From positions 1,408,001-1,472,000 of the forward strand of contig CP084167.1 of the NCBI GenBank assembly GCA_021513715.1: a stretch of DNA of 64,000 nucleotides, given 5' to 3'. Source of the stretch: Candidatus Heimdallarchaeum endolithica (GTDB lineage: Archaea > Asgardarchaeota > Heimdallarchaeia > Heimdallarchaeales > Heimdallarchaeaceae). Positions 1-64,000 of this stretch are shown here, one piece after another. The translations under genes and the position numbers were made by a program. The notes under the pieces were generated by a model that was given only the letters and a program-made list of their open reading frames with translations, was not told the origin of the DNA and ran no database searches. Positions within the stretch are counted from its first letter, which is position 1. Every line of letters begins with the position of its first letter.

Positions 1-1
1 A

Positions 2-391
2 TTACTTGAAAAGATTAATAGAAAACCTGAAGATTATGATTATGTAACTTTTCATCAGCCAAACACTAAGTTTCCTTTAAGAGTAGCTAAAATGTTAGGT
101 TTTTCTAAAGAGCAAGTTGAAAAAAGTTTAGCATGTAAATATATAGGAAACACATATTCTGCTTCATCAATGATAGGTTTTGCTAAAATTTTAGACGATG
201 CACAGCCAGGTGACAGAGTTCTTGTAACTTCATATGGAAGTGGAGCAGGAAGTGATTCCTTTTCTTTTAGAATTACAGAAAATATAGAAAAGATAAGAGA
301 TAGATCTAAAACTGTTCAATATTATATCGAAAATAAAAGAAATATCAGCTATGGTCTCTATTCCCGATATAAAGGAATTTTAAAGGTGTAG
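2..391 (+). CDS. Hydroxymethylglutaryl-CoA synthase (archaeal type), 5'-truncated by the window
   Basis: The frame is open from base 2 (LLEKINRKPEDYDYVTFHQPNTKFP...). Motifs HQPN, IGNTYS and SYGSGAGSD are present, and the gene precedes thiolase and DUF35. Confidence 0.93.
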   Translation, partial: LLEKINRKPEDYDYVTFHQPNTKFPLRVAKMLGFSKEQVEKSLACKYIGNTYSASSMIGFAKILDDAQPGDRVLVTSYGSGAGSDSFSFRITENIEKIRDRSKTVQYYIENKRNISYGLYSRYKGILKV

Positions 392-393
392 TT

Positions 394-1566
394 ATGAGTA
401 ATGAAGTATACATAATTGGAACTGGACAAACAAAATTTGGTGAATTTTTTGATTTAAATATAGGTGATCTTGCTTCTGAAGCAGTTAGCAAAGCGATAAA
501 AAATGCGGGAATAGGAAAAAATGAGATACGAACACTATTTATCGGTTCAACAGTATCAAATTCTCTCTCTCAATCATCAATAGGTGGAATTTGTACTAGA
601 AGTTGCAGTTTATCTTCTAATGCATATAGAATTGAATCAGGAAATGCTAGCGGTGCAGCTGCATTTCATCACGCTTTTTTAAGCATAAAGAGTGGGTTAT
701 ATGACGTTGTTGTTGTATTAGGTATAGACAAATTATCAGATTACGTACAGAACGGAACAATTGAAAAAATTTTAGCCTCATCTATTGATTACCAGTGGGA
801 ATACGAAATGGGAGCTACTCTCACTGGATTATACTCCTTTCTAACTCAAGCTCATATGGAAAAATATGGAACAACGTTAGAACAACTAGCTTATATTCCA
901 ACAAAAAACCATCAAAATGGCGTTTTAAACCCGAAAGCTCAATATAGGTATGCTATCCCAATAGAAAAATTTCTTAATGCAAAGAGAATTGCTGACCCTA
1001 TTGGTCGATTTGATATAGCAACTCCATGTGATGGTGCAGCAGCGATAATATTAGCTTCTGAAAGATATATTGAAAACAAAAAAACCCATTCTTATAAAGT
1101 TAAAATTCTCTCTTCATCTGTTGGATCAGATACTCTAGCTTTACAACACAGAGAAAAGCTAACAGAATTAAAAGCAACTAAAATCGCAGCAAATGATGCC
1201 TATCACAAAGCAAAACTTACAGCTAGTGACATTAATTTGGCAGAAGTGCATGATTCACATCCAATTGGAGAAATATTAGCAATAGAAGATCTTGGGCTAG
1301 TACCAAAAGGAGAGGGAGGAAAAGCAAGTGTAGAAGGGTTAACTGCTTTGAATGGGAAAATAACTGTTAATCCAAGTGGAGGATTAAAAGCTAGAGGAGA
1401 TCCCTTTGGAGCGACAGGAATAGCACAATTGATAGAAATCGTTGAACAGATAAGAGGAAATGCTGGAAAAAGGCAAGTCAATGATGTACAATATGGGTTA
1501 ACTCAAAATGTTATGGGAACAGGAGTCATGTCCTACGTTTCTATTCTAGGAAGAGGTGAAAATTAA
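394..1566 (+). CDS. Thiolase-fold protein (SCP2/archaeal acetoacetyl-CoA thiolase type) with substituted catalytic residues
   Basis: Motifs G.TKFG, DGAAA, E.HD, VNPSGGLKA.G.P.GATG. The catalytic CxS, HDCF and GHP motifs read NAS, HDSH and GDP. Confidence 0.9.
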   Translation: MSNEVYIIGTGQTKFGEFFDLNIGDLASEAVSKAIKNAGIGKNEIRTLFIGSTVSNSLSQSSIGGICTRSCSLSSNAYRIESGNASGAAAFHHAFLSIKSGLYDVVVVLGIDKLSDYVQNGTIEKILASSIDYQWEYEMGATLTGLYSFLTQAHMEKYGTTLEQLAYIPTKNHQNGVLNPKAQYRYAIPIEKFLNAKRIADPIGRFDIATPCDGAAAIILASERYIENKKTHSYKVKILSSSVGSDTLALQHREKLTELKATKIAANDAYHKAKLTASDINLAEVHDSHPIGEILAIEDLGLVPKGEGGKASVEGLTALNGKITVNPSGGLKARGDPFGATGIAQLIEIVEQIRGNAGKRQVNDVQYGLTQNVMGTGVMSYVSILGRGEN

Positions 1567-1955
1567 TGGAACCACCAAAAATTTGGAGAGAACGTAAAGA
1601 AAGATATTTAGGCATAGGAATTATGTGTGAAGATTGCAAAAAGAAGAATTTCCCAAAGACAAGAATATGCCCTGATTGTGGAAGTGAAAACGTAAAGCCC
1701 TATAAAATAGCAGAGAGAGGTACTTTAAAGTATTTCACGCAAATCATGAATACAGGAGATGAACTTGTCTTCAACACCCCATATGTTGTAGGTTTAGTAG
1801 AACTAGAAGATGGTATTAAGGTTACAGCACAGATTGTCGATTGTGATTTCAAAGATCTAAAAAAAGGAATTAAATTAGAACAAACATTTCGTGTAATAGC
1901 AAGAAATGGAAAAGAAGGATTAATCAAATATGGTTTCAAGTTTAGACCTATCTAA
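1566..1955 (+). CDS. DUF35 Zn-ribbon/OB-fold protein (thiolase/HMGS scaffold subunit)
   Basis: CxxC...FP...CPxC followed by PY.VGLVEL..G..V.AQ and YG.KF.P; coupled to the thiolase stop codon. Confidence 0.93.
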   Translation: MEPPKIWRERKERYLGIGIMCEDCKKKNFPKTRICPDCGSENVKPYKIAERGTLKYFTQIMNTGDELVFNTPYVVGLVELEDGIKVTAQIVDCDFKDLKKGIKLEQTFRVIARNGKEGLIKYGFKFRPI

Positions 1956-1965
1956 ACTTTTTTTT

Positions 1966-3315
1966 TCATAGATCTAAATGTATAAACGAATGAATCTTTA
2001 GTTTTTTTTCTTTTAACTTCTCAATTGCTTGATTGTAATCATGTTTATAAGTATGAATATCCCCGGCATGAAAGCCATGTATTCCCCCTTGAATTAAATC
2101 ATGAACAACGAGAAAACCTACTCCACACCCACCTTTTTCTTTAGGACAGTAAAATGCAGAAGAATTTTCAAATGAAAGTTCAATAGATATCTTTAGATTT
2201 TTAACAATTGTATTAGGTATAGAATTTTCTACTTTATCAAAACCACAGAATGGACACCTAGAAGAATAAAATTGGCTCAATATTTCTTTACTTTTATTAT
2301 ATATTGACTCAAAGAAGTATCCTGAAGATAGGAACATAAGATTTTGCTCATCAAATTTCTTAATTTCAGGAAGCTTATGTACAGAAAAAAGCTCTTCAAT
2401 TGTAGCTATTTCAAACAAATTTTTGAATCCTTCAACTGTAGTCTTGATTACACCAATTTCAGAAAAGTTGTCTTTAATTGAAGAGGGCTTTAAATAGGGC
2501 TCTACTTCAGTAGATGAAATGTTGAAAACAACAAAATCTGTATTTTCTGGAAAAGTGGTAGTCTTAGGTCCATAGTGATGAATCAAGAAATCCATTAATA
2601 TTGGTTTTACTTCATTATCATGTGTATCAACTAAAAAAATAAACATTAAATCTCTATCACGAAATTGAATTACTAAAGGAGGAAGAGAAGATTTATCTAA
2701 ATGTAAAGTTTTCATTATTCCTAATCTTCGTTTTGAAAGAATATTTTCAATAGATCTTACTGTTAGTAAAGTAGATTCAGAAACACTATAAGGAACAGGT
2801 TTGGAAACAGTTATTCCCTGATCTGTCAAAGATTGTTCAAAATCATCTCCCCAATTTTCTTTCATCCATTGCCATGGAATAAAAACAACATTCTTTCGCT
2901 TATACCAAGTTTTAGATATTCTTGTTTCTCCATCGTAGTAATAGAATAATGGGTGATTTTTTGATGATTTTTCATTAATTATAACAGGTACAGCGACCAT
3001 ATCAGAGTATTTAGAACAATTTTCATGATCGATACCTAAACTCAAAGCACGAATACAACTTAGTAACTTCAAAGCTGGTTCTTGAAGTTTCATTTCTACT
3101 TCATCTTCAGTTCCTTGAAAAGGGTCCTCTGTTTCTCCACTTTTTGCTTTAATACAAAGAAGAAGATTACCCTTGTGTGCACAAAGTACAACTCTTTTAT
3201 AGCTTTGATAATAGTCTACATCTTTTGTATAGATTGTACAAATTTCAGTTCTAAACCCATGATCATTAAGGAAGGCTTCAATTAATTTCATGAAATTTGT
3301 TTTAAATATCGACAT
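1966..3315 (-). CDS. Hypothetical protein; possible degenerate PD-(D/E)xK-like N-terminus and a C-terminal Zn finger
   Basis: 449-aa ORF with 'EAFLNDHGF...VVLCAHKGNLLLCIKAKS' and CPFC...CPKEKGGC. Confidence 0.6.
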   Translation of the reverse strand: MSIFKTNFMKLIEAFLNDHGFRTEICTIYTKDVDYYQSYKRVVLCAHKGNLLLCIKAKSGETEDPFQGTEDEVEMKLQEPALKLLSCIRALSLGIDHENCSKYSDMVAVPVIINEKSSKNHPLFYYYDGETRISKTWYKRKNVVFIPWQWMKENWGDDFEQSLTDQGITVSKPVPYSVSESTLLTVRSIENILSKRRLGIMKTLHLDKSSLPPLVIQFRDRDLMFIFLVDTHDNEVKPILMDFLIHHYGPKTTTFPENTDFVVFNISSTEVEPYLKPSSIKDNFSEIGVIKTTVEGFKNLFEIATIEELFSVHKLPEIKKFDEQNLMFLSSGYFFESIYNKSKEILSQFYSSRCPFCGFDKVENSIPNTIVKNLKISIELSFENSSAFYCPKEKGGCGVGFLVVHDLIQGGIHGFHAGDIHTYKHDYNQAIEKLKEKKLKIHSFIHLDL

Positions 3316-3568
3316 TATCTTATTTGGGTGACAATCCTATAAAAGGATAATGGATTCTAATGTGTTACTTTTCTCATTTACCTGTAGTAAATTATCATTT
3401 TGTTAAAAATTAAACCTTTTAATATCAAAAACAAACATATATTCTTTTATTTATTTACCATTACCACTTTTCATCAGACACAATGCATTTATAATTTTTC
3501 ACAATTACATTTACAAAAAAAATATATAAAAGAATATAAAAGGGTCTTTTTGTTTCAAATCGAAGAAA

Positions 3569-4447
3569 ATGAGTATCAAATTATTAACTGATTCAACAAC
3601 GTCTATCCCAAAAAGTTACTTAGATGAAAATGGAATAGCATTGTTAGAGCTATTAATTGAAATAGATGGTGAGCTAAAAAAAGAAATTTCTGACGTTAAC
3701 ATTGACCAATTTATCGAGCAAATAGACAATGAAGAAAAACCTTACACCACTAGTATGAGTTCCCCACAACATGTTATTGAAACTTTTAATTCAATAATTG
3801 AAGAGGGTTACTCTACTATCCTATATCCTTATATGACTTCTCAAACATCAAGCCAGATTAATGCAGTAAACATAGCTAAAAAGCGTATCAACGGAAAATT
3901 AGATATAAAATATTACAATACTCAGTTAGCTGGCCCTGCTGTAGCTCCTTTCATCCTTTATGGTGATAAGATGCTTAAAGAAGAATTAAGTATTGAAGAA
4001 ATTACCACTGTTTTTGATAGATTAAAAGAACAAATCTATACTTTAGGTTTTTCTGAAAATTTTAATGCTTTGTTTAGAACAGGAAAGGTCAAAAAAAATC
4101 TAAAAATGCAAGTTGTCTCAAACATGCTAAATATCAAACCTTTGTTCCAGATTTGTGTTGGAAAAGGAGTAGAAGGATTTGGTGGAGGAATGGGGTTCAA
4201 TGGTGCTGTAAAAAAAATTAAGGAAAAAATAATCAATGACACCGATAAAAACACAATTTACAACCTAATTTTAACCCATTCACATGCAGAAAAGAATCTT
4301 AAAGTTCTTGAAAATGAAATAAAGAATATTAGAAATATTAGAAAAGTAAATTATTTTACAATTCCTCCAGTAATTGTTAATACAGTGGGTAAAGGAGCAA
4401 TAATAGCCACCTTATACCCAATTTATGAAACTTTTGTTAAAAAGTAG
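3569..4447 (+). CDS. DegV family fatty-acid-binding protein
   Basis: IKLLTDST start, TTS.S.P, L.RTG+V, LNIKP and PPVI...VG.GA. Confidence 0.85.
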   Translation: MSIKLLTDSTTSIPKSYLDENGIALLELLIEIDGELKKEISDVNIDQFIEQIDNEEKPYTTSMSSPQHVIETFNSIIEEGYSTILYPYMTSQTSSQINAVNIAKKRINGKLDIKYYNTQLAGPAVAPFILYGDKMLKEELSIEEITTVFDRLKEQIYTLGFSENFNALFRTGKVKKNLKMQVVSNMLNIKPLFQICVGKGVEGFGGGMGFNGAVKKIKEKIINDTDKNTIYNLILTHSHAEKNLKVLENEIKNIRNIRKVNYFTIPPVIVNTVGKGAIIATLYPIYETFVKK

Positions 4448-4475
4448 ATTTTCTTTTATTTTGGGTGAAAAACAG

Positions 4476-5345
4476 ATGAAAAAGAAAAGAAAAACTAAAT
4501 TTGATTTACTAGGCATTTCAGAGTTTGAAAAAATTAGCGAGGAAATTTTTGTTGAAATGTCTGATCATTCAAAACTCAGAATCCTACATGTTTCAAGTGA
4601 AAAAGAATCTGCTTATACTATCTTAGTTATTGCAGGTTGGGCATCTATTCCCCTAGGTTGGAATGACTTTCTACTGGAAGCGAGGAATAATTTTGAAATT
4701 TTCTATTTAGAAACAAGAGAAAAGAAATCTAGCATCCTTCAACAAGATTCAATAAATAATATAGAGAGAATGGCATTAGATATTTGTGAAACTGTAGAAA
4801 AACTTAATTTAAAACAGGAGAGACTAATATTATTAAGTTCATCTTTTGGAACAATTTTAACAGCTCATGCTTTGTCTTATAATAGAATTAAACCTTTTCA
4901 TACTATTTTAATTGGCCCAATTGCAAAAGTAGAAATGCCTCCTTTGATTGGATATCTTATAAAAGTTCTTCCAATTCCTATCTTACGCTTATATAAACCA
5001 TTTGGCAAATTATGGGTAAAGCTGTTTAAGAGTGAATCAGAAGAACAAGCAGCTAAATATCTCCGTGTATTAAAAGAAGCTGATGAAGTTAAGTGGAAGA
5101 ACATTGGAAAAGTAATAGCACAAAAAGAATATTGGGAAACTTACGAAAAAATAAACCAATATCCTATACTAATAATTGACGAAAGCAAGGATAAAATGCA
5201 TGACACTAAAGTTACTAGAAAAATTAACTCTTTGATTAAAAGTTCTAAGTATGTTGACCTTCATACAAATTATTTTACCCATTCTGCAGATATGGCTCAT
5301 TTTCTACTTGAGTTCATAAAAAACCCAGAAATAGGACAAATGTGA
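4476..5345 (+). CDS. Alpha/beta hydrolase fold protein
   Basis: IAGW oxyanion-like segment, nucleophile-elbow-like LSSSFG, D..D.M and a C-terminal His (YFTH). Start placed at the internal ATG to avoid a long overlap with DegV. Confidence 0.7.
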   Translation: MKKKRKTKFDLLGISEFEKISEEIFVEMSDHSKLRILHVSSEKESAYTILVIAGWASIPLGWNDFLLEARNNFEIFYLETREKKSSILQQDSINNIERMALDICETVEKLNLKQERLILLSSSFGTILTAHALSYNRIKPFHTILIGPIAKVEMPPLIGYLIKVLPIPILRLYKPFGKLWVKLFKSESEEQAAKYLRVLKEADEVKWKNIGKVIAQKEYWETYEKINQYPILIIDESKDKMHDTKVTRKINSLIKSSKYVDLHTNYFTHSADMAHFLLEFIKNPEIGQM

Positions 5346-5450
5346 TTTTGTCGGAACACCAACCTATATTTTTTCTTGTTTTTCAATTTTCATCAATATG
5401 GAAATGCTTATATCTAAATCTATTAGAAGAAACTTAAAGGTGAATAATCT

Positions 5451-5846
5451 ATGCCCTATCAATGGTTGAAAAGAAGCCGCAGAAAATTGTCAGGTGGATT
5501 AATAAAGAAATCAGCATCAAAGAAAAAACGAGATATGGGTCGATATCCAGCTGAAACACAAATAGGTAAAAGAAAGCTTAAGATTATTAGAACAAGAGGA
5601 GGAAACGTTAAACAACGCCTATTACGTGATAGTTACGCAAATATTTTCGATCCAGAAGAAAAAATATCAAAAAAAGTTAAAATCACTAACGTTTTAGAAA
5701 ATAGAGCAAACAGAGAGTATGCAAGAAGAAGAATCATCACAAAAGGTTGTATCATCGAAACTGAAATAGGAAACGCTAAGGTTACAAGCAGACCTGGACA
5801 AGATGGACAGATCAATGCTGTTTTAATTGAAAAGAAAGCAGATTAG
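5451..5846 (+). CDS. rps8e: 30S ribosomal protein S8e
   Basis: [37 protein letters not shown]. Confidence 0.98.
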
Positions 5847-5918
5847 CTTTCAACCATTTTAATTTATTTATTTTTCTAAAAACAAACTATATATTTTTAC
5901 TAAAAATAAACTTTACAA

Positions 5919-6200
5919 TTAGAATCTCTTTTTCTTTTGTTTTCTTCTTTTTTTAGGTTGAAGAGAATATAAAATTGTTTCAGAAGATAAATATTCTTGT
6001 GCACCTTCTTTTAATTTTACACTCACATAAGGAGATCTTACAGGTCCAAAAATATCATTTACAACCCCTATATGTACCATTTTCTCTGTCACTACAGCAC
6101 TACCTATTTTTGGAAGTTTATCAGGAGATTTAATTATTAAATTCCCAAGATCACTAATGTGAAGATAATTTCCTAATTTCTTTATTGGGGGTGTATTCAT
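5919..6200 (-). CDS. gar1: H/ACA RNP subunit Gar1/Naf1
   Basis: IG.V.DIFGPV..PYVSVK motif; next to srp19 and rps8e. Confidence 0.92.
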   Translation of the reverse strand: MNTPPIKKLGNYLHISDLGNLIIKSPDKLPKIGSAVVTEKMVHIGVVNDIFGPVRSPYVSVKLKEGAQEYLSSETILYSLQPKKRRKQKKKRF

Positions 6201-6207
6201 GTACTAA

Positions 6208-6537
6208 TCACTTTTTTTTCTTTGTTTTTCCACTTTGTTGTGTCTTTTTCTTTAGTTTCCTTGCTATATTTGCAACATCATTAATTAACACTGATTTGTT
6301 TTTTGCAGATTCAGGATTTATTAAGATTCTTCCTTCACTATTCCACCAGTTCTTAGAATATTTTTTCTCTTTTTCTACAACATAATCATAATTAAGATGT
6401 TTACAAGCGAAAACAAGCTTTGCGAGAGAACAATCGTCTACAGCTTTGTTTTTTGGAACTTTTCTTCCTTGATTCCGCGTAAGTTTCTTATCGAAATATT
6501 CAGGATATAGAACGAAATACCTCTTTTTACGAAGCAT
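6208..6537 (-). CDS. srp19: Signal recognition particle 19 kDa protein
   Basis: LYPEYFD...TR.QGRKVPK..AV and K.Y...WW...GR. Confidence 0.95.
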   Translation of the reverse strand: MLRKKRYFVLYPEYFDKKLTRNQGRKVPKNKAVDDCSLAKLVFACKHLNYDYVVEKEKKYSKNWWNSEGRILINPESAKNKSVLINDVANIARKLKKKTQQSGKTKKKK

Positions 6538-6658
6538 GATAAATGTTTTGAAACTTTGCTAATAATCTTTTGGGTGCTGAACATTGCCTTAATTACTTAA
6601 AAAATGCTTTAAAAAAGACAGTTCGATTAAGAAAGAAGAGAATAACATAGTTGAATAA

Positions 6659-7126
6659 TTATTTGATAAATTGTATTTCTTCTTCGATATAGTCAAATTC
6701 CTCAAATTTAAACTTCATTTTTTCTTGTTCTTCATGGTTTATATCTTCAGAATAAATTAGCCATTCATTAAAAGCTTTGCACAATATTGGATTGACTGGA
6801 TTATTAACATTACATTCGTGAATACGTTCACATGTAAAGCATCTACATACCATTGTATCCCATCCTGTCTCTTCCTTACGAGGAATTGTGAGCATATAAT
6901 CTTTAACATTTCCTATTTCAACTGGAATTTTTAGGATTTTATTGTTATAAAGTAGTTCGTCAATTTTTAATTTGATTGTTAAATGATTACCCAGTAAATC
7001 AAGTACTTCACTATGTAGTAACTTTTTCTCTTTGGTCAGTTCAATAAGTTCAATAATTTCTTCACCCAAAGCATTACTATAACTTTGCTCCACTTTAATT
7101 CTTTGTTTAGGAATCATAATTCTCAC
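6659..7126 (-). CDS. TFE-beta / RNA polymerase III RPC34(C39)-like protein: winged helix plus 4Cys Fe-S domain, acidic tail
   Basis: CFTC-x5-C...NPILC..FNEWL matches the RPC39/TFE-beta C-terminal Fe-S motif (C..C.....C......P..C.....WL); lies in the srp19/gar1 neighbourhood. Confidence 0.75.
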   Translation of the reverse strand: MRIMIPKQRIKVEQSYSNALGEEIIELIELTKEKKLLHSEVLDLLGNHLTIKLKIDELLYNNKILKIPVEIGNVKDYMLTIPRKEETGWDTMVCRCFTCERIHECNVNNPVNPILCKAFNEWLIYSEDINHEEQEKMKFKFEEFDYIEEEIQFIK

Positions 7127-7377
7127 TCACAACGTTTTATTTTACATTTTAAGGACTATACGGTCACATAACTACGTTATCTCTTCAAAACTTACTATGT
7201 AATTTAGTATATTTAAATCTTCATACTGTTTCAAAACACGTATGTGCCAATTATACACACTATAGGACTAGACTGTTTAAAAAACTATTTAGACACATTA
7301 ATAATAAAAACAGTCTACTCAAATTTATTACTTGAAGCAAAATTTATCACTTACTAATTTAACTACAAAAAAAGAAA

Positions 7378-7971
7378 GTGACCAATATGTCTCACGATTC
7401 AGATTACTTTTACGATAAAGCAAAAAAACAAGGTTACCGCTCTCGAGCATCTTACAAACTTTTACAAATACATGAAAAATTTCATATTTTTAAAAAAAAT
7501 CAGGAAGTTGTTGATCTTGGTGCTTCTCCTGGTGGATGGACACAAGTTGCATCTGAAAAAGTAGGTAATAATGGTCTAGTTATTGCAATAGATAAAGCAT
7601 ATATTCCTCCTTTAAATCTAAAAAATGTTGATATCTTACAAATGGACATAATGAATGAAACAATTAGCGAATATCTGAAAGAGAGATATGGTTTAATAGA
7701 TGTATTATTAAGTGATTGCGCCCCTAATGTAAGTGGAAAATGGTCACTTGACCACTCAATTCAAATCATGCTTGCAGAAAGAGCAATAAAGATAGCTGAA
7801 GACATTTTAAAAGATGAAGGGTGGATTGTAGTAAAAGTTTTTCAAGGAGAACAGTTTGCCAATTTCGTATCTTATGCTAAAAAGGTCTTCACTACAGTAA
7901 AATTATTTAAACCACAAGCTTCAAGAAAGAGAAGTGCAGAAATTTATCTAATTGCGAATAATAAAAGCTAA
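7378..7971 (+). CDS. rlmE: 23S rRNA Um2552 2'-O-methyltransferase (RlmE/FtsJ)
   Basis: YRSRASYKL, VDLGASPGGW, LSDCAP, K.FQG and KP.ASR..S.EIY. Confidence 0.96.
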   Translation: MTNMSHDSDYFYDKAKKQGYRSRASYKLLQIHEKFHIFKKNQEVVDLGASPGGWTQVASEKVGNNGLVIAIDKAYIPPLNLKNVDILQMDIMNETISEYLKERYGLIDVLLSDCAPNVSGKWSLDHSIQIMLAERAIKIAEDILKDEGWIVVKVFQGEQFANFVSYAKKVFTTVKLFKPQASRKRSAEIYLIANNKS

Positions 7972-7991
7972 AAACAAAGAGAGATTTCGAT

Positions 7992-9173
7992 ATGAACAAA
8001 CAAAGACTGGTTGAAATTAACGAAGGAAAAACATCTTTTACACTAGAAAGAGATTCTGAAACGATCTATGATTCCTCAGTATTTTACAACCCTAAAATGT
8101 CTATCAATAGAGATTTAGCTCTTTTGCATCTTTATACTATTGGAAATATTTCCAAAAAAAGATTAACTATACTTGACCCTTTTACAGGTTCTGGGATTAG
8201 AAGTTTTAGGATAATTAATGAACTTCCTAAAGAATATGTTAAAAAAGTAATAATTTCAGATATAAGTGAAAGAGCAATTGAAAACGTGAAATTAAATATC
8301 GAGAAATCATTCAATGATGAAAGAATTGTTGTTCATCGTGAAAATGCTTTTAATATTATCGCAAAACAGATTTTCGATAAGGAAAATATTGATGTTATAG
8401 ACCTTGACCCTTTTGGGACTCCTATTTCTTTTATCGAAGTAGCTGTAAGAGCTTTAGTAAAAAATAGTGGATATTTGTTCTTGACAGCAACAGACCATCA
8501 AGTTTTATGTGGTAAAGAAAGAGCTGCTTGTTTAAGAGAGTATAACAGCAATACATCAAACAATTATTTGTGCCATGAAATTGCTTTAAGAATCTTGTTA
8601 TATAATATTTTAGTAAGTTCAGGTCGTATAGGTGTAAACATTAAGCCGATATTATCGTTACAATTTGAACACTTCTTCAGAATTCATGTAAGAATTGAAA
8701 AAGGGAAAAAGAAAGCGAACGAACAACATAAGAAATTGGGCTTTGTATATGTTTGCGCACCATGTAGTTTTTTTGAAATAGAAAGAATAGAAGAGAGCAA
8801 AAATTTAGAAAAATGCCCAATATGTAATAAAAGATTAGAAAAAACAGGTCCTCTATGGTTGGGTCCTTTAGGAAATAAGGAGAAAATAGAACTTCTTCTC
8901 AACTTTTTAGATAAAATTGAATTTGATCACAACAATAAAAAGAAGATTCATTCGATGCTATCTATATTCAAAGAAGAGATTTGTCTTTCACCAATGTTCT
9001 ACAATTTACCTTATTTATTCAAAAAATATAAGAAAAATGGTGTTTCTCCCAAAGACATGATAGATAGGTTAGAAAAAAGGGGATATTTTTCTACTAGAAC
9101 AATCTTTGACCCTCAATCAATAAGAACAGATGCTCCATATTATGTTGTGCATAATGAAATAAAGAAATTATAA
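7992..9173 (+). CDS. trm1: tRNA (guanine-26-N2)-dimethyltransferase
   Basis: VFYNP.M..NRD, GSGIRSFR, IDLDPFGTP, LTATD, HE..LR, a CxxC..CxxC Zn finger, GPLW.G and RTDAP. Confidence 0.96.
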   Translation: MNKQRLVEINEGKTSFTLERDSETIYDSSVFYNPKMSINRDLALLHLYTIGNISKKRLTILDPFTGSGIRSFRIINELPKEYVKKVIISDISERAIENVKLNIEKSFNDERIVVHRENAFNIIAKQIFDKENIDVIDLDPFGTPISFIEVAVRALVKNSGYLFLTATDHQVLCGKERAACLREYNSNTSNNYLCHEIALRILLYNILVSSGRIGVNIKPILSLQFEHFFRIHVRIEKGKKKANEQHKKLGFVYVCAPCSFFEIERIEESKNLEKCPICNKRLEKTGPLWLGPLGNKEKIELLLNFLDKIEFDHNNKKKIHSMLSIFKEEICLSPMFYNLPYLFKKYKKNGVSPKDMIDRLEKRGYFSTRTIFDPQSIRTDAPYYVVHNEIKKL

Positions 9174-9175
9174 GG

Positions 9176-9853
9176 GTGATATTAATTCAAGAAATAATAA
9201 TAGGAATAGATGAAGCTGGAAGAGGACCGGTACTTGGACCTTTAGTCATTTGTGCATATGCAATTGAGAAAAAAGATTTACATCAATTGAAACTTTTAGG
9301 TGCGAAAGATTCAAAGATGTTATCAAAAAATAAAAGAACAGAACTATATCAGAAATTAATTGATATAGCTGTTAATTATAAAACGATCCACTTGTCTGCA
9401 TCAGAAATTGATGAAATGAGAAAAAAAGCAAGCTTAAATGATATTGAACAGAAAATTATGATAAAAGCTGTATTAGAATTAAAAGTAAATCCTTCAGAAA
9501 TATACATTGATGCAGCAGATGTTAAAGAAGAAAGATTTGGTCTTCTATTTCAGAGTTATTTTCCAAAAGCAAAAATAGTTTCAAGACATGGAGCAGACAA
9601 AACTTTTCCTGTTGTTTCTGCTGCATCCATCATAGCAAAAGTAGAACGAGATAGAGAAATAGAGAAAATAAAAGAAAAAACAGGAATTAATATTGGTTCT
9701 GGCTATCCTTCAGATCCTAAAACAAAGAAATTTTTAAATGAATATTATATAAAGCATAAAAAATTCCCCTATTTTGCTAGGGAATCATGGGATACATGCA
9801 AAAAAATAAAAGAAAAAGGTGTACAACAAGCTAAAATAAACGAATATTTCTAG
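9176..9853 (+). CDS. rnhB: Ribonuclease HII
   Basis: GIDEAGRGPVLGP, KDSK, VSAASIIAK, GSGYPSDP and a C-terminal PIP box (QAKINEYF). Confidence 0.97.
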   Translation: MILIQEIIIGIDEAGRGPVLGPLVICAYAIEKKDLHQLKLLGAKDSKMLSKNKRTELYQKLIDIAVNYKTIHLSASEIDEMRKKASLNDIEQKIMIKAVLELKVNPSEIYIDAADVKEERFGLLFQSYFPKAKIVSRHGADKTFPVVSAASIIAKVERDREIEKIKEKTGINIGSGYPSDPKTKKFLNEYYIKHKKFPYFARESWDTCKKIKEKGVQQAKINEYF

Positions 9854-9864
9854 AGATGTAATGA

Positions 9865-10500
9865 ATGAGCGATTCAGAAACAGATGAAACTTCTATTGAA
9901 GATTTTTGGAAAAGAAGTTCTTCAACCAGAGATCTAATAATTGTTTTTACTATAACTTATTTAGTTCTTACAATTCTGTCTCTTACTTGTTGTGTGGATA
10001 CAGGATATACAGGTATTGTTAAAGTGATTTCAATTAGTCGGATCGTCTTAGAATGGGTAGGACAATATAATTTATTAATTTTTAAAGGATACGTTTATGA
10101 GCTATTTAGTGCAATGTTTGTTCATGCAAATCTACTGCATTTGTTATCTAATCTTTTGTTTTTCTTAATTTATGGGTTAAGAGCAGACGAAAAATTATAT
10201 GCTAAACATTTTTACATCATATTTGTTGTTTCAGCATTATTAGGCAATTTGTTTACCTTAGTAGTTTATCCTGTAAATACTATTTCCTGTGGAGCTTCAG
10301 GAGGTATTTTTGGATTACTTGGAACAGACTTGATTTTAGCTTATGAAGAGGATAAAAGTAAATCAATTTGGACCTATCTTGCTTTTGGAATAATATTTTT
10401 ACTTATGTCTGTAGGAGTAAATGTGAATAGTTTAGCACATAGTATTGGTTTAGTTTCTGGTATCTTACTAACTTTTTTTGTTATTAAAAAGAGAAAATGA
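9865..10500 (+). CDS. Rhomboid family intramembrane serine protease
   Basis: F.HA...HL..N, GASG (catalytic Ser) and AH..G (catalytic His); multiple TM helices. Confidence 0.92.
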   Translation: MSDSETDETSIEDFWKRSSSTRDLIIVFTITYLVLTILSLTCCVDTGYTGIVKVISISRIVLEWVGQYNLLIFKGYVYELFSAMFVHANLLHLLSNLLFFLIYGLRADEKLYAKHFYIIFVVSALLGNLFTLVVYPVNTISCGASGGIFGLLGTDLILAYEEDKSKSIWTYLAFGIIFLLMSVGVNVNSLAHSIGLVSGILLTFFVIKKRK

Positions 10501-10604
10501 AAGAAAGTGAATTAATCTAAATAAATGAATTAAAATAGATTTAAATAGCCTAGTACAATCAGAAGATTTATTTGTTTTAATTTGATTAGAAATATAGATT
10601 CAAT

Positions 10605-11765
10605 ATGATTCCTTACCATTTACAAGTTTTGTTAACAAATGTTCAAGACATTGAAAAAGTTACAATCAAACAACTTATCGAATCAGATGTAAAAATAATA
10701 AAAGGAATAGGTAACAAGTATGCTAAGGTTTTACACAGGAAAGGAATCAAAAAAGTAAAAGATTTAGCAGAATCTGAATCTCAAGAAATAAATTTACCAG
10801 AAAAATTAGTAACAAAATGGATAGTTGCAGCAAGAATTATTACAAATTCGCAAAAAGTTCGCAGAACAGGAAAAATCATTTTCTCTGGCTTGTCTCAAGC
10901 TGGAAAAACGAGCATTGTTTATGTTTTAAAGTCAATTGTTGAACCTCCTACTGTAACAACAGGTGTAAAACAAGACTTTATCAAATTTGCAGGACATAAT
11001 ATTCAAATTTCTGATATGGGGGGCCAAAAAAGATTTCAAGAGATTTATTTAGCTGCCCCAGATTTGTATTTTGAAAGAACAAAATTAGTTTTCTATGTAA
11101 TTGACATTCAAAATAAAGAAAAAACAGATGATTCGCTTGAATATCTCCAGAGATTACTGGCAATCTATCGTTATCTGCAAGAAAAGCCGTTTATTTCTAT
11201 TTTTTTACATAAATTTGATCCTGATTTATCCTATGACTTGAAATATGATATCCCACCTATTAAGGAGAAAATCGAAAATATTTTTTCTCACTATGTTGAA
11301 TTTCAACACAATTTTTTTTACACTTCAATATACAACCCCCCTAGCATATATGTAGGGATTGCTTCAACGCTATCAGAGATATTTCCAGTCATGAGTATTT
11401 TAGACGTTTTGCTTAAGGATTTTGCAGAACTACACGGTTTTGATGGATTGCTAATAATGGATAGTACAGGAATGCTAATTGGTCAATTCATTCGAGGAGA
11501 ACAAGACTCATTAGTTGAAGAAACCTATTCTGTTTTCAAAGAAGCAAAAAATGCAGAAAAAAACCCTTTTAACAATATTGTTTTACGAAAAAATATTGCT
11601 GACCCTCCAGGAGGAGAGATAGTTGTCCAACAAATTTTTTTACCTCATAATGATGGCTACATTTTTTATTGGAGAAAGGAAAATACAGAAATTGATTTAT
11701 TAGAGTATATGTTGAGCGAAATAACAAAAACTCTTAATCCATGGCTATATAATCTATTGTCGTGA
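10605..11765 (+). CDS. HhH domain - Rag/Arf-like small GTPase - roadblock/longin-like domain fusion
   Basis: IKGIGNKYAKVLHRKGIKKVKDLA (HhH); G1 GLSQAGKTS, G3 DMGGQ, G4 HKFD, G5 TSI; C-terminal DGLLIMDSTGMLIG. Confidence 0.85.
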   Translation: MIPYHLQVLLTNVQDIEKVTIKQLIESDVKIIKGIGNKYAKVLHRKGIKKVKDLAESESQEINLPEKLVTKWIVAARIITNSQKVRRTGKIIFSGLSQAGKTSIVYVLKSIVEPPTVTTGVKQDFIKFAGHNIQISDMGGQKRFQEIYLAAPDLYFERTKLVFYVIDIQNKEKTDDSLEYLQRLLAIYRYLQEKPFISIFLHKFDPDLSYDLKYDIPPIKEKIENIFSHYVEFQHNFFYTSIYNPPSIYVGIASTLSEIFPVMSILDVLLKDFAELHGFDGLLIMDSTGMLIGQFIRGEQDSLVEETYSVFKEAKNAEKNPFNNIVLRKNIADPPGGEIVVQQIFLPHNDGYIFYWRKENTEIDLLEYMLSEITKTLNPWLYNLLS

Positions 11766-11837
11766 AGTAATTTACAAGAAATAGTCTTTAATAAAGAAAT
11801 ACTTTTTAATCTATCTAATTCTTTCTGGTTAATTTAA

Positions 11838-12356
11838 ATGAAAGATAACGAATACGAACAAGAAAATAGTGGAACCAAAGTTGCAAGAATTTACTTAAAT
11901 GGAAAAGTAGAAGTATTAAGAAACATTCATTTCTCTTGCAGCTCCTGTGGATTATGTTGTAGACTTAATCGTATTCCTGTAAGAGAAGAAGATATTTTAC
12001 GTTTTCAAGAACATGGTTTTGAACTAGATCAGCTATTAAATGATTTGAGCCCTGTTCTAATTCCAAGTAAAAATGTTGATGGCAATTTTATAAAAGCATA
12101 TATTTTAAGGAAAAAACCATTTGTAAATGAATGTATTTTTTTGGATGACAACAATCACTGCAGAGTTCATGAATTTAAGCCATTAGCATGTAGACTATAT
12201 CCTTTTGCTTTAAGAAGAGAAAATGATGAAACAGTAATTATGCAAATTCATTCAAAATCTGTTTGTCCTTCAGTAAAACTAGATGTATCTGAAGAAGAAT
12301 CAAATACTTTAGAATTGGCAAAACAGATGTACAAGTTATTTGATTTGGAGGAATAA
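11838..12356 (+). CDS. YkgJ family cysteine-cluster (CxxCxxCC) protein
   Basis: CSSCGLCC...CIFL.....C.VH..KP..CRLYPF...CP. Confidence 0.9.
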   Translation: MKDNEYEQENSGTKVARIYLNGKVEVLRNIHFSCSSCGLCCRLNRIPVREEDILRFQEHGFELDQLLNDLSPVLIPSKNVDGNFIKAYILRKKPFVNECIFLDDNNHCRVHEFKPLACRLYPFALRRENDETVIMQIHSKSVCPSVKLDVSEEESNTLELAKQMYKLFDLEE

Positions 12357-12426
12357 AAGTATTCAGTACATCTTTCTATTATTTGTCATAGAAAAATCTA
12401 AAAGCAATAAATGCTCAATTATAGTT

Positions 12427-15417
12427 ATGCAAAGAACTGGGTTTGTTTTTTTTATTTTCTTAATGCTATCTAGTCCTTTTATTTATCCTACACTAGCAAA
12501 ACAAGAAAATAAAATAGACTTTAAGTCTAATAACAATATTAATCAAGTGATTTCTTCAACTCAAAATAACAAAAAAATCGTTTATGCTAATGATCTAAGT
12601 CGAAGTTGGGACACTCCACTTTCTGATAAAGAGTTAAAAAAACAATTTTTAGAAGCAGAAGGCAGAGCGATCATTTCTTTTTTCAGTTTTGCAGAACAGA
12701 AAAAAGCTATTGATTTACTTGAAGGTCAAGGTATAAATGTAATTCTTAAGTATAATTCTTTTCCAGGACTAAAAATTGAATATAACTGGAAAAAGATTAC
12801 AGATATTAGTTTAGATAATTTAAGAGTAAAATATGTTTCTCAAATTGGAAAAGAAACCTTTTACTCTCTTACATTAGATCAAAATATAAATACAACTTTA
12901 ACTGGTTTAATCGATCTTTCTGAATTAAGACAAACATTAGAGATAGATTTTCTCCACAATCAAAAAGACGACGAAGGAAATTATCTCTTTGGAAAAAATA
13001 TTACGATAGCAGTAATGGATAGCGGAATAGAGTCCTCTCTGAAAGGTCTAACCAAAAAATGCAAATACTTAGGAAATGGAACTATTCAACCAACTAATGA
13101 AGATAAGATTGTTTACGATTTTAATGCTGTCCCTGGTGAAGATAAGAATGATCTAAGCGGTCATGGTACCCATATAACTACTATTCTTGCAGGAAATGGA
13201 TTTTTCACAGTTGATGGAAAAGTGCAATATGAAGAAGAATATGGGATAGTTCCTGAAGCTTCATTAATGAATATTAAAGTATTAAATGCAAGCGGTTATG
13301 GTAAAGATGAGTGGTTGGTTGATGGTTTTGATAAAGCTATTGCAAATGAGTTAAACATTGTTCCTGATATAATTACTGCAAGTTTAACATCTATTACTTT
13401 TTTAAGTGAACATGACCCGCTTAATGAAATTGTTCAAGAAGCATCCAAAAAAGGAATCATGATTGTAACTTCTGCAGGCAATTATGGTCCAACAAGTTCA
13501 TCTATTGGCTCTCCTGCAGTGTGGGAAAATGTTTTGTCAATAGGGAGTACTTCAACTATGAAAGATATCTCACTATTTAGTTCAAGTGGACCTACCCCAT
13601 ATTCAACAGCTGGAGTAGACCTAGTGGCACCAGGAAGACTAGTTTTAGGATTAAATAGTAGCACAGGAGAAAAAAGATATACATCTGGAACATCAATTTC
13701 TACACCAATAGTTTCTGGGATACTAGCTCTCTTAAAGCAAGCTTTTCCGGAATATAATTCTTCACAGTTAGAATCTTCAATATTAAATACAGCAGATGAT
13801 CTAAATAAACCAATAGTTTTTCAAGGAAATGGTCTAGTAGATGCTAAAGAAGCTTATTTCTGGTTAGAAAAAAACACAGGAATTACTTTTTCTATCTTAC
13901 CCAAACGTATCTCTCCTGAAAATTTATTCTTTTATTCGTGTGTTGAGGGAACGCAATCATCTTTCAAAGTGAAAGCAATAGCAAGTGATGAACAACATCT
14001 ATGGACTAATATAACTGGTGACGATGAAATAATTGAAATTGGAGATGAAATTATTCTTTCAGGAGGGTGGAACATTTTTTCTTTTAACATTACCATACCT
14101 TATGACAAACCTATCAGAAATTATCAAGCAATAATAAGTTTTACAAATTCTGAAAACTATACTGAAAGAATAACAATTAATCTGCAATCAAGATATTATA
14201 GAGGATCAATACTCTTTGATATTAGCCATGATAGTGATATAACAAACAATTCATGGTTCGGTGGATCGTCTCCTTATGGAGCTCATCTATATATGACAAG
14301 AATGTTAAAAGATAGAGGATTTAAGATAAACAGTTTCTCTAAAGGAAACTTTTCTGATGAATTGAGTAAGAATGATATTTTGGTTATTTCAGACCCAGAA
14401 AAAGGCTTTACTCAAGATGAAAGAGAACAGATTTATACTTTCATTAAAAACGGAGGCTCGTTTTTACTTTTAGTAGATAGTTACAGAATACAAGTAGAAT
14501 CTGCTAAAGATGACCCAATTTATCCAAGCAATTATACAGCTATAGATAATTTAGTAGGATTCTTTGGAGTTAATATAGATCCTGATTTACATTCAATGCA
14601 AATTCCTTTTGCAACAGTTTTTTCTAGTGTACATTCAGACATTACAGACGTAGAAGAAGCATTCTTTTTAGGTTCATGTTTACAGTTTGACAATGATACT
14701 AATCCAGAAGTTAACCTTTCTCCTTTATCTGCGATTAATATTGGTACAGAAAAATCTCCTTTCTGGAAATTTACTGGAGTAGTAGGAGAATATGGTAAAG
14801 GAAAAATAATTGTTTTCGGTTCAGGATATACCTTCTCAAACTTTGGATTAATGGATGATGAATTCGATGCAGACTATAGAAATAGAGGATCAATTGGATT
14901 AGGAAGTATTAGTTATAATCATTTGTTCAGTAAAGAGATGGATAAAAACAATAGAGAGCTCATAAATGATACTTTTAGCTGGTTATCTACTTTTAACAGA
15001 CCAAAAATAGATTTTAGTGTAGACAGAGAAAAAATTCTAATAAGAGAAGAGTTTACAGTTACAGTCTCAGTAACAATGACAAATGATTTTCAAAATGGAA
15101 ACCCCTATGCAGTTCAGTATCTTAATGGTACAATACTTTTCAGCGACCATACAATTAGATATGTCGTTCTTTCAGCCATAAGAGCTGGAGTTTATGAAGT
15201 TACCACCTCTGTCTCACATTACGGTGAATTTATATTATTTATTCCTTTGAAGTTAGATGGTCACAATCCCACAGATGGAAGAATTGATCTGTTCTGCAAT
15301 GTAGAACTATGGGATCAACAACAAGAAATTGCCAACATAGCAAATCTTGTTCTGGCTTTAGTTCTTATAGTTTTACTTGGATTACCTTTTGTTAATTATC
15401 GCTTCAAACACAAATAA
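12427..15417 (+). CDS. Membrane-anchored S8 subtilase with GIFT/DUF4350-like domain (Site-1 protease-like architecture)
   Basis: Signal peptide; triad motifs VMDSG, GHGT and SGTSISTP; oxyanion SAGN; downstream ILFDISH...ILVISDPEKGFT.DE...FIKNGGS; C-terminal TM helix. Start placed at ATG 12427. Confidence 0.88.
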   Translation: MQRTGFVFFIFLMLSSPFIYPTLAKQENKIDFKSNNNINQVISSTQNNKKIVYANDLSRSWDTPLSDKELKKQFLEAEGRAIISFFSFAEQKKAIDLLEGQGINVILKYNSFPGLKIEYNWKKITDISLDNLRVKYVSQIGKETFYSLTLDQNINTTLTGLIDLSELRQTLEIDFLHNQKDDEGNYLFGKNITIAVMDSGIESSLKGLTKKCKYLGNGTIQPTNEDKIVYDFNAVPGEDKNDLSGHGTHITTILAGNGFFTVDGKVQYEEEYGIVPEASLMNIKVLNASGYGKDEWLVDGFDKAIANELNIVPDIITASLTSITFLSEHDPLNEIVQEASKKGIMIVTSAGNYGPTSSSIGSPAVWENVLSIGSTSTMKDISLFSSSGPTPYSTAGVDLVAPGRLVLGLNSSTGEKRYTSGTSISTPIVSGILALLKQAFPEYNSSQLESSILNTADDLNKPIVFQGNGLVDAKEAYFWLEKNTGITFSILPKRISPENLFFYSCVEGTQSSFKVKAIASDEQHLWTNITGDDEIIEIGDEIILSGGWNIFSFNITIPYDKPIRNYQAIISFTNSENYTERITINLQSRYYRGSILFDISHDSDITNNSWFGGSSPYGAHLYMTRMLKDRGFKINSFSKGNFSDELSKNDILVISDPEKGFTQDEREQIYTFIKNGGSFLLLVDSYRIQVESAKDDPIYPSNYTAIDNLVGFFGVNIDPDLHSMQIPFATVFSSVHSDITDVEEAFFLGSCLQFDNDTNPEVNLSPLSAINIGTEKSPFWKFTGVVGEYGKGKIIVFGSGYTFSNFGLMDDEFDADYRNRGSIGLGSISYNHLFSKEMDKNNRELINDTFSWLSTFNRPKIDFSVDREKILIREEFTVTVSVTMTNDFQNGNPYAVQYLNGTILFSDHTIRYVVLSAIRAGVYEVTTSVSHYGEFILFIPLKLDGHNPTDGRIDLFCNVELWDQQQEIANIANLVLALVLIVLLGLPFVNYRFKHK

Positions 15418-15570
15418 TTTTTTTTATTTTTCATTTTTTGTTTCATTCTCATCACCAGATACCATATACTAAAAAAACGTGAAATAAAACTAAAACCAAT
15501 AGAGTTGCTTCTTAAACAGTGAGAAAATTAAGTTTCTGTGTTTTTTGAGGCGCGTACTCACAACAGAAAG

Positions 15571-15602
15571 TTTATATAGGTGTGTGAGAATTTGTCACAC
15601 AC
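15571..15602 (+). promoter_or_regulatory. TATA box plus palindromic operator upstream of a wHTH regulator
   Basis: TTTATATA (15571-15578) follows a purine-rich BRE-like segment, then GTGTGTGA-N7-TCACACAC (15580-15602), an AAGGTGG RBS and ATG at 15616. Confidence 0.7.
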
Positions 15603-15615
15603 AAAGGTGGTTAAG

Positions 15616-15879
15616 ATGAAGCGAGAAAGATTACCAAAAGGGTCTCGTGAAGTAATTCAATTACTTGAGAAAGAGGGAGCACTAACTCAAAAAGCAATTA
15701 TTAATAAATTGAAAGATATGAAACCACGTTCTGTAAGATATACAGTTAGGCAATTAATTGATAGATCAATTCTATCAGAAATAGCTAACTTTTCAGATAT
15801 GAGATCAAGCCTTATTGGTTTGAACAAACAAAATGAAGAAATTATTAAACAGTTATCAAAAGTTTCAATTACAACTTAA
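15616..15879 (+). CDS. Winged-helix (MarR/ArsR-like) transcription regulator
   Basis: LP...REVIQLLEKEGALTQK.I....PRSVRY.VR.L...DMRS pattern. Confidence 0.8.
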   Translation: MKRERLPKGSREVIQLLEKEGALTQKAIINKLKDMKPRSVRYTVRQLIDRSILSEIANFSDMRSSLIGLNKQNEEIIKQLSKVSITT

Positions 15880-16040
15880 GAAATGGTAAACCAGAATCAT
15901 TCTGTTAATACCATTGCTATTTTTTATAAATTCAGTTAATTTTTCTATTCAGACTAAAGAAAAATAAAGTATATTTTTTAGTTTCTTTTCGCTTAAAGAA
16001 ATACTTTTTTATGTATTATAATTAATTATCTTTGAAAGCT

Positions 16041-17327
16041 ATGACATTAAAGATATTCCTTACAATTGGAGGTTTTTTTGTCTTAGATGACAATAATGAA
16101 ATTATATCTACTAAGACTTTTGAACCTGATCCTGCATATGTTAGTACAAAGATCTTTAATTTAGAAAGGTATAATGAATCTGAAGAATTAGATGAGATTC
16201 TAGAAGAATATGCTGACACAGAAATTAAAACTAATTCTAGTTTAATTCGTGATTTTATTCGTTCAAGAGGAAGGAAAGTTTCTTTAGATAATTCATCAGA
16301 AGACTTCTATTCATTTCAAAGTTCATTATTTAGCTATTTAGCAAAACATACTGGTATTAAAACAGATGAGATTTATCATCAGCTTGTCCGTGAAACTAAT
16401 ATATTAATATCAAAAAAGCGTGTTGCTGTCGCCAGCCAACGAACTGACAAAATGGTTGTCCATGCTATATTAAGTTTGGATGATATTGTTACTACAATAA
16501 ATCTTTTCATGAGTCGGATTCGAGAATGGTATGGAATCCATTTTCCTGAAATTTTAAAAGAAGTTGAAAACCATGAAACATTTTGTAAAATCATTACAGA
16601 GATTGGAGCAAGGCAGTTTTACTCTAAAAAAGCATTAGAGCAGTATGGTTTTTCAAATAAAAAAATTGAAAGGATTAACAATTTAGCAAAAAGTTCTATG
16701 GGTGCAGAATATGATAATAAAGACCTTCTTCCTCTTCAACGTTTAACTCAGCAGACTCTGCAATTATTTGAAGAAAAACGTGCTCTTGAGAATTGGATAG
16801 ATGAGCAAATCAATAAGATTGCACCCAATCTTAAAGCAATTGTTGGATCAGCTATTGCAGCTAGACTTATTGCACTAGCTGGAGGTCTTCAAGAAATGGC
16901 ACTTCTTCCCTCTTCAACAATCCAGCTTCTTGGTGCAGAAAAAGCTCTTTTCAGGTCCTTAAAAACAGGTGCAAAACCACCTAAACATGGTGTAATCTAT
17001 CAAACTCCAGAGCTTCATAGTTGTAAGTGGTGGCAAAGAGGAAACATAGCTAGAGCAATTGCTGGTAAGTTAACGATAGCAGCAAGAATTGATGCTTTTC
17101 AAGGAGAATATAGGGGAGACGAACTAAAGATGGATCTTGAGCGGAAAATTGAAGAGATAAAGGAGAAATACAGCGAACCTCCTAAAGGAAAGCAAGACCC
17201 TGCACTAACAAGACAACAAAAACCCAGAGGAAAATCAAAACCCCGTTCTAGACAAAAAAGTTACGATAGGTCCAAAAGTAGAAAGTACAAAGGAAAAAAC
17301 TATTCAAAAAAAGGAAAAAATAGGTGA
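16041..17327 (+). CDS. nop5: C/D box RNP protein Nop5 (Nop56/58)
   Basis: RIREWYG.HFPE, APNL..IVG...AARLI..AGGL, P.STIQLLGAEKALF, PKHG and a basic tail. Confidence 0.97.
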   Translation: MTLKIFLTIGGFFVLDDNNEIISTKTFEPDPAYVSTKIFNLERYNESEELDEILEEYADTEIKTNSSLIRDFIRSRGRKVSLDNSSEDFYSFQSSLFSYLAKHTGIKTDEIYHQLVRETNILISKKRVAVASQRTDKMVVHAILSLDDIVTTINLFMSRIREWYGIHFPEILKEVENHETFCKIITEIGARQFYSKKALEQYGFSNKKIERINNLAKSSMGAEYDNKDLLPLQRLTQQTLQLFEEKRALENWIDEQINKIAPNLKAIVGSAIAARLIALAGGLQEMALLPSSTIQLLGAEKALFRSLKTGAKPPKHGVIYQTPELHSCKWWQRGNIARAIAGKLTIAARIDAFQGEYRGDELKMDLERKIEEIKEKYSEPPKGKQDPALTRQQKPRGKSKPRSRQKSYDRSKSRKYKGKNYSKKGKNR

Positions 17328-17333
17328 TAAAAC

Positions 17334-18020
17334 ATGGTAGAGCTAAAAAAACACAATTTTGAAAATCTTTTCTGGCTTCATTTTCCTGATGGAAAGGTTC
17401 GGTTAGCTACTAAAAACAGTGATCCAGGTAAGAAAGTTTATACTGAAAGACTTGTAAATGTAGATGGAAACGAATATAGAACATTTGACCCTTATAAAAG
17501 TAAATTAGCAGCAGCAATTAGATCAGATTTGCAAACTTTTCCTTTCAAAGAAGGAGTGAAAGTTCTTTACTTAGGTGCTGCATCAGGAACTACTGTTTCT
17601 CACGTTTCAGATATTATTGGAGATAATGGAGAAATCTATGCAGTAGAATTTTCCCCCAGATCATTAAGAGATTTAGTAACAGTAGCTGAAAGAAGAAAAA
17701 ATATTATCCCTATTTTAGCTGATGCTCGATATCCTGAGAATTACTCTTTCACTGTTCCTCAAGTTGACATTGTTTTTGAGGATGTTGCACAACCTTTTCA
17801 AACTGAGATTTTATGGTTAAATGCTCAAACCTTTCTTAAAAAAGGAGGGGTTTTCTTTATCGCTGTTAAGGCAAGAAGTATAGATGTTACAACCAACCCA
17901 AAAATAATTTTTGAAAGAGTTAAAAAAGAGATTCTTGAATATGGATTAGAGATACTAGAAGAAATTAATTTAGAACAATATGAAAAGGATCACATGATGT
18001 TTGTAGGTAAAAAACCCTAA
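17334..18020 (+). CDS. flpA: Fibrillarin-like rRNA 2'-O-methyltransferase
   Basis: SKLAAA, VLYLGAASGTTVSHVSD, VEFS, N+.PILADAR.P and DVAQP.Q. Confidence 0.98.
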   Translation: MVELKKHNFENLFWLHFPDGKVRLATKNSDPGKKVYTERLVNVDGNEYRTFDPYKSKLAAAIRSDLQTFPFKEGVKVLYLGAASGTTVSHVSDIIGDNGEIYAVEFSPRSLRDLVTVAERRKNIIPILADARYPENYSFTVPQVDIVFEDVAQPFQTEILWLNAQTFLKKGGVFFIAVKARSIDVTTNPKIIFERVKKEILEYGLEILEEINLEQYEKDHMMFVGKKP

Positions 18021-19078
18021 CCATCAATATTTTCTTTCAACAGCGCATATTTTTTGATATATTCTTTAACTAAATCAAATGCTTTTTTCATTTCTTGTAG
18101 TTCATCTATCGTAAAGGTTGGAACTAATTCTGAAGCAGGATGATCTTCTTCATCAATTATTAAAATAGGTCTTCTTTTTGCTATAGATGCGATTTTTTGT
18201 GTCATTTCTACTCGAGTTATTACATTTTTTCCTTTATTTTCATCCACACACAATAAAACATTTAATCCACTTTTTACGTCATGATTTCCGTGTTCTCCAT
18301 AAGCATCAAAGGGCATTTTTTTAACCCAGAACTGTGAGATTAGACCAAGATCTTCTAACAGAGTTGCAATTTCTTCTTTTCTAGGAGACAACTTTTCTAT
18401 TGAACTAATAGTATCTTCTTCTATTCTGAATTTAATATTAAAAACAGGTATTCCTTGAGTTAAAGAGATATCCAAAATATCTTCTAATAAAATAGCTGTT
18501 TCTGGAGGCGGATTTATTGAATGTTCATATTCGTACATTGTACGTCTTGAAATGCCCACTAAACGAGCTAGTTCGCTATAACTTAAGTTTTTATCTAATC
18601 TTGCTTTTCTTAAACTGTTTCTATTTATTCTAACATAATATCCTCCCCTGCTACAATATACAACAGGAGGTAATCCATCAATCATCAAATTTAGGAAGGT
18701 TTCAAGACTAATTACTGGAATCTCATGTCTAAATAAAACTAATCCATCCTGAATTTCATCAAATCTTTTTCCTCTCACACCTATAATAACAGGAGAAGCT
18801 TGAAGAAAAGCAGATAAATTCTTTAATTCTTGAGCTTGTACCTTTAAGAAATTGTCAATATAAGGTTCAATTTTAATAATAGTTAATTTATTTTCTTTTT
18901 TTGCTATAATATCAAAACATGTATTTGGCGTTTCTGTGAGGTCGACAAATGAATAACTTAGTTTAGTGAAAACTTTAAGGAGAATATTTCTTAGAATCTC
19001 CTTTGCTTGACGAGAAGAGGAATCCATTAACTCTCTTAAGTTTTCATTGAATTGTTTTATGTCGTCCTCAGAAAACAT
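18017..19078 (-). CDS. Archaeal Cro/C1-type HTH transcriptional regulator (COG1395-like)
   Basis: CFDIIA, GG.YVRI...LR..R....LS..ELA..VG.SRRT+Y.YE and PFD; AGAGGAG RBS before ATG 19078. Confidence 0.85.
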   Translation of the reverse strand: MFSEDDIKQFNENLRELMDSSSRQAKEILRNILLKVFTKLSYSFVDLTETPNTCFDIIAKKENKLTIIKIEPYIDNFLKVQAQELKNLSAFLQASPVIIGVRGKRFDEIQDGLVLFRHEIPVISLETFLNLMIDGLPPVVYCSRGGYYVRINRNSLRKARLDKNLSYSELARLVGISRRTMYEYEHSINPPPETAILLEDILDISLTQGIPVFNIKFRIEEDTISSIEKLSPRKEEIATLLEDLGLISQFWVKKMPFDAYGEHGNHDVKSGLNVLLCVDENKGKNVITRVEMTQKIASIAKRRPILIIDEEDHPASELVPTFTIDELQEMKKAFDLVKEYIKKYALLKENIDG

Positions 19079-19147
19079 AGCGTCTCCTCTTTTATTTTCA
19101 AAAAACTTCACGTGTTTATAAATATAAATTTGTCTTTCGTGCAAAAG

Positions 19148-20740
19148 TTAAAGAGTTTTGCTCATATACGGACCATCTCTTTTATAACCTAGTTTTCTAT
19201 AATAATCTCTTACACCAACACCAGAAATAACTGATATTTTCTTATATCCTCTTTCGACACCAATTTCTTCAGCAATTTGAACTAGTTCTTTTCCAAAACC
19301 TCTATGTTGCCATTCATACTCTTCTTCACCTTTCTTATGAACAGAAAGAGATTCACCGTAAACATGCAACTCCCTGATAACAATTGTGGGTTGAGAGAGA
19401 AATTCTGGTCTATAATTGTCCTCGCTTAACTCTCTTAATCTAAGAAAACCAATAATCACATCGTGTTTTACTTCTTCAAAAGATAAAAAGTGCTCAATTC
19501 CCTTACTTGCTTTATATTTTCTTTTTACTAGTTCAATTGATTGAGGATCAAACTCTCCTTTATTTTTATAGAGATAGTGCCCTACTTCTCTACATCTAAT
19601 ACACCTACATTTTTTACCTTTCGATTTTAAGAAAGCTTGTATGTCTAACCTCAAATCGCTTTTTTTAGGTCCTGCAGCTATTTGATGTGCAGGAATATCA
19701 CGCAAGATTCTTTTTATTCTCACATAAGGAGGAACAAATTCTTTTATTTTGGCAATTAGTTCAATTGTTTCTTCATCAGTTAAAGCTTGATACTCACCTT
19801 TTTTCCATAGATCATAAAGTTTTGTACCAGGTATAACCATTGTAGGATAAATTTTGATTTCATCTGGTTGATAATCTTGTGATTGAAAAATTGTTTTGAA
19901 AGCTTCTATATCTCTTTCTTTTGTTGAACCAGGTAGTCCAGGCATCATATGTGCTGTTATTTTCAACCCTGCATCTTTTGTTAGTTGAATAGCTTTAATT
20001 GAATCAGCAGCAGTGTGTCCTCTAATCATTTTTTCGAAAACATCATCATAAACTGTTTGAATACCTAATTCAAGTCTGGTTACACCATAATTTAACAATT
20101 CATCTATTGTTTGCTTATCTATTTGATCTGGTCTTGTTTCTGCAGTTAACCCAACACATCGATGTTTAGCATGTTCATTAATTTCATGAGCTTCCTCTAT
20201 TGTATTAGAATCTACTCCATTAAAACCATCAAACATTCTTCTGATAAACCATTCTTGATAGTCTTTTGGCTGGTAAGTAAAAGTTCCACCCATAATAATT
20301 GCATCTATTTTCTCTGTAGAATGGCCTATAGCTTCTAATTGATTAATCCTTTCAGTTACTTGAAGATAAGGATCATAATTATTTCTTATCCCTCTTCTAG
20401 AAGTAGGTTCATAACCTGTATAACTTTGAGGTCTGTCAACATCTGGTCCACCAGGACACATAATACATTTGCCATGAGGACAAGCCCAAGGTCTAGTCAT
20501 TACAGCAACAATTGCTACACCAGAAAGTGTTCTAACTCTTCTTTTTATTAAATAAGGACGCAGTTTTTCTAGTTCTTCATCATTACATATAGCAAGAATA
20601 TCACTATTTCTAGGGAAAAAGGATAAAGAATACTCTTTAGCTACTTTTCTCTTTATCTGGTCAATAGTTTTATCATTTAATTTAGACTGACTCAACAACT
20701 GTTTTTTAATTTCAGTAAAAGCAGAAAGAGATTTATTCAT
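19148..20740 (-). CDS. elp3: tRNA uridine(34) acetyltransferase Elp3 (radical SAM plus KAT)
   Basis: RTLSGVA.VAVM..P..CPHG.C..CPGG, ETRPD, C.CIRCRE, RELHVYG, QHRG.G and ISGVGVR.YY. Confidence 0.97.
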   Translation of the reverse strand: MNKSLSAFTEIKKQLLSQSKLNDKTIDQIKRKVAKEYSLSFFPRNSDILAICNDEELEKLRPYLIKRRVRTLSGVAIVAVMTRPWACPHGKCIMCPGGPDVDRPQSYTGYEPTSRRGIRNNYDPYLQVTERINQLEAIGHSTEKIDAIIMGGTFTYQPKDYQEWFIRRMFDGFNGVDSNTIEEAHEINEHAKHRCVGLTAETRPDQIDKQTIDELLNYGVTRLELGIQTVYDDVFEKMIRGHTAADSIKAIQLTKDAGLKITAHMMPGLPGSTKERDIEAFKTIFQSQDYQPDEIKIYPTMVIPGTKLYDLWKKGEYQALTDEETIELIAKIKEFVPPYVRIKRILRDIPAHQIAAGPKKSDLRLDIQAFLKSKGKKCRCIRCREVGHYLYKNKGEFDPQSIELVKRKYKASKGIEHFLSFEEVKHDVIIGFLRLRELSEDNYRPEFLSQPTIVIRELHVYGESLSVHKKGEEEYEWQHRGFGKELVQIAEEIGVERGYKKISVISGVGVRDYYRKLGYKRDGPYMSKTL

Positions 20741-20788
20741 CGAAATCTTCGCTCGAATGATAAAAAGACAATATAAATAAAAGATGAT

Positions 20789-20971
20789 TTACATATTATG
20801 TCTGCGTGAACCCATACTTGTTGGTTGGCCTGGAAATTTTCCTTTAATTACTCTTCTAATATAATTATTTCTATGTCCCAATCTTGGAATAGGACTAACA
20901 CGTTCTTTTCCTTGTACTTTTGGCGTTTGTTTTCTTACTTTTCCAGCTTTTTGTAACGAACCGTGACCCAT
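20789..20971 (-). CDS. rps30e: 30S ribosomal protein S30e
   Basis: HGSL.KAGKVR.QTPKV. Confidence 0.96.
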   Translation of the reverse strand: MGHGSLQKAGKVRKQTPKVQGKERVSPIPRLGHRNNYIRRVIKGKFPGQPTSMGSRRHNM

Positions 20972-21061
20972 TTAATCACATCCACAAATTTCCTATTTCA
21001 TTGCAGATAAGAACTATATAAAAATATTTAGATTTCGTTGAATTCTCAGAAAAATTTGTGC

Positions 21062-21267
21062 CCAGATAGGAAGGAAATCTTTCTCGATGCTTCAGAGGTC
21101 TGGTAATTGAGGTTATACCTCTTTTGGGGGTTCTGGCAGACTATAAGTCTGTGTTCTGGGGTTTAGAACTTTGTTAGGAGGTCATTCCTATAAAAAAGGG
21201 GGTGTTTAACCAAACTCATTCGCGCCCTACATGGAGGGATTGAGCATCGGTTACTCTTCCTATCTGG
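21062..21267 (+). ncRNA. Unassigned structured RNA candidate (~206 nt)
   Basis: A perfect 12-bp terminal helix (CCAGATAGGAAG/CTTCCTATCTGG), nested helices and hairpins, GC-richer than its flanks, no ORF, and a T6 tract at 21280-21285. Strand inferred from G-U pairs. Confidence 0.55.
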
Positions 21268-21350
21268 TTTACACTTCCCTTTTTTAGTTCTAACTCATCA
21301 AAGTATCCACAACATTATTTATAAATCTTTTTCTGATTGTAACCTACATT

Positions 21351-22369
21351 TGTTTACTCAATAGACTTGGGTTACACTTTTGGGTACTAGAGAAACATAG
21401 GGGTGATTCATAAATCTTTCTCCTGGGGTGAGGAAGTTAAGAGATTGGTGAGGACGACTAAAATTGTAGTAAGAGCGGTAGTAGGAGAGATCTGCGTTGC
21501 AGTATTTTAGACCTAATCTTTCCATCTCACGGATGATTGTTGGGTCCCATGTAGTCTTTCTACTTTTCCACATGTTTCGGGGTGAAAAACTCTAGCTCTG
21601 ATGTGTTTTATTCCTTCTGTTTGACACCAACGGGAGAAGGTACTTGTTCCTCCTCTAACGGAAGAGAAGAGTGCTCCATTGTCCGTGAGGATAGACTCGG
21701 GGTAACCGTACTCTTTTATTGCTTCCTCTAGTAGATTTATTATCTGCTCTTTTTTTGGTGCAAAAGGGTGGAATTTAGCTCCCAGACAGAATCGTGAGTG
21801 GTCGTCTATCAAGGTTATGAGATGGAGATGTTGTCCCTGTTCTTCTACCCAGAATGGTCCTTTCACATCTATTTGCCAGAGTTCGTTAGGTTTTTGACGT
21901 TCAAAACTCTTGTATCGAGGTCTCTTCCTCTTTTTTCTATTGACCCATAAAGGAAGACCTAACTCTTTTATTACTTTCGTCACTGTCGTCTGAGAGAGTG
22001 CTTTTCCTTCTCTCTTCAACAAATAAGCTATCTTCTCCACATTCATTCCTTGTTTTATTCTTAACTCCCTTATCCTCTCTTTTAACTCCTCATCCACTTT
22101 CCTGTGTATAGTTTTTGGTCTGGAGGATCTATCTTTCCACCAACCATTCTCCTTCAGGGTTCTCTCTGAACCTCTTCAACCACTTATACACAAACTTCCT
22201 ACTCACCATATACTTGTGAGCTATCTCTTTTATCTTCTCTCCTTCCAAAGCTTTTTTAACTACAATTTTTCTTAGTTTCTCCAGGTTACGTTCGGTCTTA
22301 TTCATATTTAATCACTTACCCACGTAACCCACTTCTATTTATTTGTTACCAATGTGAGTGGAGTATACA
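21351..22369 (-). mobile_element. IS481-family insertion sequence, 1019 bp, with 16-bp direct repeat
   Basis: Imperfect TIRs TGTTTACTC..TTGGGTTAC / TGTATACTC..TTGGTAAC (TGT...ACA ends), flanked by GATTGTAACCTACATT at 21335-21350 and 22370-22385. Confidence 0.92.
21358..22305 (-). pseudogene. IS481-family DDE transposase with two frameshifts
   Basis: ATG 22305 opens an HTH (MNKTERNLEKLRK...VSRKFVYKWLKRF). Frameshift near 22143; rve core WQID/LTDNG/GKVER; second frameshift near 21540; C-terminal YN..RPHQSL...TP. Confidence 0.88.
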
Positions 22370-22402
22370 GATTGTAACCTACATTGAAAAAAGAGAAAAA
22401 AA

Positions 22403-23590
22403 TTATAAAATGTCTTTAAAGCAGTTTAAAAAACCAAGAAGAGCGTAAATAGCAGTTCCTTTCCAGAGTACACTTTCATCGACATCAAATTTTGGATGGT
22501 GATGAGGAGCAGTTATACCCTTCTCTTCATTTCTTGTTCCTAGTGTAATAAAAGCCCCTTTAGTCTTTTTTAAATAATAAGCAAAATCTTCTCCACCCAT
22601 CGTCATTTTTGCTTCGCTGACAGTATCTAGAGCTGAGAGAACTTTTTTCGCGAGTTCCACTGCCTCTTCATTATTAACTACAGGGGGGTAAGCAGGATCA
22701 TGCAATTTTATTTCAGCTTCACATCTCCAAGCTTTACTATATCCTTCTGTTACTTCCTTCAATCGTTTGAGAATAAATTCTCTTATCTCCTCATTAAAAG
22801 TTCTAAATGTTCCCTCTAAAACCGCTCTAGCAGGGATTATATTATGTGCATCACTCCCAGATAATCTTGGGCTTGATAAAACAACATGTTCTAAAGGATC
22901 TATTTCTCTTGAGATAATCTTTTGAAGAGCATTATAAATATCTACTAATACAGAAGTAGGGTCAAAAGTCTCATGAGGAGATGCAGCATGTCCTCCTTTT
23001 CCTGTTATTGTAATAATGAAACTATCTGAAGAAGCTAGAAAAGGCCCAACTCTAGTTTCAATTGTTCCTGCATCGTTATCACCCCATACATGTAAACCAT
23101 ATACATAGTCCACATCATCAAGTATCCCCTCCTCTGTAACCAGTTTTCCTCCTCCATCGCCTTCTTCTGCTGGTTGAAAAATCAATTTTATTTTTCCTAC
23201 TAGTTTATCCTTGTGTTCATAGATTATTTTTGCAGCCCCCAATAACATCGCAGTGTGTGCATCATGACCACAAGCATGCATTTTTCCTTTATTTCTACTT
23301 TTATATTCCACTTCATTTTCTTCTTGGACATTTAAAGCATCAATATCAGCCCTTAAACCAATAGTCAATCCAAGTTCTTTTCCTTCTAAAATGGCTAATA
23401 CACCAGTTTTAGCTATTTTCTTTGTTTCATAACCAATTTTTTGAAGTTCTTTTTCGATAAAAACTTGAGTCTCATATTCTTCAAAAGCTGTTTCAGGATT
23501 CATATGTAGATGTCTACGCTTTTCTATTATATAGGAACTTAATTCTTTTGCCTTATTTATAATAATATTTTGTAATTTCTCAGTGCTCAT
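22403..23590 (-). CDS. M20D family amidohydrolase / carboxypeptidase
   Basis: RR.LH.NPE, LRADIDAL, MHACGHD.H, FQPAEE, G.GGHA, GEDF and HHP.F. Confidence 0.95.
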   Translation of the reverse strand: MSTEKLQNIIINKAKELSSYIIEKRRHLHMNPETAFEEYETQVFIEKELQKIGYETKKIAKTGVLAILEGKELGLTIGLRADIDALNVQEENEVEYKSRNKGKMHACGHDAHTAMLLGAAKIIYEHKDKLVGKIKLIFQPAEEGDGGGKLVTEEGILDDVDYVYGLHVWGDNDAGTIETRVGPFLASSDSFIITITGKGGHAASPHETFDPTSVLVDIYNALQKIISREIDPLEHVVLSSPRLSGSDAHNIIPARAVLEGTFRTFNEEIREFILKRLKEVTEGYSKAWRCEAEIKLHDPAYPPVVNNEEAVELAKKVLSALDTVSEAKMTMGGEDFAYYLKKTKGAFITLGTRNEEKGITAPHHHPKFDVDESVLWKGTAIYALLGFLNCFKDIL

Positions 23591-23745
23591 CTAAGTCACA
23601 CCTTACCTAATAAAAAAAGAAATTTTTTGTTTAAAAATATTTTTGAACAAAGATGCTTTCATTCTTTATGAAAAAAATGAACTAGTAACAACTATTTCTC
23701 GCTAAAAAGTAGAATTAATAAACGCTTGAAGTAATTTTATCACAA

Positions 23746-25605
23746 GTGTATAAAATGTCAAAGAACGCCAAGATCCCCGAAGAACGAAAGAAGAAGATAC
23801 CTAAAGGACTTATCTATTTATTGGCCTTGATTTTTATAATAACTTCTATTTTCGCAATAATTGTCTTTGTCCCACAACCTCCTCCTTCAAATGCTCTTTT
23901 TTCTATTTCTATAAGATCATATACAACTGGCTATGAGAAGAGCTATTATTCTGAATACTCTACGACTATTCAAACAAATTTAGGAGAGATAGGGATAAAT
24001 GCAGAAGTAAAGAGCACTGATTATGCTACATTTTTGGATAAAGTTGTAGTGAACAAAGATTACGATTTAGCAATTTTAGAATTTGAGATAGAAAGTGCTC
24101 CCCATCTTGAAGTTTTATTTAGAGAAAATGCGAGTTTAAATATTTTCAACTATAAGAATGATCTAGATAATGGGTATATAATAAACAAAATAGATTTAGC
24201 CGAGAAAACAGTTGACTTTGATGAAAGAAAAAACATCTATTTTGATATTCAAACATATTTAATGGCAAATATTTTACCTTTTATCCCATTGTTCACTCCA
24301 GTAAACACTTATGCTTATTGGAAGCAGGTAAACAATTTTTCTGCAGAGTTGGGTTTATCTGACAGTCTTCCTTACATGTATTTATCCGACCCTTCAAAGG
24401 AGCAACTTAAAGTAGGAATAGGTTATTGGAACAACATAGACCCTCTGAGTTCACAGAGAACTTCTGAGAAAGAACTTGTTTCTCTTTTTATGGACAAATT
24501 AATTAAAACATCTCCAGATGGCTCTATTATTGATGGAGGACTAATTAAAGATTGGAAATTTGAAAATGAGACCACGTTGTTACTTACAGTTAGACCAAAT
24601 GTTTATTGGCAACCAGATGTAGATAATGAATATACAGATGAACCATTTACTATAGACGATGTGATTTTTACTCTAAATGTTTTTAAGAGTCCTTATGTAA
24701 ATAATGAGTTTCACAAATATGATTGGATCAAAAAGATAACAAAAGTTAACGAAACTACAATTTCAATTACCATAGATGCTGATAGAGAAACAAAAATAAA
24801 TGAACCTTATGCTTATGCTTTAGATGATTTAAGCATTTATGCTCTTCCAGAGCACTATCTTAATGTTACTGGATCATGGGAAGGGATAACTAGTTCAACT
24901 AAATGGGTGAAGTTTAGTTCCTATCCTTTTGGAACAGGTAAATATAAAATTAATTTTGACGAAACTGAAAAAGGTGTTACTATCGTTTTTGATAAATTTG
25001 CCAATTGGCATGGAGCAGGGGTAATACCTAACGTTCCAACAGAATTAAGTATCGAATCTTTATGGATAAACACTTACAGAGACAATTATGCTTTGCTTCT
25101 TTCTTTACAAAATAATGATATAGATTTTGCTATTTTTGGTAAAGATTCACAGATAGCAAATTCTTTATCAACTTCTGAAATAGAAATTCAACACTCTCCA
25201 TCAAACTCAATAGTTGTACTTGCTATCAACTTAAACAATCAATACTTTGGTGGAGAAAATAACTATATCAACACTACAGAAACATCCATTTCTAAAGCAT
25301 TAGCTGTTCGAAAAGCAATTGCCTATGCAGTAAACAGAGAGCAATTAAATCAAGGTTTTCATGACGAATTTTATATCATAACAGACACAATAATTCCCTA
25401 TGGAACTAAATACTATTATTCAGGAACAGAAAAATATGATTTTTCAATTCAAAAAGCGATAAGCTACTTAGAGTTGGCAGGTTTCACTGCAAAAACGCAA
25501 AATTCTGAAACTAGTACAGCTCCTGAAACATTCTGGTTTTCATTAATAGCTATTATACTTATCCCAACATTCAAATTTATACGTCAATATAAAAAAAGGA
25601 AATAA
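23746..25605 (+). CDS. ABC peptide-binding protein (SBP family 5), apparently circularly permuted, anchored at both ends
   Basis: IQ.NL..IGI...DYDLAI and RK.IY..IQ (normally C-terminal) precede V.W.....FT.DDV.FT, P.GTGKY and VRKAIAYAVNR; TM segments at both termini. Confidence 0.85.
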   Translation: MYKMSKNAKIPEERKKKIPKGLIYLLALIFIITSIFAIIVFVPQPPPSNALFSISIRSYTTGYEKSYYSEYSTTIQTNLGEIGINAEVKSTDYATFLDKVVVNKDYDLAILEFEIESAPHLEVLFRENASLNIFNYKNDLDNGYIINKIDLAEKTVDFDERKNIYFDIQTYLMANILPFIPLFTPVNTYAYWKQVNNFSAELGLSDSLPYMYLSDPSKEQLKVGIGYWNNIDPLSSQRTSEKELVSLFMDKLIKTSPDGSIIDGGLIKDWKFENETTLLLTVRPNVYWQPDVDNEYTDEPFTIDDVIFTLNVFKSPYVNNEFHKYDWIKKITKVNETTISITIDADRETKINEPYAYALDDLSIYALPEHYLNVTGSWEGITSSTKWVKFSSYPFGTGKYKINFDETEKGVTIVFDKFANWHGAGVIPNVPTELSIESLWINTYRDNYALLLSLQNNDIDFAIFGKDSQIANSLSTSEIEIQHSPSNSIVVLAINLNNQYFGGENNYINTTETSISKALAVRKAIAYAVNREQLNQGFHDEFYIITDTIIPYGTKYYYSGTEKYDFSIQKAISYLELAGFTAKTQNSETSTAPETFWFSLIAIILIPTFKFIRQYKKRK

Positions 25606-25702
25606 TGCTCTATCTATTTTCCCCCATCTAATTTTTTCTCTTTTAATATAAGAAAATTTCTGGTCAATAGAAACTTTTTTTAGAGGATTTTAGGATTGTA
25701 AG

Positions 25703-26725
25703 TTGATTTGTTTGAAAGAATTAGATATAATGTTTTTTGAAACACTTATTGATATTATACCTAATTTAGTAGTGATTCTTGATAATAAAGGCGATATTGT
25801 TAAATTTAACAAAGAAGCAGAAATAGTTACTGGATATAATGAAAAAGAAGTATTATACAAAAATGTTTTTGATGTATTTATAGCAAAAGAGGAGCTAGAA
25901 GATGTTAAGAATGTTTTTTTTCAGTTAAAAGAAAAAAATTTTCCAAACCGTTTTATAAATTCATGGATCACAAAAAATGGAGAAAAAAAACTTATTTCAT
26001 GGAATAATACTTGTAAAGCTGATGATAAAAATAATGTTAGTTTTATTATTTCAATTGGTACAGATATTACTAAAAAGATAAAAGATGCAGAAAAAATCCA
26101 AAAAATATATGACAAAATCGAAATAATAAATAAAATTCTTATTCATGATTTACAAAACGCATTATCTGTATTGCAAGGATATTTAGATTTGTATGAAGAA
26201 ACAAAAGATGACTTATATTTTCAGAGTATAAAAAAAATAGTAGAAGAAAATTTTAAAACACTAAAAAGAATGGAAACTGCTACACAAAGTGCTGAAGAGT
26301 TTAAACAAAAAAAACAGAGATTGACTAAGATTTTTGAAGAAATGGAAGAAAGATATCAATTTTTTTCAGACATAGTCCTTCATTTCGATGAAATAATTGA
26401 TGCAGAAATAAAGGTAGATGATAATTTATATTCAATCTTTGATAATTTATTTATGAATTCAATTATGCACGGAAATGCGAAGAACATTTTCATTTCATCT
26501 TCAAAAATCAAAGATAAAACAAACATAGTTCTTGAAGATGATAGTAAAATAAGTGATATTGATATACAGAAAATAATAAAGGATCTTGATTCTTATTCTA
26601 CAGGAAAATATTCAGGATTAGCATTAGTTGGTAAACTAATGAAAAATCTAAATGGAGAAATCACTGTTTCAAAAAATGAACAAGGTGGAATTAGAATAAT
26701 ATTATCTTTTCCAGATTTAGATTAA
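25703..26725 (+). CDS. PAS-domain sensor histidine kinase (degenerate G boxes)
   Basis: PAS (FN..AE..TGY...EV), H-box HDLQN, N-box NLFMNSIMHG, G1 EDDS and G2 GKYSGL. Confidence 0.85.
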   Translation: MICLKELDIMFFETLIDIIPNLVVILDNKGDIVKFNKEAEIVTGYNEKEVLYKNVFDVFIAKEELEDVKNVFFQLKEKNFPNRFINSWITKNGEKKLISWNNTCKADDKNNVSFIISIGTDITKKIKDAEKIQKIYDKIEIINKILIHDLQNALSVLQGYLDLYEETKDDLYFQSIKKIVEENFKTLKRMETATQSAEEFKQKKQRLTKIFEEMEERYQFFSDIVLHFDEIIDAEIKVDDNLYSIFDNLFMNSIMHGNAKNIFISSSKIKDKTNIVLEDDSKISDIDIQKIIKDLDSYSTGKYSGLALVGKLMKNLNGEITVSKNEQGGIRIILSFPDLD

Positions 26726-26954
26726 GGTTTGAGATCATTTGTAACTGTGCTTTCTATAAGATTTTCTCCTATTGTTACTTATCCCAATAGAAGAACTTTA
26801 GGTAGTAATAGAACTTTCTTGTGACTGGTTTGTAACACTTTGTACAAAATTCAGACAATGTTTCACTCAACTTTTATTACTAACATAAAACTAGCTGAAA
26901 AAGATAAGAATTTAGAAAAGTATTTAGTGTGAGAATAATAGTAATACTAGTAAG

Positions 26955-27749
26955 ATGAAAGCTCTTTCTGTGCAAAAATTCTTAGAAGATATTGAAAAAT
27001 TTGGTTTAAGTAAAACTTACATTGATTTGCTCACAAAGAATAAAGAACTCTTTTCGAAAGAAAAAATAACTGAAATATTAACTGAAAATCTCAATATTTA
27101 TACAGATTACACTGTACTACTTGATTTTTTAGAGTATATTTGGTCAAAAGAAAATTCAAGTCCCCTTTTACTTTACTATATATCAGGTATAGTTCATCGT
27201 TTATTTTATCTAACAAGAGAATATCTCGAAAAAAGAGAGAATCAATTAAAGCAATCAAAAGAGCAGATATCAGTTATATTATCTAAATTAAAAAAAGTCA
27301 ATAATAATGATTCAAACAAAAAAGAGAATGTTAATAGAGATAGAAAAAAGAATAATATCGTAAATATTCATTCTGCTAAAGAATTTGTTTTGTTTTTAAA
27401 AAACAGTCCTAAATTAGACAATGACTTATTCGAATGTTTAAAAATTGTAGGGAACTTATTTTTTTCCTTTCTATCTTTTCCCTATCAGCAATTATGTAAT
27501 GCAAATGATTTATCGTTATATATTTCACGAATTTTTCTGTTATGGAAGTTAAATGCACTCACTGATCAACAAATGGTTAAAATTTTTGAATATTTGCGAA
27601 ACAACAAAAAAGAGGATTTCTCATTAGAGCAACTTACTAATATTCTTTTCTTAGAATTCAAAAACTATCAATTTTTACAATTAGGAATAAATAAAGAAAT
27701 ACTTTCTAATATTTGCAGATTCATTCTCTCCAACCCAAAAAGACAATAA
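26955..27749 (+). CDS. Hypothetical protein
   Basis: 264-aa ORF with no recognisable motif. Confidence 0.55.
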   Translation: MKALSVQKFLEDIEKFGLSKTYIDLLTKNKELFSKEKITEILTENLNIYTDYTVLLDFLEYIWSKENSSPLLLYYISGIVHRLFYLTREYLEKRENQLKQSKEQISVILSKLKKVNNNDSNKKENVNRDRKKNNIVNIHSAKEFVLFLKNSPKLDNDLFECLKIVGNLFFSFLSFPYQQLCNANDLSLYISRIFLLWKLNALTDQQMVKIFEYLRNNKKEDFSLEQLTNILFLEFKNYQFLQLGINKEILSNICRFILSNPKRQ

Positions 27750-27808
27750 ATATGTAAAGAAATAGAAAATGAATGCATCTTCAGTTTTAAACAATTTTTT
27801 GTTTTTAA

Positions 27809-27918
27809 TAGTACTTCCGCAATAAGTTGACCGATTTCTATAGGTTAAAATTATAGGCGTTCATACTATCATTGACGTGTTCTCAATTCATACTTTTTGA
27901 GATAATTCGGAAGTACTA
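27809..27918 (+). mobile_element. MITE copy 1 (110 bp, 11-bp TIR TAGTACTTCCG, 6-bp TSD TTTTAA)
   Basis: TIRs at both ends; TTTTAA at 27803-27808 and 27919-27924; 107/110 identical to the reverse complement of 44587-44696. Confidence 0.9.
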
Positions 27919-27962
27919 TTTTAATACGAAACGCTTTTAAAAATTCTTGTTTCAATTGACAC

Positions 27963-29132
27963 ATGGAACCTTCTGTTTTCCTTTCTGTTATAGAAGTTGG
28001 GCCGCCCTATGTTGGTTCTCTTGCAGGAACACGTCGATATGCTTACTCTCTAATAAATTCTTTATCGTTACAAGGTATTAATATTACAGTAGTTTCTACC
28101 AACAAACTTAATAGTAAAGATCCTTTATTAGAAAAACCAAATGTCAAATTTTATTACATAAAACCCCGCAAAGAAAGGAAGGAAGGATATAGAAAAAATA
28201 TTCGTTCAATAAAAAGAGAAAGTAGATATTTCTCAAAAAAATCTTTAGAATTCTTTTTGAAATTGCAACAGCAACAAAAATTTCATTTAATCCATACAAT
28301 TGATTTTGCTTCTTTATCTTTTATTAAAGCTAAAAAAGAAGATAAAATCATATTACCTATCATTGCTTCAATAAGCAATCCAATTATAGCTTATTTCTTA
28401 AAAAAGGAGCATATAGAATGCGTAGATCAGGTAATTTACACAAACAACAAATCAAAAGAAAAATCTTTGAAACTGTTTCCTAATACAGAAAATAGAAGCA
28501 TAGTCATACCACTATCGATTGATTGTACAAAATTCTCTCAAATACCAAAAATCGAAGATATAGATAAATTTACTCAAAAATATGATCTACATCGTGATAA
28601 AGACATCATTCTTATCCTTGGACCTTTTATTCCCCGAAAAATGCAGAAAGAGCTAATTCCTCTCTTTCCAAAAATTATTCAAAAAAATTCTAACAGCTAC
28701 TTCTTATTCTGTGGAGAAGGACCAACTCTCACATCAATTAAAGAAAAGATCATTAGCTACCGTTTAGAAGACTATTTAAGCTTTACTGGTTATGTAAGTG
28801 AAGAGGAACTATATATAGCATATTATATTAGCTCAGTTTTGATTTACCCTGCTGAAAGTGGGAGTTTTGGTACACCAATAATTGAGGCTTTAGCTTCAGG
28901 ATTACCAGTAATTGCAGCAGATAAACCACCAATGAATGAAATAGTTAGTAAAGAATACTTGTATTCAATAGAAAATAAGGAACAAATAGTTGATATTGTA
29001 GTTTCTACTATTGAAAAAAGAAAAAAAGAAGATATTAGTACATTTGATTTACAAAAAGATGCTATTAAGGAACATCATCACTCTCTAGTGGGCAAAAAGA
29101 TTCTAAAGCTTTATGAGAAAGTAATTGAATAA
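27963..29132 (+). CDS. GT4 (GT-B) glycosyltransferase
   Basis: CGEGP, F.GYV, GSFGTPIIEALASGLPVIA. Confidence 0.9.
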   Translation: MEPSVFLSVIEVGPPYVGSLAGTRRYAYSLINSLSLQGINITVVSTNKLNSKDPLLEKPNVKFYYIKPRKERKEGYRKNIRSIKRESRYFSKKSLEFFLKLQQQQKFHLIHTIDFASLSFIKAKKEDKIILPIIASISNPIIAYFLKKEHIECVDQVIYTNNKSKEKSLKLFPNTENRSIVIPLSIDCTKFSQIPKIEDIDKFTQKYDLHRDKDIILILGPFIPRKMQKELIPLFPKIIQKNSNSYFLFCGEGPTLTSIKEKIISYRLEDYLSFTGYVSEEELYIAYYISSVLIYPAESGSFGTPIIEALASGLPVIAADKPPMNEIVSKEYLYSIENKEQIVDIVVSTIEKRKKEDISTFDLQKDAIKEHHHSLVGKKILKLYEKVIE

Positions 29133-29245
29133 AAGAACAAACATTTTTCTTAAAACTATTTCTCAATGCCTAATAGATTTAATTTTTTACAATAAAGATA
29201 TGGAGATAGGTTTAAATAATTGTCTTGTCATAAGATAAATGTATC

Positions 29246-29845
29246 ATGTCAACAAAATATTTCTGTCCCAACTGTGGTGCAGCAGTCACCCCAGAAGATA
29301 AATTTTGTCAGAATTGTGGAACAAAACTAGAGGGAGGAACTGCACAAGGAGTTTCTGCTCCAGCTTACCAAGCACCTGTCTCACAATCTGGCCCAGTAAC
29401 ACCTACCCCCACTTATCAACCATCCCAACCTTATCAACCCTATCAACCATATGTAGACAGCCAGAGGATACAACAAGTTAGTACTGTTGATCCTTCCCAA
29501 TATATGAGGATAAAAGCATCTTTAGGTAATAGGTGTGTAGCCTACTTAATTGATTCCATAATTTGGACTTTGATTTCTAGTTTTAGCGGAGGACTTGGTA
29601 TTTGTGCCGTACCATTCAAAGACTCTATTCCTGAAGAAGGAAAATCATTTGGAAAACAAGCAATGCATATACGCGTAGTAGATTATAATACAGGAAGACC
29701 AATGACAGTAGGTCAAGGTTTTGTAAGAAATTGTTTGGGCTATTTAGTAACTTTAGGACTTGATTTCTTCATCCCTATCTGTACAAGTGATGGTAGAAGA
29801 GTTGGAGATTACCTAGCAGGAACAATAGTAATAGAGGATATGTAA
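29246..29845 (+). CDS. Zinc-ribbon plus P/Q-rich linker plus RDD family membrane protein
   Basis: FCPNCG...FCQNCG; QPY repeats; R..AYLID, S.GK.AM.IRVV, RN and RR.GD.LAGT.V. Confidence 0.9.
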   Translation: MSTKYFCPNCGAAVTPEDKFCQNCGTKLEGGTAQGVSAPAYQAPVSQSGPVTPTPTYQPSQPYQPYQPYVDSQRIQQVSTVDPSQYMRIKASLGNRCVAYLIDSIIWTLISSFSGGLGICAVPFKDSIPEEGKSFGKQAMHIRVVDYNTGRPMTVGQGFVRNCLGYLVTLGLDFFIPICTSDGRRVGDYLAGTIVIEDM

Positions 29846-29872
29846 TCTTTTCAATTTTTTTGGTTGCTTCCA

Positions 29873-31960
29873 ATGGTTGATTACAATTTAAAGCAAATAA
29901 AAGAATTATACAAAAAGAGGTCGTTTAGTGTAGCTTTGTCTATCATCCAAGAAAAACTTTCTGAAGCTGATGATAGCCAAAATATGTGGGAGTATTACTT
30001 CTACTTAGCACAAGTTCAATATATGCTTGGAAGAAACAAAGATGCTTTAAAATCCATACAAAAAACGTTACTACTTATTAAAGAAAACCAAATTGAAATC
30101 AAGAATATGATAGAGATTCAGATTGCGAATGGTAAGATTTTACGAAGAAATAACAAACTTCAGGAAGCAAAGCAGATCTATTTAGATTTACTGAAAAAAG
30201 ATGAGAAATATATTGATAAAGAAGAAAAAATCAAAATATATCATAATTTAGCTAATGTTTATTTAGAATTAAAAGAATACAAAGAGACAGAAAGGTTACT
30301 AGAAAAAGCTCTATCACTTTCCAAAGAATTAGGAAAAGAAGAAAAAATAGCTACAGTCTATTCAAGTTTAGCAGCTCTAAAATATCTATTAGGTGATGTG
30401 GATAGAGCTTTACATTATTACTCAAAAAGTTTAGAAATCAGAGAAAAACTTCAAGACAAACAAGGAAAAGCAACATTATATTTTAACATTGGAACAATAT
30501 ACTCCAACATACAAGATAGAGAAAATGCAGAAAAATACCTTTTAAAAGCTATAAATTTATTCAAGACTGTCAATAATCAAAGAGGTGAAATTATAACTAA
30601 AGAAACACTTGCGATTATGTATTATAATTTAGGAGAGATAAAAGAAACTATTAAATGGTTAGATCATCTTATTGAACTTCCAGAATATAATCTTAAACAA
30701 CTTCCTAAAGCAGTTATTCTCATTGATTGCCTAATGAAACAAAATAATCTTCAGCTATTAGAAATTATTCTATCAAAATCATTGATCACAATAAACAAAG
30801 CAGACAAAAATCAAATAGAAAAATATTGGAAAGAAGTCTTTCAAATTAAGTACATCTATTGTACTCTTATTTTAGATAAAAAAGACCATAAAAAAGCATT
30901 AGAGATATTAGATGAACTCAAAAAAGAAGAAAATGTAAGAAATAACTGGAATAATGTTATTTTAGTTAGTTTAGAAAAAGCTCGCATATATGAAAATTTG
31001 TTAGAGTTTGAACATACAATCAACGAATTAGAAATTGTAGAAGAAATAGGAAAAAAACAAAAGAGAGATATTAAACTTGTTCTAATAAAAGAAAGCCAGA
31101 TATATTTTATATTGGGAAAATACAAAAAAGCCCAAAGAAAACTCGAGAGTTTAAAAGAATTGATTGAAAATAAACACAAATATGTCATTGAAACAATTAT
31201 TCGTTCATTGAAAATTGCTTTAAGACAAAAAGTTCCAGATTCTACTAAATTATTAGAAATGGATAACAAAAATATTGATTATGAATTGGTTTTCTTACAA
31301 AATATACTGGTTCAAATTCAAAAAAACAGTTTACAAATTAAGAAAATAGACAAATTATGTAAAAAAATAGGAATATGTAGCGAAAGATTGACTTTTTCTA
31401 ACTATCTTTTGGTTCATAAATTGTTAACAAACGAAGAGTTAGATAGAGAACTTTATCTGGAAAGCAATTCAAGGTTAGAACAAATTTACAGGAGAGTTAT
31501 TGAAAATCAGATACTTCCTGAAGAATTCAGAGAACACTTTGAAAATTTATTTCAGAAAGGTTCGTGGAACTATAAAGAAAAAAGTAGAATTCTCGATATT
31601 TTATGCATAGGAGTTTTAAATGATTTAATATCAAAAAATGTCATTACTCAACTTTCTTGGAAAAAAGAAGAAATAGAAATTAATGAAAGTTTATTAAATA
31701 TAAAGAAAATATTGTATACCAAAATCATTGAAGCACATTCACTTTCTGATTTCCAGTTAGAAAATAGAGAAACAGGAGTATTTTTACTAAAAGAATCCCA
31801 ACTATTTGTTAAACAGTTGATTTATACGATAACAGATTTTATAAAAAGTAATTATTCAAATTTGACAAGAGAACAAATTCAAACATATTTGTTTATAGTT
31901 GTAAAAGTAACTATAGGAACAATTGAACAGTTATTTTTAGTTGATTTTAATGAAAGATAG
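29873..31960 (+). CDS. Tetratricopeptide repeat protein
   Basis: Repeated ...NLA.VY.....Y.EA...L.KAL / A..Y.NIG.IY units in the N-terminal half. Confidence 0.85.
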   Translation: MVDYNLKQIKELYKKRSFSVALSIIQEKLSEADDSQNMWEYYFYLAQVQYMLGRNKDALKSIQKTLLLIKENQIEIKNMIEIQIANGKILRRNNKLQEAKQIYLDLLKKDEKYIDKEEKIKIYHNLANVYLELKEYKETERLLEKALSLSKELGKEEKIATVYSSLAALKYLLGDVDRALHYYSKSLEIREKLQDKQGKATLYFNIGTIYSNIQDRENAEKYLLKAINLFKTVNNQRGEIITKETLAIMYYNLGEIKETIKWLDHLIELPEYNLKQLPKAVILIDCLMKQNNLQLLEIILSKSLITINKADKNQIEKYWKEVFQIKYIYCTLILDKKDHKKALEILDELKKEENVRNNWNNVILVSLEKARIYENLLEFEHTINELEIVEEIGKKQKRDIKLVLIKESQIYFILGKYKKAQRKLESLKELIENKHKYVIETIIRSLKIALRQKVPDSTKLLEMDNKNIDYELVFLQNILVQIQKNSLQIKKIDKLCKKIGICSERLTFSNYLLVHKLLTNEELDRELYLESNSRLEQIYRRVIENQILPEEFREHFENLFQKGSWNYKEKSRILDILCIGVLNDLISKNVITQLSWKKEEIEINESLLNIKKILYTKIIEAHSLSDFQLENRETGVFLLKESQLFVKQLIYTITDFIKSNYSNLTREQIQTYLFIVVKVTIGTIEQLFLVDFNER

Positions 31961-32531
31961 TGAAAAAAAAGCTAGATGGATGCTTTACCCTTATCGTCTT
32001 GCTCATCACCCAATATGTGAGAAATATAAAGATCATGTGTATACTATAAAAGGAATAAAAGTTTGTAGAGGATGCTTTAACCTCTATCTAGGTCAGATAA
32101 CTGGATTAGTTTTAGCTTTTATTTTAAGCTTCATTTTAGATGTAGAATTTTGGATACCTTTCACTTTAACTTTTATCCTCTATTCTTTTACATTACTTAA
32201 TCTAAAGTTTGAAATTCCCAGAATAATAAAAGATTTTTTTAGATTCTTATTAGGAATAGCTGTAATAATGTCTTATTTAACAATAATACTTGCAATATTC
32301 GAGTTAATTGCAGGAATAAATATTCTTGCTATAATCTCTCTTTTCTTAATTGTATTGACACATTTTTTGTCAAGAACACTTTTAGTAAAATGGAGAAATA
32401 ATCAAAATAGAAAAATCTGTCTCAATTGCGAACAATACCATTTACCTAGATGTGATGGAATGAAATTAGCTTATGATCGGATGATTTCTCTTAAAGTTTC
32501 AGAATTGGGAGATGCCTTTAGTGATGATTGA
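31950..32531 (+). CDS. Membrane protein with His/Cys clusters (DUF2085-like)
   Basis: HHP.C....H......VCRGC, four TM helices and a C-terminal CxxC...C. Confidence 0.6.
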   Translation: MKDSEKKARWMLYPYRLAHHPICEKYKDHVYTIKGIKVCRGCFNLYLGQITGLVLAFILSFILDVEFWIPFTLTFILYSFTLLNLKFEIPRIIKDFFRFLLGIAVIMSYLTIILAIFELIAGINILAIISLFLIVLTHFLSRTLLVKWRNNQNRKICLNCEQYHLPRCDGMKLAYDRMISLKVSELGDAFSDD

Positions 32532-32588
32532 TATTCTTTTCTTGCAAAAAAGTTTTAAAAAAAAATTAAAGCCTTACTTGAATACTAA

Positions 32589-34160
32589 ATGGCAATAAAC
32601 ACATTAACACTAAACATTTTAGGATTGGTTATTTTATTTATTTTCGTTTTTTCTGTTCTAGCTACAGCAGAAATATTGAAACGAAAACATCTTTTAGGAG
32701 GAAAAACATCAAGAAAGCTAATTCATATTTTAGTTGGCAACGTTGTTATTGTTTTTCCATTTATTTTTTCAAAATTATGGTTTGCTTTAGTTGGACCTTT
32801 GTTTTTTGTATTATTTACTTACTTAACTTGCCCTGGAAGCCCTATTAAAAAAATCAGGTTGAAAAGCGTTGAAGAAGGACACACTTATGGTACAGTTTTT
32901 TATGCCATATCTTTAACTGTTCTTGTAATTTTATTTTTTGAACCAGAGCACTTCAGCCAAAAAAATGTAATAATTTTTGCTTCTTTTCTTCCTCTAGTAT
33001 GGGGGGATGGAATTAGTGCTGTTGTTGGTTTAAAGTATGGTAAAAAAGGGGAATTTAAGATATTTCAAGACAAAAAATCACTAATTGGAAGTTGGTCTCT
33101 GACTATTTCTTCTTTAGTTGTAGTTACCATTATATTGACCTTTTTCAAAATTAATTTCTTTGTTTCTCTCTATATTGGATTACTTGTATCTTTTATCTCA
33201 ACTATAATTGAGGTTGTTTCACCAAAAGGGTTGGATAATATCACTATACCATTAGTAAATGCTCTGGTTCTCTATTTAATGTTTAAATCGTTAAATGAAA
33301 ATTATAATAGATTAGAAGAAAGGATATCAAAAACTATAATCCTTGTCGCATTATGTTTGTCTTTTGTCATAGCTGTGACAAGCATTTTAGTCAAAGCTTT
33401 AACTTGGGATGGAGCTCTAGCTGGATTCTTTTTTGGGATTGCCATTTTTGGATTAGGAGGGTGGAGTTGGGGAGCTATGTATTTTGCCTTTTTTTTGATT
33501 GGAAGTTTGACCACTTTCTTCAAGAAAAAGGAAAAAAGGGAAGTAATCAACGAATTTGAAAAGGGGTCTACTGCGAGAGATAGTTTACAAGCTTCTGTAA
33601 ATAGTATTATTCCAGTAATCGCAGCTTTATTAAACATCCTCTTTCCATCAAACCTTTTCACTGTTATTACAGCAGGAGCTTTAGCAACAAGTCTGAGCGA
33701 TACTTTATCTACAGAAATAGGATCCTTATCTAAAAAGAATCCGAGAGAAGCAATAAAACCATGGAAAGAAGCAATAAAAGGCGATCCTGGAGCAGTATCA
33801 GTATTAGGCACACTAGCTTCAGTATTAGGTTCAGGAATAATAGCTTTTACGGGGTGGTTAGCTAGTTTGTTTGAAAAAACTTCTTTGTTTCATAATAATT
33901 CATTGTTATTAATTTTATTAATTACATTGAGCGGGTTTATAGGAGCTTACTTTGATAGTATTTTTGCTGAAACAATACAACGCTTAAATAGATGTGTAAT
34001 CTGCGGTAAAATAACAGAAAAGACTTATCATTGTGAAACAAAAACTGAACATTTTAGGGGCATTAAATTCATAAAAAATGATTTAGTAAACCTATTAAGC
34101 ATTGCAGTAGGTTCAATTTGCGCTATTATCTTTGTATTCCTTTTTGGGCTATTGTATTAA
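32589..34160 (+). CDS. Phytol/dolichol kinase-like (CTP_transf_1) plus DUF92 (TMEM19/VTE6-like) fusion
   Basis: N half: SRKLIH, WGDG...VVG..YG, KS..GS, E......LDN. C half: KALT.DG, R...Q...N, SDT.STEIG, G..GAVS..GT, DS, C..C....E...HC and ND.VN. Confidence 0.88.
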   Translation: MAINTLTLNILGLVILFIFVFSVLATAEILKRKHLLGGKTSRKLIHILVGNVVIVFPFIFSKLWFALVGPLFFVLFTYLTCPGSPIKKIRLKSVEEGHTYGTVFYAISLTVLVILFFEPEHFSQKNVIIFASFLPLVWGDGISAVVGLKYGKKGEFKIFQDKKSLIGSWSLTISSLVVVTIILTFFKINFFVSLYIGLLVSFISTIIEVVSPKGLDNITIPLVNALVLYLMFKSLNENYNRLEERISKTIILVALCLSFVIAVTSILVKALTWDGALAGFFFGIAIFGLGGWSWGAMYFAFFLIGSLTTFFKKKEKREVINEFEKGSTARDSLQASVNSIIPVIAALLNILFPSNLFTVITAGALATSLSDTLSTEIGSLSKKNPREAIKPWKEAIKGDPGAVSVLGTLASVLGSGIIAFTGWLASLFEKTSLFHNNSLLLILLITLSGFIGAYFDSIFAETIQRLNRCVICGKITEKTYHCETKTEHFRGIKFIKNDLVNLLSIAVGSICAIIFVFLFGLLY

Positions 34161-35433
34161 CAATGGTAAATTCAACTTCCTCCTTATCTGACAAACATTC
34201 AATACCAGGCAGTAGTTCACCCTTCATTAAAGCTAGACTTGCACCTCCACCAGTGGATATAAAACTGATATTATCTTGAAAACCAAATTTCTCAAAAGCT
34301 GCAGCAGAGTCTCCACCACATATGATAGAATAAATTTTATTTTCTATTAAAAATCTTGCAATTTCTTTTGTTCCGTTTTCAAAGTCTTCTTTTTCAAAAA
34401 CTCCAAGAGGTCCTTGCCATATTACTTGTTTTGAGTCCTTGAGCACATCCTTAAATAGTTTAATTGTTTCACTGCCTATATCTACACCCATATGATTTTC
34501 TTGTATTGTTGTAATGGGTACTTCTTCAACATGTGTTGGGTCATCTAACTCATCACAAACCACAACATCAACAGGCAAATAGATCTTTGTCCCATTTAAA
34601 TTCGATTCGTGTAAATAACTTCTTACATCATCTAATTTTGACACATCTATTACTGATTTGCCTACATTATATCCTTTAGCAGAGAGAAAAGTATAAGCCA
34701 TTCCTCCGCCAATTATTATATTATCTGCAACACCAATCAAGTATTTTATTACATCAAGTTTGTCTTTTACCTTTTTTCCACCTAGAATTACAGTAAACGG
34801 ACGTCTTGGATTACTTAAAGCTTGGCTGAAAAATTTTAGCTCTTTCTCTACTAAAAAACCATATCCAGATTCTTTAAAATATTCTGTAACACCATAGGTT
34901 GAAGCATGCTTTCGATGAGATGTAGCAAAAGCATCATTAATATATATATCAGCTAATTTTGCTAATTGCCTAGCAAATTCAGGATCATTAGCTTTTTCAC
35001 CAGGATGAAAACGAGGATTTTCTAACAACAATATTTCTCCTGGATTAAGTTTTTTCACCATTTGTTCAACTTCTGGGCCAATACAATCCTTAGCCCTATA
35101 AACAGTTGTAAGTGGAAAAAACTCTTTTAATCTTTTATACACTGGAAGTAAATTAAAACGCTCATCTTTCTTTCCCCCTGGCCTCCCCAAATGTGATATT
35201 ACTACTATCTTACAGTTTTCATTGTGAAGATAGAAAAGTGTTGGTAATGTAAATCTAATTCTTCTTGCGTCTGTTATCTGTCTATAATCATTTAATGGTA
35301 CATTGAAATCGACCCTTACTAAAACAGTCTTATTTCGCAGATCTATATCAGTTATGGATTTTTTCTGTTTAAATTTTAGGATATTCTGCATTTTTTCTAG
35401 TGTTTCATCATCTAAATGCTTGTTATAGTTCAT
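34126..35433 (-). CDS. pgk: Phosphoglycerate kinase (bacterial/eukaryotic-type signature)
   Basis: RVDFNVPL, SHLGRP, LLEN.RF, NDAF...HR.HAS, GGGMAYTF, GGDS and STGGGASL. Confidence 0.97.
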   Translation of the reverse strand: MNYNKHLDDETLEKMQNILKFKQKKSITDIDLRNKTVLVRVDFNVPLNDYRQITDARRIRFTLPTLFYLHNENCKIVVISHLGRPGGKKDERFNLLPVYKRLKEFFPLTTVYRAKDCIGPEVEQMVKKLNPGEILLLENPRFHPGEKANDPEFARQLAKLADIYINDAFATSHRKHASTYGVTEYFKESGYGFLVEKELKFFSQALSNPRRPFTVILGGKKVKDKLDVIKYLIGVADNIIIGGGMAYTFLSAKGYNVGKSVIDVSKLDDVRSYLHESNLNGTKIYLPVDVVVCDELDDPTHVEEVPITTIQENHMGVDIGSETIKLFKDVLKDSKQVIWQGPLGVFEKEDFENGTKEIARFLIENKIYSIICGGDSAAAFEKFGFQDNISFISTGGGASLALMKGELLPGIECLSDKEEVEFTIVNTIAQKGIQR

Positions 35434-35462
35434 TCAGTTAACCCCAATGTTACTAATAAGCG

Positions 35463-35483
35463 ATACGTATTTTCAATACGTAT
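35463..35483. promoter_or_regulatory. Palindromic operator candidate upstream of pgk
   Basis: Perfect inverted repeat ATACGTATT-TTC-AATACGTAT, 30-50 bp upstream of the pgk start. Confidence 0.5.
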
Positions 35484-35623
35484 GGCCAACAACTGAAACA
35501 AATATGAGATACTATTAAAACATTGCCCTCCCAGCATAAACTATAATTTTAAACGAGAAAAAAATTATAAATTAAGATGTAAATAGCAAAAAATATTAAG
35601 AATAAAGCATGTTTTTTTTGTGA

Positions 35624-36121
35624 ATGGAGCACAAGAATCAAGAAATTAAATATAAAATAAATGAAGCAACATTAGAAGACATTACAAACATAGTACAACT
35701 TTGGAAAGAAGCAATTGATTTGCATGCAAGTATGGATAAATCGTTTATTTTACTAGAAAATGGGGAAGAAAAGTATGCAAGCTTCTTAAGAGAAGCGATA
35801 TTTTCAGAAAAGCAAGTAATATTAAAAGCTGAAAATGAGGATAGAGAACTATTAGGCTTTATCTTTGGTTACATCAGCGAAAAAAGCATGTTTTTTAAAA
35901 GAAAGATTACAGCTCATATCAGTGACATTGTAGTTCATAAAAATCACAGAAAAAAAGGTATTGGAACCAGATTAATGGAAAGATTTGAAAAAGGTTTTGC
36001 TAAAAAGTTTAATGCTTCTTCAATCACTCTTTATGTTCACCCATTAAATGAAATAGCACTAAAATTTTACGACAAACTAAAATTTAGAGAGCAATTAAGG
36101 CTACTAATAAAAGAGATATAA
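35624..36121 (+). CDS. GNAT family N-acetyltransferase
   Basis: I.DIVV...HRKKGIGTRLM and L.V...N..A..FY.KL.F. Confidence 0.92.
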   Translation: MEHKNQEIKYKINEATLEDITNIVQLWKEAIDLHASMDKSFILLENGEEKYASFLREAIFSEKQVILKAENEDRELLGFIFGYISEKSMFFKRKITAHISDIVVHKNHRKKGIGTRLMERFEKGFAKKFNASSITLYVHPLNEIALKFYDKLKFREQLRLLIKEI

Positions 36122-36142
36122 TATATGCTTATTTTTTGAAAT

Positions 36143-36562
36143 TCAGACTAAAACACCTATTGAAAAATTAGAAGAAGGATAATATTTTGTCTCACTCTTT
36201 CTCAAAATAAAACCCATTCCAGTACCTACAGAAGTAGAAAATAGTCCTAATTTACCATTCTTTAATCTTAATACAATCTCTACTTTTCTTTTTGGAAAAA
36301 CCTTCTTTTCTATGGTAAACAAAACTTCATTTTCTTTTACACTAAATTCTTTTTCAATAACACTTTTATCATCAACTAACAGAACAATTTGTGCAACAGT
36401 ACCTTTTTCCAATTTAGAAAATTTAGCAATTATACCACTAATTCCTGAGTCTTTAAAAAGAATACCAGCAAATATTTGTTTTACTGAAAATATTTCTTCT
36501 CCTAACCACAGAATTTTAAAAGAAGGGGATGAAACGTCATATCCCCAAAGTATTTCAGTCAT
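36143..36562 (-). CDS. Hypothetical protein
   Basis: 139-aa ORF starting 5 bp after the stop of the upstream minus-strand gene. Confidence 0.55.
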   Translation of the reverse strand: MTEILWGYDVSSPSFKILWLGEEIFSVKQIFAGILFKDSGISGIIAKFSKLEKGTVAQIVLLVDDKSVIEKEFSVKENEVLFTIEKKVFPKRKVEIVLRLKNGKLGLFSTSVGTGMGFILRKSETKYYPSSNFSIGVLV

Positions 36563-36566
36563 TTTT

Positions 36567-37529
36567 TCACCTTTTCTTTTGTTTTAGATACAAGACGATA
36601 ACTGAAATTAACGTTAATGAAACAACAAATATTGGAAAGTTAAATGGTAAACCTTTTGATTTGTAGAAGTAGTTAAGTAAATTGTTCACAAAGAGTTTCC
36701 CTTGAATTGCACTCCCATGTTCTCCTTCTTCACCATACATATTCTTGTATGAACTAAATAACACTTCACCAGATACGATAAGATGTGATTCCCCAAAGTC
36801 CTCATAGACAACTGCAGGATAGTTTCCTTTTTCATCTAAAGAAGTATAAAAATCGCTTTCAGTATTACTATAATCTTGATCTAACATTTCAGCAGAGTCA
36901 TTGTAAGAAAAAATAACTTCTACCCCCTCTATTGTTTCTGATCGCAAATCCACGAAATTCCCATTTTCCATACCATATACAGCAGTTGGACCATGTAGTA
37001 ACAATCTTTCAACTCCTTCATTAACAACACCACCAATAGTTCCTGTTCCAGGGTTTGTTGCTATAACTCGGTATCCAGTTCCATCATTAGAATATAAATC
37101 AGAAACTGCACCAGAATCTAATCTCAATTTAGAATCAAGGAATTCTAACAACGGGTTAATTGACTTATGAGATATAAATTGTCCAGCATAATCAGAGTCC
37201 CCAGCGATCCACAGTAATTTATCATCATTTGCAAACCATGTTTTAATAATAGTCATTTCATCAGATGTATAGTTTATTTTAGAAGCGGGTATCAGCAATA
37301 TGTTATAATCATCAATATGTGTAAAATTTTCTATTTCATCAACAACATTACCACTTTCCAAATAATCTGTTTCAAAAAGATCATAGGTGATGTGCACAGG
37401 AGAGTGCCCAATGTCAATAGCTATTTTTTTCTTAGATAACTTAATTTCTGAAGCATTCACTAAAAAAACAAAAGAAATTTGTTCAGTTATTAAAAATAAT
37501 AAAAATATAGTTGCTAATTGTTTTTTCAT
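36567..37529 (-). CDS. Secreted, C-terminally anchored GIFT/DUF4350-like (class I GATase-like fold) protein
   Basis: Signal peptide; IAIDIGH, LWIAGDSDY, NDG..YRV.A, HGP and GNYPAVV; TM plus KQKKR tail; paralog of 37709-38698. Confidence 0.75.
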   Translation of the reverse strand: MKKQLATIFLLFLITEQISFVFLVNASEIKLSKKKIAIDIGHSPVHITYDLFETDYLESGNVVDEIENFTHIDDYNILLIPASKINYTSDEMTIIKTWFANDDKLLWIAGDSDYAGQFISHKSINPLLEFLDSKLRLDSGAVSDLYSNDGTGYRVIATNPGTGTIGGVVNEGVERLLLHGPTAVYGMENGNFVDLRSETIEGVEVIFSYNDSAEMLDQDYSNTESDFYTSLDEKGNYPAVVYEDFGESHLIVSGEVLFSSYKNMYGEEGEHGSAIQGKLFVNNLLNYFYKSKGLPFNFPIFVVSLTLISVIVLYLKQKKR

Positions 37530-37708
37530 AGGAGGAAGAGAACTATTTTTTTTAAAAAAGTTTATGTTTAGTCTTGTTATTGGAAATTGCACATCAAAAA
37601 GAATAATGTCGGTTTTTTATATTTTTTAAATTCTATTATATTCGATGAGAAATATTTAATTATTGGAATATTATAACATATTCAGCACAATAGTGCGGTG
37701 AAAAAAAG

Positions 37709-38698
37709 ATGAAAAAAACAATTGTAGGCCTACTTCTAATAGTGACAGTTTTAGCCACTATTCCTTCAACTTTTGCTTATGACACATCAATCAAAGTAAA
37801 AAATAAAACAATCATGATTGATGTAAGTCATGGAGCATATCATACATCAGTTGAAAATTTCAAGGGAAATCTTACTGAAGCAAAGAATACAGTAGTAATG
37901 TTAGAGAGTGATCTCTTGACTAACTTTACTGCTGACGCAGATGCCCTATTCATGTCAGGGCCAGATGAGATGTACACTGGAGAAGAAACCCAAAAGATCA
38001 AGGACTGGTTCAACCAAGGAGGAAAGTTTCTCTTTATTGGTGGAGATTCTGACTATGGTGGTTACTTCTCACCAGTAGCAATAAACAACCTTCTAAGAAA
38101 CTTAGGAGCTAACATTAGATTAGACAGTACATCTATCAGTGATGAAACAAACAATGATGGAGCATCATACAGAGTCGCAGCTACTCAACCAGGTACTGGA
38201 GATGTTGCCACAAAAGTAACAGAGGGTATGGAAGCTGGATTCATTCTTCATGGACCATGTTCTATACTTGGAATAAATACTACAACAGCAGTTCCTGAAT
38301 ATCTTGATCTAAGAACAGCTACACTACCAAATGTTGAAATTTTATACAAATATTCAGCAGTAGCTGTAGCAACTGACAGTGATGTTAGTGAATTACCAAC
38401 AGACTTATACGCAGAGTCTGAAACAGAAGGAAATTACCCAGCTGTAGTTTTAGAAACAATTGGAAATTCTTACTTAGTACTAGCTGGTGAAGCTATCTTC
38501 ACAGACTATAAATCAATGTATGATCAATTCACTGAAACTGGAGAATATAATGATGGAGTAACCTATGGACAAATGTTCGTTAATAACTTAATTAACTACT
38601 TCCTAGGAGAAGCTCAAGCTCCATTACCAATAGTTCCAGTTGTTGCTGCTTTAGCTTTGTTTGGTGGCGTATTAGTCATTGTTAGAAGAAGAAAATAA
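37709..38698 (+). CDS. Secreted, C-terminally anchored GIFT/DUF4350-like protein (paralog)
   Basis: Signal peptide; IMIDVSHG, LFIGGDSDY, NDGASYRV, HGP and GNYPAVV; TM plus RRRK tail. Confidence 0.8.
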   Translation: MKKTIVGLLLIVTVLATIPSTFAYDTSIKVKNKTIMIDVSHGAYHTSVENFKGNLTEAKNTVVMLESDLLTNFTADADALFMSGPDEMYTGEETQKIKDWFNQGGKFLFIGGDSDYGGYFSPVAINNLLRNLGANIRLDSTSISDETNNDGASYRVAATQPGTGDVATKVTEGMEAGFILHGPCSILGINTTTAVPEYLDLRTATLPNVEILYKYSAVAVATDSDVSELPTDLYAESETEGNYPAVVLETIGNSYLVLAGEAIFTDYKSMYDQFTETGEYNDGVTYGQMFVNNLINYFLGEAQAPLPIVPVVAALALFGGVLVIVRRRK

Positions 38699-38867
38699 AT
38701 AAAGTTTAACTTTATTTATTATTTTTTTATTTTTTTTGTTTTGCTTTGTTTTATCAATAATCTTTATTTTCTTGTCTTCAGTCATAATTTTATAAACTAG
38801 AAGCTTTCAACAGTAAATAAATTTATTAGGGCTAGTACATTATAAATACAAGGACTCTGGGATAATA

Positions 38868-40478
38868 ATGAATACATTTGGTATAATTGTCAGTTATTTG
38901 AGGAAAGGAAGATTATTTTCAGTCTCTCCAAATACTGTTTTATTACCAAACGATATTTTATTATTGTCCATCAAGAGTAATATTCAACATTTATATTTTC
39001 AAGAATGGTTGAAAGACGAGAAATTAGTTATTAATATTATTTCACCTATTGGTACAATTGTTGATAGTTTAGATGTGGATCTTAAATATACTGGACTAGA
39101 AGAGTTTTATTCTTTTGAAGTATCTGAAAATCTTTATTCAGGTGTCTATATTTTATCAATTCAAGGTAAGAATACAAAAATTAAGAAAAAAATCACTATA
39201 AAAACAAAAAGGAAATTGATCAATCACTATATTCTTACTTATGGAACTGAAATTTGTAACACAAGCGAAGATAATATTACAGAGTTAATTGTTGATGTTG
39301 TAATTCCACCAAGCATAGCGCAATTTCAAGAAGTTCAAGGAATAAAATTTAGCTTTAAACCTATTGAGAAGAAATGTGACAAGGATGGAAATTGCTGGGC
39401 AAGATTTTATTTTCCAATAGTTTATCCAAATGAGAAGATAAATTTAGAATACAAGGCTCTAGTTACTACAAGGATTATAGGATATGATGTTACAAGAATA
39501 AAAACGATAAGAGAATTAGATGAGATAAGCTATGAATTTTTTGAGAGATATACTAGAGATGAACCTTTTATTGAAAGCGATGATATTTTAATAAAAAGAG
39601 TTACACACTCACTGAAATCAGAAAATCCAATTGATAAAGCAATTAATATTCTAAGTTACGTACAAAATAACATTAATTACAAACAAGAATTGGGTGACTT
39701 TGGTGCAAAATATGCAATAAGAGCAAAAAGAGGAGACTGCACAGAATTTGCAAGTTTGTTTGTAGGAATGTGTAGAGCCGCTAAAATTCCAGCAAGACTT
39801 GCGACAAGCTTAATAAAAGAAGAAGGTATAAAATGGGAAAAACATTCTTATGCTGAATTTTTTGCCAAAGGTATTTGGTGGCAAATAGACCCCACCCTAA
39901 ATACTGATAAACAATATTTGATAAGAAATCCAGAGAATATTGTATTATTAAGGGGAAATTCACTAGCTAAAACCCATATTAAAGAAATAAGGTATTCACA
40001 TTCAGATCTAAAAAAGAGAAAAGTAAGTTTCAAAATCCATTGGAAAGTTGATGAAGTAAAGAACTTCACCCAGAATAAAGAAAAAAACAGCCATATTTGG
40101 ACTAAACAAAGTAACATATTGCATGTAGAACAAAAAGAAGAAAGAAGAGACAGCATAAGTGAAAATAAAGAAAGTTTCATTTCAATAAATGTGCCTACTT
40201 TACCTGAAGTTTCTACTGGTTCAATCTATAAGGTTCCTGTAAGATTAATTAATAACTCATCATTGGAAATATCTGGAACATTAGTTGTTTCAATTAATCG
40301 CGGGGGAATATTTATCAGTCAGCTTTACCAAAGGACTATAAAAGCAAAGTCAAATATTGGTATTGTTGTTGATATTCCTGCTCAAAGTTATTTTGGCCCT
40401 GCAAAAATCGAATTTGTTTTTCAGGATAACACTGGTTTTATATTCTGCAAATCAGAAAAAAAGATTCAATTTCAATAG
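38868..40478 (+). CDS. Transglutaminase-like cysteine protease domain protein
   Basis: GDCTEFA.LF...CRA..IPAR, H.YAEF and W..IDPT (Cys-His-Asp triad intact). Confidence 0.9.
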   Translation: MNTFGIIVSYLRKGRLFSVSPNTVLLPNDILLLSIKSNIQHLYFQEWLKDEKLVINIISPIGTIVDSLDVDLKYTGLEEFYSFEVSENLYSGVYILSIQGKNTKIKKKITIKTKRKLINHYILTYGTEICNTSEDNITELIVDVVIPPSIAQFQEVQGIKFSFKPIEKKCDKDGNCWARFYFPIVYPNEKINLEYKALVTTRIIGYDVTRIKTIRELDEISYEFFERYTRDEPFIESDDILIKRVTHSLKSENPIDKAINILSYVQNNINYKQELGDFGAKYAIRAKRGDCTEFASLFVGMCRAAKIPARLATSLIKEEGIKWEKHSYAEFFAKGIWWQIDPTLNTDKQYLIRNPENIVLLRGNSLAKTHIKEIRYSHSDLKKRKVSFKIHWKVDEVKNFTQNKEKNSHIWTKQSNILHVEQKEERRDSISENKESFISINVPTLPEVSTGSIYKVPVRLINNSSLEISGTLVVSINRGGIFISQLYQRTIKAKSNIGIVVDIPAQSYFGPAKIEFVFQDNTGFIFCKSEKKIQFQ

Positions 40479-40563
40479 AGATTAATCTTTTTTATTCGTT
40501 AATTGCTTTTATTTCAAATTCAACTTTTTTCCTCTTTGATTTGAGAAAATTATCAAATGATAT

Positions 40564-41286
40564 TTACATATTTAAAGCAAATATTGAGATGCTAATTAAA
40601 AGTGGAATACAAAGATTATCAAATAGATTTTTACAAATAAATTCTAAAACTGTAGCAAATATTGCTAACAAAAAAATCACTATAAAATTCTCAATGATAC
40701 TTATTTGGTAAATATAATAAGTAATTGTTAAAGCTGTAAGTGAACCTAGGAAAACAGCTAATGAACCTTCTAAGGTTTTCGAATAGTTCCTAATTATCTT
40801 TGATTTACCAAAAGAACGACCTACAAGTTCTCCCATGCCATCACCGAGGGATAACACCATTATCCCTCCTACAAAAGCGAAAGGGACATCAAGGGTTATA
40901 AAAAAAACATATATTAACATTAGAGCAGTCAAGATTATGTTTACACTTAATTCTTTTTTTGGTTCATCAATCCTATGATCTTTTGAAACAAAAAAATCAA
41001 ACAATTTTACTGATGGAATTATAGACAAAATACCAACAATTAGAACAGATATAAGAAATATTGCTAAAATATCATAGAAATTACTATTTAATGCCCTTAA
41101 AGCTCCTATATAAAGAAGAAAAGATATATGATCTAGTTTTCTTTTTCTCCAAGAACTAAGTTTAGTTTTTGAAAGTAAGAAAGAGGACAAAAATAGGATA
41201 GCAAGTCCTAATATTGATAAAAGAACTGATACCCAATTCATTTCTTTGTAGTCGAAAATCATTATCAGGTTCATTTTATCGCCCAA
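40564..41286 (-). CDS. Dolichol/phytol kinase-like membrane protein
   Basis: RKLDH, LGDG.GELVG..FG, KT.EGS and E......DN. Confidence 0.82.
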   Translation of the reverse strand: MGDKMNLIMIFDYKEMNWVSVLLSILGLAILFLSSFLLSKTKLSSWRKRKLDHISFLLYIGALRALNSNFYDILAIFLISVLIVGILSIIPSVKLFDFFVSKDHRIDEPKKELSVNIILTALMLIYVFFITLDVPFAFVGGIMVLSLGDGMGELVGRSFGKSKIIRNYSKTLEGSLAVFLGSLTALTITYYIYQISIIENFIVIFLLAIFATVLEFICKNLFDNLCIPLLISISIFALNM

Positions 41287-41304
41287 AGTGAGTAAAAAGG
41301 GGGA

Positions 41305-44300
41305 TTAAACCCCAGTTATTGCTTCTGTTCTTGAGCCTAGGATGATGTTTGTAAAGACTAAACTGAGTATTTGTAGGATCATCAAAATCACTCCTAAAGC
41401 GCAGAATATTTGGAATCTAGCATTTACTTGATTTGCCATCATCCATGTTAATGTTCCACCAAGTTCGGATGTGATAAGAAAAACTGTGGTTGAGACTTCT
41501 GACAAGCAATACAAAAATGAGACAAGACTTCCTGCAAATACATTAAGAGAAATCATAGGTACAGTGATTTTGGCAAAGGTTTTCATTCTACCGGCCCCCA
41601 GATTAAATGATGACTCCTCGAGCACTTTATCCATTTGTTGCAAACCAGCATAAGCTGCTCTAACAGTGAATGGAAACTTACGAATCGTATATGAGAGTAT
41701 TAAAAGTACATAGGCAATTCCCACGAAAGGATCAAGATGTGCTTTAACTGCAAATTTATTCATAAATAAGTTAAATGAATTAGGATTGTTAGTAAAAATC
41801 GTACCCCAGTCAAAAGTACGATAATATCCAAGAGCTAGAACAATTCCAGGTATAGCAATTGGAATTGTAACCAGAGAGTCAAATGCAGCTTTTCCTTTAA
41901 ACTCTTTTCTACTTACCACATAAGCTGCTAGTGAACCTAGAATAACAATTAAAATTGTTGCAGCGAAACTATACAGTAAAGTATTCCTAACAAAACTTGG
42001 GATATTGTACTGTGAAGAAACAAAGACAAGTCTATAGTTTTCCAAAGTAAAACTCATATTTTTTATGCTAGAAGAGCCTAGAGTTTCGCTTATTGACATC
42101 ATTATTATACCAACATGCACAATTAAAGAAAGTGCAAATAAGATAACTAGGAAGGGATAAATGAACAATAGTTTCCATTTAGCTTTACTTAATCTATATT
42201 GACCTGCTCTTCCTTTGGAAACCATTGAATATTGTCTTAGTGAAACATATTTTCGTATAACTAAAAATCCTGCAATAGCTATTACTAAGAGTAGACCTCC
42301 TAAAACACATACTTCAGGTGTTATGATATTAGAGCTAGAAAGTTGAAAGTCTGAAAAAATAAAATAGGTCAAAAATTGCCTTGCAAAATTATCCCCCATA
42401 CCAACAAAGATAATTGGTGTCCCCACATCCTCCATTGATAAGATTAGTACTAAAATTGCTCCTGCACCGATTCCAGGAAGAGCTAAAGGCAAAGTCACTG
42501 TAAAGAATAATCTAAAACTTCCAGCACCAAGATTTTCAGCTTGTTCTTCCATGCTTGGATCAACATTTACAAATGAAGAGAAGGCATTCAAATAAACTAA
42601 TGCATAGAAATGAAAGCTTTGTACAAAACAAATAGCAACAAAACCCTCAATAATTAGTCTTGAATGAAAGACAGGAATAAGGAAAAAGTTGTTAAGTAAT
42701 CCATTCGGGCCTAAAAAGTATCTGAAACCCATACCACTTATAAAAGGTGGGATAATTAAGGGGGCAAGAGCTAGAATACTAAAGAACTTCTTTCCAGGAA
42801 ATTCATATCGTGCTAAAATAAAAGCTAGTGCAGTACCTAAAAGAACTGAAACGAGAGTAGTCACAACCCCAAGAATTAAAGTATTAAGAACTATTCCTCT
42901 TGATACTCCTACCAATTTGTAAGTTGTGATTTCAATATTATCCTGATATTGGAATATTTTCTTGAATTCAGTCATATTTTGACTATCTAAAATAAGTACA
43001 CCATCTCCTCCATTTGCAACATAAACAAAGCCAGAGATTGGTTCATAAAAGATGTCTTCAACACCAACTATTCCCAGACTATAAGATAGAAGATGGGATA
43101 CATTTAAAGGATCAGAAACATCATAAACTTCTATACTATAAAAATCGCCTATTTTAGAAGTTATGAATGCTTTATTATCAAAAATATTGATATTATCTGC
43201 ACGTCTGCTTTCTATGTGTACCAAGGTAATGTTAGAGGGTTCAGAGATATCGAGAATTACAAAACCTGTACTACCCAGAGATAAAAATGCATAATTATCA
43301 ACAATTTGAATTTCCTTTGCTCTTAGACTTATACCATCAATCTCTTCAATTCTTGAGAACAAAGAAGGATTAGATGGGTCTGAAATATCAAAAATCATTA
43401 ATCGCGAATACGAACCAACCAAATAGGCATAATCATCTTTAATTTGAATGTCATCTGAATCTGTTTCTATTGTAACATTACTAATTAATTTTGGTTCAAA
43501 AGGATCACTAATATCATAAATTAAGAAACCATCATCTTGATAATCAAGAAAAGCGTAGTTTCCATGAATAGTAATAAACTCAGTTTTATTTGTAGGAATC
43601 GGAGTTATTGAAACTATATCAATACCCTGCTTAATATTACTCATGTTAAATATCATTAATCCTTGTCTTGAATCAGAAGCAAAAAGTAATTCTTCGCTTT
43701 GTGCAATATCTGTAACAAAACTATTGTCAAACTTTATCTGGTTGACTTCTTCGATATTATTGTAATCAGTTACATTAAGGACCTCAATACCTTCAAAACC
43801 TTCAGCAGTATAAATATAACCGTCAGAATAGATTATAGATTTAGCATATCCTCCAAATTCAAAATTCTGGTTTTTTGTGAAAAAGGATGTTGAAGGGTCA
43901 CCCTTAAAATTAAAGAATTTTTCATCTGAAAAAACGTGTCCAAAAGCGTAAAAGGTTATTTGTCCTGACTCTTGGAGATAAATAGCAACATTTACTAAAT
44001 ATTCTCCTGTCCCTTTATTTGAATAAACCACAATATCCCATGAAACAACCCCAGATTCAGGTAGATCAGGGGATTTAATGACCACACGTTCAGTCTTAGT
44101 TTTTGAAGAATAGTACTTAGCATTTGGAATAGAATTTTCTTCAGCATCACCATCTAAATTCCCACCAGTACGTCTACCTTGATGATCTATCACAGATAAA
44201 TCAAAATCTGAATCTTTAGGTGGTTGAAGAAAAATAATAACTTTACCTATTCCTTCTGTAGCATTAATATTAAACGAATGATAAGGTCCTGATTGGTGAA

Positions 44301-44541
44301 CAGCAGTTATTTCATCTCTAAATGCGAAAGTCTCTGCTGCACTTGGAATATAAACTGCACCAGAAAGGATTAACAAGAGAGGTATAACCATCCAAATGAT
44401 AAATACAATAGAAATAATCCCTATAACAACATTAGTTGAAGGATCGCGTAAAAGCTTTACATAAAGCGTATCAATAATATTTCTTTTTCTTTTTAGCTTT
44501 CTTTTTTCCTTTTTTTTCTTATTTAGACTTAAAGTGGCCAT
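41305..44541 (-). CDS. ABC permease (FbpB/ThiP-like, double TMD) with PPC-like domain and LVIVD repeats inserted in the first extracellular loop
   Basis: Two EAA-type loops (EEQAENLGAG, EESSFNLGAG); about 480 aa inserted after TM1, containing DFDL.V...ERVVI and repeated G+.I.DISDP..P units. Confidence 0.88.
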   Translation of the reverse strand: MATLSLNKKKKEKRKLKRKRNIIDTLYVKLLRDPSTNVVIGIISIVFIIWMVIPLLLILSGAVYIPSAAETFAFRDEITAVHQSGPYHSFNINATEGIGKVIIFLQPPKDSDFDLSVIDHQGRRTGGNLDGDAEENSIPNAKYYSSKTKTERVVIKSPDLPESGVVSWDIVVYSNKGTGEYLVNVAIYLQESGQITFYAFGHVFSDEKFFNFKGDPSTSFFTKNQNFEFGGYAKSIIYSDGYIYTAEGFEGIEVLNVTDYNNIEEVNQIKFDNSFVTDIAQSEELLFASDSRQGLMIFNMSNIKQGIDIVSITPIPTNKTEFITIHGNYAFLDYQDDGFLIYDISDPFEPKLISNVTIETDSDDIQIKDDYAYLVGSYSRLMIFDISDPSNPSLFSRIEEIDGISLRAKEIQIVDNYAFLSLGSTGFVILDISEPSNITLVHIESRRADNINIFDNKAFITSKIGDFYSIEVYDVSDPLNVSHLLSYSLGIVGVEDIFYEPISGFVYVANGGDGVLILDSQNMTEFKKIFQYQDNIEITTYKLVGVSRGIVLNTLILGVVTTLVSVLLGTALAFILARYEFPGKKFFSILALAPLIIPPFISGMGFRYFLGPNGLLNNFFLIPVFHSRLIIEGFVAICFVQSFHFYALVYLNAFSSFVNVDPSMEEQAENLGAGSFRLFFTVTLPLALPGIGAGAILVLILSMEDVGTPIIFVGMGDNFARQFLTYFIFSDFQLSSSNIITPEVCVLGGLLLVIAIAGFLVIRKYVSLRQYSMVSKGRAGQYRLSKAKWKLLFIYPFLVILFALSLIVHVGIIMMSISETLGSSSIKNMSFTLENYRLVFVSSQYNIPSFVRNTLLYSFAATILIVILGSLAAYVVSRKEFKGKAAFDSLVTIPIAIPGIVLALGYYRTFDWGTIFTNNPNSFNLFMNKFAVKAHLDPFVGIAYVLLILSYTIRKFPFTVRAAYAGLQQMDKVLEESSFNLGAGRMKTFAKITVPMISLNVFAGSLVSFLYCLSEVSTTVFLITSELGGTLTWMMANQVNARFQIFCALGVILMILQILSLVFTNIILGSRTEAITGV

Positions 44542-44586
44542 TAAGTAGTCTTTTTATTATATCTTTTAATATTTTTCTCAAAGGAA

Positions 44587-44696
44587 TAGTACTTCCGAAT
44601 TATCTCAAAAAGTATGAATTGAGAACACGCCAATGATAGTATAAACGCCTATAATTTTTACCTATAGAAATCGGTCAACTTATTGCGGAAGTACTA
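44587..44696 (-). mobile_element. MITE copy 2 (110 bp, 6-bp TSD AAGGAA)
   Basis: TAGTACTTCCG...CGGAAGTACTA; AAGGAA at 44581-44586 and 44697-44702; inverted relative to copy 1. Confidence 0.9.
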
Positions 44697-44733
44697 AAGG
44701 AAGAAAAAAAGAAAATAAAAATAGAAAAGAGTT

Positions 44734-46230
44734 TTATTTTCGCTTCTTTCTTAAGATGATAACAAGAGTTGCGAAACTAATAAGGGAGAACATTGTAGAA
44801 ATAGGAGTTTTTGTAGGAGTTGTAGTCGGATTTTCAGTTCCTGGAATACTGCCAATATCATCGATTATTGCGTTATATTTCTGTTTAGCAAAATTCTTCC
44901 ATTCACTTCTTTTAGTTGAAGCAAAGCTTGGATCAGTTTGAAAGTCATCATTCCAATCTATTGACTCATTTAATGTCATTCCCACTTCAGTTAATTGTTC
45001 ACTTAACTCTTCAAATTTCTCCTGGGTAATGTTACCACTCTTTAATCTCAACACCATTGAACCCCAAGCCTCTCTTAAAAGGTCATGATTTGAAGTAATT
45101 GTTTCATGGAAGTAATAAATTGTAGTATCCAAGTTAGAAACTGCAAGTTCCTCATCAAAAGTAATTCCTTCATTGTCTAAAGTCTCATTGTAAAGTGCAT
45201 AAAGAGCTTGACCATTTTCAGTTTGACCAGCAGGTGTATGAAAAGCAGATTCTAGTACTGGTAATCTGTCCAATCCCTCTGTAAACCATACTGATTGACC
45301 TTCAGGAGATTCTACGAATTTAATAAAAGCTTTTGCAGCTTCATAATCATCAACATTTGCTCCAAGTGCAATTGGGTCACCGTTTACAATTGATTGACCT
45401 TCTGGAATGATATATTCACAGTCAGGATTTTCTCTCATAGCAATAACTCCGTAAAAGTCTATTGTCATCCCTACACCGACTTCACCATTAATTACAGCAG
45501 CACGAGTGTCTACAGAACCAGGATAAATTCCAGCGTTAGCAGCCATTTTAGTAATAATTTCCCATCCTTTTTCCCATCCAAAAGCTTGAAGAATAATTTG
45601 GTAAATTCTCGTATTAGAAGTTGTTTCTGGAGGATCTCCCATACTTATGGCTCTAACATCAGGAGAAACATAGAATTCAGGAGAAGCTAGTTCTTCCCAT
45701 GTATGGGGAACTGGAAGGCCTTTATCACTTAAAAATTGGTGGTTAACAGTGAAACCAAAGGATGAAATAGCTGAAGCAACAAACAAAAGATTATCATCCT
45801 CATCCCACCACTTCATTGAAGCTCCTGCAATTCTATCAGGAACTGTCTCATTTAGATAGTTTACTAAATCAGCATCGTCCATAGGTTTAAGAGCTTTATA
45901 ATTTGCCATTGTACTAAATAAAGCTGGGCCTCCACCCCAAGCTACGTCTACACCTTTTGAAGCATCTATAAGTAAACTTCTCCAACCATCATCAGTACTA
46001 ACTGATTTAAAATCAATGTCAGTTATACCTAGATTTTGAGCTTCTTCAGTAGCAAGGAATTTCTCTTTAAATTCGTTTGTAATAGTTACATCATGCCTCG
46101 TAACAACAGTTAGAACTACATCTGCTTTTAAATCAGCATTGTTATTTCTTGTTATATCTCCATTAACTGCTGCAGTTGCAGATACAGCAATTAAAACAAC
46201 GAGGACAAGAAAATTGATTTTTCTTTTCAT
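44734..46230 (-). CDS. ABC substrate-binding protein (AfuA/thiamine-like family), C-terminally anchored
   Basis: TRHD, DVAWGGGP, P.TWEELASP, IDFYG and NGDPIA; Thr/Pro linker, TM and KKRK tail. Confidence 0.88.
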   Translation of the reverse strand: MKRKINFLVLVVLIAVSATAAVNGDITRNNNADLKADVVLTVVTRHDVTITNEFKEKFLATEEAQNLGITDIDFKSVSTDDGWRSLLIDASKGVDVAWGGGPALFSTMANYKALKPMDDADLVNYLNETVPDRIAGASMKWWDEDDNLLFVASAISSFGFTVNHQFLSDKGLPVPHTWEELASPEFYVSPDVRAISMGDPPETTSNTRIYQIILQAFGWEKGWEIITKMAANAGIYPGSVDTRAAVINGEVGVGMTIDFYGVIAMRENPDCEYIIPEGQSIVNGDPIALGANVDDYEAAKAFIKFVESPEGQSVWFTEGLDRLPVLESAFHTPAGQTENGQALYALYNETLDNEGITFDEELAVSNLDTTIYYFHETITSNHDLLREAWGSMVLRLKSGNITQEKFEELSEQLTEVGMTLNESIDWNDDFQTDPSFASTKRSEWKNFAKQKYNAIIDDIGSIPGTENPTTTPTKTPISTMFSLISFATLVIILRKKRK

Positions 46231-46417
46231 AATAATACCTTCTTTTTTTTTAGTTACTATAACAATCGACCTAACTCTTTAAATCTTTTTGTTATCCATT
46301 GACAATAATTATTATCAAACTAAAAAAATTAAATTAAAAGTATTTTATTTCAAGAGGATTTTGTATATAGAAAAAAATATTAAATGAGTATTTAAAGAAA
46401 GTTAAAAGATGATAATA

Positions 46418-47992
46418 ATGAAAAGAAAAGTAATTTCACTTATTTCATTACTACTTATTTTTAGTATGATACAATCAAACTTCTCTATTAGTTATACTTC
46501 AATTAATAGAGACTTTGAGATAAACAATTATGTAACTAAAGAAATCCCAACATACAAGAAAGTCGTTTTTGTAACATGGGATGGAGTCAGAGAGAAATGG
46601 TTTGAAGAGCTCACTGCAGATAATACACTAGGAAACGCTAGCAAAGTTATCCAATCTGGTCACCTTCAAAAAGTAAGGATTACTACCCATATTACATCGA
46701 CTGACCCTGGATTAAGTACCATGGAAACGGGATACGGTGACGCCATTCATGGAATATCTGCTAACCAGTTTGGTCCAGGTTCTCCAAAATTAAGTATCCC
46801 TGACGGATTAACAACAACAGAAAGATTGAAAGCTTCTTTTGGAGATAGTATAAAAACAGGAATGTTTTTGCCTTGGTCTTTTCACCAGATAAATGAAGAT
46901 TACATGATGCAAGAAGGGAACTATACAGACAGCATATTTGAGAAAATAAAGATTGGCAAAGATGTAGATTATTGGTTTGCCTCTGAAAATCTAAGTTGGA
47001 CACCAGACGATAATGAATCAATAAGAGCAATATATGAAGGATATGATACTGACAATCATGGATTTCATCCAGATGTAGGTCTGTTTTCAGATCCTTTGCT
47101 TAAAAGTTCGTACCTTGCCGAACAAATAACTAAATTCTTAGATCTTTATGCTGATGATTCGTTCTATATTAGAACACATTTCACAGAACCTGATACAGTT
47201 GGTCATGGATATTTTGAATCAAAAGATGGTATCATAACACCTGAATACAAAACTGCATTAATTCAATGTGATGAAGCAGTGGGTATCATATTAAACAAAC
47301 TAGAAGAGGAAGGAATATTGGATGACACCCTAGTTATTGTTGGAACAGATCATGGTTTCTTCAAAGAGTCTCACGATGGAGAACCTTGGCCTAATGGAAA
47401 GTTGGCAGTTACACAACAAGTTTTCGCAATAAGCAAAAGCGATGTAAAAACCAGCCAAGATATTGCAATTGCTCAAAAAGACATTTCTCCCACAATATTA
47501 TCTGTTTTGGGCGTAGACATTTCTTCTTTGTCACCTGCATATACTGGAAAGGATGAAACAGGAATACCAATTTGGGATAAAGTTGACAATGAAGCTCCTA
47601 AACTAATTAAAGTTCAATATCAGTTAGAAACACAGTATATTCCTCGAGATTTTGAAAATGGCTCTAAAATTAATGAACCGTTTGATTTATACTTACAAAT
47701 AAACGAATGGAGTGACATCAAAGCAGTTTCTATGAAGACTGAAGACAATAAAGTGATTGACCCATCCTCAATTTCAAATACTCAAATATTATGGGAAAAA
47801 CTTGACAAAAGCATACTTGGAGGAGGTTCTCATAGTTTAGTCATAACAATCACTGACGAATTTGATTTAACCACACAAATAACTGTTAATATTAATGCAG
47901 GAGGAGTCAGTTTTAATTGGTTCTATTCAATTATTGCTTTGACACTAATTGCTGCTCCATTACTTCTAAAGAAATATAGAAAAGATATATAG
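46418..47992 (+). CDS. Secreted alkaline-phosphatase-superfamily enzyme (NPP/phosphodiesterase-like)
   Basis: V.VTWDG, T.T.P (Thr nucleophile), EPD..GH, TDHG and DI.PTIL; signal peptide and C-terminal TM. Confidence 0.85.
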   Translation: MKRKVISLISLLLIFSMIQSNFSISYTSINRDFEINNYVTKEIPTYKKVVFVTWDGVREKWFEELTADNTLGNASKVIQSGHLQKVRITTHITSTDPGLSTMETGYGDAIHGISANQFGPGSPKLSIPDGLTTTERLKASFGDSIKTGMFLPWSFHQINEDYMMQEGNYTDSIFEKIKIGKDVDYWFASENLSWTPDDNESIRAIYEGYDTDNHGFHPDVGLFSDPLLKSSYLAEQITKFLDLYADDSFYIRTHFTEPDTVGHGYFESKDGIITPEYKTALIQCDEAVGIILNKLEEEGILDDTLVIVGTDHGFFKESHDGEPWPNGKLAVTQQVFAISKSDVKTSQDIAIAQKDISPTILSVLGVDISSLSPAYTGKDETGIPIWDKVDNEAPKLIKVQYQLETQYIPRDFENGSKINEPFDLYLQINEWSDIKAVSMKTEDNKVIDPSSISNTQILWEKLDKSILGGGSHSLVITITDEFDLTTQITVNINAGGVSFNWFYSIIALTLIAAPLLLKKYRKDI

Positions 47993-48041
47993 AATATAAT
48001 AATTACAATTACTTATTTATTATATTCTTACTTTCATTTTC

Positions 48042-48485
48042 TTATATTTGGCCCCAAGAAATAAATTTTCCATCTTTTCTTTTAACTAAAACAGAACCAA
48101 ATTTTCTCCATTGTTCTTCTCTAAATCTAATAATTTGAAATTCATCTTGAGAAGATTTCATTTTTAGTTGGAGTAACTCTGCAAGAGAAAGTTTTTTCTC
48201 GTAAAAAAGTCGAGTAATGTATTTTCCCTCTCTATCTCCTAGACTGACCTCCTTTGCCAAATTTAATAAATGTAAAACAGGAAGGTTAGAAAATAAAGGT
48301 TGGTGAGAAGAGGTATATACTGAACCTGGACAAATAGATTCATTTTTGTATTCTTCAACACATTTTTTACAAAAAATTAATTGACACCCGTTACATATTT
48401 TCCACTCTTCAAGCACAGCCTCTTTTAATGAAGATTGATTTTTACAAAAAGCACATTTCACATAGAAATCTAAAATATTAGTCAC
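48042..48485 (-). CDS. RING/PHD-like Zn-finger protein (Nse1 RING-like)
   Basis: C11-x2-C14-x16-C31-x2-C34-x4-C39-x2-C42-x9-C52(P)-x8-H61; its GTG start overlaps the upstream TGA. Confidence 0.7.
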   Translation of the reverse strand: MTNILDFYVKCAFCKNQSSLKEAVLEEWKICNGCQLIFCKKCVEEYKNESICPGSVYTSSHQPLFSNLPVLHLLNLAKEVSLGDREGKYITRLFYEKKLSLAELLQLKMKSSQDEFQIIRFREEQWRKFGSVLVKRKDGKFISWGQI

Positions 48486-49060
48486 AGCTTTTCATACTCC
48501 TCTTTAATTTTTGTCCTTTCATCTTCATCAAACTCAAGGAGAGTTCTGTAATTGTAATCTATTAGATTTGATTTTCGTTTAATATATCCTTTATACGTGA
48601 GAGATCTTATGCTCTCACTTACAATATACTCTTTTAAATAGTCATTAGATGTTAAAAACTCTTTAATCTTTTTAGTTGTAATTTTTTTCCCTGATTCTCT
48701 TAAACCCACTATTATCCCTAAAACAATTAATTCTACCTCATTTAGTTCTGGAGGAGCGAAATAGTTTGATTTTAAGCACAACCAAGTTTCATTAACTATT
48801 TTGTAATTGACTAATTCCAACCCAAGAATAGAAATAAAAATCTTATATTCTTCTAAAATATTTTCGAGTGTTGCTATATCCACCCTAGTTACTATCAACA
48901 AACCTTGTTGAGATACACCAAAAACTTCTACATTATCTTTTATCCATCTTCTAGTTAATATTGTTGTTAGTTCCCTAAATAATTCTTGTTTCTCTTTATC
49001 TGTAATTAAAGGAGACAATTTTTGTTCTTTATCTGTAATTTCATTTTTCATTTCATTCAT
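48482..49060 (-). CDS. KITE (tandem winged-helix; Nse1/Nse3/ScpB-like) protein
   Basis: LENILEEY...ILGLELV (WH-A), LNEVELIVLGIIV and L..KGYI......Y..RTLLEF (WH-B); third gene of the SMC operon. Confidence 0.7.
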   Translation of the reverse strand: MNEMKNEITDKEQKLSPLITDKEKQELFRELTTILTRRWIKDNVEVFGVSQQGLLIVTRVDIATLENILEEYKIFISILGLELVNYKIVNETWLCLKSNYFAPPELNEVELIVLGIIVGLRESGKKITTKKIKEFLTSNDYLKEYIVSESIRSLTYKGYIKRKSNLIDYNYRTLLEFDEDERTKIKEEYEKL

Positions 49061-49751
49061 CTTCTTTTTTCTTTGATGTTAAAAGGAGTGAACTCGACAA
49101 TTCTGCATCTTCTTCTGAAGAGGGTCTACAAAAACGAATTTTATCTCCGTCTGAAACAGCGATTAGTGTTTTTTCAGAAGTCATCTTTGAAAGTACTTCT
49201 AACTCAATAGAACTTAATAATTTTTCAAGTTCACTTTTTTTCAATTCTTTGTTTAACAATTTTTCCTCTAATTTTCTTTCTAAACTCATAAAATCACCAA
49301 AAGTTAAAATCTCAGACTCTAATTTTTGTTGTCCCCTTATATCCCAGAAACCATACTCATCATTAATTTGAGGATTAATTATACTATCTTCTGATTTTTC
49401 AAAATGCAATAGGGAGCTAGGGAACGTTTTTTTTCCTACTACAGAAACCAAAGGAGTAGATTTTTTTCTTACAAAATTAGAAAATGAATTTATTCTACTT
49501 TTATTTTTAAGAATATTCTCTAAATTAAGTTCCTCTCGTAATTTATACATCAAGATATAATCTTCATAGACCTCTGCATCTAATAATTTTTCCTTATTTT
49601 GAAGCAAATATTGATAAATATCTGAAGTTTGCTCTCTATCTTTTTCTGATTCATCTATTAACAGTGGAATTTTTTTTCTTAGTAATTTTTTATATTTTTT
49701 TTCAATTTCAAAAAGAGTAAGCAAGAGAACATCATAGTCTTCTTCCATCAT
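49053..49751 (-). CDS. Kleisin-like protein (Nse4/ScpA-like)
   Basis: Helical N-terminus with KKYKKLL...KEKLLDAE, a low-structure middle and a WH-like C-terminus; overlaps the SMC stop. Confidence 0.55.
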   Translation of the reverse strand: MMEEDYDVLLLTLFEIEKKYKKLLRKKIPLLIDESEKDREQTSDIYQYLLQNKEKLLDAEVYEDYILMYKLREELNLENILKNKSRINSFSNFVRKKSTPLVSVVGKKTFPSSLLHFEKSEDSIINPQINDEYGFWDIRGQQKLESEILTFGDFMSLERKLEEKLLNKELKKSELEKLLSSIELEVLSKMTSEKTLIAVSDGDKIRFCRPSSEEDAELSSSLLLTSKKKEDE

Positions 49752-52726
49752 TTACACACCTTTGTTTCTATCAGAACATTGTGATTAAAATCCTCATTTA
49801 ATTTGACATCTTCAATTCCAGGACTGATTAAAATAAACTGTGGAACAATTGACCTATTTTGTTTAGCTAAAAGATAAACAGAATAAGCAACAGAGAAGGC
49901 ATAAGTTCTGTTCTTTTTATCCAGTTTTTGAGTAAACTCATCGATTACATGTAAAGGAGAATAACTGATAAGATGAAGAGAGAGGATAATAGCTTGTGCA
50001 ATAAGAGTCTTTTCTCCTCCTGATAATTGCCGATAGTTTAAGTTTTTATTCTTTGTTTTTGCAGAAATAATTAGACTAGCTTCTTTCTCGTTTTTATAAT
50101 TACTAATAGATATCGAAATTTCTTCAAATACCTCACTTAATAGATTCTTTAGAGAACCGTTAAGATGATCTACAATCTTTTGTAACGCACTTGTCCATTG
50201 ATTTAATCTTTTTTCTATATCAACTTTCAGATTTTCTAAATGTTTATTACCTTTTTCAATTAACTCTTGTAGTTTTTCGACTCTAATTCGTTGAGCATTA
50301 ATTGCTTCAGCACTAATGTTTCCTTGAACTTGAATATATGATAACTGCCCTTTTATCTCGTGAACCTCTGAAGAGATAGTTTCGCGTTCTTCTCTTATTG
50401 TTTCAGGACGATCACCTATTTCTTCAATTTGTTTTTTTAGTTCATCAATTCTTACTTGAAGGTTTGGAACTTCAGCATTTAATTTGTTAAGTGTTGTAAG
50501 CAAATTTTCTCTAGTCTTTTTATATTGTTCAATTTCTCTTTCTAAATTATCTAACTGTTTACGCGTGAAAAAATAAACTTTTGATAATTTGTCAATTTTT
50601 TCAAGAGCAGAATTAAGCTTATCATCGAATTCGTTTAACTCTTCATGTATTTTTTTAATTAACTCCTCTTCTTGACTAATTTCTTCTTCTAATTTTTCTT
50701 TTTCCATAAACAAGTTTGTTAATTCTGTAGATACATCTGATTTTCTAGCAAATAAAAACAAATCATTATCAATTTCTCTTTTTTTACTTAATAATTCTCC
50801 ACTTTTTGAATTAAGTGTAAATTTTTCTCTAAGTAATTGTTCTTTTTTAACTTCTATCTGTGATATTTTCGCCCTTAAAACTTCAGTAGATTTGTAGGAT
50901 TTTATATCACTACCAAGCTTTACTCCTAAAACAGGAGGAGGATTAGAAAAGGCTTCTCTTGAAAGGTAGTAACTTTTACAATCAGTTGTTAAAATATTCG
51001 ATTTATATTGCTTTGCGTAATCAGTGAGAAGATTCGCACTAACTGTTGAATCAGCTATTATTGTTTTTCTAAATTTTTTAAGATATTCAAGTACTTGATA
51101 GGGAGCATCAATTAGATTTACTGCGTAATCAATTATTCCTGTTCTGTTACTGGTAATTTCTAACTTCTTTTTGTAATAGTCAGGTTTAGGGCCTTCTTGC
51201 TCTAAAACTCTCCCCACAGTTAATTTAACTGATCTATTTTGACTAAACCTAATTTGGTCAAAAATTTTCTTTGCTTCGTCATATGCTTCATAACTTATTG
51301 CTACAAAATCAAATAAAGAATAACTTATTGCTGTTTTTATCGCTTTCTCATATTTTTCAAATCCTTTTTTTATAGAAATAACTTGATAAATAGGACCAAT
51401 AATCTCATTAGCATACTTTGATTGATCAACCTTATCTCTAAATAGTTTACAATCATCTAGTCTTCTTCTTTCTTCTTGCTTTAAGTTTCCTAAAAAAAAT
51501 GAACGCTCATTTATTATATTTTGAGTCTTTTCTTTTTCTTCTTCTAATGACTGAATAGTACTGACTATTTCACTGATTCGTGTATCAATATGATCAAGTT
51601 CAGTTTTTATTTCATTAAGTTGATTCTGGAGTTGTTGTTTAGTTTTAAGTCCTTCTTCACTTGAAAATAATTCTAATTTTTTTTCTCTTTTTTCAATTTC
51701 ATAAATCCTGTTATATTTACTTTGAATTAGTCTCTCTTTTTCCTCTAACATACCTTTCTTGTAAGTTGATGTAGACCTTAAAGAATCGACTAACTTATTT
51801 AACTGCTCTTTTTCTTTCTCTATTTCATTAAATTGAACCAGAATAGATTCTTTCTCTTGGTGTAATTTTATTTCTTCTTTTTGATTTGACTCGATTTTAT
51901 TTTTTACTTTTTCTATTTCTCTTAAATGATTTTGAAAAACTCTATCTGCTTCTTCAAAATCATACCATACTAACTCTCTTGTAACCATTTCAAGCCTTTT
52001 TATCAAATTATTCTTCTTTGCAATTAAATCATAATCTTCTTCCATTTGTTGAAGTTTAGTCTTTTCCTTCTCTAGTTGCATCACCAGAGGAGAATGTTCT
52101 CGTTGCATTTGATTTAGTTTTTTCTTCGAGTCAAAATATGATTGATAAATCTCATTTAGACCTGTAGCAACAAGTAAGGTTTCTAACTTTTTATGTGGAG
52201 AACCTTCAGCAAAAGCGTTCAAATAGCCTTCTTCTGTAAAATTCAACATTGTATCCTCAAATATTCCTATTTGTTTCATGAGGGCTTGTATTTGTCTCTT
52301 TGTTACAATTTTTTCATTTCCATCTAATGATTTGATCTTCCTAATTGATTGATTTTTTCTGATTTCAAGCTCAACAATGAAAGAATCTTTATTATTTACA
52401 AAGGATTCAATATCCAAATCAGATGATTGAAATAATCTCCTTTCACCTAACAAAGGATTTGAAATAAAAAGCTGAATTATGGCAGACTCACCAAAAGAAC
52501 CGATTAGTTCCTCTTTTTTACCCAAAGCAACTCTAGTAGGTGTATGACCAATTACTAAAATTAATGCTTCCAAAATTTGGCTTTTTCCACTCCCATTAGC
52601 TCCAGAAATGACAATTAATGGTTTTTCCATCAGATCTAGTTCAGTACATTTGTGCATCTTAAAATTTCTAATTATTAGTTTATTGAAAACAAATTTACTA
52701 GAACTTTCTGAAACATTAATTGTCAT
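49748..52726 (-). CDS. SMC5/6-like ATPase (992 aa)
   Basis: IRNFK.H, Walker A GANGSGKS, two long coiled coils, hinge IIGPIYQVISI...AIKTAI...FV, signature LSGGEK and Walker B/D-loop VIDEFTQKLD..NR. Confidence 0.9.
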   Translation of the reverse strand: MTINVSESSSKFVFNKLIIRNFKMHKCTELDLMEKPLIVISGANGSGKSQILEALILVIGHTPTRVALGKKEELIGSFGESAIIQLFISNPLLGERRLFQSSDLDIESFVNNKDSFIVELEIRKNQSIRKIKSLDGNEKIVTKRQIQALMKQIGIFEDTMLNFTEEGYLNAFAEGSPHKKLETLLVATGLNEIYQSYFDSKKKLNQMQREHSPLVMQLEKEKTKLQQMEEDYDLIAKKNNLIKRLEMVTRELVWYDFEEADRVFQNHLREIEKVKNKIESNQKEEIKLHQEKESILVQFNEIEKEKEQLNKLVDSLRSTSTYKKGMLEEKERLIQSKYNRIYEIEKREKKLELFSSEEGLKTKQQLQNQLNEIKTELDHIDTRISEIVSTIQSLEEEKEKTQNIINERSFFLGNLKQEERRRLDDCKLFRDKVDQSKYANEIIGPIYQVISIKKGFEKYEKAIKTAISYSLFDFVAISYEAYDEAKKIFDQIRFSQNRSVKLTVGRVLEQEGPKPDYYKKKLEITSNRTGIIDYAVNLIDAPYQVLEYLKKFRKTIIADSTVSANLLTDYAKQYKSNILTTDCKSYYLSREAFSNPPPVLGVKLGSDIKSYKSTEVLRAKISQIEVKKEQLLREKFTLNSKSGELLSKKREIDNDLFLFARKSDVSTELTNLFMEKEKLEEEISQEEELIKKIHEELNEFDDKLNSALEKIDKLSKVYFFTRKQLDNLEREIEQYKKTRENLLTTLNKLNAEVPNLQVRIDELKKQIEEIGDRPETIREERETISSEVHEIKGQLSYIQVQGNISAEAINAQRIRVEKLQELIEKGNKHLENLKVDIEKRLNQWTSALQKIVDHLNGSLKNLLSEVFEEISISISNYKNEKEASLIISAKTKNKNLNYRQLSGGEKTLIAQAIILSLHLISYSPLHVIDEFTQKLDKKNRTYAFSVAYSVYLLAKQNRSIVPQFILISPGIEDVKLNEDFNHNVLIETKVCK

Positions 52727-52753
52727 AGCGTTATAATAGTAGTAAAAGTTAGG

Positions 52754-52761
52754 TATATAAA
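52754..52761 (-). promoter_or_regulatory. TATA box of the SMC operon
   Basis: TTTATATA on the minus strand about 28 bp upstream of ATG 52726, consistent with a nearly leaderless transcript. Confidence 0.55.
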
Positions 52762-52842
52762 CAATTCAATTTTCTCAAAAAATTATAAAAAATTAAGAAA
52801 TTTTATCAAGAAAAAAAAAGAAAAAAATTAGAATTTTAAAGT

Positions 52843-55800
52843 TTAAACTTTAAATTTCTTTTTAATTGTGAGTATAGTAGCAACAATAAGAATTGAACTT
52901 AGAGATACATATACTAGATCAAACGAACCTATTCTTCGTGTTTTGTTTTGTCCTCCAGTATAAATATCTGCACCAGCACTTGAACCAGTTGAGGTGGATT
53001 CACCATAGTCTTCCCAAGTATCAGCCTCTTGTGTTGTACCATCCATATTCAGTAATACTGCAGAAGTTTCTCCTCCGCCTCCACTTTCACCTAGTTCGTT
53101 TTCAAATCTACTGTCATAAATAACTTGAGCGCCAGGTAAGAAACACCCATTACTGGTAAGGAACATCCAATGCATTGTAACTGTTACAGATTCACCAGGA
53201 GCAAGTGTTATACCTTCAAATGTTATTAATCCCATTCCGAGATAGGTTGTATTTGAAGTACTTCCTTTAGTTGTTACTTGGAACATTAATTCAAGTTCTG
53301 AAACATTGTAATATTGAATAACAGTTACATGTGTTTCCGATTCACCAATGTTTGTAATAACAAGTTCTACTTCAATCTCCCAAGGAGCGTCTTCAGGTAT
53401 AATAATATCAACATTTGTCTCAATATCAAGTATTGGTTGTGGGAAAGCAGGTTCCATTGCAGCTTCTTTAGGCAATAACAAAGCCCAAGCCATATTTGAA
53501 ATAACAATTTCATGAGCTTCAGCTGCTCCTTCGAAGTAACCTACATCATGATTGAAAGGATTAACTACTTCTGCAGGACCTTGTCCTTCATCGCTGATAA
53601 ATTCTACAACAGCATATACTGGATGAATACCCAAGAAAGTATTTGCTTGTACTTCTACTTCGAAGGTTACTTTCTCTCCAGCAACGATAGTACCTATTTC
53701 TTCAGTGTAGAACAAGTCTGGATTAACTATTTGCCATGTTTTATCCATAGAACCATGGAATAGATAGAGTATCACATTTGTAGCATCAATATTTCCTGTG
53801 TTTTCGATATATCCAGTAATTGTAATATTATCTCCTACTTGATAAGCAAGTTGATCTAACTCTACATATGTATTAAGTACAGCTTCATCATCTGCAATCT
53901 GGAAGTTTATTCCGTTGCTGAAACCATAATACTCAAATCCTTCAGGATCGTTGTACTTGAATCTTGCTCCAGCAGAAATCCAGATATCGTCAGCATAATC
54001 ATAGAAACTTATAGGACGGCCGTATGCAATTTGACCAGCCCAATCAGAGAAACCTAGAATAACTCTCATAAGCTCATAGAAATCATGTAATTCTGTTGTT
54101 AATCCTGCTGCTTTAGTACCATCTCCATTATCAATTGCATGAATGTACATTGAACCTAAAACCCAATTTTCATTAGGAATGTTTTCTAAAGCCCAGCTGA
54201 CTTGTGTCCAACTATCAGGATCTAAGTTCTCTATTGTTGTCTCGAGATAATATTGTGTGACAATCTCATCTCCCATTGTAACATTTACAGGAACAATCTC
54301 AAAATCCATTCCATTGAAATCGAAAATAGTTTGATTCTGGTATAGTAAATTGAACAAGTCTTTTGCTGCTTGATCAATTCCATTCTTTAACTCGTCTTTA
54401 TAGTCATCAAATAGTGCGCCCCAATCTCCATTGTAATCTGCAACAGATATGTTTTCTAAGAATTGAGTAGCTCTATTGACTAAGATGTTACTTAATCCTT
54501 TAGAAGAGTTAAGCTTTACTTGAGTACTAACTGAATAACTGTAAGGACCAACAATTATGCTTGCTGTTTCTGTTTTTACTGTCGCTTCAGTTACTGAAGG
54601 ATCAATATCAACTAAAGAACCGTTATCATATACATACCATCCTTCAAGTATCATCATTGTCTGATTGTAGTTCTGGTATTCTTTTCCGTTAACAGTAATT
54701 ATTATACTGATATCTACAGGGATGTATTCACTTTCATTGATAGATACATCGTCTCTCAATCTAAATATCGATGGCAAGTGGCTGTAAAATTTCATGAAAT
54801 CTCGGCCTAATGGGTAGCTTATTGTAATATTCTTTGCTGGTTCAGTTCCTGTGTTTGTCACATTATAATTCATTTGTAAAATTCCTTCTGAATTTAATAA
54901 ATCTTGGTCATAACCCATGTTTACTGCTACTCTAGGAGCAGAACTTAGTTCAGCATAATTAATGTTAAACACTACTTCAAAGTTACTTGATAGTAATCTT
55001 ACTTCCCAAGGATTCTGCATTACCCAATCCATTTTTCCTGTTATTTGTGGTGCAAAGTTATCAGTATCTGGGGAAATTGATTTTGGATTGATTGTATATG
55101 GGAATCTAAATTTAACTACAGAGAAGGTTTCATATGCTGGGTCATCAAATATTGTTACTTCTTCTCCAAATAGATTGTTGGTTGATAAAGTATATTCTTC
55201 ACCAGATGAAACAATAGCATCTGGGTCAACATAAGAAATAGCTCTTATTGCTCCCTGTGTTAAGTATTCACCAACTGCAACAGCCTTTACTGGTGAGGCA
55301 ACAACGTCGGCGGGATCTACAACAGACAAGAAACCAGTTGGAATATCTGTTTGCATTTCTCCAATAAGATCAGTGAAGACTGAATCTGTTATTCCTCCTG
55401 AGAACTTGTAAACATAAGTTCCATATTCAGTTGTGAGTGCTCCGGACCAATAAAGGTCTATTCCATAATAGTCACTGAATGCTGTGGCAATTGTAAGAGC
55501 TTCCTCTAAACTTTGCTCTGCTGTTAGTGTTTTCTTTAGTTCAAGGGCCAATGTAGCATTTTCAGGAGCTCTATATGGTCTCCTTACAAGGTAATCATGG
55601 TAAGCTTCTTGTTCTGTTACCACGAAAATCCAATTTATTACATTATCCATCAAACTTTCTGGAGTTATCTTTAGTACTGAAGGACCTCCAACAGTAGTAA
55701 TTTTAACCAAAGCAGCGGTATCAATACCAGCAACTATTTTCATCTCTTCAAGAAAAACTGAAGGTAAAGTTCTGGTACTTGCAGAATCAAATTGGTCTGC

Positions 55801-55890
55801 TGCACCTAATGCTTGGGTATAAGAACCGCTGAAAGTTAACAATATTAAAGCTAACCCCATTGTCATAATAATAGACATCTTATTTTTCAT
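52843..55890 (-). CDS. Large acidic cell-surface protein with CARDB/Ig-like domains (S-layer-like candidate)
   Basis: GGAGG RBS, signal peptide, three V.N.G...A.N+ Ig-like starts, several NxS/T sites, Gly/Ser/Thr linker, TM and basic tail. Confidence 0.75.
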   Translation of the reverse strand: MKNKMSIIMTMGLALILLTFSGSYTQALGAADQFDSASTRTLPSVFLEEMKIVAGIDTAALVKITTVGGPSVLKITPESLMDNVINWIFVVTEQEAYHDYLVRRPYRAPENATLALELKKTLTAEQSLEEALTIATAFSDYYGIDLYWSGALTTEYGTYVYKFSGGITDSVFTDLIGEMQTDIPTGFLSVVDPADVVASPVKAVAVGEYLTQGAIRAISYVDPDAIVSSGEEYTLSTNNLFGEEVTIFDDPAYETFSVVKFRFPYTINPKSISPDTDNFAPQITGKMDWVMQNPWEVRLLSSNFEVVFNINYAELSSAPRVAVNMGYDQDLLNSEGILQMNYNVTNTGTEPAKNITISYPLGRDFMKFYSHLPSIFRLRDDVSINESEYIPVDISIIITVNGKEYQNYNQTMMILEGWYVYDNGSLVDIDPSVTEATVKTETASIIVGPYSYSVSTQVKLNSSKGLSNILVNRATQFLENISVADYNGDWGALFDDYKDELKNGIDQAAKDLFNLLYQNQTIFDFNGMDFEIVPVNVTMGDEIVTQYYLETTIENLDPDSWTQVSWALENIPNENWVLGSMYIHAIDNGDGTKAAGLTTELHDFYELMRVILGFSDWAGQIAYGRPISFYDYADDIWISAGARFKYNDPEGFEYYGFSNGINFQIADDEAVLNTYVELDQLAYQVGDNITITGYIENTGNIDATNVILYLFHGSMDKTWQIVNPDLFYTEEIGTIVAGEKVTFEVEVQANTFLGIHPVYAVVEFISDEGQGPAEVVNPFNHDVGYFEGAAEAHEIVISNMAWALLLPKEAAMEPAFPQPILDIETNVDIIIPEDAPWEIEVELVITNIGESETHVTVIQYYNVSELELMFQVTTKGSTSNTTYLGMGLITFEGITLAPGESVTVTMHWMFLTSNGCFLPGAQVIYDSRFENELGESGGGGETSAVLLNMDGTTQEADTWEDYGESTSTGSSAGADIYTGGQNKTRRIGSFDLVYVSLSSILIVATILTIKKKFKV

Positions 55891-56081
55891 TTTTGACCTC
55901 CAAAAATTTGTCTAATACTAAGTATTGAACATCTATATTATAAAGATTATTTTTGTGAGTTATAAAAAAACAGAATTCGAAAAAAATCGAACATTAAGAA
56001 ACTACCATTAAAGGAGCCTATTGAATAATAATTTGTAAACTTTCAGTTTAAGATGCAGAATATATAAAAAAAGAAGAAGTT

Positions 56082-56620
56082 TTACAATAAAGATTTTAGA
56101 GCTTTTCTATAATCATTAGTAGCTTCTTCAGGCATTGTTCCATTGATGAATATTCCTAGACTAGACTCTACAGCACCAAGAATTTTTAGTGACTGCTTAT
56201 TTCTCTGTGGACTGTGGAGTTTAAAATACATATGATAAATATTAGGACTTTCAGGAAAATTGAAAACTTTTTGATGAAGAGAAAGAGAATAACTTATTTC
56301 TTTACCAAATATTACAAATAAACTTTTAACTAGCTTTGGCAATAAGTTTGCAAAAGATACTAGCTCTTCTTGTCTACTCTCTTCCAATTTACTATAGCAC
56401 CTTTTTGGATAAATATATAGATCATAAGCATATTGAGCTGAAAAAGGAACAACTGCCATCACAAACTCATTTTCAAAAACAACCCTTAAATCAGTTTTTT
56501 TCTCAATTTCTAAATATTTACATATCATGCAAGCATTTTTTTATTTAAAAAATTTCCAATCTTTCTTAGTTCATTTTGAACAGTATGAGGAACAAATGAG
56601 AAAGCATAAATTTGCCCATG
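56082..56620 (-). pseudogene. galT: galT 3' fragment (after the TnpB insertion, with an additional 1-nt deletion)
   Basis: Resumes as H-G-Q-I-Y-A-F; frameshift in the A7 run (T7 at 56536-56542); then C.IC, VPF.A.Y.Y, YH.Y and G.E...G.FIN...PE.A. Confidence 0.88.
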
Positions 56621-56820
56621 AGTTAATTTTTTGTACAATTTTCTCCTACTACGTCAGTGGAAGAATACAAACGCTAAAACAGATGTTTGAGCATACTGAC
56701 ATCATCTAGGAATCGTGGGACGCATAAAGAAGAGTAGAACTCTTCACTCCACGAGTACTAAGTATTCTACCATTATGGTATAATAGTACATAGGTCTATT
56801 TCAACCACTGGTTGAGACCC
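56621..56820 (-). ncRNA. Putative omegaRNA (reRNA) scaffold of TnpB
   Basis: Nested stems 3' of tnpB on the minus strand: TCAACC/GGTTGA, GTACTA/TAGTAC with TACCAT/ATGGTA, TCGTGG/CCACGA with GAAGAGT/ACTCTTC, and TCCTA/TAGGA with GTCAGT/ACTGAC; ends at the element boundary. Confidence 0.7.
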
Positions 56821-58310
56821 CGGAAGGAAGTATAAAAGGTGAGACTAAAGTGTTGTCCAGTAAGATAATCAACTAGTGTAGATGCTCGGGGACGAAAAAG
56901 AAAACGAAGAAACAATTTCCCGATGTTGATTGCACAGGTAAGGTCAGAGTGAAGAGTATAATGGCAATGAGAACAATAAACAAGACCTCTAACAGGTCGA
57001 ATAGTCTTTCGTCCACATTTTGAGCAAAGAGAAGAGGTAAGATATTCCTGTAAGGTGAGGATACGTTCGGGTTCTAACCCATTTAGAAGACACATTCGTC
57101 GAAGAAGAGTAACTATTTGGTAGTAATTCCACGGGTGAACCTTTTTACGAGTAAAACGGGTAGAGGAGTTCTGTGGTCTGTAGTCTTGATTCATTACTTT
57201 TTTTCTTAATTTCGAGTGTACTCCCTTGGGGTAACCAACAACAACGACTAAATTATAATCCTGTGTAAGTTCAACAATATCTTTCCACAACTCATTAATA
57301 AAAGCATATAAATAAGCATGAGAGAGCGTCTGATATCTTTTTCTTAATTTTTTTAATGTTTGATATCCTTTATTGCTTCTTTTGTCTTTACATGTATTCT
57401 TCTTTTTTGCAAGTTTTCGTTGCAATCTTCTTATTTTCTGTTGATAGATATACTTCCTTTTTTTCCATTCTTTCATTTTCCAGAAGAAAATATGATTGGG
57501 AGATATTTTACCTGTTGATGTTAATAACACTCCTGCTCCAGGTATTTTTTCTCCCAGATCTATTCCCAGCACAGCTGGAGGAAGAAGAGAAGGGTCAACT
57601 TTTTTTTTCTTGTAGAGATCTGCTTGAGGAATAATTGTTATCTGAAAATTTACCCACCAACTGTTTTTTTGTGAGTTATATTTTAATTCTAGACTTTTTA
57701 CTTGTCCTTTTCTTATTTCTTTTTGGTGATATTCACTCATTTCTAGTGGTATCCATAGTCTTCGATGTGTTCGTTTTTTTCTTTTTTGTGTGTCTAATGA
57801 GTCTCTTATCCCTACCCAGCAACGAGAAAGAGTGTTTTTCCCTTTAGGCAAATGTTCTATGATAAATCTATTTTTATTGATTAGTTGTTTTCTTGTTCGT
57901 TTTACTGGTGGTAAAATATATCCTTTTTTTCTTTTTCTATTCTTTTTTTTGTTATATCCTTGTTCATAAAGTTGTACTGCTACATCTCTACACTCTTGAA
58001 ATTCATCGTGAGAACAATTAGGAAACTTTTTTTTGAGATCATAGGGTACAACTGTCCTTTTTTTCTTATTTGTTTTCTTTGTTGTTGTTAGTGTTAGTTC
58101 ATCTAACTTGCCTTTATGCACTTTTAGTCTTATCTCTCCTTGTTTGCTTATTTTTCTTATTACTTTTTCTTCTTCTTTTCTTATTATTTTTACATATTCT
58201 TCTATTATTCTAGTATCTCTTCCTGTTATCTTTCTCATTCTATCTTTTTTGAACTTCGTTAATTTTTCTGTTTTTACTCTTACTCTTAATGTTCTCACTA
58301 TTTTCTCCAT
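56796..58310 (-). CDS. tnpB: RNA-guided endonuclease TnpB with rearranged RuvC-II
   Basis: RuvC-I VLGIDLG; RuvC-II position VVVGYP (no Glu); alternative Glu in QEYLTSSLCSKC; CSHC; RuvC-III HSD...AINI. Confidence 0.9.
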   Translation of the reverse strand: MEKIVRTLRVRVKTEKLTKFKKDRMRKITGRDTRIIEEYVKIIRKEEEKVIRKISKQGEIRLKVHKGKLDELTLTTTKKTNKKKRTVVPYDLKKKFPNCSHDEFQECRDVAVQLYEQGYNKKKNRKRKKGYILPPVKRTRKQLINKNRFIIEHLPKGKNTLSRCWVGIRDSLDTQKRKKRTHRRLWIPLEMSEYHQKEIRKGQVKSLELKYNSQKNSWWVNFQITIIPQADLYKKKKVDPSLLPPAVLGIDLGEKIPGAGVLLTSTGKISPNHIFFWKMKEWKKRKYIYQQKIRRLQRKLAKKKNTCKDKRSNKGYQTLKKLRKRYQTLSHAYLYAFINELWKDIVELTQDYNLVVVVGYPKGVHSKLRKKVMNQDYRPQNSSTRFTRKKVHPWNYYQIVTLLRRMCLLNGLEPERILTLQEYLTSSLCSKCGRKTIRPVRGLVYCSHCHYTLHSDLTCAINIGKLFLRFLFRPRASTLVDYLTGQHFSLTFYTSFRGLNQWLK

Positions 58311-58403
58311 TTTCTAATCCTTTTTCTTCTTCACTTTCTTTTCTCTATTTATTAATTAAGCAATTTATTTAAAAACCTAAAGAATTTATACAAAAAATTT
58401 TTT

Positions 58404-58839
58404 CATGGGGGTGAAGAATTGAAGCACCTACATCTTTTCCAAAATTTTCGAACGGAAGAATATATTTTATTTTTTTATCTTCTTTTAGCTGTTTTGTTGC
58501 TTCTATCCATTTTTCAAAAATTGAGAGGATTTCATCTACCTTTAACTCATGAAATTTCTTACCATGGTCAGCACTATAAACTAGAACTTCACATTTACCA
58601 TAAGCACTTTTAGACTTATACAACTGATCCTCTTCTTTGCTCCAATAATCTACCTCTAAAGATAAGCTCGGGAATTTATTATCCAATCGAATAGGTTTAT
58701 TGATAAGGTCTTTGACTTCCTCAGAACCTTTACAAAAAGGGCAGAAATCCTTTTTCCTATCAGGTCTTCTTTGTCTTTTGGGTGCATAAATGATCCATTC
58801 ATCAAAAAAATAATTGTACCTAAGTTCACCCTCTGTCAT
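58404..58839 (-). pseudogene. galT: galT 5' fragment
   Basis: ELRYN, R..RP, CPFC, NKFP, G.CEV..YS..H and FENFG..VGAS..HPH, truncated at the insertion. Confidence 0.92.
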
Positions 58840-58934
58840 TATTCTAAAAACGTGAAATTGATTTTTAACTATTTACTTAATCACAGATAAATTCATTCAT
58901 TTTTATCCCAAAAACTTTTATTTAGAGCAAAAAG

Positions 58935-60170
58935 ATGAATACTGTGTATGGTACTTTAATTTTACATGCAAACCTTCAATATGCAGAAATAGCAAAATCT
59001 GAAATACCAAATGTGGTCAATAGGAGTTATATTCCTGTAATTTCAGAACTGATTGATAAACCTAAAGTTCAAGTTGCTTTCAACTTTACAGGAGTAACTT
59101 TAGAGATTTTGAGTAATGAATATCATGAAGTTATTGATCTTTTAAAAGAAGGAATAAAGAAAAAGAAGTTTGAGTTAACTGGTTGTGGATATTCACATCC
59201 CATATTACCTCTTCTTCCTATTAATGACATAAAAAAACAAATAGAATACAATGAAGCTGTACTTAAAGATGTTCTCAGCTATAAGCCCACAGGGTTTTGG
59301 CTACCAGAATTGGCTTACGACCCCACTTTACCTAGAATATTGAAAGAATATGGTTATTCATACATTTTCATTGATGATGATTTGTATTCCAACAGTGAAG
59401 AATTAAAGAATATTGCTAACCCCTATAATTATCTCAGACCCAATTTAGAAGCTTTCATTTCCGAATTTCTTAAAACTAAAAGTTTGGTGAAAAAGTTTTT
59501 CCAATTCATTAAAATCAAAAAAGAGATACTTGATAGATGTAAAAAACAAGACTTTTATCCTGTTGAATTAAAAGGAGTAGGAGACACGATCACAGGGATT
59601 AGAGCACCAAGAGCATGGTTTGTGCTAACTTATTCTGCATTAATGAACTATCCTACAATTAATATTAATACTATCAAAAAAATGCTTTCTTATCAAAAAA
59701 ACAAAAATGGATTAATAGTTCTTTATGCAATGGATCTTGAGTTTTTTGGTTATAGAAGTTACATTGATGGACATTTAGTTGATCACAAAGACTTGGGAAA
59801 TATGTTAAGTAAATTAGCAAAAAATGACGAATTTAAATTAATTTTACCGAGTGATTATCTTCAGAAATTTAAACCAAAGAAAATAGGTTATATGAGAACA
59901 GGTAGTTGGGCACCATATGGTTCACTAGATATTTGGACAAAAGATGAAGACAATAAGAAACTAGAAAGATTATGTGAGGATGTTCGGATGTATTTAAATC
60001 ATCTTCCCCCTTCAGAAGAAAAAGAGAAAATATGGAAGTTACTATTACTCGCTGAAAATTCTGATGGAAGAGGATGGGATCCAATTCCAGAGAGAAGATT
60101 AGATTGTTTCTCTTATGCAGTGGAAGCGTTAAACAGAGCAAAAAAAGAGTACGAAGACACTATACTTTAA
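58935..60170 (+). CDS. GH57 family glycoside hydrolase, probable alpha-galactosidase
   Basis: HANLQYAEI, Y.HPILPLL, GFWLPELAY (nucleophile), D.EF.G and AENSD.RGW; divergent from galT and close to galK. Confidence 0.85.
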   Translation: MNTVYGTLILHANLQYAEIAKSEIPNVVNRSYIPVISELIDKPKVQVAFNFTGVTLEILSNEYHEVIDLLKEGIKKKKFELTGCGYSHPILPLLPINDIKKQIEYNEAVLKDVLSYKPTGFWLPELAYDPTLPRILKEYGYSYIFIDDDLYSNSEELKNIANPYNYLRPNLEAFISEFLKTKSLVKKFFQFIKIKKEILDRCKKQDFYPVELKGVGDTITGIRAPRAWFVLTYSALMNYPTININTIKKMLSYQKNKNGLIVLYAMDLEFFGYRSYIDGHLVDHKDLGNMLSKLAKNDEFKLILPSDYLQKFKPKKIGYMRTGSWAPYGSLDIWTKDEDNKKLERLCEDVRMYLNHLPPSEEKEKIWKLLLLAENSDGRGWDPIPERRLDCFSYAVEALNRAKKEYEDTIL

Positions 60171-60189
60171 TTTATATTGCGTTCTAGAG

Positions 60190-61050
60190 TTACTCTTTAT
60201 AATTAATTATTGCTTCTGCAACTCTTATTGCTTCAAGAGTTTCTTTTACATCATGAGTTCTAAAGACATGAGCTGAATTAATCAAAGCGACGACAGAAGC
60301 ACCTATTGAACCATACAATCTGTCTTCAGGAGGAGCATTATTCAATATCTTTCCGATAGATGTCTTTCTACTAATTCCCACATAAATTGGTTTTTCAAGG
60401 GTTCTAAATTCTTTTAATTTCTTAATTATTAGATAGTCATGATGGTAGTCTCTAGCTTCCCATGAACCTATCCCAGGATCAACAGAAATTTTATTCTTAT
60501 TTATCCCAGCGTCTAAGCCTACATTAAGAGATTTTTTTAATTCTTGAATTATTTCTGGGATTAAGAAGACATCTCCAGGTTCTTTTCTTGCAGCCATTAG
60601 TACTGCTGAAGCGTCATAATCAGCTATTAAGTCAGCAAGTTTAGGGTCTTTTTTAAATCCAGAAATATCATTAATTATTTGTACTCCTCTTTTTAGCGCA
60701 AGTTCGGCTACATTATATCTCATTGTATCAACAGAAACTTCAACATTAGAATAACTTGAAACCACATCTAACACGACATGAAGAGCGTTTTTAATCATTT
60801 CTTGTTCTGTTAAAGCATCGACTCTCCCTTCTCCCCCATAAATTTGAATGGGTCGAGTAGACTGAGCACCAATATCAATGCAAGAAGCTTCATCATTGAT
60901 CATTTGCATTGTAACTTTTCCAAGTTCTTCTTTGGAAGTTTTTATTGACCCCTTATAAAATGAAGCTTCTGAAATATTTATTATTCCAACAATACAAGCA
61001 GGAAGTCCATCACCGACTTCAATTTTTCCTAAATAACCTTTAATACTCAT
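60190..61050 (-). CDS. folP: Dihydropteroate synthase
   Basis: GIIN.S..SFY, IDIGAQSTRP, SVDT, INDISG, DPGIG, G.SRK and R.HDV. Confidence 0.95.
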   Translation of the reverse strand: MSIKGYLGKIEVGDGLPACIVGIINISEASFYKGSIKTSKEELGKVTMQMINDEASCIDIGAQSTRPIQIYGGEGRVDALTEQEMIKNALHVVLDVVSSYSNVEVSVDTMRYNVAELALKRGVQIINDISGFKKDPKLADLIADYDASAVLMAARKEPGDVFLIPEIIQELKKSLNVGLDAGINKNKISVDPGIGSWEARDYHHDYLIIKKLKEFRTLEKPIYVGISRKTSIGKILNNAPPEDRLYGSIGASVVALINSAHVFRTHDVKETLEAIRVAEAIINYKE

Positions 61051-61858
61051 CTTTTTCTTTCTCCACTTTTTCTTGTATACAGCTGAATAAAGGACCTATA
61101 AACATGCAATTTTTTGCAGAGATAAGTTTATTTATATTTTTCTCGTCCTTATCTTCAATCTTTATCATTGGATATCCTCTAATAATTACAAAAGGTATTT
61201 GTTCATTGGTTTCTCCCATTAATAGTTCAGCAGCTGTAGCTAGTTGATCAGCAACAGCTCTTTGAGTGATATGCATTTCTCTATTAAAGAGATCTTTTCT
61301 TCCTCTCTCATCAAGAATTGCCTCAAACCCATAAGTTCCTAAAGCACATCCTACTGTTCCTAATCTCATAGGCATAGTTCTAGAGTCAGCAATAATAACT
61401 CCTATCTCTTTTTTTGTGATTTTTGTTAATGCATCATGAATCCTTTTTGCAGATTTTTTACTATCTTTTGGAAGAAGGACCACTCTTTTTTCTCCTACAT
61501 TTGATTGGTCAGCTCCAGCATTAGCTAGTAACCCATATTCATTATACGTTGTTATTGCTCCTGGAACAGTTCCAATGTAATTATAATTACATTCCTCTAG
61601 AATTATTTGTGCGAACTCAGCAGGCATTTTTGCTTTTTCTGCTATTTTTCTTGCAATAGGTTTTACTCTTTGTTCAATATCATTAAAATCTACAACATTC
61701 TTCTCTGAAAATGAGACAACTTTACTTGCAAATACTATAATATCATTATTTTCTATTTTCTCATTTTTCTTTTCCAATGATTTTAGAAAAATATCAATTA
61801 GATCATCACCAACAGCTATAATTTTTACTGCTGGTATTGGAATAATTTCTATGTTCAT
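61040..61858 (-). CDS. cofE: CofE-family gamma-glutamyl ligase
   Basis: GDDL, ASKVVS, ANAG.D.SN, LLP.D...SA, IIADS, DLF.R....T..AVAD.LA..A.LLMGE. Confidence 0.92.
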   Translation of the reverse strand: MNIEIIPIPAVKIIAVGDDLIDIFLKSLEKKNEKIENNDIIVFASKVVSFSEKNVVDFNDIEQRVKPIARKIAEKAKMPAEFAQIILEECNYNYIGTVPGAITTYNEYGLLANAGADQSNVGEKRVVLLPKDSKKSAKRIHDALTKITKKEIGVIIADSRTMPMRLGTVGCALGTYGFEAILDERGRKDLFNREMHITQRAVADQLATAAELLMGETNEQIPFVIIRGYPMIKIEDKDEKNINKLISAKNCMFIGPLFSCIQEKVEKEKDEY

Positions 61859-61893
61859 TGAAATGTGAAAAAAAAGAGTAAATAAAAGAGTAT

Positions 61894-62979
61894 TTATTCT
61901 TTCTTGAAGAATTTCACTCCTTCATCAACATTGACTGCCCATACAGGCAAAGATAATTCATTTCTTAATTTAGAAGCGATAGAATCCTTTTCATCATTAT
62001 ATGTTAGAATAACTACACATCCTCCGAGACCAGCTCCTGTTAACTTTCCTCCTAAAGCTCCAAATTTTATTCCGAGATTAACTATTTTGTCTAATATGGG
62101 GAGAGAAACACCTATTCCTTCTCTTAATGCAGTTTGTTGAGATGTTAGTAAAGAGCCTAAAAACTTTAGATCTGGATTGTATTTACTTAACTCAACTTCT
62201 GCTTTCTCTGTATCATCTCTAATTGAAACAATAGCTTTCAACAATTCATAGTCAGTAGAACTAAATTCTAGCTTATACTTTTCTAGTTGTTCCATTGTTA
62301 TTTCTCTTATAGAAGTTGAACTTTTCTTGAAAAGATCGAAGACTACTTTTTTGCTTTTAGTTACAATTTTACTATGTACATCATTAGTTTTTTTAGGAAC
62401 ACAACTATTTACTACTACTATTCCAAGATCTGGATGATCAAATATTTGAAATTTAACTTTATTCTCGTCTTTTAAGTCTAAACTTATAATTGAACCTATT
62501 GCAGATGAATATTGATCCATTTTTCCACACGGAATTTTAAGTATATCATGTTCAGCAATATAAGCCAGTTCTGCAACAGTTTGGTGATCTATTTTTATAT
62601 TGGAAGAATGAGCTATCAAACTTATCCAACCGACAAGTAATGCAGCTGAACTAGATAGTCCACTTTCTAGAGGTATCTCACTTGAAATTTCAACATCTAA
62701 AGGAACAAAATTTTCATCCGGGAATTGTTTTTTTAAACTCAAATATCCAGCTTCTAGATAAGAAAGAAAAGAAGAGTTAGCAGATAATTCATTTAAAGAA
62801 GTTGGAATGATTACAGATTGCTGCAAATCTAGCGATTTCACACGATAACACAATTGTTCTGTGCTATTGGCATAAAATAAAAGGCGTAAGTTTATTGCTG
62901 CAGGGATTACTTTTAATTGCAAGTAATCTTGATGTTCTCCAAATAAACACACTCTAGCAGGAGCAGATGCAAATAACAT
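61894..62979 (-). CDS. galK: Galactokinase (GHMP kinase)
   Basis: APARVCLFGEHQDY, P..SGLSSSAAL, E......CG.MDQ and G.KLTGAG.GG. Confidence 0.88.
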   Translation of the reverse strand: MLFASAPARVCLFGEHQDYLQLKVIPAAINLRLLFYANSTEQLCYRVKSLDLQQSVIIPTSLNELSANSSFLSYLEAGYLSLKKQFPDENFVPLDVEISSEIPLESGLSSSAALLVGWISLIAHSSNIKIDHQTVAELAYIAEHDILKIPCGKMDQYSSAIGSIISLDLKDENKVKFQIFDHPDLGIVVVNSCVPKKTNDVHSKIVTKSKKVVFDLFKKSSTSIREITMEQLEKYKLEFSSTDYELLKAIVSIRDDTEKAEVELSKYNPDLKFLGSLLTSQQTALREGIGVSLPILDKIVNLGIKFGALGGKLTGAGLGGCVVILTYNDEKDSIASKLRNELSLPVWAVNVDEGVKFFKKE

Positions 62980-63101
62980 TAGATTTGAAATCTGTAGACA
63001 GCTATTAAGTTTTTCTAAAAAATAATATCTAAATTAATAACTTCTGTCCTTAAAGGAACTAGAAAAACTAATAAAGATAGACTCTTCAAGTCATACAACA
63101 A

Positions 63102-64000
63102 ATGAAAATTTTGGAAAATCTCTTCAATGTCAATCTTTACTTAAATAAGGAAAATATTGATATAAGAAGTAAAGAACCACTACGAGATCCGTGGGTACAA
63201 ATTTACATTCCTGAGCTTTATATAACGTCTGAGAGAATAAATAAAGGCGTTGCAGACATTATTGAAAAAGTTTTAATTGGAAATTGTATATGTTCTATAA
63301 TTGGAGATTTTAAATCTGGAAAAACTTATTTAGCAAAACTTTTAGCTGAAGGTTTCAAACAAAGTCTCCATGAATATTGTTCATACAACAAATTCTATGT
63401 TATTTTTTTAACTCCTGATAACTTTCCAGAAAGATATTCACTTTCAAATTTTATGAGAATTATTTCACAAGAAGTTTTGGGAAAATATTATCAAAGTAAA
63501 GAAAAAATTATTGTTGAACTCAAAAAACACATCTCAGAAGAAAACGCATTACTAATTATATTCATTGATAATTTTACTAAAGAATCGCTTTTACAGATTC
63601 TAAGTGATAGTTTAAAACTAACAAAGTTATTGAAAAATCATTATTCATGTATTTTCAGCTGCAGTCGTTCTGATTACGAACTATGTACACAATCCTTAGG
63701 ACAAAGGCTTACTTCAACATGTACATCATGTTTTCATATTCCAAGTTTTGATTTAGAACAAACCTCAAAATTATTACAGACAAGATTAAACTATGCGTAC
63801 ATGAAATCAAACATTGAGGTATCAAACATCTTTGATAAAGATGTATTGGAGAAAGCATGGATATATTCTGATGGAAATCCGTGGATATTACTGGCTTTAT
63901 TCTCAGACTCTTTTGCATATGCTAAATCAGTAGGAGCAAATAAAGTTACTGAAAAACATTTAGACAAAGTGCACTCACTATTTTCTAGAAAGAGATTCAT
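63102..64000 (+). CDS. P-loop AAA+ ATPase (ExeA/AAA_22 or Cdc6-like), 3'-truncated; absent from the ORF track
   Basis: Manual translation from ATG 63102 stays open to the window end: Walker A GDFKSGKT, Walker B IIFIDN, lid YSDGNPW and VTEKHL. Confidence 0.8.
   Translation, partial: MKILENLFNVNLYLNKENIDIRSKEPLRDPWVQIYIPELYITSERINKGVADIIEKVLIGNCICSIIGDFKSGKTYLAKLLAEGFKQSLHEYCSYNKFYVIFLTPDNFPERYSLSNFMRIISQEVLGKYYQSKEKIIVELKKHISEENALLIIFIDNFTKESLLQILSDSLKLTKLLKNHYSCIFSCSRSDYELCTQSLGQRLTSTCTSCFHIPSFDLEQTSKLLQTRLNYAYMKSNIEVSNIFDKDVLEKAWIYSDGNPWILLALFSDSFAYAKSVGANKVTEKHLDKVHSLFSRKRF

Follow-up and report, generated by a model that had tools for sequence, protein, structure and literature searches.

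Operons that combine an SMC5/6-related SMC gene with genes for a kleisin and a kite are known from TACK and Asgard archaea (van Hooff et al., 10.1101/2024.01.07.573240; Yoshinaga and Inagaki, PMC8665677). In both reports, the SMC, the kleisin and the Nse1/3-like kite are encoded in one operon, as they probably are here, and a homodimer is inferred; the searched text of both holds neither a fourth gene nor a ubiquitin-like (Ubl) cassette. Three genes are described in the former, where archaeal kites are said to lack a RING and the RING of Nse1, with its C4HC3 ligand pattern (PMC8750328), is regarded as a eukaryotic gain (van Hooff et al., 10.1101/2024.01.07.573240). The eukaryotic complex is an SMC5-SMC6 heterodimer with an Nse1-Nse3 hetero-KITE, in which the RING is fused C-terminally to the KITE of Nse1. 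The operon described here, from Candidatus Heimdallarchaeum endolithica, has in common with it the H-loop proline type of head, a hinge, a short kleisin, a probable KITE and a RING-shaped zinc subunit predicted on the KITE/kleisin module, but encodes one SMC, one KITE and a separate C7H finger; arm-binding helices like those of Nse2 are not seen in the model, the operon lacks an Nse5/6 gene, and the Q-loop glutamine is lost. The three-gene core was thus already published (10.1101/2024.01.07.573240); what is new is gene 4, a RING/U-box-shaped two-zinc subunit, which none of the mainly open-access papers searched describes.

The window, that is, the whole 64,000-nucleotide stretch analysed, holds the four minus-strand ORFs exactly where they had been annotated (Table 1), with stop/start overlaps of 4, 8 and 4 nt and, upstream, the single TATA box claimed for them. 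This box is unchanged in H. aukensis of the same genus, and most other checked members of the host family carry a TTTAAATA-type box at -40 to -53; judged from the sequence, the operon transcript is probably near-leaderless. The order SMC-kleisin-KITE-zinc finger was found again in eight Asgard families, far above chance, and the synteny that the annotation had proposed to check is therefore conserved across relatives.

Table 1. Features of the SMC operon and its surroundings (positions in the window)
Feature	Position	Strand	Description
SMC	49748-52726	minus	992 aa ORF, SMC5/6-related ATPase
Kleisin (gene 2)	49053-49751	minus	232 aa ORF
KITE (gene 3)	48482-49060	minus	192 aa ORF, probable tandem winged helix, Nse1/Nse3-like archaeal type
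RING-like zinc protein (gene 4)	48042-48485	minus	147 aa ORF, GTG start
TATA box TTTATATA	52754..52761	minus	putative, from sequence; begins 35 nt ahead of SMC ATG
Transglutaminase-like gene	38868..40478	plus	PF01841; tblastn E 4e-41, HMM E 3e-55

The SMC protein shows Walker A at residue 42, the LSGGE signature at 901 and Walker B at 927. Its hinge (441-565) passes the PF06470 cut-off (22.9 bits vs 22.5) and no CxxC occurs anywhere in its 992 residues, so it is without a zinc hook; the annotated reading of a real hinge rather than a Rad50-type hook is correct. The H-loop histidine is replaced by proline, as in SMC6, and the Q-loop glutamine by glutamate; since this glutamine is absent from most of the clade, ATPase behaviour may differ. 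Against PDB profiles, SMC6 matched best (E 4e-37), followed by SMC5 (6e-26), SMC4 (3e-21), Pyrococcus-type Smc (6e-15) and Rad50 (5e-8). In a maximum-likelihood tree of SMC heads, which contained no SMC5, ClsN or JetC sequence, the query clade joins SMC6 with 98/89 support, apart from canonical Smc (100/99) and from Rad50/ASRP (97/91), which supports the claim of an SMC5/6-like rather than condensin-type head; a grouping with Rad50 had been named as the result that would count against it. Identity as Rad50, ASRP or canonical Smc is disfavoured by hinge, tree and motifs, and AU tests on 307 alignment columns, of low power against alternative placements, reject neither Rad50/ASRP (p=0.10) nor canonical Smc (p=0.09). 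The best tree joins eukaryotic SMC6 (99/96) to other Asgard SMCs, those from operons without the zinc-finger gene, with the query clade as sister to both together; the query clade as sister of SMC6 is not rejected (p=0.14). Two near relatives of the SMC, L153 and L154, have no zinc gene and lie in different gene contexts.

This SMC carries the only hinge in the one-contig host genome, where one KITE of this type is present and where no second hinge-SMC, canonical Smc, ScpA or ScpB was found; ScpB above cut-off is likewise missing from the 31 genomes of the host family. A separate Mre11-Rad50-like pair is encoded elsewhere. The operon complex is the only detectable SMC machine of this genome. 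The host's family is presumably UBA460. In the published Table S3, a Heimdallarchaeia genome of the UBA460 family has one SMC5/6-related SMC, one Nse1/3-related kite and zero condensin-type subunits, which matches the pattern seen here, and no Nse4-related kleisin was detected in it (10.1101/2024.01.07.573240). Of the two roles suggested in the first-pass annotation, genome maintenance seems likelier than the silencing of extrachromosomal DNA, given that the genome yielded no second SMC complex.

Wadjet JetABCD, MksBEFG and Smc-ScpAB also unite an SMC-kleisin-KITE core in one operon, and Wadjet too has four genes, but its fourth encodes a TOPRIM nuclease (JetD) instead of a zinc finger; PADLOC returned no JetA, JetB or JetD match. 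From Smc-ScpAB the operon differs by an SMC outside canonical Smc in the tree and by lacking any ScpA/ScpB match, and from Rad50/SbcC and ASRP, which have a zinc hook or no hinge and an Mre11 partner, by its hinge.

The kleisin and KITE assignments pass no Pfam cut-off and have weak scores. The model of gene 2 (pLDDT 77) consists of N-terminal helices (2-97), a poorly ordered linker (~98-150) and a C-terminal winged helix (~151-208), and its full-length structural matches, all weak (Foldseek E >0.3), are the SMC-complex chains 7qcd_F, 7tve_G and 6yvu_C, which agrees with the kleisin proposed. The first, which we take to be Nse4, aligned over residues 1-232 with a weak score (Z 8.5, 156 residues, rmsd 22); Nse4_C is matched by the kleisin of L154 (E 0.0013), a match not transferable to gene 2. 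Another reading of gene 2, as one more KITE of the Nse1 kind, was discarded: a deeper alignment weakened the Nse1 match from E 0.01 to 0.23, and only a single winged helix appears in the model. For gene 3, family members match MAGE, SMC_Nse1 and MksE at E 0.001-0.002, under the cut-offs; these matches, Atlas leads (MAGE 0.83, DUF4194 0.79) and its position after the SMC and kleisin genes are in line with the KITE-like character suggested earlier. PF07574 had no match in the genome, and none in the controls either.

Gene 4 encodes a cross-brace two-zinc finger with ligands C11 C14 C31 C34 C39 C42 C52 H61 (C7H, His last), followed by a predicted KITE-docking helix (85-95) and a conserved C-terminal three-strand sheet (119-146). 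Model confidence exceeds pLDDT 90 over residues 11-70, and RING/U-box chains predominate in three fold searches with weak scores (Z <=5.6, Foldseek E 0.07 or worse), so that the protein can be called RING-like as annotated, with ZZ domains level (Z 4.7 vs 5.2). RNF4 is its best sequence match (E 1.5e-4) and superposes at rmsd 2.4 over 58 residues. SP-RING chains match at Z 4.1-4.6, level with other RINGs, and N-terminal helices of the Nse2/Mms21 type are absent from the model. The Nse1 RING is absent among the best 50 fold-search rows, as are Nse1- and Nse2-specific Pfam RING families among the 25 families listed for 31 members, results with which kinship is compatible. The finger shows no special closeness to either Nse1 or Nse2 among the RINGs, and its C7H ligands differ from the C4HC3 set of Nse1.

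Of 400 Asgard genomes, 62 carry the zinc gene, and exactly these 62 carry this KITE subfamily; in 60 of them the zinc gene comes directly after the KITE gene, and it is separate from it in every case. A stop and a new start separate the two at 20/20 junctions (gaps -4 to +38), which rules out a frameshifted KITE-RING fusion. Among 56 homologues of gene 4 no KITE domain is fused to the finger, and a search for longer fused forms, weak evidence in itself, found none; homologues of 240-360 aa place the finger behind unrelated helical regions. No relatives were found in viral contigs (one pattern searched) or plasmids. Occurrence in Planctomycetota was not confirmed: a single high-GC homologue (P0063) is on a 1.4-kb contig that has no KITE gene upstream of it, and a scan of metagenomes was negative. 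Modelling places gene 4 on the KITE dimer with a score of 0.70 (best control 0.41), a mark reached by 58/80 solved complexes and 2/110 mismatched pairs, counts that are only rough for this case; at least 44% of the contacts recur between runs, with partner pLDDT >=58. In the model, the contact is formed by the conserved helix of gene 4 and not by its RING: positions 89, 90, 93, 94 and 95 are hydrophobic in nearly all of 31 rows (F94 in 29/31), and unlinked paralogues have no such helix. This predicted docking, together with the gene adjacency, supports the annotated idea of a dedicated zinc subunit. MAGE-RING E3 complexes and Nse1-Nse3 likewise pair a KITE/MAGE-type tandem winged helix with a RING-shaped protein; the Heimdall protein would differ in docking through a short helix on a KITE homodimer, and its ligase activity is putative.

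A private JAB/E1/Ubl/E2 set is present in three other Asgard families, adjacent to the operon in two. In f7 and f8 the zinc gene is succeeded by JAB and E1 genes, and in f29 JAB comes directly after it with an E1-like gene next; Ubl and E2 lie downstream in f7 and flank the SMC gene in f12. The private E2 was found only in f7, f8 and f12, all operon carriers (24/251 genomes), and is missing from the host family; neither it nor the private Ubl was detected in the host genome, which has a ubiquitin, an E1 at about 1.707 Mb and an E2 at about 1.876 Mb of its own. The transglutaminase-like gene is the genome's best match to a gene downstream of the second zinc-finger paralogue near relatives' Ubl cassettes, and may belong to the system as a remnant of the larger neighbourhood.

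We consider it probable that a four-subunit homodimeric SMC5/6-type complex is the main chromosome-maintenance SMC machine of Heimdallarchaeaceae. From what is known of the family, two SMC copies would dimerise via the hinge, with the kleisin linking neck and cap through its modelled N-terminal helices and C-terminal winged helix, and a KITE homodimer on the kleisin linker would help to clamp DNA in an ATP-driven cycle. In the model the zinc protein, as dedicated fourth subunit, touches both KITE copies through the amphipathic helix 85-95, one at its first winged helix and the other at its linker, which would leave the RING-shaped domain free. Synteny and co-occurrence suggest that this domain was ancestrally most likely an E3-like adaptor for the private JAB/E1/Ubl/E2 set, tagging the complex or chromatin. 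The host family appears to have lost the private E2 and has kept all eight zinc ligands, so the zinc protein may use a housekeeping ubiquitin E2 or be non-catalytic.

That gene 4 acts as a ligase is our inference, and a somewhat unlikely alternative is that its zinc domain is a non-catalytic, ZZ-like or structural cross-brace serving as loader, DNA/peptide reader or regulator, the Ubl link then reflecting a complex tagged without gene 4 as E3. The level scores of ZZ domains agree with this, as do an eighth ligand, a His, that lies far off and is not part of a CxxC, the lack of a clear linchpin residue, a C-terminal sheet that is the most invariant part of the protein (31-row alignment), retention of the zinc gene by three families in which no private E2 was detected, and the presence in f12 of a second zinc-finger paralogue, not the operon gene, inside the Ubl-E2 unit; however, most top rows are RING/U-box with RNF4 as best sequence match, 27/31 rows retain the Cys-Pro that follows ligand seven, and the zinc gene immediately precedes JAB-E1 in f7, f8 and f29. 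We think it quite unlikely that the operon serves Wadjet-like or SMC5/6-like defence against plasmids and viruses instead of housekeeping. Ubiquitin-like cassettes are frequent in prokaryotic defence and occur in the relatives, eukaryotic SMC5/6 restricts viral DNA, the distribution across Asgard families is patchy, and the sporadic relatives L153 and L154 sit in island-like contexts; yet a JetD-like nuclease is absent from all ~45 loci examined, the PADLOC JetC matches are weak coiled-coil only, 27 of the 30 further genomes of the family have the operon in a stable neighbourhood, and it encodes the genome's only hinge-SMC.

Very unlikely, in our judgement, is a split Nse1, in which the KITE and adjacent RING genes would represent Nse1 before fusion and this operon type the direct precursor of SMC5/6. 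A eukaryotic gain of the Nse1 RING, as stated by van Hooff et al. (10.1101/2024.01.07.573240), would suit it, together with a gene order that equals the Nse1 domain order, the modelled seat of the zinc protein on the KITE dimer and the AU test that keeps the query clade as sister of SMC6. Against it stand the C7H ligands where Nse1 has C4HC3, the stop and new start at all 20 junctions, the SMC6 placement in the best tree, and a predicted contact through a helix C-terminal to the RING, which is followed by a 60-residue part. To our knowledge this part has no counterpart in Nse1. Because the ligand pattern differs and SMC6 lies, in the best tree, nearer to Asgard SMCs without the zinc gene, the term 'proto-SMC5/6' in the first-pass annotation overstated the ancestry.

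Tentatively, several Asgard lineages may have an SMC5/6-type complex with its own KITE-docked RING-like E3 subunit and a private Ubl cascade, so that SMC5/6-Ubl coupling would have existed in archaea, either giving rise to the Nse1/Nse2 activities or evolving independently alongside them, and in Heimdallarchaeum the complex alone would handle the chromosome. Current accounts regard the RING and SUMO ligase activities of SMC5/6 as additions made in eukaryotes, a view that a dedicated RING-shaped subunit and a linked Ubl cascade in relatives put in question. As a four-protein homodimeric complex that could be reconstituted, it may allow us to ask what the basic function of SMC5/6 is in a lineage seemingly without any other SMC complex.

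The operon is a conserved four-gene SMC5/6-type operon and belongs to a class that has already been published: archaeal SMC5/6-related SMCs are described in PMC8665677, and van Hooff et al. (10.1101/2024.01.07.573240) report full SMC-kleisin-kite operons from TACK and Asgard archaea. The sequence agrees with the first-pass annotation in the lengths of the four minus-strand ORFs, in their overlaps of 4, 8 and 4 nt, and in a TATA box, shared unchanged with the sister species H. aukensis, that begins 35 nt upstream of the SMC start. The closest SMC (86% identity) is that of Ca. Heimdallarchaeum aukensis PM71, of the same genus as the host. When 400 Asgard genomes were surveyed for full-length gene 4 homologues and close KITE homologues, both were found in the same 62 genomes from eight families, although these genomes are kin and the independent count is thus nearer eight. 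The zinc gene lies directly 3′ of the KITE gene in 60 of the 62 (a contig end cuts it off in one, and it lies elsewhere in another), so that the proposed gene order SMC-kleisin-KITE-zinc is conserved in relatives; KITE and zinc protein are separate genes at 20/20 junctions. Other Asgard SMC-kleisin-KITE operons examined have no zinc gene. Several features of these loci are collected in the table. The duplication in H. aukensis runs from the last part of the gene upstream, through the promoter, to codon 214 of the SMC, and is either a recent event or an assembly artefact. Elsewhere in the window, galT seems to be split around a TnpB/Cas12f-like gene, probably by an IS200/605-type insertion.

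Coordinates of the operon and of other features (window positions unless a locus in a relative or in the host genome is named)
Feature	Position	Details
SMC	49748-52726, minus	992 aa
Kleisin (gene 2)	49053-49751, minus	232 aa
KITE (gene 3)	48482-49060, minus	192 aa
Zinc protein (gene 4)	48042-48485, minus	147 aa
C-terminal sheet of gene 4	48045-48130	most invariant part of the protein
TATA box	52761-52754	TTTATATA
SMC Q-loop	52223-52240	SMC residues 163-167
galT, seemingly split	56082-58839	
galT, N-terminal part	58369-58839	
galT, C-terminal part	56082-56528	
TnpB/Cas12f-like gene	56796-58310	504 aa
Tandem duplication, H. aukensis	L033:8918-14401	2,747 bp, copies 99.9% identical
TBP gene, family f2	L051:5765-6346	opposite strand, between SMC and kleisin
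Ubiquitin and E1 genes, host genome	L143 (G000:C1:1704000-1712000)	
Tail motifs V/I-K/R-I-I/L	L113:11724-12796	
Tail motifs V/I-K/R-I-I/L	L113:19105-19482	
Tail motifs V/I-K/R-I-I/L	L119:7645-9066	

The SMC carries Walker A, signature and Walker B motifs and, as had been read from the sequence, a hinge rather than a zinc hook (residues 441-565 lie above the Pfam cut-off and CxxC is absent). Its suggested likeness to SMC5/6 over the condensin type also held, as a family profile ranked SMC6 (E 4e-37) and SMC5 (6e-26) first in the PDB, with SMC4, archaeal Smc and Rad50 below. In a head tree (68 rows without SMC5, ClsN or JetC, 307 columns, LG+C20+F+G4), SMCs of the operon type and two strays form one clade (99/99), which groups with a set containing two eukaryotic SMC6 (98/89) inside a broader Asgard SMC5/6-related group (97/87). 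Canonical Smc/SMC2 (100/99) and Rad50/ASRP (97/91) stand separate, while AU tests reject neither a placement with Rad50/ASRP (p=0.10) nor one with canonical Smc (p=0.09). The H-loop His of bacterial Smc and Rad50 is a Pro here, a feature common to SMC6 and the wider Asgard group. Most SMCs of the operon clade have lost the Q-loop Gln, with Glu, Ala or Lys in its place; the sister clades retain it. Sporadic close SMC relatives at L153/L130 and L154, loci without a zinc gene, sit amid AAA, HD-domain and Hsp70-like genes, possibly in defence islands.

Both partner assignments of the first-pass annotation, kleisin and KITE, are likely; scores are weak for both, with gene order adding support. The gene 2 model has a predicted kleisin architecture: three helices at the N-terminus are joined to a single C-terminal winged helix through a poorly ordered linker. 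Among the matches listed in a wide structure search, only 7QCD chain F, from the Smc5/6 holocomplex, spanned the whole model (Z 8.5 over 156 residues, rmsd 22), and full-length Foldseek matches were weak (6yvu_C, 7qcd_F and 7tve_G, E 0.6-0.7; these chains are Brn1 and Nse4). Members of the gene 3 family weakly match MAGE, SMC_Nse1 and MksE, and its Atlas leads are MAGE and DUF4194.

The new element is the RING-like fourth subunit; our literature search found no description of the fourth gene or of its Ubl link. Its zinc domain is indeed RING-shaped (residues 11-70 modelled at pLDDT >90), resembling RING, U-box, SP-RING and ZZ with no clear best (Foldseek E >=0.07; Z <=5.6), and its top sequence match is RNF4 (E 1.5e-4). 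Across 31 homologues C11, W28, C31, C34, C42, C52, H61 and W126 are kept, while C14 can be His or Asp, and C39 can be Asp; these two would share one site in a cross-brace arrangement. The C-terminal sheet opens with W-R/K-K/R-F/Y-G, which is reminiscent of the WRKY motif. The same zinc finger ends five helical proteins of 240-360 aa and no known family (P0070, P0073, P0075, P0078, P0081). An ESMFold2 complex of two KITEs, kleisin and zinc protein supports binding of the zinc protein to the KITE, scoring 0.70, a mark reached by 58/80 solved complexes and 2/110 mismatched pairs in a calibration that holds only roughly here; the best control scored 0.41. At least 44% of contacts agree between runs, with partner pLDDT of at least 58. 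In the model, zinc protein residues 85-95 lie against one KITE's first winged helix (26-37, 49-59) and touch the linker of the other (99-103), with the RING-shaped domain outside the confident interface. Hydrophobic residues are conserved at the docking positions, and both the docking helix and the C-terminal sheet are missing from shorter paralogues that are not linked to a KITE.

That the zinc protein may be a ligase is suggested by its surroundings in relatives. In family f7 the operon is followed by JAB, E1 (ThiF), a Ubl-like ORF (103 aa, with QVG at its end), an E2-like gene in which an HPR motif precedes an invariant Cys, and a 98-aa ORF; JAB and E1 directly follow it in f8, and JAB and an E1-like gene in f29. 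In f12, Ubl, E2, the 98-aa ORF, a second zinc-finger paralogue and a transglutaminase run divergently from SMC, then E1 and JAB. The Ubl assignment is weak (YukD, E 0.015). Charged tails of the E2-like protein, the 98-aa ORF and the second paralogue repeat short hydrophobic motifs resembling SUMO-interacting motifs. The cassette E2 occurs in 24 of 251 genomes searched, confined to f7, f8 and f12, and was not found there in Heimdallarchaeaceae, f2 or f4. The host has separate ubiquitin, E1 and E2 genes 250-420 kb from the operon, and a transglutaminase match 8 kb downstream of it; its ubiquitin and E1 genes adjoin genes that, judging by sequence appearance, are ESCRT-III/Vps4-like and UEV genes. 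Most simply, the host lineage would have lost the cassette and retained the zinc subunit with the SMC complex.

A proto-SMC5/6 ancestry, as first proposed, fits less well. SMC6 branches at 99/96 with SMCs of f14, f5, f24 and f25, families in which the operon lacks a zinc-finger gene, although the operon clade as sister to SMC6 is not rejected (AU p=0.14). At L157, L158 and L172 (f24, f25), a different SMC5/6-related operon, of the group nearest SMC6 in the tree, lies upstream of genes for the large primase subunit and a ThiF/E1-like protein. Nse1 is a C4HC3 RING (PMC8750328), unlike the C7H pattern of gene 4, and its RING is termed a eukaryotic innovation by van Hooff et al. (10.1101/2024.01.07.573240). 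Direct ancestry of Nse1 from the zinc protein is unlikely on present evidence.

Concerning function, the operon SMC hinge is the sole hinge domain found in the host genome (one contig, 3.33 Mb), searches of which turned up no ScpA, ScpB or canonical Smc, and ScpB exceeded the cut-off in 0/31 Heimdallarchaeaceae genomes. A UBA460-family genome in Table S3 of van Hooff et al. (10.1101/2024.01.07.573240) matches the host in this. Genomes of f7 and f8 additionally carry canonical Smc. The operon has no nuclease gene attached to it. Of the two roles proposed, genome maintenance is therefore favoured over silencing of extrachromosomal DNA. We conclude that the complex probably works like a simplified SMC5/6, outside the eukaryotic complex itself, and that in Heimdallarchaeum, where it holds the only hinge SMC, a housekeeping role is more likely than defence.

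Follow-up and report, generated by a model that had tools for sequence, protein, structure and literature searches.

In this study, we identified a gene for a small two-zinc finger protein as the fourth member of an SMC operon in Candidatus Heimdallarchaeum endolithica, within a window of 64,000 nucleotides (contig CP084167.1, positions 1,408,001 to 1,472,000). We propose, at a probability of about 0.55, that the protein is a KITE-coupled accessory subunit of the RING superfamily in an Asgard SMC5/6-type complex, and that it was ancestrally a likely E3-like adaptor of a ubiquitin-like protein (Ubl) cascade; the binding, ligase activity and substrate considered below are predicted ones.

To our knowledge, Smc5/6 is the sole eukaryotic SMC complex with built-in ligases. 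The occurrence of a conserved RING-like fourth gene and its link to a Ubl cascade suggest that the coupling of SMC5/6 to protein tagging predates eukaryotes, which would hold even if another RING later took the place of the finger. The sequence-only reading that preceded this analysis had likewise tied an E3-like module to SMC5/6 before eukaryotes, a claim that is plausible and is backed by the linked Ubl cassette in relatives. The system is small and can be reconstituted, so the question is directly testable. An SMC5/6-related three-gene core of SMC, kleisin and kite has been published for archaea, with the RING described as absent from archaeal kites and as a eukaryotic innovation (van Hooff et al., 10.1101/2024.01.07.573240). 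The operon in the window shares this core and its gene order, but no fourth gene and no Ubl cassette were described for the published operons, unlike the present loci, and a literature search, mostly of papers outside subscription journals, returned no description of the fourth gene.

Table 1. Features of the SMC operon, with positions counted from the first nucleotide of the window.
Feature	Position	Strand	Remark
SMC with hinge, 992 aa	49748..52726	-	best PDB match Smc6
Kleisin candidate, 232 aa	49053..49751	-	by position and winged-helix-like end; without family match
KITE, 192 aa	48482..49060	-	tandem winged helix, Nse1/Nse3 type, without RING
Two-zinc finger gene, 147 aa	48042..48485	-	stand-alone, fourth in the SMC operon
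Cross-brace finger, residues 9-69	48279..48461	-	C11, C14, C31, C34, C39, C42, C52, H61 and invariant W28; RING/U-box/ZZ-like
C-terminal motif, residues 120-146	48048..48128	-	EExW..G.V..KR..GKF..W; predicted small beta-sheet
GTGA start/stop overlap	48482..48485	-	KITE stop / finger start
SD-like GAGGAG	48497..48502	-	11 nt upstream of the finger GTG start; from sequence only

A stand-alone gene behind the KITE

On the minus strand, four overlapping ORFs stand in a row, from the SMC through the kleisin candidate and the KITE to the finger (Table 1). The genome is a single 3.33-Mb contig. Its congener Ca. Heimdallarchaeum aukensis has a finger 86% identical to the one in the window. Judged by its best PDB matches, which are Smc6 (E 3.3e-12), the SMC is Smc6-like. 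The KITE was modelled as a confident tandem winged helix (AF2 pLDDT 88), its fold matches comprise both KITE chains of Nse1-Nse3-Nse4 together with ScpB (Z 11.7, 10.2 and 10.2, with 11.7 to 7dg2_C and 10.2 to NSE1 5hvq_C), and the Pfam families MAGE and SMC_Nse1 each match three KITE orthologues weakly; the KITE is thus of the Nse1/3 type, about equally close to Nse1 and Nse3 and with no preference for Nse1. The same type had been proposed from the sequence, and the fold and the weak Pfam matches, found in an Smc6-like operon, support it. The position between SMC and KITE is filled by a conserved gene whose 232-aa product, matching no family and nothing in the atlas search, is a kleisin candidate by that position and by its winged-helix-like end. 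Searches of this genome turned up neither ScpB nor another SMC operon, so the SMC5/6-type operon may be its only SMC-KITE system and its main chromosome organiser.

The KITE and the finger are real, separate genes. The two minus-strand ORFs (192 and 147 aa) share 48482-48485, which confirms the GTGA overlap reported from the sequence, and all motifs quoted along with it were found. The sequence-only reading had offered, as an alternative, that a single-base assembly error conceals an already fused Nse1-like gene. A 4-nt overlap is compatible with a single indel, but the identical -4 nt overlap recurs at the KITE/finger junction in all 26 Heimdallarchaeaceae loci listed, that is, in independent assemblies of the whole family, a gap of 20-38 nt takes its place outside this family, and the orthologues have their own open frames of 148-192 aa. 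When fused and split orthologues were compared across other Asgard genomes, all were split: 47 distinct SMC-kleisin-KITE-finger loci have the finger as its own ORF directly after the KITE, and none has it fused, so a frameshift is excluded and the hidden fusion is refuted, with a probability that is negligible. Finger homologues were mostly 131-152 aa long in a length-limited search; homologue searches without a length limit returned no KITE-finger fusion, and no ORF matched both profiles among the 231 finger-profile and 112 KITE-profile matches in all fetched sequences. Long finger homologues were considered as KITE fusions and rejected, one of them being a small-GTPase fusion. At L061:1504-2514, the same finger family lies at the C-terminus of a small GTPase-like protein.

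A finger homologue occurs in 45 of the 83 genomes of the class and in 66 of the 400 of the phylum (Asgard), and its conservation is not due to chance. The finger, the KITE clade and the SMC clade were found in the same eight families among the 400 Asgard genomes, including Heimdallarchaeaceae and Sifarchaeum; with these queries, the other large Asgard families gave none of the three. The sequence-only reading had named a finger unlinked to the SMC operon in other genomes as evidence against itself; the link is instead conserved, and the finger follows the KITE through rearrangements. The two genes remain paired, and divergent from SMC-kleisin, at three loci (L102, L108 and L110). In Hodarchaeales LC_3, the finger is HeimC3_51610 (gene number inferred by counting) on contig MDVS01000144, which is the contig cited for the generic Nse1-3-related kite of LC_3 (van Hooff et al., 10.1101/2024.01.07.573240). 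An ABC-transporter block now lies between KITE and finger in LC_3, and a 39-aa ORF directly before the finger (L106:9870-9989) duplicates the 3' end of the KITE, with 53 of 75 nt identical; this KITE copy is a trace of the insertion of the block between formerly adjacent genes. The KITE is absent nearby for a few finger homologues (L109 and L133-135, the latter from Planctomycetota). In a tree of the finger family, the base is unresolved and long-branch warnings apply.

Fold of the finger and comparison with Nse1 and Nse2

Finger residues 11-70 were predicted by AlphaFold with a pLDDT of about 90, and the model points to a cross-brace RING/U-box/ZZ-like fold with two zinc sites, a central hairpin and a helix (Z 4-5). 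Fold matches include RNF4 (Z 5.3, rmsd 2.5, 58 aligned), U-boxes (Z 4.7-5.1, with Prp19 at 4.9-5.1), ZZ domains (Z 3.9-4.2) and, as the best match of the wide search, an S. solfataricus 30S chain (Z 5.2) that is probably aS34. Each of the three fold searches also returned Nse2/Mms21 (3htk_C Z 4.4, 7qcd_C 4.1 and 7p47_A 3.9). The ZZ domains and the archaeal ribosomal protein lie within about 1 Z of the RINGs, and since the scores are middling and tied, the finger is assigned to the superfamily only; at this level, the RING-like character claimed earlier for the gene after the KITE stands by predicted fold. Compared with PHD, FYVE and B-box families, which had been raised as alternatives to a RING, the window finger fell far under every curated Pfam cut-off (best 15.7 bits), and its orthologues gave only scattered weak FYVE, B-box and IBR matches. 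The atlas search with the finger yielded leads only; PADLOC matched neither the finger nor the KITE nor the kleisin and thus points to no known defence system. Homologues at L103:537-1085 and L111:321-896 lack the ligands of one zinc site and have the C-terminal motif intact.

The ligand spacing of the finger is C11-x2-C14-x16-C31-x2-C34-x4-C39-x2-C42-x9-C52-x8-H61. Among 41 operon orthologues, C11, W28, C31, C34, C42, C52 and H61 are invariant, in agreement with the earlier choice of His61 as eighth ligand, and the last ligand pair is C-x7..9-H; the second ligand is variable (C, H, D and others), and the fifth is Cys in 33 and Asp in 8. Some finger homologues have Cys as eighth ligand, and some end in C-x4-C. 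Of the Nse1-like spacing that had been claimed, only the central CxxC-x4-CxxC was found, the first loop and the final two ligands being spaced differently.

Nse1 (NSMCE1) consists of a KITE and a C-terminal C4HC3 vRING, acts as an E3 with Ubc13/Mms2 and modifies the kleisin Nse4 (PMC8750328). As in the window, the complex is of the Smc5/6 type and a finger of the RING superfamily comes after a KITE, and the sequence-only reading took the finger for an unfused Nse1 RING, which would make it the direct ancestor of the Nse1 vRING through fusion of the neighbours and loss of the 80-residue tail behind the finger. The gene order equals the domain order of Nse1, a one-base change would fuse the two genes, the central ligand spacing is common to both, and Hodarchaeales LC_3 has the pair next to the generic Nse1/3-related KITE of van Hooff et al. 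However, Nse1 is one chain and is without the 80-aa tail, and the relatives of the window finger, unlike Nse1, are linked to a non-canonical Ubl cascade. Instead of the C4HC3 of Nse1 (PMC8750328), the finger family has C7H ligands, with Cys or Asp in fifth and His or Cys in eighth place; a C4HC3 pattern with terminal CxxC is absent, and the loops differ (16 residues in the first and 8 in the last). The zf-RING-like (Nse1) model PF08746 had no match in the window finger at E<=10 and gave a chance match only in a genome-wide search; Nse1 chains were also absent, which is a weak absence, among the best 50 fold matches and the 60 listed PDB sequence matches of the finger.

In another Asgard family (f14), an M48/SprT-like zinc protease carries a C-terminal C4HC3 RING (L067:1610-2347 and L068:10329-11033), and its genes are close to another operon, AAA-SMC-kleisin-kite. 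Used as a control, this RING matched PF08746 over its whole length (1-43; E 1.3e-4 and 2.2e-5, 22-25 bits) and also the human NSE1 RING 2ct0_A (E 0.0011), and by sequence it is a better candidate for the donor of the Nse1 RING than the window finger. The genome of the window itself has at least 6 further canonical RINGs, four of which exceed the zf-RING_2 cut-off, while the operon finger reaches 15.7 bits. Since the protease RING fits PF08746 and canonical RINGs are at hand in this genome, Asgard archaea seem to offer better donors for the Nse1 RING. A fused intermediate was found neither by homologue nor by profile searches, and the change would need several ligand and loop substitutions together with the loss of the best-conserved part of the protein, so the claim of an unfused Nse1 RING is not supported, and fusion of these neighbours into Nse1 is possible but not favoured, being unlikely in our estimate.

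The finger could also be related to the SP-RING SUMO ligase Nse2/Mms21, or be its forerunner, and bind the SMC arm. Nse2 is likewise a separate RING-fold subunit of Smc5/6, its chains recur in all three fold searches, it ends in C-x4-C as some finger homologues do, and the modifier linked to the finger is non-canonical. Against this, the Nse2 scores are tied with those of many unrelated RINGs, no sequence match was found and zf-Nse is not among the best 25 Pfam families; the domain order is reversed, with the arm-binding helices of Nse2 at the N-terminus, the finger has two zinc sites, and in rearranged loci it goes with the KITE and not with the SMC. Such a kinship is quite improbable. We regard the finger as probably an analogue of the Nse1/Nse2 ligase arm, a lineal ancestor of the Nse1 RING being unlikely. 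That the ligase arm of Smc5/6 was inherited from Asgard archaea, with the finger as lineal ancestor of either the Nse1 vRING or the Nse2 SP-RING and already the E3 of an SMC-modifying cascade, is a rather doubtful proposition.

The ubiquitin-like cassette and a proposed ancestral role of the finger

Four Asgard families and some Planctomycetota have JAB, E1, Ubl-like and E2-like genes in linkage with the finger. In family f7, it is followed contiguously by Prok-JAB, a ThiF E1, a Ubl (103-105 aa, ending in VG) and an E2-like gene, whose product has an invariant HPR...C motif; finger-JAB-E1 occurs in f8 and Sifarchaeum and finger-JAB in f6, and the cassette of f12 is found within about 10 kb, where a tail-less finger paralogue adjoins the E2-like gene. 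The Ubl was called from a weak YukD match (E 0.015) and context, and the E2-like protein from weak UQ_con and PDB E2 matches (E 0.008) and context. The E2-like gene was found in 32 of 400 Asgard genomes, only in finger-bearing families, and in none of the 31 genomes of Heimdallarchaeaceae nor in its two finger-bearing sister families. The Ubl and E2-like genes of the cassette were not found in the genome of the window, which has three ordinary E2-family genes and three ThiF genes. The cassette Ubl of L031:10118-11587 and L054:9752-11533 has a VG or VGx terminus, as Ufm1 does. Repeated RII/KII/VRIL strands that resemble SUMO-interacting motifs occur in the E2-like protein, in the finger paralogue and in a small acidic neighbour.

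Among 251 Planctomycetota genomes, 13 have the finger. In a Planctomycetes MAG, the order is SMC-kleisin-KITE-finger-(x)-JAB-E1, with the Ubl and E2-like genes elsewhere, and the module of this phylum was probably transferred from Asgard archaea. Planctomycetota loci of the type SMC-kleisin-KITE-finger-JAB-E1 are L127:6405-12670, L129:1094-2025 and L130-L132.

The linkage of the finger to JAB, E1, Ubl and E2-like genes in relatives argues for an ancestral E3-like role. We propose that an Asgard SMC5/6-type complex, with SMC, kleisin and KITE each probably as homodimers, has the finger as its fourth subunit, which is encoded separately and translationally coupled. The finger would most likely dock on KITE/kleisin through the conserved C-terminal motif, and most likely began as an E3-like adaptor of a private JAB/E1/Ubl/E2-like cascade, which by its gene linkage may tag the SMC complex or its clients. 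In Heimdallarchaeaceae, including this genome, the cascade was apparently lost and the subunit kept, and the finger may now be either structural or served by the ordinary E2s of the host.

The finger is followed by a conserved 80-residue tail, which the sequence-only reading left unmentioned. Its residues 120-146 are the best-conserved part of the protein, with a mean identity of 0.62 where the finger has 0.42. The motif in these residues is missing from paralogues outside SMC operons and is a putative docking element. The tail has no PDB match and belongs to no known family, and a complex prediction with KITE, kleisin and finger gave scores of 0.08, 0.40 and 0.21 against a mark of 0.32, which weighs neither way. 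A winged-helix copy of KITE or kleisin was considered for the tail and had no support (hhalign probability <1%).

The better conservation of the tail would also suit a non-enzymatic accessory subunit, that is, a zinc finger with a structural or a nucleic-acid/peptide-binding role, comparable to ZZ domains or aS34, with the paralogue as E3 of the cassette. Consistent with this, the best wide-search match is probably aS34, which with its small RING-like fold, two zinc sites, 7 Cys and one Trp (PMC11698992) resembles the finger, and the finger is conserved in Heimdallarchaeaceae without the cassette, which counts against its reading as cassette E3; from its position and sequence, the tail-less paralogue of f12 could be the real E3. 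On the other hand, aS34 is ribosomal and limited to Thermoprotei, with no sequence match to the finger found, and in f7, f8, Sifarchaeum and Planctomycetota it is the finger, rather than the paralogue, that JAB and E1 directly follow, so we consider a purely non-enzymatic subunit rather unlikely.

With regard to an ancestral E3-like adaptor, the E2-contact positions, which we take to be those of c-Cbl, are mixed: Pro follows C7 in 38 of 41 orthologues, and the linchpin Arg is absent. Helix position C6+4 is hydrophobic in 15 of 15 cassette-bearing sequences versus 10 of 23 of family f1, though kin are not independent in this count. Behind the sixth ligand, both helix positions carry hydrophobic residues in 14 of 15 cassette-bearing sequences versus 2 of 23 in Heimdallarchaeaceae, one of the two being that of the window. 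The helix positions are suggestive of decay after loss of the cassette, as a single phylogenetic contrast to which another E2-contact position runs opposite.

Two further genes of the window may be mentioned. A transglutaminase-like gene at 38868-40478, 8 kb from the SMC operon, is closest to the one flanking the cassette in f6, f7, f8 and f12 (E 2e-103), and is possibly a remnant of the cassette cluster. At 56796-58310, a 504-aa TnpB/Cas12f-like ORF shows, by eye, RuvC-like motifs and a C-terminal zinc ribbon.

Follow-up and report, generated by a model that had tools for sequence, protein, structure and literature searches.

The window analysed here is a 64,000-nucleotide stretch (positions 1408001-1472000) of the genome of Candidatus Heimdallarchaeum endolithica (G000), a single contig of 3,326,783 bp. 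The sister genome of Candidatus Heimdallarchaeum aukensis (G001, CP084166.1) belongs to the same genus and is complete. The available part of the published account describes both genomes as circular and counts 11 transposase/integrase families; AT-core ends, the subject of this analysis, do not appear in that part of it (PMC8813620).

Within the window, galT is split at its HPH motif by a 1,787-bp tnpB-only element (Table 1). Read on the minus strand, the element starts with G58404 and closes with the bases AACTCAT at position 56618. When one unit is removed in silico, galT reads GASILHPH/GQIY across the HPH motif (the slash marks the join), and the H. aukensis ortholog is an uninterrupted 322-aa galT with a single CATG, i.e. 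the empty site. Both results confirm the boundaries that a preliminary description of this DNA had taken from the split gene. Compared with the H. aukensis gene, galT carries a second lesion in A/T runs around 56534-56557, a -1 frameshift; because this frameshift is separate, excision alone would not restore galT as assembled. A second copy of the element at 709114-710904 of the H. endolithica genome is 99.2% identical (14 positions differ) and ends exactly at the same CATG bounds; rejoining its host gene in silico gives no single long ORF. The longest and only long ORF within the element is tnpB, and no transposase gene lies in cis. This is a genuine mobile element of an Asgard archaeon, with near-identical copies. 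The earlier view of a non-autonomous, mobile element that must be moved in trans is borne out.

Table 1. Features of the element and its host gene (positions are those of the window; a slash marks the junction with the AT core).
Feature	Positions	Strand	Basis or remark
galT 5′ part, up to HPH motif	58405..58839	-	PF01087
Left junction CAT/G	58404..58407	-	C host (predicted TAM CCAT); AT 58406-58405 shared core; G first element base
Left arm of imperfect inverted repeat	58384..58404	-	core motif TTTTTTGTA(T/C)AA at about +8..+19
Probable archaeal promoter (GG-TTTTTAAATA, TATA-like)	58362..58380	-	read from sequence only
tnpB, 504 aa	56796..58310	-	sequence domains, homologue alignment, predicted fold
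Putative omega-RNA scaffold, three stem-loops	56618..56795	-	folding z-score, conserved blocks; may start inside tnpB 3′ end
Right arm of imperfect inverted repeat	56620..56640	+	arm comparison
Right junction C-AT/G	56617..56620	-	C56620 element; AT 56619-56618 core; G56617 host
Whole element	56618..58404	-	1,787 bp with one AT core counted; galT join, G001 empty site, second copy
Host flank as predicted guide	56600..56617	-	by analogy with the known TnpB/omega-RNA layout (PMC10691335)
galT 3′ part with -1 frameshift	56082..56617	-	PF02744; alignment to intact G001 gene

The 504-aa protein has RuvC-I D251, RuvC-III D456 and a zinc finger (C429/C432/C446/C449). Its RuvC-II is rearranged, with G359-Y-P at the usual Glu position and E422 as the alternative; D251, E422, D456 and the zinc-finger C4 are all invariant among 25 homologues. 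In profile comparisons, PF07282 scored above its cut-off and NF040570 reached 58 bits, below its cut-off of 100, and a structure search matched the modelled fold to Cas12f/TnpB/Fanzor2 structures. The non-coding 184 nt 3′ of tnpB fold better than shuffled sequences (z=-2.64), and the putative omega-RNA shows conserved blocks and 5 pairs with compensatory change (7 sequences, across families); Rfam gave no match for it. The earlier reading that the element encodes only TnpB plus a structured 3′ RNA agrees with these data. Judged by its sequence, a RuvC D-E-D set with a zinc finger and a structured RNA abutting the right end, the element would be a TnpB/omega-RNA (OMEGA) system. The TAM of this rearranged-RuvC TnpB is predicted to be about (N)CAT, and more specifically CCAT for the 504-aa protein and TCAT for the 445-aa one described below; the predicted guide flank with CCAT ahead of it would describe the empty galT site. 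A TnpB with such a RuvC and such a predicted TAM is a further candidate nuclease. The motif GGTTTTTATA, which resembles the putative promoter of the 504-aa tnpB, precedes tnpB in related families.

CATG lies at 56617-56620 and 58404-58407, and the adjoining arms pair at 19 of 24 positions with CATG included and at 16 of 21 inside the AT core. Against a background of random CATG-anchored pairs from the genome, a 16/21 match has P=8.5e-5; with AT-rich pairs as background, P is 1.9e-3. The arms are genuinely inverted and not due to chance, and CATG followed by a 19/24 inverted repeat at both ends, as first reported, is upheld. These repeats had been called terminal; their inversion holds, but their conservation peaks at +10..+19 and they are subterminal. 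Left/right identity is 24-30/30 at +10..+19 and 6-15/30 at +4..+8, with the tip positions +1..+3 moderately conserved (19-26/30). The arms are often built as tandem ~10-bp units.

The two flanks differ in strictness. The base at -1 of the left end is C in 35/35 left ends (C precedes 15% of genomic ATs), versus a right flank base of G in 34/42, A in 6 and T in 2 (Fisher p=0.007 for left C against right G). The base before the right AT is G throughout the 445-aa family. The -2 target base tracks the family (TCAT, CCAT or RCAT); left flanks are mostly family-specific NCAT, though GAT and AAT flanks also occur. Across the other copies the inverted ends are conserved, and the flanks are not always CATG.

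The 4-bp CATG target-site duplication claimed at the outset is ruled out by discordant empty sites and restored genes; an identical 4-mer is present at both flanks in only 16/30 full elements of H. endolithica. One element with junctions CATG/CATA occupies a CATA target, one with junctions GATG/CATG occupies a GAT target, and the right flank of another, AT-ATC, is the same as the orthologous empty site. Taking out a mini with junctions CATA/CATC re-creates a tnpA that reads MPSGYDAN (CCAT/CGG), and removal of a 414-aa element with junctions GATG/CATG restores a 139-aa ORF (target GATG). The targets read from empty sites and restored genes are CATA, GAT, GATG and CATC. The empty sites assign to the element itself both the G that follows the left AT and the base that precedes the right AT. 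The sole sequence common to both junctions is AT: a core for recombination, or else a 2-bp duplication that is always the same. Such a duplication made by a DDE enzyme would give the same junctions as AT-core recombination.

The end plan consists of AT, 6-7 variable bases and a T-rich motif (often two tandem ~10-bp units), inverted between the ends. In H. endolithica, its users are three unrelated TnpB lineages and two protein-less minis. About 14 further loci carry a 483-486-aa relative of the 504-aa TnpB (~52% identity, some loci partial), three full copies encode an unrelated 445-aa TnpB (23% identity), and one encodes a 414-aa TnpB. The RNA-only minis come in two sizes, ~380 bp with 16 copies and ~355 bp with 8; certain copies differ by 1-2 bases. 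The T-rich motif is family-specific and changes at both ends together, being TTTTGCGAA in one family versus TTTTCCCCAC in genome G002; this joint variation of left and right motifs, family by family, shows selection on the inversion between the ends. Related genera hold the same element types and a 54-bp ends-only copy, and H. aukensis has 14 matches to the 504-aa TnpB. A fourth lineage with the end plan was found in family f5 of another order; its 417-429-aa TnpB is 32% identical to the 414-aa protein, and 57, 51 and 26 ends were counted in its genomes G048, G054 and G051 (control pattern 0). A metagenome scan gave one partial copy; a viral-contig scan for one end gave two single matches and no element. 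The automatic inverted-repeat scan of distant loci was too noisy beyond close families.

Relatives of these TnpBs elsewhere use other end systems. Beyond the host family, the 445-aa TnpB has relatives in elements of the classical Y1 type, whose ends form hairpins, whose targets are TCAC/TCAT and whose right ends read TGAC/TTAC. Relatives of the 504-aa TnpB from Thorarchaeota and family f3 lie divergent from a ~1,550-aa gene (26 Thorarchaeota loci), for whose protein an N-terminal model has Cas1 as best fold match (E=6e-3, TM about 0.38). The loci with this gene bear the GTTCACTCA motif, which is given for aCas1-TnpB loci (PMC10691335), and are very probably the loci described there. In a quick tree with a midpoint root, the AT-end TnpBs form one clade (SH-aLRT 100), sister to the aCas1-linked TnpBs. 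The ends were probably swapped, because relatives elsewhere use Y1 hairpins or adjoin aCas1. Unrelated TnpBs with different end systems elsewhere and one plan here point to a common factor acting in trans.

The search for the mobilising enzyme covered the element's neighbourhood and whole genomes. No recurring transposase adjoins tnpB in >100 loci, and no candidate transposase common to all carriers across the two orders was found; the undescribed TnpB-transposon pairing suggested earlier has thus yielded no partner gene. The complete H. aukensis genome has no match for Y1, IS607 TnpA, IS110, IS630, tyrosine recombinase or aCas1. IS607 serine TnpA is absent in cis from 80+ loci, and none exceeds the cut-off in either Heimdallarchaeum genome; the IS607 elements of related genomes, considered as partners, were rejected for their different ends and different TnpB. 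No IS110 transposase occurs in H. endolithica, H. aukensis, G048 or G054. Tyrosine recombinases in the two complete genomes amount to one integrase, in H. endolithica only, and examination of ten basic hypothetical ORFs revealed no further recombinase. An ISH3-like transposase (H. endolithica 1884947-1886029) was also rejected, having its own ends and a patchy distribution.

The sole site-specific recombinases found in both complete genomes are a host serine-recombinase pair, syntenic in the two, of ~240-250 aa each, with resolvase and recombinase domains and an intact catalytic Ser motif. The pair is present in 28/30 family genomes and, with the query used, in 0/52 others of the class; as kin are not independent, such counts do not amount to a statistical test. 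One serine recombinase of the pair has lost the catalytic motif in G003 and G005, genomes without these TnpBs. The pair became the lead candidate because it is kept in carriers and the motif is lost in these TnpB-free genomes. None of the extra serine-recombinase copies in relatives adjoins tnpB or sits inside AT-core ends. Family f5, whose genomes hold 26-57 ends of this plan, yielded no match to the pair, and its carriers G051, G052, G053 and G057 gave no resolvase match (three of them are incomplete assemblies). Because f5 amplifies the same plan without the pair, it is at most a local answer: the best named candidate mover, in this family only, and an unlikely one even there.

The explanation we favour, with a roughly even chance of being right, is that a non-autonomous OMEGA element is moved in trans by conservative recombination at the invariant AT, much as IS607 is. 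The enzyme, encoded outside the element and possibly of serine chemistry, would bind the tandem ~10-bp motifs 7-20 bp inside each end, in inverted orientation. The element would leave as a circle whose junction reads right arm-AT-left arm, and the host would be resealed with one AT; the circle would then integrate at AT sites, with symmetric CATG preferred. TnpB and its omega-RNA (guide from the right flank, TAM about (N)CAT from the left flank) might cut the empty site, and this cutting might restore or retain the element. Such cutting would account for a left flank that is stricter than the right one and for a -2 base that goes with the family. A matching-core recombinase predicts that every lineage ends in AT, unlike the TGAC/TTAC ends of the Y1-type relatives. 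The AT-only sharing, the co-varying subterminal motifs and the lack of an orientation bias relative to GC skew in H. endolithica argue for core recombination. Against it stand the lack of an IS607 TnpA in either complete genome, family f5 with its end plan but no serine pair, the lack of a native, dif-like junction site in the H. endolithica chromosome, and target flanks that hold no arm-like sequence. Beyond the serine pair, the candidate under core recombination is an IS607-type or unrecognised recombinase supplied from elsewhere. A recombinase had been the second option in the preliminary description and is now the better-supported branch.

That description's first option was a DDE transposase with a CATG duplication, but neither a 4-bp duplication nor a resident DDE family with matching ends was found. 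The form of it that fits the junctions is DDE cut-and-paste or copy-out in trans that duplicates the 2-bp AT within CATG, the arms being two-part TIRs (tip plus inner binding site). IS630/Tc1 elements duplicate TA within CTAG, and AT in CATG would mirror that. The inverted ends, the palindromic target preference and the moderately conserved tip argue for it, and TnpBs with inverted ends linked to DDE transposases, with solo copies moved in trans, have been reported (PMC10691335). It is nonetheless improbable, if worth keeping in view: IS630 is absent from both Heimdallarchaeum genomes, no pair of such ends in H. endolithica encloses a transposase, and the terminal base of the 445-aa family differs between the two ends (G versus C). 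The four DDE families of H. endolithica (IS481, IS5-like, IS6-like and ISH3-like) have ends unrelated to AT-core ends; for the IS481, IS5-like and IS6-like elements, the duplications are variable and span about 8-15 bp. An IS1341-type element served by a Y1 (HUH) TnpA, with target NCAT, right-end motif TCAT/TGAT and weak hairpins in place of repeats, would leave identical junctions. A family-specific tetranucleotide, short palindromes in some arms and the true Y1-type relatives of the 445-aa TnpB with their TCAC/TCAT targets suit this account, but it is largely refuted and very unlikely. The galT element has no stable end hairpin (z=+1.83 and -0.29), the inverted arms of other families are non-palindromic, no guide tetranucleotide fits across families, and there is a right-flank G preference and no strand bias. 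Y1 genes are absent from complete H. aukensis, 25 genus-g4 genomes, G048, G054, G051 and G057. The sole Y1 gene of H. endolithica (925129-925521), considered as autonomous partner, is part of an ordinary hairpin-ended IS605 element and is split by a mini; an autonomous Y1 member with hairpin ends, which would have told against the preliminary description, was not found.

Another conceivable mover is the diverged Cas1 integrase (aCas1) that partners TnpBs of the sister clade; it is suggested by the Thorarchaeota loci with their Cas1-like gene and motif, to which the AT-end clade is sister. We consider it highly improbable, since the aCas1 profile matched 0/31 family genomes, H. endolithica included, and the ends, which are unlike those of aCas1 loci, occur in two or three TnpB lineages unrelated to one another. 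The remaining account needs no dedicated transposase: a general host activity (repair enzyme, topoisomerase or RNA-level processing of paired ends) would move the element, with TnpB aiding site choice. The lack of a transposase common to all carriers in two orders, the convergence of at least four TnpB lineages on one end plan, and a -2 target base that follows the TnpB/RNA family and no transposase gene are consistent with it. Base-precise junctions and co-varying inverted motifs, however, point to a dedicated symmetric protein, and the second frameshift in the split galT speaks against removal by splicing. TnpB cleavage, moreover, falls far from the TAM and not at it. This account is distinctly unlikely.

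That solo TnpBs can be moved in trans, and that TnpBs can lie between inverted ends, is already known in general terms (PMC10691335, PMC10711439). The literature searched (main texts open without subscription) gives no account of the AT-core plan, of its use by multiple lineages or of complete carrier genomes that lack any known partner. These elements document a shift in the mobility mode of TnpBs in the archaea closest to eukaryotes, a switch of the kind proposed for Fanzors. They also pose a sharp question, namely what enzyme mobilises the dozens of copies found in complete genomes devoid of all known TnpB partners. With short cis ends (about 25 bp; 54 bp in the ends-only copy) and AT/CATG as target, the mover would be a compact scarless integrase. 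Tentatively, and with the chances against it, Heimdallarchaeia may harbour a separate class of selfish elements guided by RNA. Several TnpB lineages of unrelated origin (Y1-hairpin, aCas1-linked and other backgrounds) would have lost their own transposases and arrived independently at inverted ends with an AT core, through which they hijack a chromosomal recombinase (the serine pair or an unrecognised class-wide enzyme); integration at CATG would be near-random and scarless.

Among known systems, IS1341/PATE elements (tnpB-only and protein-less IS200/IS605 derivatives) share the solo tnpB with 3′ omega-RNA, RNA-only minis of 350-390 bp and perhaps insertion 3′ of a tetranucleotide; the present elements differ in their inverted arms instead of end hairpins, their right-flank preference and the absence of Y1 from most carriers. 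The Asgard aCas1-TnpB loci (Cas1H-Asgard groups, PMC10691335) contain the sister TnpB clade (28-33% identity) with the same rearranged RuvC-II and ACTCA at the scaffold end. Unlike them, the family described here lacks the aCas1 gene and the GTTCACTCA motif, and has other ends and scattered multi-copy insertions into host genes. DDE-associated TnpBs (IS630-linked DDE-6) and the Fanzor1/Fanzor2* genes of TIR transposons likewise place a TnpB-type nuclease between inverted ends, and a rearranged RuvC-II is also a Fanzor feature. The present elements differ from both in having no true terminal repeat, no variable duplication and no DDE partner, and in the structure search the 504-aa TnpB is no nearer to Fanzor than to Cas12f. 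The IS1111 group of IS110 has subterminal inverted repeats and a short core. The elements resemble it in repeats a few bases inside the ends and in the absence of a duplication; they differ in target specificity, only about 4 bp here, and in the lack of an IS110 transposase in the four genomes named above.

The closest parallel is the IS607 family (IS607, IS1535, ISC1926 and CboIStron; serine TnpA plus TnpB). IS607 carries an invariant GG both at its ends and in its target, makes no duplication, and has imperfect inverted repeats and short direct motifs close to the ends (PMC6188088); CboIStron needs a strict dinucleotide, prefers the same 4 nt that serve as the TnpB TAM, and is retained via TnpB cutting of empty sites (PMC10690162). 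The preliminary claim that the ends are unlike those of IS200/605 or IS607 is right about the missing Y1 hairpins but was overstated for IS607. Common to both are an invariant dinucleotide shared by junctions and target with no variable duplication, an imperfect inverted repeat, short tandem motifs near the ends and a 4-nt target preference matching the predicted TAM. Unlike IS607, the present element has AT and not GG as core, a palindromic target preference (CATG) and arms at nearly equal offset from both ends; none of its copies carries tnpA, and IS607 TnpA is also missing from its two complete host genomes. By analogy it may well work like an IS607 derivative, but its AT core and the failure to find a cognate TnpA keep it from being classed as one.

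The 3′ half of galT, the gene split by the 1,787-bp TnpB element, carries a −1 frameshift inside A/T runs, which reflects either post-insertion decay or an assembly error. Ends-only remnants of about 29-33 bp occur in three family f5 genomes of another order (one in G048, similar ones in G053 and G054), a single TTTGTCnGACAA palindrome being common to both tips; these, and a longer ends-only remnant, probably arose when the sequence separating the end motifs was deleted. Three elements of the same-genus sister genome G001 (L035, L038, and L031) have flanks that are non-adjacent in the Ca. H. endolithica genome (G000), through either adjacent deletions or rearrangements at the element ends; one of the three stands in place of 717 bp. 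Two isolated internal fragments of this tnpB, inserted at other sites in G000 and each with CATG close by, are possibly break-repair patches.

Coordinates of the features discussed
Feature	Location	Remark
galT −1 frameshift	window 56534-56557	
Ends-only remnant	L266:2800-2830	G048
Ends-only remnant	L213:1501-1556	54 bp
Internal tnpB fragment	G000 231436-231499	64 bp, 100%
Internal tnpB fragment	G000 139098-139283	185 bp, 91%
Short serine recombinase	G000 316734-317450	L139
Short serine recombinase	G000 405351-406097	L140
Miniature element	window 27810-27917	108 bp, AGTACTTCCG inverted ends, ISH3-like family
Miniature element	window 44588-44695	108 bp, AGTACTTCCG inverted ends, ISH3-like family
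Autonomous ISH3-like copy	G000 1884947-1886029	same family as the two miniature elements
IS605 element	G000 923900-925900	L114

The two short serine recombinases are conserved family-wide (about 75% and 45% identity), and genomes with them have no conserved tyrosine recombinase; they possibly substitute for XerA. In G003 and G005, family genomes without these TnpBs, one of the two is catalytically degenerate.

One subfamily of the galT element's TnpB (L048, L052, L056, L057, and L097) recurs directly downstream of the gene for a HerA-like ATPase; its left region measures about 430 bp and its inverted arms are weak, and it is perhaps an old insertion, now fixed. In 26 Thorarchaeota loci (L066, L093, L094, and 23 more), a protein of about 1,550 aa is encoded upstream of tnpB. 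It has no Pfam match, its N-terminal fold is Cas1-like, and a PD-(D/E)xK-like motif is present. On the 3′ side of the RNA end in these loci, the short stretch GAAACAGGTC copies the tnpB promoter hairpin, placed as if it were a guide aimed at its own tnpB promoter.

ISH3-like miniature elements number about 20 across the G000 genome. L114 is an ordinary IS605 element (Y1 tnpA, 408-aa tnpB, hairpin ends) with its tnpA interrupted by an AT-core mini, a protein-less, RNA-only element; L115-L124, in related genomes, are IS607 elements combining a serine TnpA with a long, very divergent TnpB-like ORF.
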